Source of the DNA: Escherichia coli
GTDB lineage: Bacteria > Pseudomonadota > Gammaproteobacteria > Enterobacterales > Enterobacteriaceae
Assembly: GCF_003334305.1 (NCBI RefSeq)
Contig: NZ_QOWS01000050.1
Reading direction: 5' to 3' (one strand)
DNA: 4,312 nt
In this document: positions 1 through 4,312 of the stretch, in pieces
How the letters are laid out: the number at the start of each line of letters is the position of its first letter
How positions within the stretch are numbered: the stretch's first letter is position 1
Program-made: the position numbers and the translations under genes
The notes under the pieces: model-generated
Seen by the model: the letters and a program-made list of their open reading frames with translations, nothing else
Databases searched by the model: none
Told to the model about the DNA's origin: nothing

Positions 1-248
<248 letters not shown>

Positions 249-326
249 TCACCACATCAACCAGGCAACATGCCCGACTTGTTGAATGCAATAAACAGAA
301 GGAAAAAACAGGGAGGAGAAAAGAAG

Positions 327-402
327 TGGTGCTGATAGGCAGATTCGAACTGCCGACCTCACCCTTACCAAGGGTGCGCTCTACCAACTGAGCTATATCA
401 GC
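327..402 (-). tRNA. thrT: tRNA-Thr (anticodon GGU), 76 nt with encoded CCA
   Basis: Reverse complement gives GCTGATATAGCTCAGTTGGTAGAGCGCACCCTTGGTAAGGGTGAGGTCGGCAGTTCGAATCTGCCTATCAGCACCA: cloverleaf-compatible, anticodon loop CTTGGTAA, T-loop GTTCGAATC, 3' CCA. Confidence 0.95.
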
Positions 403-408
403 ACATCT

Positions 409-483
<75 letters not shown>

Positions 484-599
484 ATCCTGGAACTCGGCTA
501 CCTGATTTTCATTCTGCACTGAATATCGAGAGAAGCTCTCTTTATTCGAGCCGGTAAGCGAACTTATCGTCTCGGGCTACGCCATCGCGTGGCCGAAAT

Positions 600-684
<85 letters not shown>

Positions 685-692
685 GGACTTGA

Positions 693-768
<76 letters not shown>

Positions 769-782
769 ATCAAGTAGCGCGC

Positions 783-811
783 ATTCTATGGAGACATGCG
801 AGTTCATGCAA
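783..811 (-). promoter_or_regulatory. Sigma70 promoter of the thrU-tyrU-glyT-thrT-tufB operon (-35 TTGCAT, 17-bp spacer, -10 TAGAAT, GC-rich discriminator)
   Basis: Minus strand reads TTGCAT (806..811) - GAACTCGCATGTCTCCA - TAGAAT (783..788) - GCGCGCTACTTGAT, then thrU starts at 768. The GCGCGC discriminator is typical of stringently controlled stable-RNA promoters. Start site inferred about 7 nt downstream of the -10; the leader is very short. Confidence 0.6.
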
Positions 812-905
812 CTAAAAAATTGCATAATTTGTTTTATTGGTCACATTTTATGCGACACGATGAAGAAACAGCCGAACGGAGGGCAGATTAGCACACTTTT
901 TCAAC
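812..905 (-). promoter_or_regulatory. AT-rich upstream activating region of the thrU(tufB) promoter (UP-element-like A/T tract; probable FIS-binding region)
   Basis: Immediately upstream of the -35 the minus strand reads AAATTATGCAATTTTTTAG, followed by further AT-rich sequence. Stable-RNA promoters in E. coli typically carry UP elements and FIS sites here. Individual sites are not resolved by eye. Confidence 0.35.
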
Positions 906-915
906 ATCATTGTGC

Positions 916-944
916 TCAACAATGCGCTCCTGCTAAACCATAAT
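916..944 (+). promoter_or_regulatory. Candidate sigma70 promoter for coaA (-35 TCAACA, 17-bp spacer, -10 CATAAT)
   Basis: tcaaca at 916..921 and cataat at 939..944 with 17-bp spacing; this would give a leader of about 180 nt to the coaA ATG. Hexamer match only; other weak candidates exist (for example tattat at 1013..1018). Confidence 0.25.
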
Positions 945-1129
945 TCTTTTTATCAGATGGAATATCTGTCACATTGCTTTTCAACGATAGCTTCCTGGCA
1001 GAGATTTTTTCTTATTATTCCTCCCCATCTGGTGTTACCCTCCTGCCCATTAACCCATTCAACAGAACTGTGACGCGCCATGGCAAATATCGCTTTGCCG
1101 ATAGAGCTATGACCGCCAGAAACATGCTT

Positions 1130-2080
1130 ATGAGTATAAAAGAGCAAACGTTAATGACGCCTTACCTACAGTTTGACCGCAACCAGTGGGCAGCTCTGCG
1201 TGATTCCGTACCTATGACGTTATCGGAAGATGAGATCGCCCGTCTCAAAGGTATTAATGAAGATCTCTCGTTAGAAGAAGTTGCCGAGATCTATTTACCT
1301 TTGTCACGTTTGCTGAACTTCTATATAAGCTCGAATCTGCGCCGTCAGGCAGTTCTGGAACAGTTTCTTGGTACCAACGGGCAACGCATTCCTTACATTA
1401 TCAGTATTGCTGGCAGTGTCGCGGTGGGGAAAAGTACAACCGCCCGTGTATTGCAGGCGCTATTAAGCCGTTGGCCGGAACATCGTCGTGTTGAACTGAT
1501 CACTACAGATGGCTTCCTTCACCCTAATCAGGTTCTGAAAGAACGTGGTCTGATGAAGAAGAAAGGCTTCCCGGAATCGTATGATATGCATCGCCTGGTG
1601 AAGTTTGTTTCCGATCTCAAATCCGGCGTGCCAAACGTTACAGCACCTGTTTACTCACATCTTATTTATGATGTGATCCCGGATGGAGATAAAACGGTTG
1701 TTCAGCCTGATATTTTAATTCTTGAAGGGTTAAATGTCTTACAGAGCGGGATGGATTATCCACACGATCCACATCATGTATTTGTTTCTGATTTTGTCGA
1801 TTTTTCGATATATGTTGATGCACCGGAAGACTTACTTCAGACATGGTATATCAACCGTTTTCTGAAATTCCGCGAAGGGGCTTTTACCGACCCGGATTCC
1901 TATTTTCATAACTACGCGAAATTAACTAAAGAAGAAGCGATTAAGACTGCCATGACATTGTGGAAAGAGATCAACTGGCTGAACTTAAAGCAAAATATTC
2001 TACCTACTCGTGAGCGCGCCAGTTTAATCCTGACGAAAAGTGCAAATCATGCGGTAGAAGAGGTCAGACTACGCAAATAA
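1130..2080 (+). CDS. coaA: Pantothenate kinase (type I, CoaA), 316 aa
   Basis: Translation from ATG 1130 ([20 protein letters not shown]...) to TAA 2078..2080 matches E. coli CoaA as I recall it, with the Walker A/P-loop motif GSVAVGKST. The six-frame ORF is open back to an ATG at 974, but the 316-aa form starting at 1130 is the one I recognise. Confidence 0.9.
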
Positions 2081-2085
2081 TTTGC

Positions 2086-2116
2086 AGGGGAGCGAATACT
2101 CCCCTTTCTTATTTTT
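2086..2116 (+). terminator. Rho-independent terminator of coaA (stem AGGGGAG/CTCCCCT, loop CGAATA, then T-rich tract)
   Basis: aggggag (2086..2092) pairs perfectly with ctcccct (2099..2105), followed by tttcttattttt. It starts 6 nt after the coaA stop codon. Confidence 0.65.
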
Positions 2117-3074
2117 CTGCACTACGCAGGGATATTTCACCGCCCATCCAGGGTTTTATTATTCCATCCTGCTCAAGTAATAAAGCCCCCTGTTTGTCTA
2201 TTCCGCGTGAAATGCCAAATATTTCTTTATCACCAATGATAAGTTTCACTGGGCGATTAATAAAATTATCCAGCTTTTCCCAGCGCGACAGATAAGGTGC
2301 CAATCCTTCTTGTTCGAAGAGTTCCAACGCAGCACGTAATTCACGTATTAGCATGGCCGCCAACGTATTACGATCGAGATTGATCCCCGCTTCCTGCAGC
2401 GTGATCCACCCCTGATTAACGACACTCTCTTCAACACGGCGCATTGCCATGTTGATCCCGGCTCCAATGACTATTTGCGCCGCATCGCCAGTTTTGCCAG
2501 TCAGCTCCACAAGAATGCCTGCCAGCTTGCGATCCTGCAGATAGAGGTCATTAGGCCATTTGACACGAACTTTATCTGCTCCCAGCTTGCGTAATACTTC
2601 CGCCATCACGATACCGATAACCAGACTTAAACCAATCGCCGCCGCCGGGCCTTGTTCCAGACGCCAGAACATCGACAAATATAAGTTTGCGCCAAAAGGC
2701 GAAAACCATTTCCGCCCCCGGCGACCACGGCCAGCCTGCTGGTATTCTGCAACACAGGCATCGCCCGATTTAAGCTCTCCGATACGATCAAGAAGGTACT
2801 GATTCGTGGAGTCAATAACTGGCAGCACGGCTACACTACCGCCATCCAGCTGACCCAATATCTGTTCAGCATTAAGTAACTGGATGGGCTCAGGCAGGCT
2901 GTATCCTTTACCCGGAACGGTAAAGACATCAACGCCCCAGTCACGCAGTGTCTGAATGTGTTTATTAATAGCCGCCCGGCTCATTCCCAGCGTTTCACCC
3001 AACTGCTCGCCAGAGTGAAATTCACCGTTCGCTAACAGGGCAATCAATTTCAGTGGCACGGTGTTATCCTTCAT
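2109..3074 (-). CDS. birA: Bifunctional biotin-[acetyl-CoA-carboxylase] ligase / bio operon repressor (BirA), 321 aa
   Basis: Minus-strand [50 protein letters not shown]... with an N-terminal helix-turn-helix and the biotin-binding loop GRGRRGRKW; length and sequence match E. coli BirA. Start ATG is the complement of 3072..3074; stop TAA is the complement of 2109..2111. Confidence 0.93.
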
Positions 3075-4099
3075 GAAATTGTCTCCACTGCGCTCACTTC
3101 ACCTGATGCACCAATAAAGCGGACTTCAGGCTCAAGCCAGACATTAAATTTTTCACCCACTTTTTGTCTTACATGGTGTGCCAGTTGCACCACATCTTCG
3201 CTTTTTGCATTGTCTTCATTAATGAGAACTAACGCCTGTTGACGGTGCACCGCAGCCCCACCCATTTGCATCCCTTTTAGCTGGCACTGATCAATAAGCC
3301 AACCTGCTGCCAGTTTTACTGAACCACCCGCCTGGGGGTAATTTGGTGCTGTTGGAAATTGCGCCAGTAATGCTTTAGCCGTTTCGGCAGATACAACAGG
3401 GTTTTTGAAGAAACTACCGGCATTGCCATTCACTTTTGGATCAGGGAGTTTGGTGGTGCGCATATGACACACCGCATTAAATACTTGCTGTGGCGTTACT
3501 GTTGTAGGATCCAGACGAGTTAAGTCACCATACGTTAGTACAGGTTGCCACTCTTTTGGCAGACGCAGACCTACGGCTAAAATGGCGAAGCGATCCTGGT
3601 ATTCATGTTTAAAAATACTGTCGCGATAGCCAAAACGGCACTCTTTGGCAGTTAAGCGCACTTGCTTGCCTGTCGCCAGTTCAACACAATCAACATAAGC
3701 GCAAACTCGCTGTAATTCTACGCCATAAGCACCAATATTCTGGATAGGTGATGAGCCGACACAACCAGGAATTAATGCCAGATTTTCCAGACCAGGCATA
3801 CCTTCCTGCAAAGTGTATTTTACCAGGCGATGCCAGTTTTCTCCGGCTCCTACATGTAAATACCACGCATCAGGTTCATCATGAATTTCGATACCTTTGA
3901 TCCGGTTGATGATCACCGTGCCGCGATAGTCTTCCAGAAAAAGTACATTACTTCCTTCACCCAGAATAAGAACGGGTTGTCCTTCTGCGGTTGCATACTG
4001 CCAGGCATTGAGTAATTGTTGTTCGTCTTCGGCACATACAATGTGCTGAGCATTATGATCAATGCCAAATGTGTTCCAGGGTTTTAAGGAGTGGTTCAT
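3071..4099 (-). CDS. murB: UDP-N-acetylenolpyruvoylglucosamine reductase (MurB), 342 aa
   Basis: Minus-strand [57 protein letters not shown]... matches E. coli MurB (FAD-binding reductase of peptidoglycan precursor synthesis). Start ATG is the complement of 4097..4099; stop TGA is the complement of 3071..3073, overlapping the birA start. Confidence 0.93.
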
Positions 4100-4104
4100 A
4101 GCTG

Positions 4105-4111
4105 CTTTCCT
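4105..4111 (-). promoter_or_regulatory. Shine-Dalgarno sequence for murB (AGGAAAG, about 8 nt upstream of the ATG)
   Basis: Minus strand reads CATCAGGAAAGCAGCT-ATG. Confidence 0.55.
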
Positions 4112-4190
4112 GATGCAAAAACGAGGCTAGTTTACCGTATCTGTGGGGGGATGGCTTGTAGATATGACGACAGGAAGAGTTTGTAGAAAC

Positions 4191-4222
4191 GCAAAAAGGC
4201 CATCCGTCAGGATGGCCTTCTG
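4191..4222 (-). terminator. rrnB distal terminator T2 (stem AAGGCCATCC/GGATGGCCTT, loop TGAC, then T-tract on the minus strand)
   Basis: Minus strand reads AGAAGGCCATCCTGACGGATGGCCTTTTTGCG: a perfect 10-bp stem followed by TTTTT. I recognise it as the rrnB T2 terminator also carried on common expression vectors. It terminates transcripts arriving from beyond the right edge of the window. Confidence 0.75.
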
Positions 4223-4226
4223 CTTA

Positions 4227-4266
4227 ATTTGATGCCTGGCAGTTTATGGCGGGCGTCCTGCCCGCC
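4227..4266 (-). other. 5S rRNA 3'-end-like remnant in the rrnB T1-T2 spacer
   Basis: Minus strand reads GGCGGGCAGGACGCCCGCCATAAACTGCCAGGCATCAAAT; the last 18 nt (AACTGCCAGGCATCAAAT) equal the 3' end of E. coli 5S rRNA plus the first trailer bases, preceded by a 7-bp hairpin (GGCGGGC/GCCCGCC). It is not a full 5S gene; the authentic rrfB would lie beyond the right edge of the window. Confidence 0.6.
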
Positions 4267-4312
4267 ACCCTCCGGGCCGTTGCTTCGCAACGTTCAAATC
4301 CGCTCCCGGCGG

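Follow-up and report, generated by a model that had tools for sequence, protein, structure and literature searches.

On balance, the 116-nt segment between tyrU and glyT of Escherichia coli is probably an internal transcribed spacer, structured and devoid of genes, within the primary transcript of thrU-tyrU-glyT-thrT-tufB. Its most likely role appears to be that of a scaffold for the folding and processing of the precursor RNA. The window, that is, the whole stretch of 4,312 nt that was analyzed, includes the thrU-tyrU-glyT-thrT-tufB operon region of E. coli K-12, on the minus strand. This operon carries the essential glyT gene and the probably essential thrU, and supplies about one third of the most abundant protein of the cell. 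To our knowledge, the division of its precursor into tRNAs and mRNA has been described only in old, piecemeal work. The features discussed here, in the order of transcription, are:

693-768, minus strand: thrU (ARAGORN and Rfam)
600-684, minus strand: tyrU, the 3' end of which sets the start of the spacer (ARAGORN and Rfam)
484-599, minus strand: tyrU-glyT internal transcribed spacer, 116 nt, between tRNA-Tyr and tRNA-Gly
595-599, minus strand: AUUUC, single-stranded U-rich linker, spacer nt 1-5, right after the CCA end of tyrU
575-594, minus strand: hairpin 1, GGCCACGC-GAUG-GCGUAGCC, spacer nt 6-25, -10.3 kcal/mol (RNAalifold)
548-573, minus strand: hairpin 2, GAGACGAUAAG-UUCG-CUUACCGGCUC, spacer nt 27-52 (RNAalifold)
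521-547, minus strand: hairpin 3, GAAUA-AA-GAGAG-CUU-CUCUC-GA-UAUUC, spacer nt 53-79, -8.3 kcal/mol (RNAalifold)
493-517, minus strand: 5' strand of the predicted helix that brackets glyT and thrT, GCAGAAUGAAAAUCAGGUAGCCGAG, spacer nt 83-107 (minimum free energy (MFE) structure, centroid, permutation tests)
491-502, minus strand: near-invariant 12-mer, GGUAGCCGAGUU, spacer nt 98-109 (spacer comparison)
409-483, minus strand: glyT (ARAGORN and Rfam)
327-402, minus strand: thrT (ARAGORN and Rfam)
327-483, minus strand: the glyT-thrT pair, 6 nt apart, inside the predicted helix (ARAGORN, Rfam, fold)
295-318, minus strand: 3' strand of the predicted helix, CUCCUCCCUGUUUUUUCCUUCUGU, nt 9-32 of the thrT trailer, at the start of the thrT-tufB intergenic region

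An earlier note made from the sequence alone singled out the tyrU-glyT gap as disproportionately long, and the gap is real: it spans 116 nt (484-599), compared to 6 nt (403-408) and 8 nt (685-692) for the other spacers in the cluster. The sequencing of the locus in 1980 presumably already revealed the length of this spacer, and the observation itself is not new. The view that this segment is transcribed within the tRNA-tufB operon as an internal spacer without coding function is borne out by the flanking tRNAs, which are encoded on the same strand, by the lack of annotation and by the lack of coding capacity. The RefSeq annotation of the E. coli K-12 tufB operon contains no feature between tRNA-Tyr and tRNA-Gly. 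In the MG1655 genome (U00096.3), the spacer corresponds to 4,175,557-4,175,672 and the trailer to 4,175,830-4,175,870. The two minute ORFs mentioned in the note, ATG-GCG-TAG and ATG-AAA-ATC-AGG-TAG, are both present on the minus strand; these ORFs of 2 and 4 codons are the only ones confined to 484-599, none reaching 20 aa, and the longer ORFs merely traverse the tRNA genes, so that a coding role was rejected. An internal promoter or terminator was rejected as well: the consensus scan detected no promoter-like sites in 484-599 and no terminator-like sites on the minus strand, and the sole match, a terminator-like site on the plus strand, coincides with hairpin 3 and is at the level expected by chance. 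Within the species, the segment consisting of tyrU, the spacer and glyT (409-684, used as the query) shows at least 99% identity in 5419 of the 5443 E. coli records. The removal of such spacers by RNase E, RNase P and exonucleases is an established part of tRNA maturation in E. coli.

We compared this locus across Gammaproteobacteria by scanning one genome per species for an exact match to the 5' 26-mer of glyT, a criterion that is independent of the spacer; the scan yielded 120 loci, and the exact-match requirement left Pseudomonadales and Betaproteobacteria outside the sample. All 120 loci have the gene order Thr(UGU)-Tyr-Gly(UCC)-Thr(GGU)-tufB, and the gap between Tyr and Gly exceeds the others in the tRNA cluster almost without exception. 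This gap is 25-72 nt long in Vibrionaceae, Pasteurellaceae, Aeromonadaceae and most Alteromonadales, and 87-483 nt long in every sampled genus of Enterobacterales except for Plesiomonas, where it is 33 nt and consists of the helix strand alone. Thus, the long Tyr-Gly spacer is a trait of Enterobacterales rather than a quirk of E. coli.

The additional RNA is occupied by hairpins. In an alignment of 47 distinct spacers of the Enterobacteriaceae type (109-120 nt), which includes spacers from a metagenome scan, RNAalifold predicted three hairpins, with compensatory double changes in 13 of the 18 predicted pairs. Standard base pairs account for 95.9% of the cells in this structure, compared to 34-45% after the 3' partners were shifted by 1-3 columns, and none of 500 column shuffles matched the observed value on any of five measures. 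All three hairpins contribute to this signal. Hairpin 1 (columns 7-13/20-26) is paired in 97.2% of the cells, with double changes in four of six pairs; hairpin 2 (columns 28-35/50-57) in 95.5%, with double changes in six of eight pairs; and hairpin 3 (columns 71-74/81-84) in 94.7%, with double changes in three of four pairs. In E. coli, hairpin 2 is weak (-5.0 kcal/mol, two mismatches). Hairpin 3 is found in both the MFE and the centroid structures of E. coli and is missing in Superficieibacter and in one further locus (L229). The short hairpin GAGAG-AAG-CTCTC that the earlier note had placed at 528-540 does exist and is part of hairpin 3. It is not the only structure in the spacer, as had been assumed, given that the three covarying hairpins together occupy spacer nt 6-79 and that the 3' part of the spacer is a strand predicted to pair with the thrT trailer, a region beyond the segment considered in the note. 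The suggestion that the spacer could hold a structured element is thus substantiated by three hairpins that are maintained by compensatory changes among the 47 distinct Enterobacteriaceae spacers.

These hairpins are specific to Enterobacterales, and their number varies between families: there are none in Plesiomonas, two in Superficieibacter, three in Enterobacteriaceae, and five to six in Erwiniaceae. The strand on which the structure is selected can be read from the substitutions themselves. At the 18 helix positions, the 47 sequences contain 81 G.U cells, a combination that pairs on the transcribed strand alone, compared to 11 A.C cells, which could pair on the opposite strand alone, and therefore the selected structure resides on the transcribed strand. 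Ahead of hairpin 1, all Enterobacterales spacers contain a U-rich linker of 3-7 nt. Since RNase E prefers A/U-rich single strands just 3' of the CCA end, the AUUUC linker in E. coli is a candidate entry site for this enzyme, as suggested by its composition and position.

Downstream of the hairpins, the spacer contains a sequence that is conserved to a much greater extent. In 32 distinct spacers from 22 genera of Enterobacterales, a genome set that was picked independently of the motif, the 12-mer GGUAGCCGAGUU shows 94-100% identity per position, compared to 30-75% in the flanks. The same 12-mer is also present in Orbales. Other gammaproteobacterial lineages have different leaders upstream of glyT, each conserved within its own lineage. 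The conservation of GGUAGCCGAGUU far exceeds the needs of its variable pairing partner (see below), so that something besides pairing appears to constrain this motif. A local hairpin inside the invariant leader (CUGGG...UUCAG) was considered and rejected upon inspection, being inconsistent with the two sequence types.

The last ~40 nt of the spacer are complementary to the first ~45 nt of the RNA that follows thrT, both in E. coli and in each of the major lineages that we examined, and this complementarity is kept between lineages with unrelated leader and trailer sequences. When the native E. coli RNA that extends over 395 nt from the spacer to the start of tufB is folded without constraints, a helix between 493-517 and 295-318 is present in the MFE structure as well as in the centroid; for both tRNAs, the acceptor, anticodon and T arms are likewise formed, and the z-score of the whole segment is -3.6. 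Among 94 distinct genomes, the leader-trailer duplexes have a median z-score of -2.2 relative to dinucleotide shuffles of the trailer, with 59% falling below -2.

The principal support for this helix comes from an alignment-free test in which the partners were permuted among 12 gammaproteobacterial lineages whose leaders and trailers are mutually unalignable. The native partners total -249.6 kcal/mol, compared to -158 +/- 12.7 kcal/mol for the permuted ones, and none of 200,000 permutations reached the native value. For 8 of the 12 leaders, the native trailer pairs better than any other, and for three more it ranks second. Because all the trailers are pyrimidine-rich, this test controls for composition. 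Among 18 genera of Enterobacterales, 36 of 200,000 permutations reached the native sum, a figure that is inflated by the relatedness of these genera. Compensatory differences can also be recognized by eye, as in the case of GGAAAUA:UAUUUCC in Vibrio versus GAUUGAA:UUCAAUC at the same position in Photobacterium. The helices of Catenovulum, Zobellella and Pseudoalteromonas are much more regular than that of E. coli, and folding of per-group alignments partly recovered the helix in Pseudoalteromonas, Alteromonadaceae and Rheinheimera. Leader-trailer complementarity co-evolves: comparison of the sequences across lineages indicates that the pairing of both strands is kept by co-evolution, which is weak within Enterobacterales. 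Altogether, we consider it quite likely that the predicted leader-trailer helix that brackets glyT and thrT exists.

Several results weigh against this prediction. In E. coli, pairing with the leader that equals or surpasses that of the native trailer is seen for 11.9% of the 45-nt windows of this locus; in the other lineages, this fraction ranges from 0.2% to 16%, and the corresponding p-values of 0.002-0.16 are only modest. RNAalifold predicted no pairs at all in a plain MAFFT alignment of the Enterobacterales leaders and trailers. In an anchored, ungapped count for the same order, 79.5% of the cells pair, compared to 43-59% after sliding and to 77.5 +/- 0.9% after partner swapping; within Enterobacterales, then, the complementarity is conserved, with little covariation. 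The helix was not recovered by folding the alignments of Vibrionaceae and Pasteurellaceae, and neither the energy nor the permutation comparisons yielded a leader-trailer signal in Gilliamella. As a separate observation, the MAFFT alignment of Vibrionaceae visibly misplaces the trailers, which vary in length. The E. coli helix itself is heavily interrupted, with 20 pairs over 25 leader nucleotides and a longest perfect run of 6 bp, and as modeled it is not an obvious substrate for RNase III, for which about two turns of near-continuous double-stranded RNA would be expected. The literature searched contained no cleavage-site, structure-probing or mutant data at the coordinates of the helix.

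We infer that the helix forms in vivo, and the purpose and the nucleases proposed in the following are put forward in the same conditional sense. In the precursor, a short U-rich linker would be followed by three independent hairpins (spacer nt 6-79) that would keep the extra spacer RNA compact. The last ~35 nt of the spacer, including GGUAGCCGAGUU, would then pair over a long range, as the 5' strand of an interrupted helix, with the pyrimidine-rich RNA directly downstream of thrT, so that the closely spaced glyT and thrT would be enclosed. Such a helix could hold the flanks of glyT and thrT together, prevent the leader, rich in purines, and the trailer, rich in C and U, from disturbing the folding of the tRNAs, and set the sites at which endonucleases release thrU-tyrU, a dimeric glyT-thrT precursor and the tufB mRNA as separate products. 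The cuts might be made by RNase III in the duplex and/or by RNase E in the single-stranded linkers, and RNase P together with 3' exonucleases would finish the tRNAs. There are three candidate linkers for RNase E, U-rich or A/U-rich in composition: AUUUC follows tyrU, GAAUAAAG lies between hairpins 2 and 3, and AUAUUCAGU follows hairpin 3. Cleavage by RNase E in these linkers is the obvious alternative or complement to RNase III, for which caution is due because the E. coli helix is irregular.

A Gly-Thr dimeric precursor reportedly accumulates in RNase P mutants (attributed to Chang and Carbon, 1975), and therefore endonucleolytic cuts would flank the very unit that is enclosed by the helix. 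In the most specific version of the scaffold model, the helix would be a processing stalk: a double-strand-specific cut by RNase III would excise the glyT-thrT dimer and at the same time create the 5' end of the tufB mRNA, and a nuclease or an RNA-binding protein would specifically recognize the invariant GGUAGCCGAGUU, in which CC is bulged. We consider this version possible and, at present, rather doubtful. An RNA-seq study of RNase III refers to tufB as 'a known site', with a 30-fold excess of reads in the rnc mutant (PMC5371410). The study names this site without coordinates, and it could be located outside the helix, for instance in the tufB-secE interval. If the processing stalk were real, it would couple the maturation of two tRNAs to the fate of the EF-Tu message and would represent an uncatalogued tRNA-operon counterpart of the rRNA processing stems that is conserved across Gammaproteobacteria.

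In rRNA operons, stems formed by the leader and spacers enclose 16S and 23S rRNA and are cleaved by RNase III. The predicted tufB-operon helix resembles these stems in that complementary flanks within one transcript enclose stable RNAs, in that the pairing is kept across lineages while the sequence changes, and in that both sides could be released in one step. In contrast to the rRNA stems, the tufB-operon helix encloses two tRNAs, is shorter and, in E. coli, is much more interrupted; furthermore, its 3' strand would double as the 5' end of the tufB mRNA leader. A second parallel is metY-rimP-nusA-infB, where, as far as the citation of Regnier & Grunberg-Manago 1989 in PMC5371410 goes, an RNase III cut downstream of the tRNA separates the tRNA from the mRNA. 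On that account, this is likewise a mixed tRNA-mRNA operon for translation functions in which a double-stranded element beside the tRNA is the point of separation; the metY substrate, as cited there, is a local hairpin 3' of the tRNA, whereas the tufB-operon duplex is long-range and spans the tRNAs.

The full-text literature that we searched contains no description of the hairpins, the 12-mer or the helix, although part of this architecture may already appear in two papers from 1987 that deal with termination and processing upstream of tufB. The spacer itself was already known; its conserved architecture appears not to have been described. The helix around glyT and thrT provides a testable model for the Gly-Thr dimeric precursor, the origin of the 5' end of the tufB mRNA and the frozen 12-nt motif. 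More generally, spacers of tRNA operons can carry selected structure that is absent from catalogues of RNA families.

Among the alternatives to the scaffold model, one is that the spacer is a plain processing linker, as the earlier note allowed for; small palindromic or RtT-type insertions beside tyrU would then have left the hairpins behind as neutral remnants, and the composition of the purine-rich leader and the pyrimidine-rich trailer would account for their complementarity. Such a linker would be consistent with the number of hairpins, which varies freely from 0 in Plesiomonas to 5-6 in Erwiniaceae, with the insertion of RtT copies in several families, whereby the site evidently tolerates insertions, with the E. 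coli duplex energy, which is unexceptional compared to the windows of the locus, and with Term-seq data that contain no stable product. However, structure and sequence are both conserved across the orthologues: all three hairpins are kept by compensatory changes, the G.U/A.C asymmetry reveals selection at the RNA level, and the 12-mer GGUAGCCGAGUU is invariant over the whole order. As for composition, the permutation test still picks the native partner from among real trailers of similar composition. We therefore regard a plain linker as unlikely. Should the helix prove irrelevant in vivo, the 116-nt spacer would be an ordinary, albeit structured, linker that hides no gene.

Similarly improbable, in our estimate, is a device acting on transcription, in which the helix together with UUUUUU would attenuate transcription ahead of tufB, or would mask the C-rich, G-poor thrT trailer from Rho, and so set the ratio of the tRNAs to the tufB mRNA. 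In E. coli, Vibrio and Zobellella, a U tract that follows or overlaps the 3' strand faces an A tract in the leader, and the trailer is strongly biased toward C over G, with CCUG followed by UUUUUU in E. coli. Pseudoalteromonas, Aeromonas and Glaciecola, however, lack a U tract after the helix, and termination therefore cannot be the conserved function. Moreover, the consensus terminator scan of the minus strand came up empty, and a local palindrome closer to tufB, GGUGAUAUCACC followed by GAUUUAU, could just as well be the published terminator. The adaptive thrT/tufB mutations from an evolution experiment with ancient EF-Tu were also considered and set aside; they are located in the tufB-proximal GGUGAUAUCACC region, outside the helix.

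A regulatory RNA derived from the spacer seems less probable still. Sponges that originate from tRNA spacers, namely, 3'ETS-leuZ and the internal spacers of metZ-metW-metV, have reportedly been described by Lalaouna and coworkers in 2015. By analogy with 3'ETS-leuZ, a fragment including the ARN-rich stretch and the 12-mer would bind Hfq and pair with an sRNA or mRNA. The tyrU-glyT spacer resembles the sponges in being a transcribed tRNA-operon spacer that is constrained beyond the needs of excision; it differs from them in having no known sRNA partner, no stable fragment and no Hfq-dependent terminator end, and its constraint is largely explained by intramolecular structure. The conserved ACAGAAAGAAC holds three A-R-N triplets, and the invariant motif, which looks single-stranded, resembles a site for pairing in trans; the pairing with the trailer already accounts for the ARN stretch, however. 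The only Hfq-associated trace that we found is one Hfq-CLASH chimera between a fragment of the pre-glyT leader (AAUGAAAAUCAGGUAGCCGAGUUCCAGGAU-GCGGGC...) and the cutC 3'UTR (PMC7213987 supplement), which is a single read with a predicted duplex located in glyT rather than in the spacer. No mention of such an RNA was found in the interactome papers searched. The spacer has no 3' end of the terminator type, and the stable spacer-derived fragment envisaged in the earlier note is unsupported by the Term-seq table, which contains 3' ends at thrU and glyT and none in the spacer.

Finally, we give hardly any credence to function on the plus strand of the window, be it as an antisense RNA, an antisense terminator or a DNA-level site: on that strand, the isolated E. 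coli spacer does fold better (z = -3.44) than on the transcribed strand, where it is no better than shuffles (z = -0.64), and the sole terminator-like match (528-540) is found there, but the E. coli anomaly is due to two A.C mismatches that become G.U pairs on the opposite strand, the single match is at the shuffle level (0.8 expected), there is no upstream plus-strand gene to terminate, and the G.U and A.C counts from the 47 sequences, which favor the transcribed strand, eliminate the antisense RNA that the z-score had suggested.

The insertions mentioned above come from the RtT RNA, a tyrT-associated repeat that carries a pseudo-3'-end of tRNA-Tyr and occupies the orthologous tyrU-glyT spacer in other bacteria. 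The spacers of Yersinia, Serratia, Dickeya, Mixta and Acerihabitans contain such tRNA-Tyr pseudo-3'-ends that match the 'RtT sRNA' feature of E. coli, with scores of 50.6-125.8 bits against the RF00391 covariance model (threshold, 45 bits); in Acerihabitans, these are arranged in tandem. Unlike these spacers, that of E. coli has no RtT match: neither RtT nor any other Rfam family was detected in the spacer or the trailer (E<=1 for the window; E<=10 for 205-620). A degenerate RtT/tyrT repeat was likewise rejected, with no covariance-model match and a Smith-Waterman score of 18 against the E. coli tyrT-RtT sequence compared to 17.3 +/- 2.5 for shuffles. Where RtT is present, it is an insertion located 5' of a core of hairpins and leader that is similar to the E. 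coli arrangement, including in the locus L195. In both the tyrT locus, with its RtT repeats, and the tyrU locus, a hairpin follows right after the CCA end.

The unprocessed leader of glyT, the end of the tyrU-glyT spacer that precedes this tRNA, is present on Hfq, as shown by one Hfq-CLASH chimera in which a pre-glyT fragment that retains 31 nt of leader is joined to the cutC 3'UTR (supplement, PMC7213987). This fragment corresponds to MG1655 4175642-4175695, that is, approximately 461-514 of the window on the minus strand. Its cutC 3'UTR partner corresponds to the MicL region.

In the E. coli MFE structure, the 5' strand of hairpin 2 of the spacer, GAGACGAUAAGUU, is instead paired with GAUUUAUCCGUGUC, a conserved segment located just upstream of the tufB Shine-Dalgarno sequence (window 561-573 with 228-241, minus strand). 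The hairpin 2 sequences of other Enterobacteriaceae show no apparent complementarity to the conserved segment before the tufB Shine-Dalgarno sequence, and therefore, the pairing in E. coli may be due to chance. Another element, retained across the Enterobacterales trailers (the RNA that directly follows thrT), precedes the tufB start by about 30-40 nt:

Window 242-253, minus strand: perfect palindrome GGUGAUAUCACC, then GAUUUAU

In the ancient-EF-Tu evolution experiment, EF-Tu was up-regulated by a 19-bp duplication and by an SNP at -29; these mutations fall at this palindrome and its flanks, outside the bracket helix, the predicted pairing between the leader and the thrT trailer.

Several metagenome contigs carry deviant trailers. 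In L136, L143, L176 and L201, the tufB leader is replaced, within approximately 35 nt after thrT, by ...TTTGCCTGGCGRC, which resembles the beginning of a 5S rRNA gene; either an assembly chimera or another genomic context may account for these trailers. In the E. coli-like contig L211, the trailer is broken directly after CCCTGTTTTTT by the unrelated sequence GACACCCCGACCCGTCAC..., possibly, a mobile-element insertion within the 3' strand of the predicted bracket helix.

The locus usually associated with RtT RNA (RF00391) is tyrT. Copies of this RNA, each terminated by a tRNA-Tyr pseudo 3' end, are also housed in the tyrU-glyT spacers of Yersinia, Acerihabitans (in tandem), Mixta, Dickeya and Serratia, in the following comparison loci:

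L053:1406-1532
L101:611-738 and 781-908
L100:4037-4161
L104:4010-4134
L102:4787-4902
L105:4123-4237

A sub-threshold Rfam match to the Y RNA-like YrlA (31.3 bits vs the gathering score of 69; window 355-463, minus strand) straddles the glyT-thrT junction and is most likely an artefact of tRNA-likeness. In Aeromonas genomes (L019, L028, L034, L041, L044, L045, L056, L085, L090), tRNA-Gly(CCC) is followed by a second copy of tRNA-Gly(UCC), the spacers being 10-105 nt long; this copy lies apart from the Tyr-Gly-Thr-tufB cluster. In the E. coli tyrT locus, the first tRNA-Tyr is followed by AAUUC and the hairpin CCACAGCGAUGUGG as well (L242:1144-1175), an arrangement that is similar in form to the tyrU linker and hairpin 1 but differs in sequence.

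Follow-up and report, generated by a model that had tools for sequence, protein, structure and literature searches.

The question raised by this locus is where translation of coaA begins in Escherichia coli and, with it, what the open stretch of reading frame in front of its annotated start codon represents. The DNA that was analysed (the window, a stretch of 4,312 nucleotides from contig NZ_QOWS01000050.1 of assembly GCF_003334305.1) is the tufB–tRNA–coaA–birA–murB region of E. coli, located at ~90 min of the chromosome and shown on the strand that runs against the MG1655 numbering. Window positions are converted by the relation MG1655 position = 4,176,156 − window position. The genes are, in window order:

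5' end of tufB, minus strand: first gene in the window
327 to 768, minus strand: the tRNA genes thrT, glyT, tyrU and thrU
1130 to 2080, plus strand: coaA coding sequence, 316 amino acids plus stop, type I pantothenate kinase, with the start as annotated in RefSeq and MG1655
beyond coaA, minus strand: birA and murB, with the rrnB terminator region last in order

The CoaA protein is identical to PDB 1ESM at 316/316 residues (E = 1e-212). It contains the P-loop GSVAVGKST and shows full-length homology to characterised CoaA, which identifies it as a type I pantothenate kinase, the product name that is also given by RefSeq, and Pfam PF00485 (PRK family) is precomputed on its homologues. The region around the start codon is a constant part of the species, with positions 769–1200 being matched in 5421 of the 5426 complete E. 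coli genomes and with an identity of at least 99% in 5343. Scanned against Rfam at E ≤ 1 over its full length, the window gave the four tRNAs and chance hits only, leaving 769–1200 empty.

An earlier note on this DNA described the coaA frame as open from an ATG at 974 onward, with three in-frame ATGs within 24 nt before and at the start codon. The codons concerned are:

941 to 943, plus strand: TAA, the closest in-frame stop upstream of coaA, the frame being open from 944
974 to 976, plus strand: TTG, the first ATG, GTG or TTG of the mechanically called 368-aa ORF, upstream of the mapped transcription start
1109 to 1111, plus strand: ATG that would give a 323-aa form
1124 to 1126, plus strand: ATG at codon -2 relative to the start, corresponding to a 318-aa form if used
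1154 to 1156, plus strand: ATG of Met9, a downstream alternative start yielding the 308-aa CoaA (N-terminomics, PDB 1SQ5)

The frame is indeed free of stops from 974 to 1130, and the ATGs at 1109, 1124 and 1130 are all present. The codon at 974 is a TTG rather than an ATG, and 1109 is where the in-frame ATGs upstream of 1130 begin. The open frame itself is real, but its extent had been underestimated, with 62 open codons counted from 944 instead of 52. An additional in-frame GTG is found at 1070, and the in-frame ATG at 1154, which had been passed over, is the alternative start that has actually been documented. The statement that a strong Shine-Dalgarno (SD) sequence is missing at every candidate start is confirmed by anti-SD duplex energies: for candidate starts within the mRNA the best duplex is no stronger than -2.1 kcal/mol, compared to -12.9 kcal/mol for a consensus SD, while TTG974 reaches -3.3 kcal/mol with a spacing of 11 nt.

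The length of the open frame is not significant, since at least 62 open codons before the start were obtained in 5.3% of 5000 dinucleotide-preserving shuffles of the intergenic region (P = 0.053) and since this region is also open in other frames, over 69 codons on the plus strand and 58 codons on the minus strand. The clustering of ATGs before the start is mildly unusual, with at least two additional in-frame ATGs in 8 codons being seen in 0.9% of the shuffles, in a test that was picked post hoc.

The boundaries of the coaA transcript are the first experimental data that bear on the upstream frame:

1049, plus strand: coaA transcription start site (A), corresponding to MG1655 4175107 (SMRT-Cappable-seq; PMC6131387)
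1049 to 1129, plus strand: 5' untranslated leader of 81 nt, holding the in-frame GTG1070, ATG1109 and ATG1124
1080 to 1112, plus strand: out-of-frame uORF of 10 codons, the TGA of which overlaps ATG1109, present in Escherichia only
2087 to 2111, plus strand: coaA intrinsic terminator, consisting of the hairpin GGGGAGcgaataCTCCCC followed by a T-tract

SMRT-Cappable-seq, in which full-length primary transcripts are sequenced, reports a primary transcript from NC_000913.3 4174045–4175107 on the reverse strand that covers b3974 only, with the start site at 4175107 being backed by 56 reads (PMC6131387, Supplementary Data 1). This one start-site dataset shows transcription of coaA starting at A1049, and a minor upstream promoter may exist in addition. 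The supplements of Cappable-seq, ROSE and Salmonella N-terminomics list no coaA entry. The 3' end of coaA was placed by Term-seq at 4174046, which is window position 2110 (PMC7815308), and by SMRT-Cappable-seq at 4174045 (PMC6131387); at 2110–2111 the mRNA thus abuts the stop codon of birA on the opposite strand. With the 5' end at 1049, positions 974–1048 fall outside the transcript made from this promoter. TTG974, at 75 nt in front of the mRNA 5' end, is consequently untranslatable from that transcript; this codon and the 25 that follow are outside the mapped mRNA, while GTG1070, ATG1109 and ATG1124 are within. The leader differs between genera both in length (60–116 nt) and in sequence, with the exception of its last ~18 nt. 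A structured leader was considered and rejected, the fold of 1049–1165 having a z-score of -0.81 and the leader being unalignable and variable in length between genera. The 10-codon uORF is probably meaningless.

The N-termini of CoaA have been determined by TRAINSPOTTER, a deformylation-assisted N-terminomics approach that enriches formerly formylated N-termini (PMC13245402). As with any mass spectrometry, non-detection does not prove absence, notably for a low-abundance enzyme. The coaA gene is listed as having exactly two co-expressed starts, one at MG1655 4175026 (window 1130) and the other at 4175002 (window 1154), and no entry lies further upstream than the annotated start (PMC13245402, Table S2). 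The peptide for the first spans residues 2–17, and that for the second, listed with the offset '+8 [ATG]', is MTPYLQFDR, residues 9–17 (PMC13245402). The E. coli CoaA chains in the PDB have the same two lengths, with 316 residues in 1ESM and 1ESN (from MSIKEQ) and 308 residues in 1SQ5 (from Met9). ATG1130 and ATG1154 are in the same frame and on the same mRNA (1049–2111). CoaA is thus produced in two forms, one of 316 amino acids from ATG1130, the main start, and one of 308 amino acids from ATG1154. The enrichment for formerly formylated N-termini argues that the short form arises by initiation and not by proteolysis.

The 316-aa product from 1130 that the earlier note had recognised is in agreement with the RefSeq and MG1655 annotation, with PDB 1ESM and with the N-terminal peptide. 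Its statement that two CoaA polypeptides arise from alternative starts was correct as to their existence, but not as to a longer form from an upstream start: the second start is 1154, downstream of the annotated one, and the N-terminal mass spectrometry that it had proposed as a check is available in published data, with N-termini at 1130 and 1154 and none upstream. The E. coli coaA gene (also panK or rts) studied by Song and Jackowski in J Bacteriol in 1992 is the same gene. That work reportedly described two CoaA products of ~36.4 and ~35.4 kDa from two translation starts, and the coaA transcript is said to have been ~1.1 kb, made from a poor promoter. The present locus agrees with this system in its two forms, its monocistronic mRNA of ~1.06 kb and its weak promoter hexamers, and nothing differs in substance. 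We know of no functional difference between the 316-aa and the 308-aa enzyme. The 1130-equivalent codon is ATG in 77 of 81 species and AAA in four Atlantibacter-type loci, whereas the 1154-equivalent is ATG in 67 and ACG (Thr) in 14; with Met9 replaced by Thr, the short form is dispensable in those 14 lineages.

These data bear directly on the possibility that the whole 368-aa ORF is translated from TTG974, or a 336-aa ORF from GTG1070, which would add an N-terminal extension of 20–52 residues to the enzyme. The frame for such proteins is open, pantothenate kinase or 'rts' proteins of 368 and 336 amino acids have been deposited for E. coli and Shigella, and GTG1070 falls within the mapped mRNA. 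However, all detected N-termini are downstream of both codons, GTG1070 is without an SD, and TTG974 precedes the transcript. The comparison between species weighs in the same direction. A one-genome-per-species scan yielded 80 coaA loci of Enterobacteriaceae, with the comparative counts being given over 81. The number of open codons upstream of the start has a median of 11 and a minimum of 2 over the 81 species, and at least 52 are reached in only 9 of the 81 sequences, six of which are from Escherichia. A TGA is present in frame within the upstream stretch of E. albertii, Kosakonia reads a stop followed by KLMSKKEQ before coaA, and Enterobacter and Leclercia read a stop followed by SMLMSKKEQ. 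A conserved frame or amino acid sequence of the extension was not found among these species; the frame is closed in nearly all genera other than Escherichia, with stops and common frame-breaking indels. In the solved homologues (PDB chains from Klebsiella, Coxiella and Mycobacterium) the alignment to the query does not begin before residue 53–62, so that none of them shows homology to the upstream frame. Both these alignments and the median over the 81 species let the N-terminus of the family coincide with the annotated start, without a conserved extension.

Among five Escherichia species, 3 codons of the extension have changed synonymously and 15 non-synonymously, mostly at codon position 2, whereas in the coaA coding sequence of the five species 230 synonymous changes stand against 9 non-synonymous ones, with 225 of 245 changes being at position 3 (Fisher p ~1e-15 for extension versus coding sequence). 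At the same time, the nucleotide conservation of the extension within Escherichia is at least that of the coding sequence. This combination is the signature of constrained non-coding DNA, and it shows the absence of a coding signature upstream. In the comparison of protein-level with nucleotide-level conservation that the earlier note had proposed, the region is conserved as nucleotides and not as protein, and the impression that the 45–52 upstream codons are not a conserved domain was right, as their frame is unconserved and non-coding. Translation of the 368-aa or 336-aa ORF is effectively refuted, with practically no probability left to it.

The conservation upstream of coaA is concentrated in a short element, the parts of which are:

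1003 to 1052, plus strand: nearly invariant block of ~50 nt, containing a T-tract, a -35-like element, an extended -10 element and the start site
1012 to 1017, plus strand: -35-like hexamer TTATTA, matching TTGACA at 3/6 positions, 18 nt upstream of the -10 element
1033 to 1041, plus strand: extended -10 element TGtTACCCT, with TG at 1033–1034 and TACCCT at 1036–1041, the start site being at 1049

In an alignment of 29 genera the block reads GATTTTTTCTTATTATTC-nnnnn-CATCTGGTGTTAMCCTCCTGCCCATTG and is nearly invariant between flanks that are unalignable. Its 26-nt core recurs in every one of the 81 species when up to 3 mismatches are allowed, and its 3' half, TGGTGTTAMCCTCCTGCGCATTG, is shared with two Erwiniaceae. 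The block is single-copy in E. coli, and RefSeq annotation over 1003–1052 is absent in 5421 E. coli genomes. Within the -10 element T1036, A1037 and the final T1041 are invariant in 81 species, with the variant TAACCT occurring in about half of the genera. The 18-nt spacer carries the only variable bases of the block and is 1 nt shorter in some genera, and a C-rich discriminator separates the extended -10 element from +1. The block therefore presents TGn and TAnnnT at the correct distance from the mapped start site, as in an extended -10 promoter, and is interpreted as the coaA core promoter. The -35 and -10 elements are assigned from the position of the start site and would make the promoter a probable sigma-70-dependent one, judging from its motifs. 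The 16-residue peptide of the mechanically called ORF is this promoter read in frame, and in Enterobacter and Superficieibacter the promoter DNA is read in another frame.

The distance from the block to the ATG of coaA varies between 60 and 116 nt across 81 species, and its difference from the E. coli value, taken modulo 3, divides the species into classes of 24, 27 and 30. As no multiple of three is preferred, a reading frame does not connect the block with coaA. With high confidence, positions 974–1129 thus comprise the coaA promoter followed by the 5' untranslated leader and are non-coding; that the frame continues without a stop as far as 944 is a matter of chance and is seen only in most Escherichia.

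The hexamers of the coaA promoter are weak matches to consensus, and a simple consensus promoter scan did not call the block. The scan called a promoter TCAACA-17-CATAAT at 916–944 on the plus strand, which lies outside the conserved block and is incompatible with the mapped start site, as well as a second site on the minus strand that is also outside the block. Several motifs considered by eye were likewise rejected: a sigma-54 motif with the wrong GG/GC spacing, a sigma-32 motif (CCCCATCT) that is present in Escherichia only and incompatible with the start site, a sigma-28 motif (GCCGATAG) at 1098–1105 that is unconserved, and a FadR/PdhR-type operator, CTGGTgttACC, the palindrome of which is broken by C1038A in about half of the genera. 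An NtrC genomic-SELEX peak reported for the coaA/thrU spacer (PMC8743547) maps to ~843 of the window, in the upstream region of thrU, and not to the block.

An alternative use of the block would be a small protein or RNA encoded on the minus strand. The minus strand of the invariant block carries a perfect AGGAGG followed, at 10 nt, by an ATG at 1028 that opens an ORF of 15 codons, and the block is conserved far above its surroundings. This spacing is long for an SD, though, and neither the residues that follow the ATG nor those behind the lysine run are conserved. In Enterobacter, Leclercia and Lelliottia the frame is broken by a 1-nt deletion that falls between the minus-strand ATG and the conserved AATAATAAG, for which reason the small ORF was rejected. 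Rfam has no match in the block, and the measured plus-strand start site is exactly where a promoter in the block would put it. A minus-strand product is accordingly very improbable compared to the core promoter of coaA.

Like other extended -10 (TGn) sigma-70 promoters, that of coaA has a TG one base before TAnnnT, a poor -35 element and a start site 7–8 nt downstream. It differs from these in its conservation over -23 to -16 and over -7 to +4. Such conservation goes beyond the usual contacts of RNA polymerase and beyond what belongs to a weak housekeeping promoter, and could mark the site of a regulator. To our knowledge, no transcriptional regulator is known for the rate-limiting step of coenzyme A synthesis.

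The leader ATGs at 1109 and 1124 raise a further possibility, namely that ATG1124, ATG1109 or both give rise to a minor or condition-specific third proteoform, of 318 aa and 323 aa, respectively. Two short elements near the start are relevant here and in the initiation at 1154:

1122 to 1124, plus strand: ACA, reported MazF cleavage site (PMC5001579, Table 1)
1139 to 1144, plus strand: AAAGAG, weak SD-like stretch within the coding sequence, ~9 nt upstream of ATG1154

Both ATGs are in frame and inside the mapped mRNA, with no stop between them, but neither has an SD. The three clustered ATGs sit in a short stretch around the start codon, ACATGCTTATGAG, that is conserved, Erwiniaceae included. 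The evidence differs for the two codons. The 1109-equivalent is ATG in only 29 of 81 species and another codon in 52, and folding predictions place AUG1109 in the paired part of a local hairpin (-11.1 kcal/mol for the sequence around it, P unpaired ~0.04). The 1124-equivalent is ATG in 66 of 81 species, GTG in 2 and another codon in 13, so that ATG1124 is conserved more than expected of a leader triplet. In the four Atlantibacter-type loci that have AAA at the 1130-equivalent, the ATGs at -2 and -7 are kept, so that initiation at the -2 ATG is probably possible there. On the other hand, one-nucleotide indels lie between the 1109- and 1124-equivalents in several genera, and in loci of the Kosakonia type a stop precedes the start by two codons, with AAG at -2. 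N-terminomics detected only the 1130 and 1154 N-termini of CoaA, despite reporting extensions of -1 to -5 for 17 other starts (PMC13245402). Starts such as that of rpoN at -2 in the same table show that short upstream extensions are detectable by this approach.

For MazF, cleavage has been reported at an ACA that precedes the coaA AUG by 8 nt (PMC5001579, Table 1); after a cut at ACA1122, only two nucleotides would separate AUG1124 from the newly made 5' end. Within the tandem start ACAUGCUUAUG, AUG1124 would then act as a reserve start or as one used under stress, MazF cleavage being an example. On balance a third proteoform is unlikely, and the two forms from 1130 and 1154 are the preferred reading.

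For these two forms the following course of expression is proposed. From a probable sigma-70-type promoter, of which the -35 (TTATTA) is poor and the -10 (TGtTACCCT) is of the extended kind, transcription starts at A1049, giving a monocistronic mRNA of ~1.06 kb that ends at the terminator near 2110. Ribosomes then start at AUG1130, probably without an SD, in an unstructured, A-rich region, to produce the 316-aa enzyme, and a second initiation at AUG1154 (Met9), with a weak GAG ~9 nt upstream, produces the 308-aa enzyme. SD-independent initiation at 1130 is suggested by the predicted folds, in which the 48-nt window of AUG1130 (-3.3 kcal/mol) is the least structured among the candidates and the codon itself is mostly unpaired. 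Conservation between genera covers the final ~18 nt of the leader together with the first codons, CAGAAACATGCTTATGAGTATAAAAGAGCAAAC. AGAGCA, which overlaps the SD-like stretch upstream of ATG1154, is near-invariant across genera.

This arrangement resembles known cases of in-frame alternative initiation giving N-terminal proteoforms, such as infB (IF2 alpha/beta/gamma). Closer still are infA and secB, which have a +8 start in the same N-terminomics table (PMC13245402) and share with coaA two ATGs in the same frame, the detection of both N-termini and a shorter form that lacks 8 residues. The start biology of coaA is in this respect ordinary and already known.

The six possible CoaA products of 368, 336, 323, 318, 316 and 308 amino acids have all been deposited in public databases, for example the 368-aa protein for Shigella sonnei and E. 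coli O55:H7, the 336-aa protein as 'rts' (AAA76838.1) and the 323-aa protein for CFT073 and UTI89. The variant lengths are choices of gene callers and not experiments, and the start ambiguity taken up in the earlier note is therefore a long-standing inconsistency in gene calling that is settled by the experimental data. As in other spurious 5' ORF extensions arising from prokaryotic start mis-annotation, an open upstream frame invites longer gene calls; coaA is unlike the usual case in that experimental start-site and N-terminal data decide.

The open upstream frame explains why one enzyme carries six different N-termini in public databases. The lesson is that an open frame upstream of a start, even when strongly conserved at the nucleotide level, can be promoter and leader and not coding sequence, and its relevance is mostly one of annotation hygiene. 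Beyond this, there is a small chance that either AUG1124 is a functional second start or the near-invariance of the block TGGTGTTAMCCTCCTGCSCATTG in Enterobacteriaceae and Erwiniaceae reflects a regulator or a special promoter mechanism. If true, a start at AUG1124 would make the 318-aa protein a third form of CoaA, and a regulator or special mechanism at the block would control the rate-limiting step of coenzyme A synthesis. The unusually conserved block may for that reason be of interest for the study of how CoA synthesis is set at the level of transcription.

The tandem starts of coaA, ATGCTTATG at window 1124-1132, are conserved, and the ATG two codons upstream of the annotated start (the -2 ATG, ATG1124) is found in 66 of the 81 Enterobacteriaceae species compared. 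In four Atlantibacter-type loci (L032, L038-L040) the equivalent of the annotated start, ATG1130, is replaced by AAA, so that, as read from the sequence, CoaA in these species must begin at a different codon; the -2 ATG, the -7 ATG (ATG1109) and Met9 (ATG1154) are all kept there. All six possible coaA starts (974-2080) are represented among annotated pantothenate kinases in public databases (database proteins P0001, P0002 and P0016-P0019), with lengths of 368, 336, 323, 318, 316 and 308 aa. Two of these, the products of 318 aa and 308 aa, occur in at least 1000 contigs apiece.

Upstream of these starts, a nearly invariant block of about 50 nt (window 1003-1052) is shared by all species compared (81/81), and its 3' half, TGGTGTTAMCCTCCTGCSCATTG, is found in Erwiniaceae as well. 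In E. coli, the block occurs as a single copy and carries no annotation. Its position is compatible with a coaA core promoter around the mapped A1049 transcription start site. However, RNA polymerase contacts alone would demand less conservation than the block shows, and a regulator acting here is therefore possible. A short reading frame inside the block was also considered:

981-1028, minus strand: 15-codon ORF (AGGAGG, 10 nt, then ATG)

This ORF is probably a coincidence of promoter sequence, since a 1-nt indel breaks its frame in Enterobacter, Leclercia and Lelliottia.

On the other side of the coaA/thrU spacer, the divergent promoter is readable from the sequence:

783-811, minus strand: promoter of thrU-tyrU-glyT-thrT-tufB

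An A/T-rich stretch lies upstream of TTGCAT (811..806), which is followed by a 17-nt spacer, TAGAAT (788..783) and a GCGCGC discriminator. An NtrC genomic-SELEX peak reported in this spacer maps to about window 843 (PMC8743547).

At the 3' end of coaA, 34 nt (2078-2111) hold two stop codons on opposite strands and a terminator-type hairpin:

2078-2080, plus strand: coaA stop
Within 2078-2111: GGGGAG…CTCCCC hairpin with T-tract
2109-2111, minus strand: birA stop codon

The coaA mRNA 3' end (2110-2111) extends to the end of the convergent birA, which suggests a terminator that is shared by both genes or bidirectional. Further downstream, the murB stop and birA start overlap as ATGA (3071-3074), and the window closes with ~120 nt (4190-4312, minus strand) that probably correspond to the rrnB T2 terminator region.

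Two further features lie in the coaA leader:

1080-1112, plus strand: out-of-frame 10-codon uORF, its TGA overlapping ATG1109 as ATGA
1122-1124, plus strand: ACA triplet overlapping ATG1124

The uORF is restricted to Escherichia, has no Shine-Dalgarno sequence and is partly base-paired by prediction. As for the ACA triplet, coaA is listed in a MazF-regulon table with cleavage 8 nt upstream of the AUG (PMC5001579). MazF cleavage at ACA 1122-1124 would yield a nearly leaderless coaA mRNA starting at AUG1124.

Follow-up and report, generated by a model that had tools for sequence, protein, structure and literature searches.

Organization of the locus

The window, a stretch of 4,312 nt of Escherichia coli DNA, is the reverse complement of the rrnB-distal/murB/birA/coaA/tufB-operon DNA, and it aligns to the MG1655 genome (NC_000913.3 4171844-4176152) with 99.3% identity over 4309 nt. 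A preliminary description, made from the letters alone, had placed murB directly downstream of the terminator region of an rRNA operon; this is right, and the operon is rrnB. In the RefSeq annotation of MG1655, the gene order here is rrlB-rrfB, murB, birA, coaA (on the opposite strand) and thrU-tyrU-glyT-thrT-tufB. The four tRNAs occupy window positions 330-768, and birA lies downstream of murB with a 4-nt overlap. All the features at issue are encoded on the minus strand of the window (Table 1). The rrnB 5S gene and the first terminator, T1, lie outside the window, whose edge (position 4312) falls within the spacer between T1 and the second terminator, T2; therefore, the claim that this spacer carries a copy of the 5S end was checked against the MG1655 genome (locus L001).

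Of 5426 complete E. coli genomes, 5413 carry a 413-nt query across the region with a coverage of at least 80%, at a median of three places per genome, because a 212-nt module is common to rrnB, rrnA and rrnD.

Table 1. Features of the rrnB-murB intergenic region, in window coordinates and listed in the direction of the minus strand. L001 is the corresponding locus of MG1655; TLR, tRNA-linked repeat.
Feature	Position	Strand	Basis
rrB TLR/RrB sRNA gene, 3' part (~89 nt), between rrnB T1 and T2, cut by the window edge	4224..4312	-	identical to MG1655 L001 845-933
TLR stem-loop AAATCCGC-CGGGA-GCGGATTT	4296..4312	-	L001 841-861, predicted RNA fold
TLR stem-loop CGTTGC-GAA-GCAACG	4278..4292	-	hairpin search, fold, tyrT comparison
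TLR stem-loop TGGCGGGC-AGGAC-GCCCGCCA	4247..4267	-	hairpin search, fold
18-nt direct repeat AACTGCCAGGCATCAAAT, 3' end of TLR	4227..4244	-	exact copy of L001 745-762
rrnB T2 intrinsic terminator: 10-bp GC-rich stem, 4-nt loop, then UUUUUGCGUUUC	4190..4222	-	hairpin search, RNA fold
TTCTAC-N17-ATATCT, candidate promoter, not supported	4160..4188	-	2/6 and 1/6 consensus matches
ACAAGCC, moderately conserved, at expected -35 position	4152..4158	-	leader alignment
-10 hexamer TAAACT, within invariant block ATACGGTAAACTA	4129..4134	-	conservation in 81 leaders
murB-birA transcription start (NC_000913.3 4172033)	4123	-	SMRT-Cappable-seq
Shine-Dalgarno AGGA, within conserved 5' UTR block TTTTGCATCAGGA.AGC	4108..4111	-	at least 90% column conservation
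murB (UDP-N-acetylenolpyruvoylglucosamine reductase), 342 aa	3071..4099	-	ORF

Terminator T2 and its conservation upstream of murB

The arms of the T2 hairpin, AAGGCCATCC and GGATGGCCTT, lie at 4196-4205 and 4210-4219 and pair perfectly over 10 bp. The hairpin is followed on the minus strand by TTTTTGCGTTTC, with the U-run at 4195..4193 running on as GCGTTTC, so that T2 has what defines an intrinsic terminator, a GC-rich hairpin immediately before a U-run. In the fold predicted for the RNA from T1 to T2 (minimum free energy -110.9 kcal/mol, z = -9.4 against shuffles), the T2 hairpin is clear. A simple terminator scan of 3900-4312 called nothing and missed T2, in our reading because the A/U tracts on either side can lengthen the stem. 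From the U-run of T2 to the murB ATG we measured 93 nt, in agreement with the distance of about 90 nt, on the same strand, given in the preliminary description. Termination has been put at 87% for T1 and at about 100% for T2 (Orosz 1991, as cited in PMC8144298). Term-seq places a 3' end at 4171799/800, in the U-run of T1, and none is listed at T2.

We compared the distal ends of all seven rrn operons of MG1655. The 212-nt module composed of T1, spacer and T2 recurs in rrnA (99%) and in rrnD (94% versus rrnB), where it sits after the second 5S gene, rrfF; the module is thus not special to the junction of rrnB and murB. In rrnG, T2 comes straight after the 5S gene (CAAATTATGCGAAAGGCCATCCTGACGGATGGCCTTTTTGC), with neither T1 nor the repeat body in between. 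Because the arrangement of rrnG, rrnC and rrnH matches it, the repeat of rrnB together with T2 can be read as an ordinary 5S end followed by a terminator. Similarly, the trailer CAAATTAAGCAG that follows the 18-mer in the window is that of the rrnC and rrnH 5S genes, with 29 of 31 identities when the 5S end is counted in.

This terminator is retained well beyond E. coli. Among murB loci from 80 species of Enterobacteriaceae, 49 reach a 5S-end motif, and 19 were inspected in full; many contigs end 65-600 nt upstream of murB, as expected from the repeated rrn operon that adjoins. A stable hairpin and T-run stand right after the last 5S-end motif in 48 of the 49 loci, by a criterion that allows for RNAfold pairing of the U-run with the upstream A-tract. 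Most of the 19 loci, including one from an Escherichia genome (L011), have a 5S gene and one T2-like terminator before murB, with no tRNA-linked repeat. An intact repeat is found in some of them (L016, L031 and L038, from a Citrobacter, a Kluyvera and an Enterobacter), and a partial or truncated one in L030 and L069. By these comparisons, T2 appears to be orthologous to the lone terminator that directly follows the 5S gene in rrnG and at murB in most of the Enterobacteriaceae sampled. The gap between the terminator and murB ranges from about 60 to about 200 nt across genera and has taken up REP elements; in one locus (L014) it carries a transposase-like ORF fragment, and IS insertions are tolerated there.

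A weak and conserved promoter for murB-birA

The last ~60 nt before murB are conserved as a series of blocks: ACAAGCC(A/T)TCC, ATACGGTAAACTA, TTTTGCATCAGGA.AGC and the ATG. We aligned 81 leaders (80 distinct), in which ATACGGTAAACTA is at least 90% conserved in each column. The hexamer within this block reads TAAACT in 74 leaders, TAAAAT in 2, TACACT in 4 and TTAAAA in 1, so the pattern T-A-x-A-x-T is kept in 80 of the 81, the exception being L018. The distance from the hexamer to the ATG is 28-31 nt across the leaders and 29 nt here.

The position of the hexamer agrees with a mapped 5' end. The SMRT-Cappable-seq data of Yan et al. 2018 (PMC6131387, Supplementary Data 1) list a forward transcript covering 4172033-4174072, with 170 TSS reads and assigned to b3972|b3973 (murB, birA). 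In this one TSS data set, the capped start is 5 nt after TAAACT and gives a 5' UTR of 24 nt; the start expected from the hexamer is ~4172034, one base from that listed. TAAACT has the T at -12, the A at -11 and the T at -7 of a sigma70 -10 element, and it lies within the usual 5-8 nt before the start. Judged by consensus the promoter is weak: the -10 hexamer matches at 4 of 6 positions, the -35 hexamer at 3 of 6 at best (AAGCCA, at a 17-bp spacer, not conserved between genera), and the TG of an extended -10 is absent. The preliminary description had seen no strong sigma70 promoter between T2 and murB, and indeed none of consensus strength is present; its fallback proposal, a weak promoter for murB-birA, is what the capped start beside the conserved hexamer supports. 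A consensus scan of 3900-4312 called no sigma70-like site; since the terminator scan of the same stretch called nothing either, even at T2, scanning is uninformative here. No murB start is present among the entries listed in the supplements of the Cappable-seq (PMC4782308) and Kim 2012 (PMC3415461) studies, and a literature search on the murB promoter found no relevant paper. We conclude that murB-birA is transcribed from its own weak, conserved sigma70-type promoter, with a start 35-70 nt after T2.

Three other candidate signals were rejected. TTCTAC-N17-ATATCT, put forward earlier as a weak promoter, is in the wrong place with respect to the primary 5' end, matches the consensus at only 2 of 6 and 1 of 6 positions, lies in a part of the spacer that varies between genera and has no TSS listed. 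A BirA operator was suggested by GGTAAAC, which resembles the bioO half-site TGTAAACC; it was dropped by inspection because the inverted partner that bioO has at a spacing of 16 nt is missing. Finally, a sigma32-like CCCCAT box in CCATCCCCCCACAG was dropped because that stretch is not conserved between genera.

Possible read-through from rrnB into murB-birA

The most credible of the alternatives builds on the read-through raised in the preliminary description; in it, a physiologically relevant share of the murB-birA mRNA would come from rrnB transcripts escaping both T1 and T2, so that cell-wall and biotin-ligase expression would be tied to rRNA synthesis. The rrn operons are very heavily transcribed; on general knowledge, an escape of only ~0.1% could rival a weak promoter, and the murB promoter is weak by consensus. 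Moreover, Cappable-seq sees primary 5' ends only and is blind to processed read-through RNA. There is also an anecdote: one group deleted rrnB and was then unable to get rid of a CamR marker that had stayed behind between murI and murB (PMC4330394). Against this stand the termination reported for T2 (about 100%) and for T1 (87%), the capped start that murB has of its own (PMC6131387), and the strong terminator kept between the 5S gene and murB in all but one of the 49 loci. In addition, the spacer between T2 and the promoter accepts REP and IS insertions, and Term-seq gives the 3' end at T1 with no sign of abundant transcripts beyond it. Furthermore, although murB is an essential gene, strains with markerless deletions spanning rrnB are viable (Quan et al. 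2015, PMC4683628, which gives no deletion coordinates in its text). Taken together, these observations make appreciable rrn read-through into murB-birA unlikely, and the coupling as originally put forward, in which murB-birA would depend in part on it, we regard as very unlikely.

A more modest version could still be imagined, in which a small escape past T1 and T2 would add a component of murB-birA expression proportional to growth rate on top of a weak constitutive promoter; in a variant, the invariant ATACGG and ACAAGCC blocks around the -10 would bind some regulator. We consider this a long shot. If true, it would create a passive link between ribosome synthesis and the supply of cell wall and biotin ligase. 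Transcription of murB-birA from its own promoter is the reading that we prefer, with T2 probably insulating the two genes from rrn transcription. An independently promoted unit also fits the view of Brandis et al. 2019 (PMC6735719), who take rrnB and tufB to be the ancient operons and murB-birA-coaA to have been inserted between them later.

The T1-T2 spacer as a tRNA-linked repeat

In K-12, ten loci together hold 22 tRNA-linked repeats (TLRs) (Egan & Landy 1978; Rudd 1999; both as cited in PMC8144298). [quoted passage not shown] The spacer of our locus has these properties. In MG1655 the element spans L001 758-931, directly after rrfB (which ends at 757) and before T2, and its last 18 nt repeat the 3' end of the upstream gene exactly. 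Its body is related to the TLR unit of tyrT-tyrV, with a local alignment score of 40 versus 15.7 +/- 2.4 (maximum 28) for shuffled sequences; there are 29 matching columns among the 32 aligned, and 2 gaps, and blastn reports 84% over 32 nt. In both units, the core GAACGTTGC..GCAACGGCCCGrAGGGTG is succeeded by a GC hairpin and then by ATAA, and the copied 3' end of the preceding gene comes last.

The hairpins seen earlier in the spacer belong to this element. The GGCGGGC/GCCCGCC hairpin is present as described, with arms at 4247-4254 and 4260-4267, and CGTTGC-GAA-GCAACG, which is part of the core common to the tyrT repeats, is also real, its previous coordinates (4279-4293) being one base off. 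A further stem-loop is cut by the window end, which leaves its 3' arm, its loop and 4 nt of its 5' arm. The Rfam model of RtT RNA (RF00391) aligns to the window over model positions 43-130, the 5' end being cut by the window, with 19.2 bits (E = 0.14); this score, and the 17 bits obtained in L001, do not reach the gathering score of 45 bits. With the model score below threshold, it is by pairwise homology and by the literature that the T1-T2 spacer can be assigned to the published tRNA-linked repeat family, as rrB.

The properties of the RNA are known from the work of Stenum et al. 2021 (PMC8144298), whose Figure 1 shows the 18-bp sequence twice, 150 bp apart. The 173-nt RrB RNA starts 3 nt past the 5S end, at an RNase E site, and ends 3 nt past the repeat; a shorter form measures 113-115 nt. 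RrB binds Hfq and CsrA and has a half-life of 2.5 min, and a role for the repeated 5S end as an RNase E signal was proposed in the same study. From this literature, one would expect about 13% of rrnB transcripts to pass T1 into rrB and then to stop at T2. RNase E would probably cut at the repeated 5S end, reading it much like the genuine one; the 18-mer is thus the presumed RNase E signal, with a cut expected ~3 nt after GGCAT, near window position 4228. The products would be the short-lived 173-nt RNA and the 113-115-nt RrB, which binds Hfq and CsrA.

The preliminary description had noted an exact 18-nt copy of the 5S 3' end and trailer upstream of T2 and had seen in it the relic of a duplicated module of 5S gene and terminator. 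The copy was confirmed. AACTGCCAGGCATCAAAT consists of the last 13 nt of rrfB and 5 nt of its trailer, the original lying 150 bp upstream in MG1655; window positions 4227..4244 align to it exactly, and the alignment of the two repeats extends to 26 of 30 identities (score 40 versus 16.5 +/- 2.3, maximum 30, for shuffles). The 18-mer does therefore derive from a 5S 3' end, and the part of the proposal that takes the repeat and T2 for a 5S end with its terminator holds as well. The relic itself has to be revised, as the body of the spacer has no similarity to 5S and is homologous to the tyrT repeats.

Could the spacer nevertheless be a duplicated 5S gene, comparable to rrfF in rrnD, that has decayed to its last 13 nt? 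Between the T1 end and the repeated GGCAT lie ~120 nt, the length of a 5S gene, and two 5S genes do occur in rrnD. However, the 5S gene aligns to the spacer body with a score of 14, which is equalled by 363 of 500 shuffles (14.9 +/- 2.2), so that similarity to 5S does not extend beyond the repeat. The Rfam 5S model (RF00001) matches rrfB only (90.4 bits), the homologous tyrT repeats come after a tRNA and not after a 5S gene, and the module of rrnD comes after a second 5S gene that is intact. With no 5S similarity outside the 18 nt and no covariance-model match, a decayed 5S gene was rejected, and we hold this origin to be exceedingly improbable. Even less credible is a chance or low-complexity match of the 18-mer without common origin with 5S, for which only the shortness of the match speaks and which was rejected by the shuffle control (longest common word 7.4 nt on average and 12 nt at most in 1000 dinucleotide shuffles, versus 18 observed), given moreover that the repeat is conserved in rrnA, rrnB, rrnD and other genera and that such a repeat is a family-wide hallmark of TLRs.

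With the spacer read as a TLR, the comparison of rrn operons suggests that a unit of ~150 bp made up of T1 and the TLR body, with the 18-bp direct repeat on either side, was probably added to a basic arrangement of 5S end and terminator. This direction, a gain of the TLR and not a loss, is read from the distribution of the element, and gene conversion between rrn operons blurs it.

Discussion

We are confident that positions 4100-4312 of the window, on the minus strand, comprise the end of E. coli rrnB and the beginning of an independent murB-birA operon, with a short insulating gap in between. The locus is an ordinary one, as the dual terminators, the 18-bp repeat, the rrB TLR with its sRNA and the adjacency of rrnB and murB have all been published. 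For annotation, the apparent 5S relic is better described as marking the 3' boundary of the rrB TLR than as a pseudo-5S gene. The conserved TAAACT box, which lies 29 nt ahead of the ATG, is where the murB-birA promoter can be placed; this adds little to current knowledge, the start site being already in public data. It is also worth noting that neither this promoter nor the classic T2 is picked up by consensus-hexamer scanners or simple hairpin-plus-T scanners. It is an old question by what route TLRs acquired the 3' end of the gene before them, and the window makes it no more testable.

Among known systems, the closest is rrB/RrB itself (PMC8144298; Rudd 1999; Egan & Landy 1978), with the same sequence, the same position between T1 and T2, the same 18-bp copy of the 5S end and the same stem-loops; nothing differs. 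Its paralogues are rrA in rrnA and rrF in rrnD, and the window holds only the 3' ~89 nt of rrB. The 175-178-bp repeats of tyrT, from which the RtT RNA (RF00391) comes, are similar to rrB in that they follow a stable-RNA gene and in that each unit ends with the 3' end of that gene, and the core GAACGTTGC..GCAACGGCCCGrAGGGTG recurs in them along with the series of hairpins. They differ in the source of the terminal copy, which is 17-19 nt of tRNA-Tyr in the tyrT repeats and of 5S in rrB, and in their organization: the tyrT repeats form a tandem array, whereas rrB is a single unit whose 5' part is an intrinsic terminator, T1.

The T2 hairpin and spacer of the window also have a counterpart in biotechnology, as we take them to be part of the rrnB T1T2 cassette of pKK/pTrc/pBAD-type vectors, that of Brosius et al. 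1981 and Orosz et al. 1991. The DNA is the same, but here it is in its native place, with the murB promoter 35-70 nt downstream. The use of these terminators in vectors is mentioned by Stenum et al. 2021 (PMC8144298).

Two further comparisons place rrnB among related transcript ends. The rrn operons with a single terminator, namely rrnG and the murB-proximal rrn of most sampled Enterobacteriaceae, have a 5S end, a trailer of the form CAAAT(T/A)A.., a T2-like hairpin and TTTTTGC, as do the repeat and T2 of rrnB; they differ from rrnB in being without T1 and the TLR body. Finally, sRNAs of the 3'ETS-leuZ type resemble RrB in that RNase E frees them from the 3' external spacer of tRNA or rRNA transcripts (PMC8144298). 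What sets RrB apart is its position after a leaky terminator and its binding to CsrA besides Hfq.

Terminator-to-murB spacer

The rrnB operon of the GTDB species representative E. coli E69 (locus L011, 1020-1500) lacks both T1 and the tRNA-linked repeat (TLR) that lies between T1 and T2; instead, a T2-like hairpin (CAGATAAAGCGAAAGGCCATCCGCAAGGATGGCTTTTTT) is found directly 3' of the 5S gene and is followed by the usual murB leader. Thus, the TLR is polymorphic within the genus Escherichia. Separately, in Escherichia sp. MOD1-EC7003 (locus L014, 1-421), the T2-like terminator is separated from the conserved murB promoter block by a REP element and, 3' of it, by approximately 200 nt that, read by eye, resemble a transposase-like ORF fragment (MDEKQLQALANELAKNLKTPEDL...). 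The TAAACT block of that murB promoter is undamaged. In MG1655, the ends of rrnA and rrnG have in common a post-T2 sequence, TTTTTGCATTGGCGCAGAAAAAAATGCC(G/T)GATGCGACGCTG..GCGCGTCTTAT, which we read as a REP-type element. The homology of rrnB with these two operons ends at TTTTTGC, where the murB leader starts.

Detection of T2 and the murB promoter

The consensus promoter/terminator scan of window 3900-4312 did not call the murB promoter, which has been mapped by experiment, and it also missed rrnB T2, a classic terminator. In our reading, T2 was missed because its stem is able to take up bases of the A and U tracts, which leaves the 'tail' without Ts. The same stem/tail problem explains the low count in the RNAfold-based terminator test, in which 24 of the 49 murB loci reaching the 5S-end motif were scored under the first criterion versus 48 under the corrected one.

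murB transcript and leader

The 24-nt leader in the murB 5' UTR (window 4100-4128; TTTTGCATCAGGA.AGC) shows the same degree of conservation as the coding sequence, and its Shine-Dalgarno includes a GGA motif. Since the neighbouring RrB RNA binds CsrA, we could speculate, purely as a conjecture, that the murB 5' UTR carries a candidate CsrA site. Further downstream, the Term-seq supplementary tables (bioRxiv 10.1101/2020.07.18.207399) contain a reproducible RNA 3' end inside murB, at NC_000913.3 4172639. After deletion of rrnB, a CamR marker remained between murI and murB, and the authors were unable to remove it 'despite several tries' (PMC4330394); this could have a technical cause or could hint that murB gains from upstream transcription.

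Positions in the window of the RNA 3' end internal to murB and of the tRNA genes of the tufB operon
Feature	Window position	Strand	Remarks
Internal murB RNA 3' end	~3517		~582 nt into murB; Term-seq, bioRxiv 10.1101/2020.07.18.207399
thrU, tyrU, glyT, thrT (4 tRNA genes)	330-768	minus	Rfam, 53-75 bits

tRNA-Tyr ends and TLRs

The 118-nt tyrU-glyT spacer (within window 330-768, minus strand) contains no repeat of the tRNA-Tyr 3' end and is therefore not a TLR. At the tyrT-tyrV-rttR locus of MG1655, the 17-nt tRNA-Tyr 3' end TCCTTCCCCCACCACCA occurs six times within 900 bp, corresponding to two genes and four TLR ends, with one TLR unit of 175 bp and three of 178 bp. The TLRs of this locus are similar to rrB in that both obey the same rule, each ending in a copy of the upstream gene's end.
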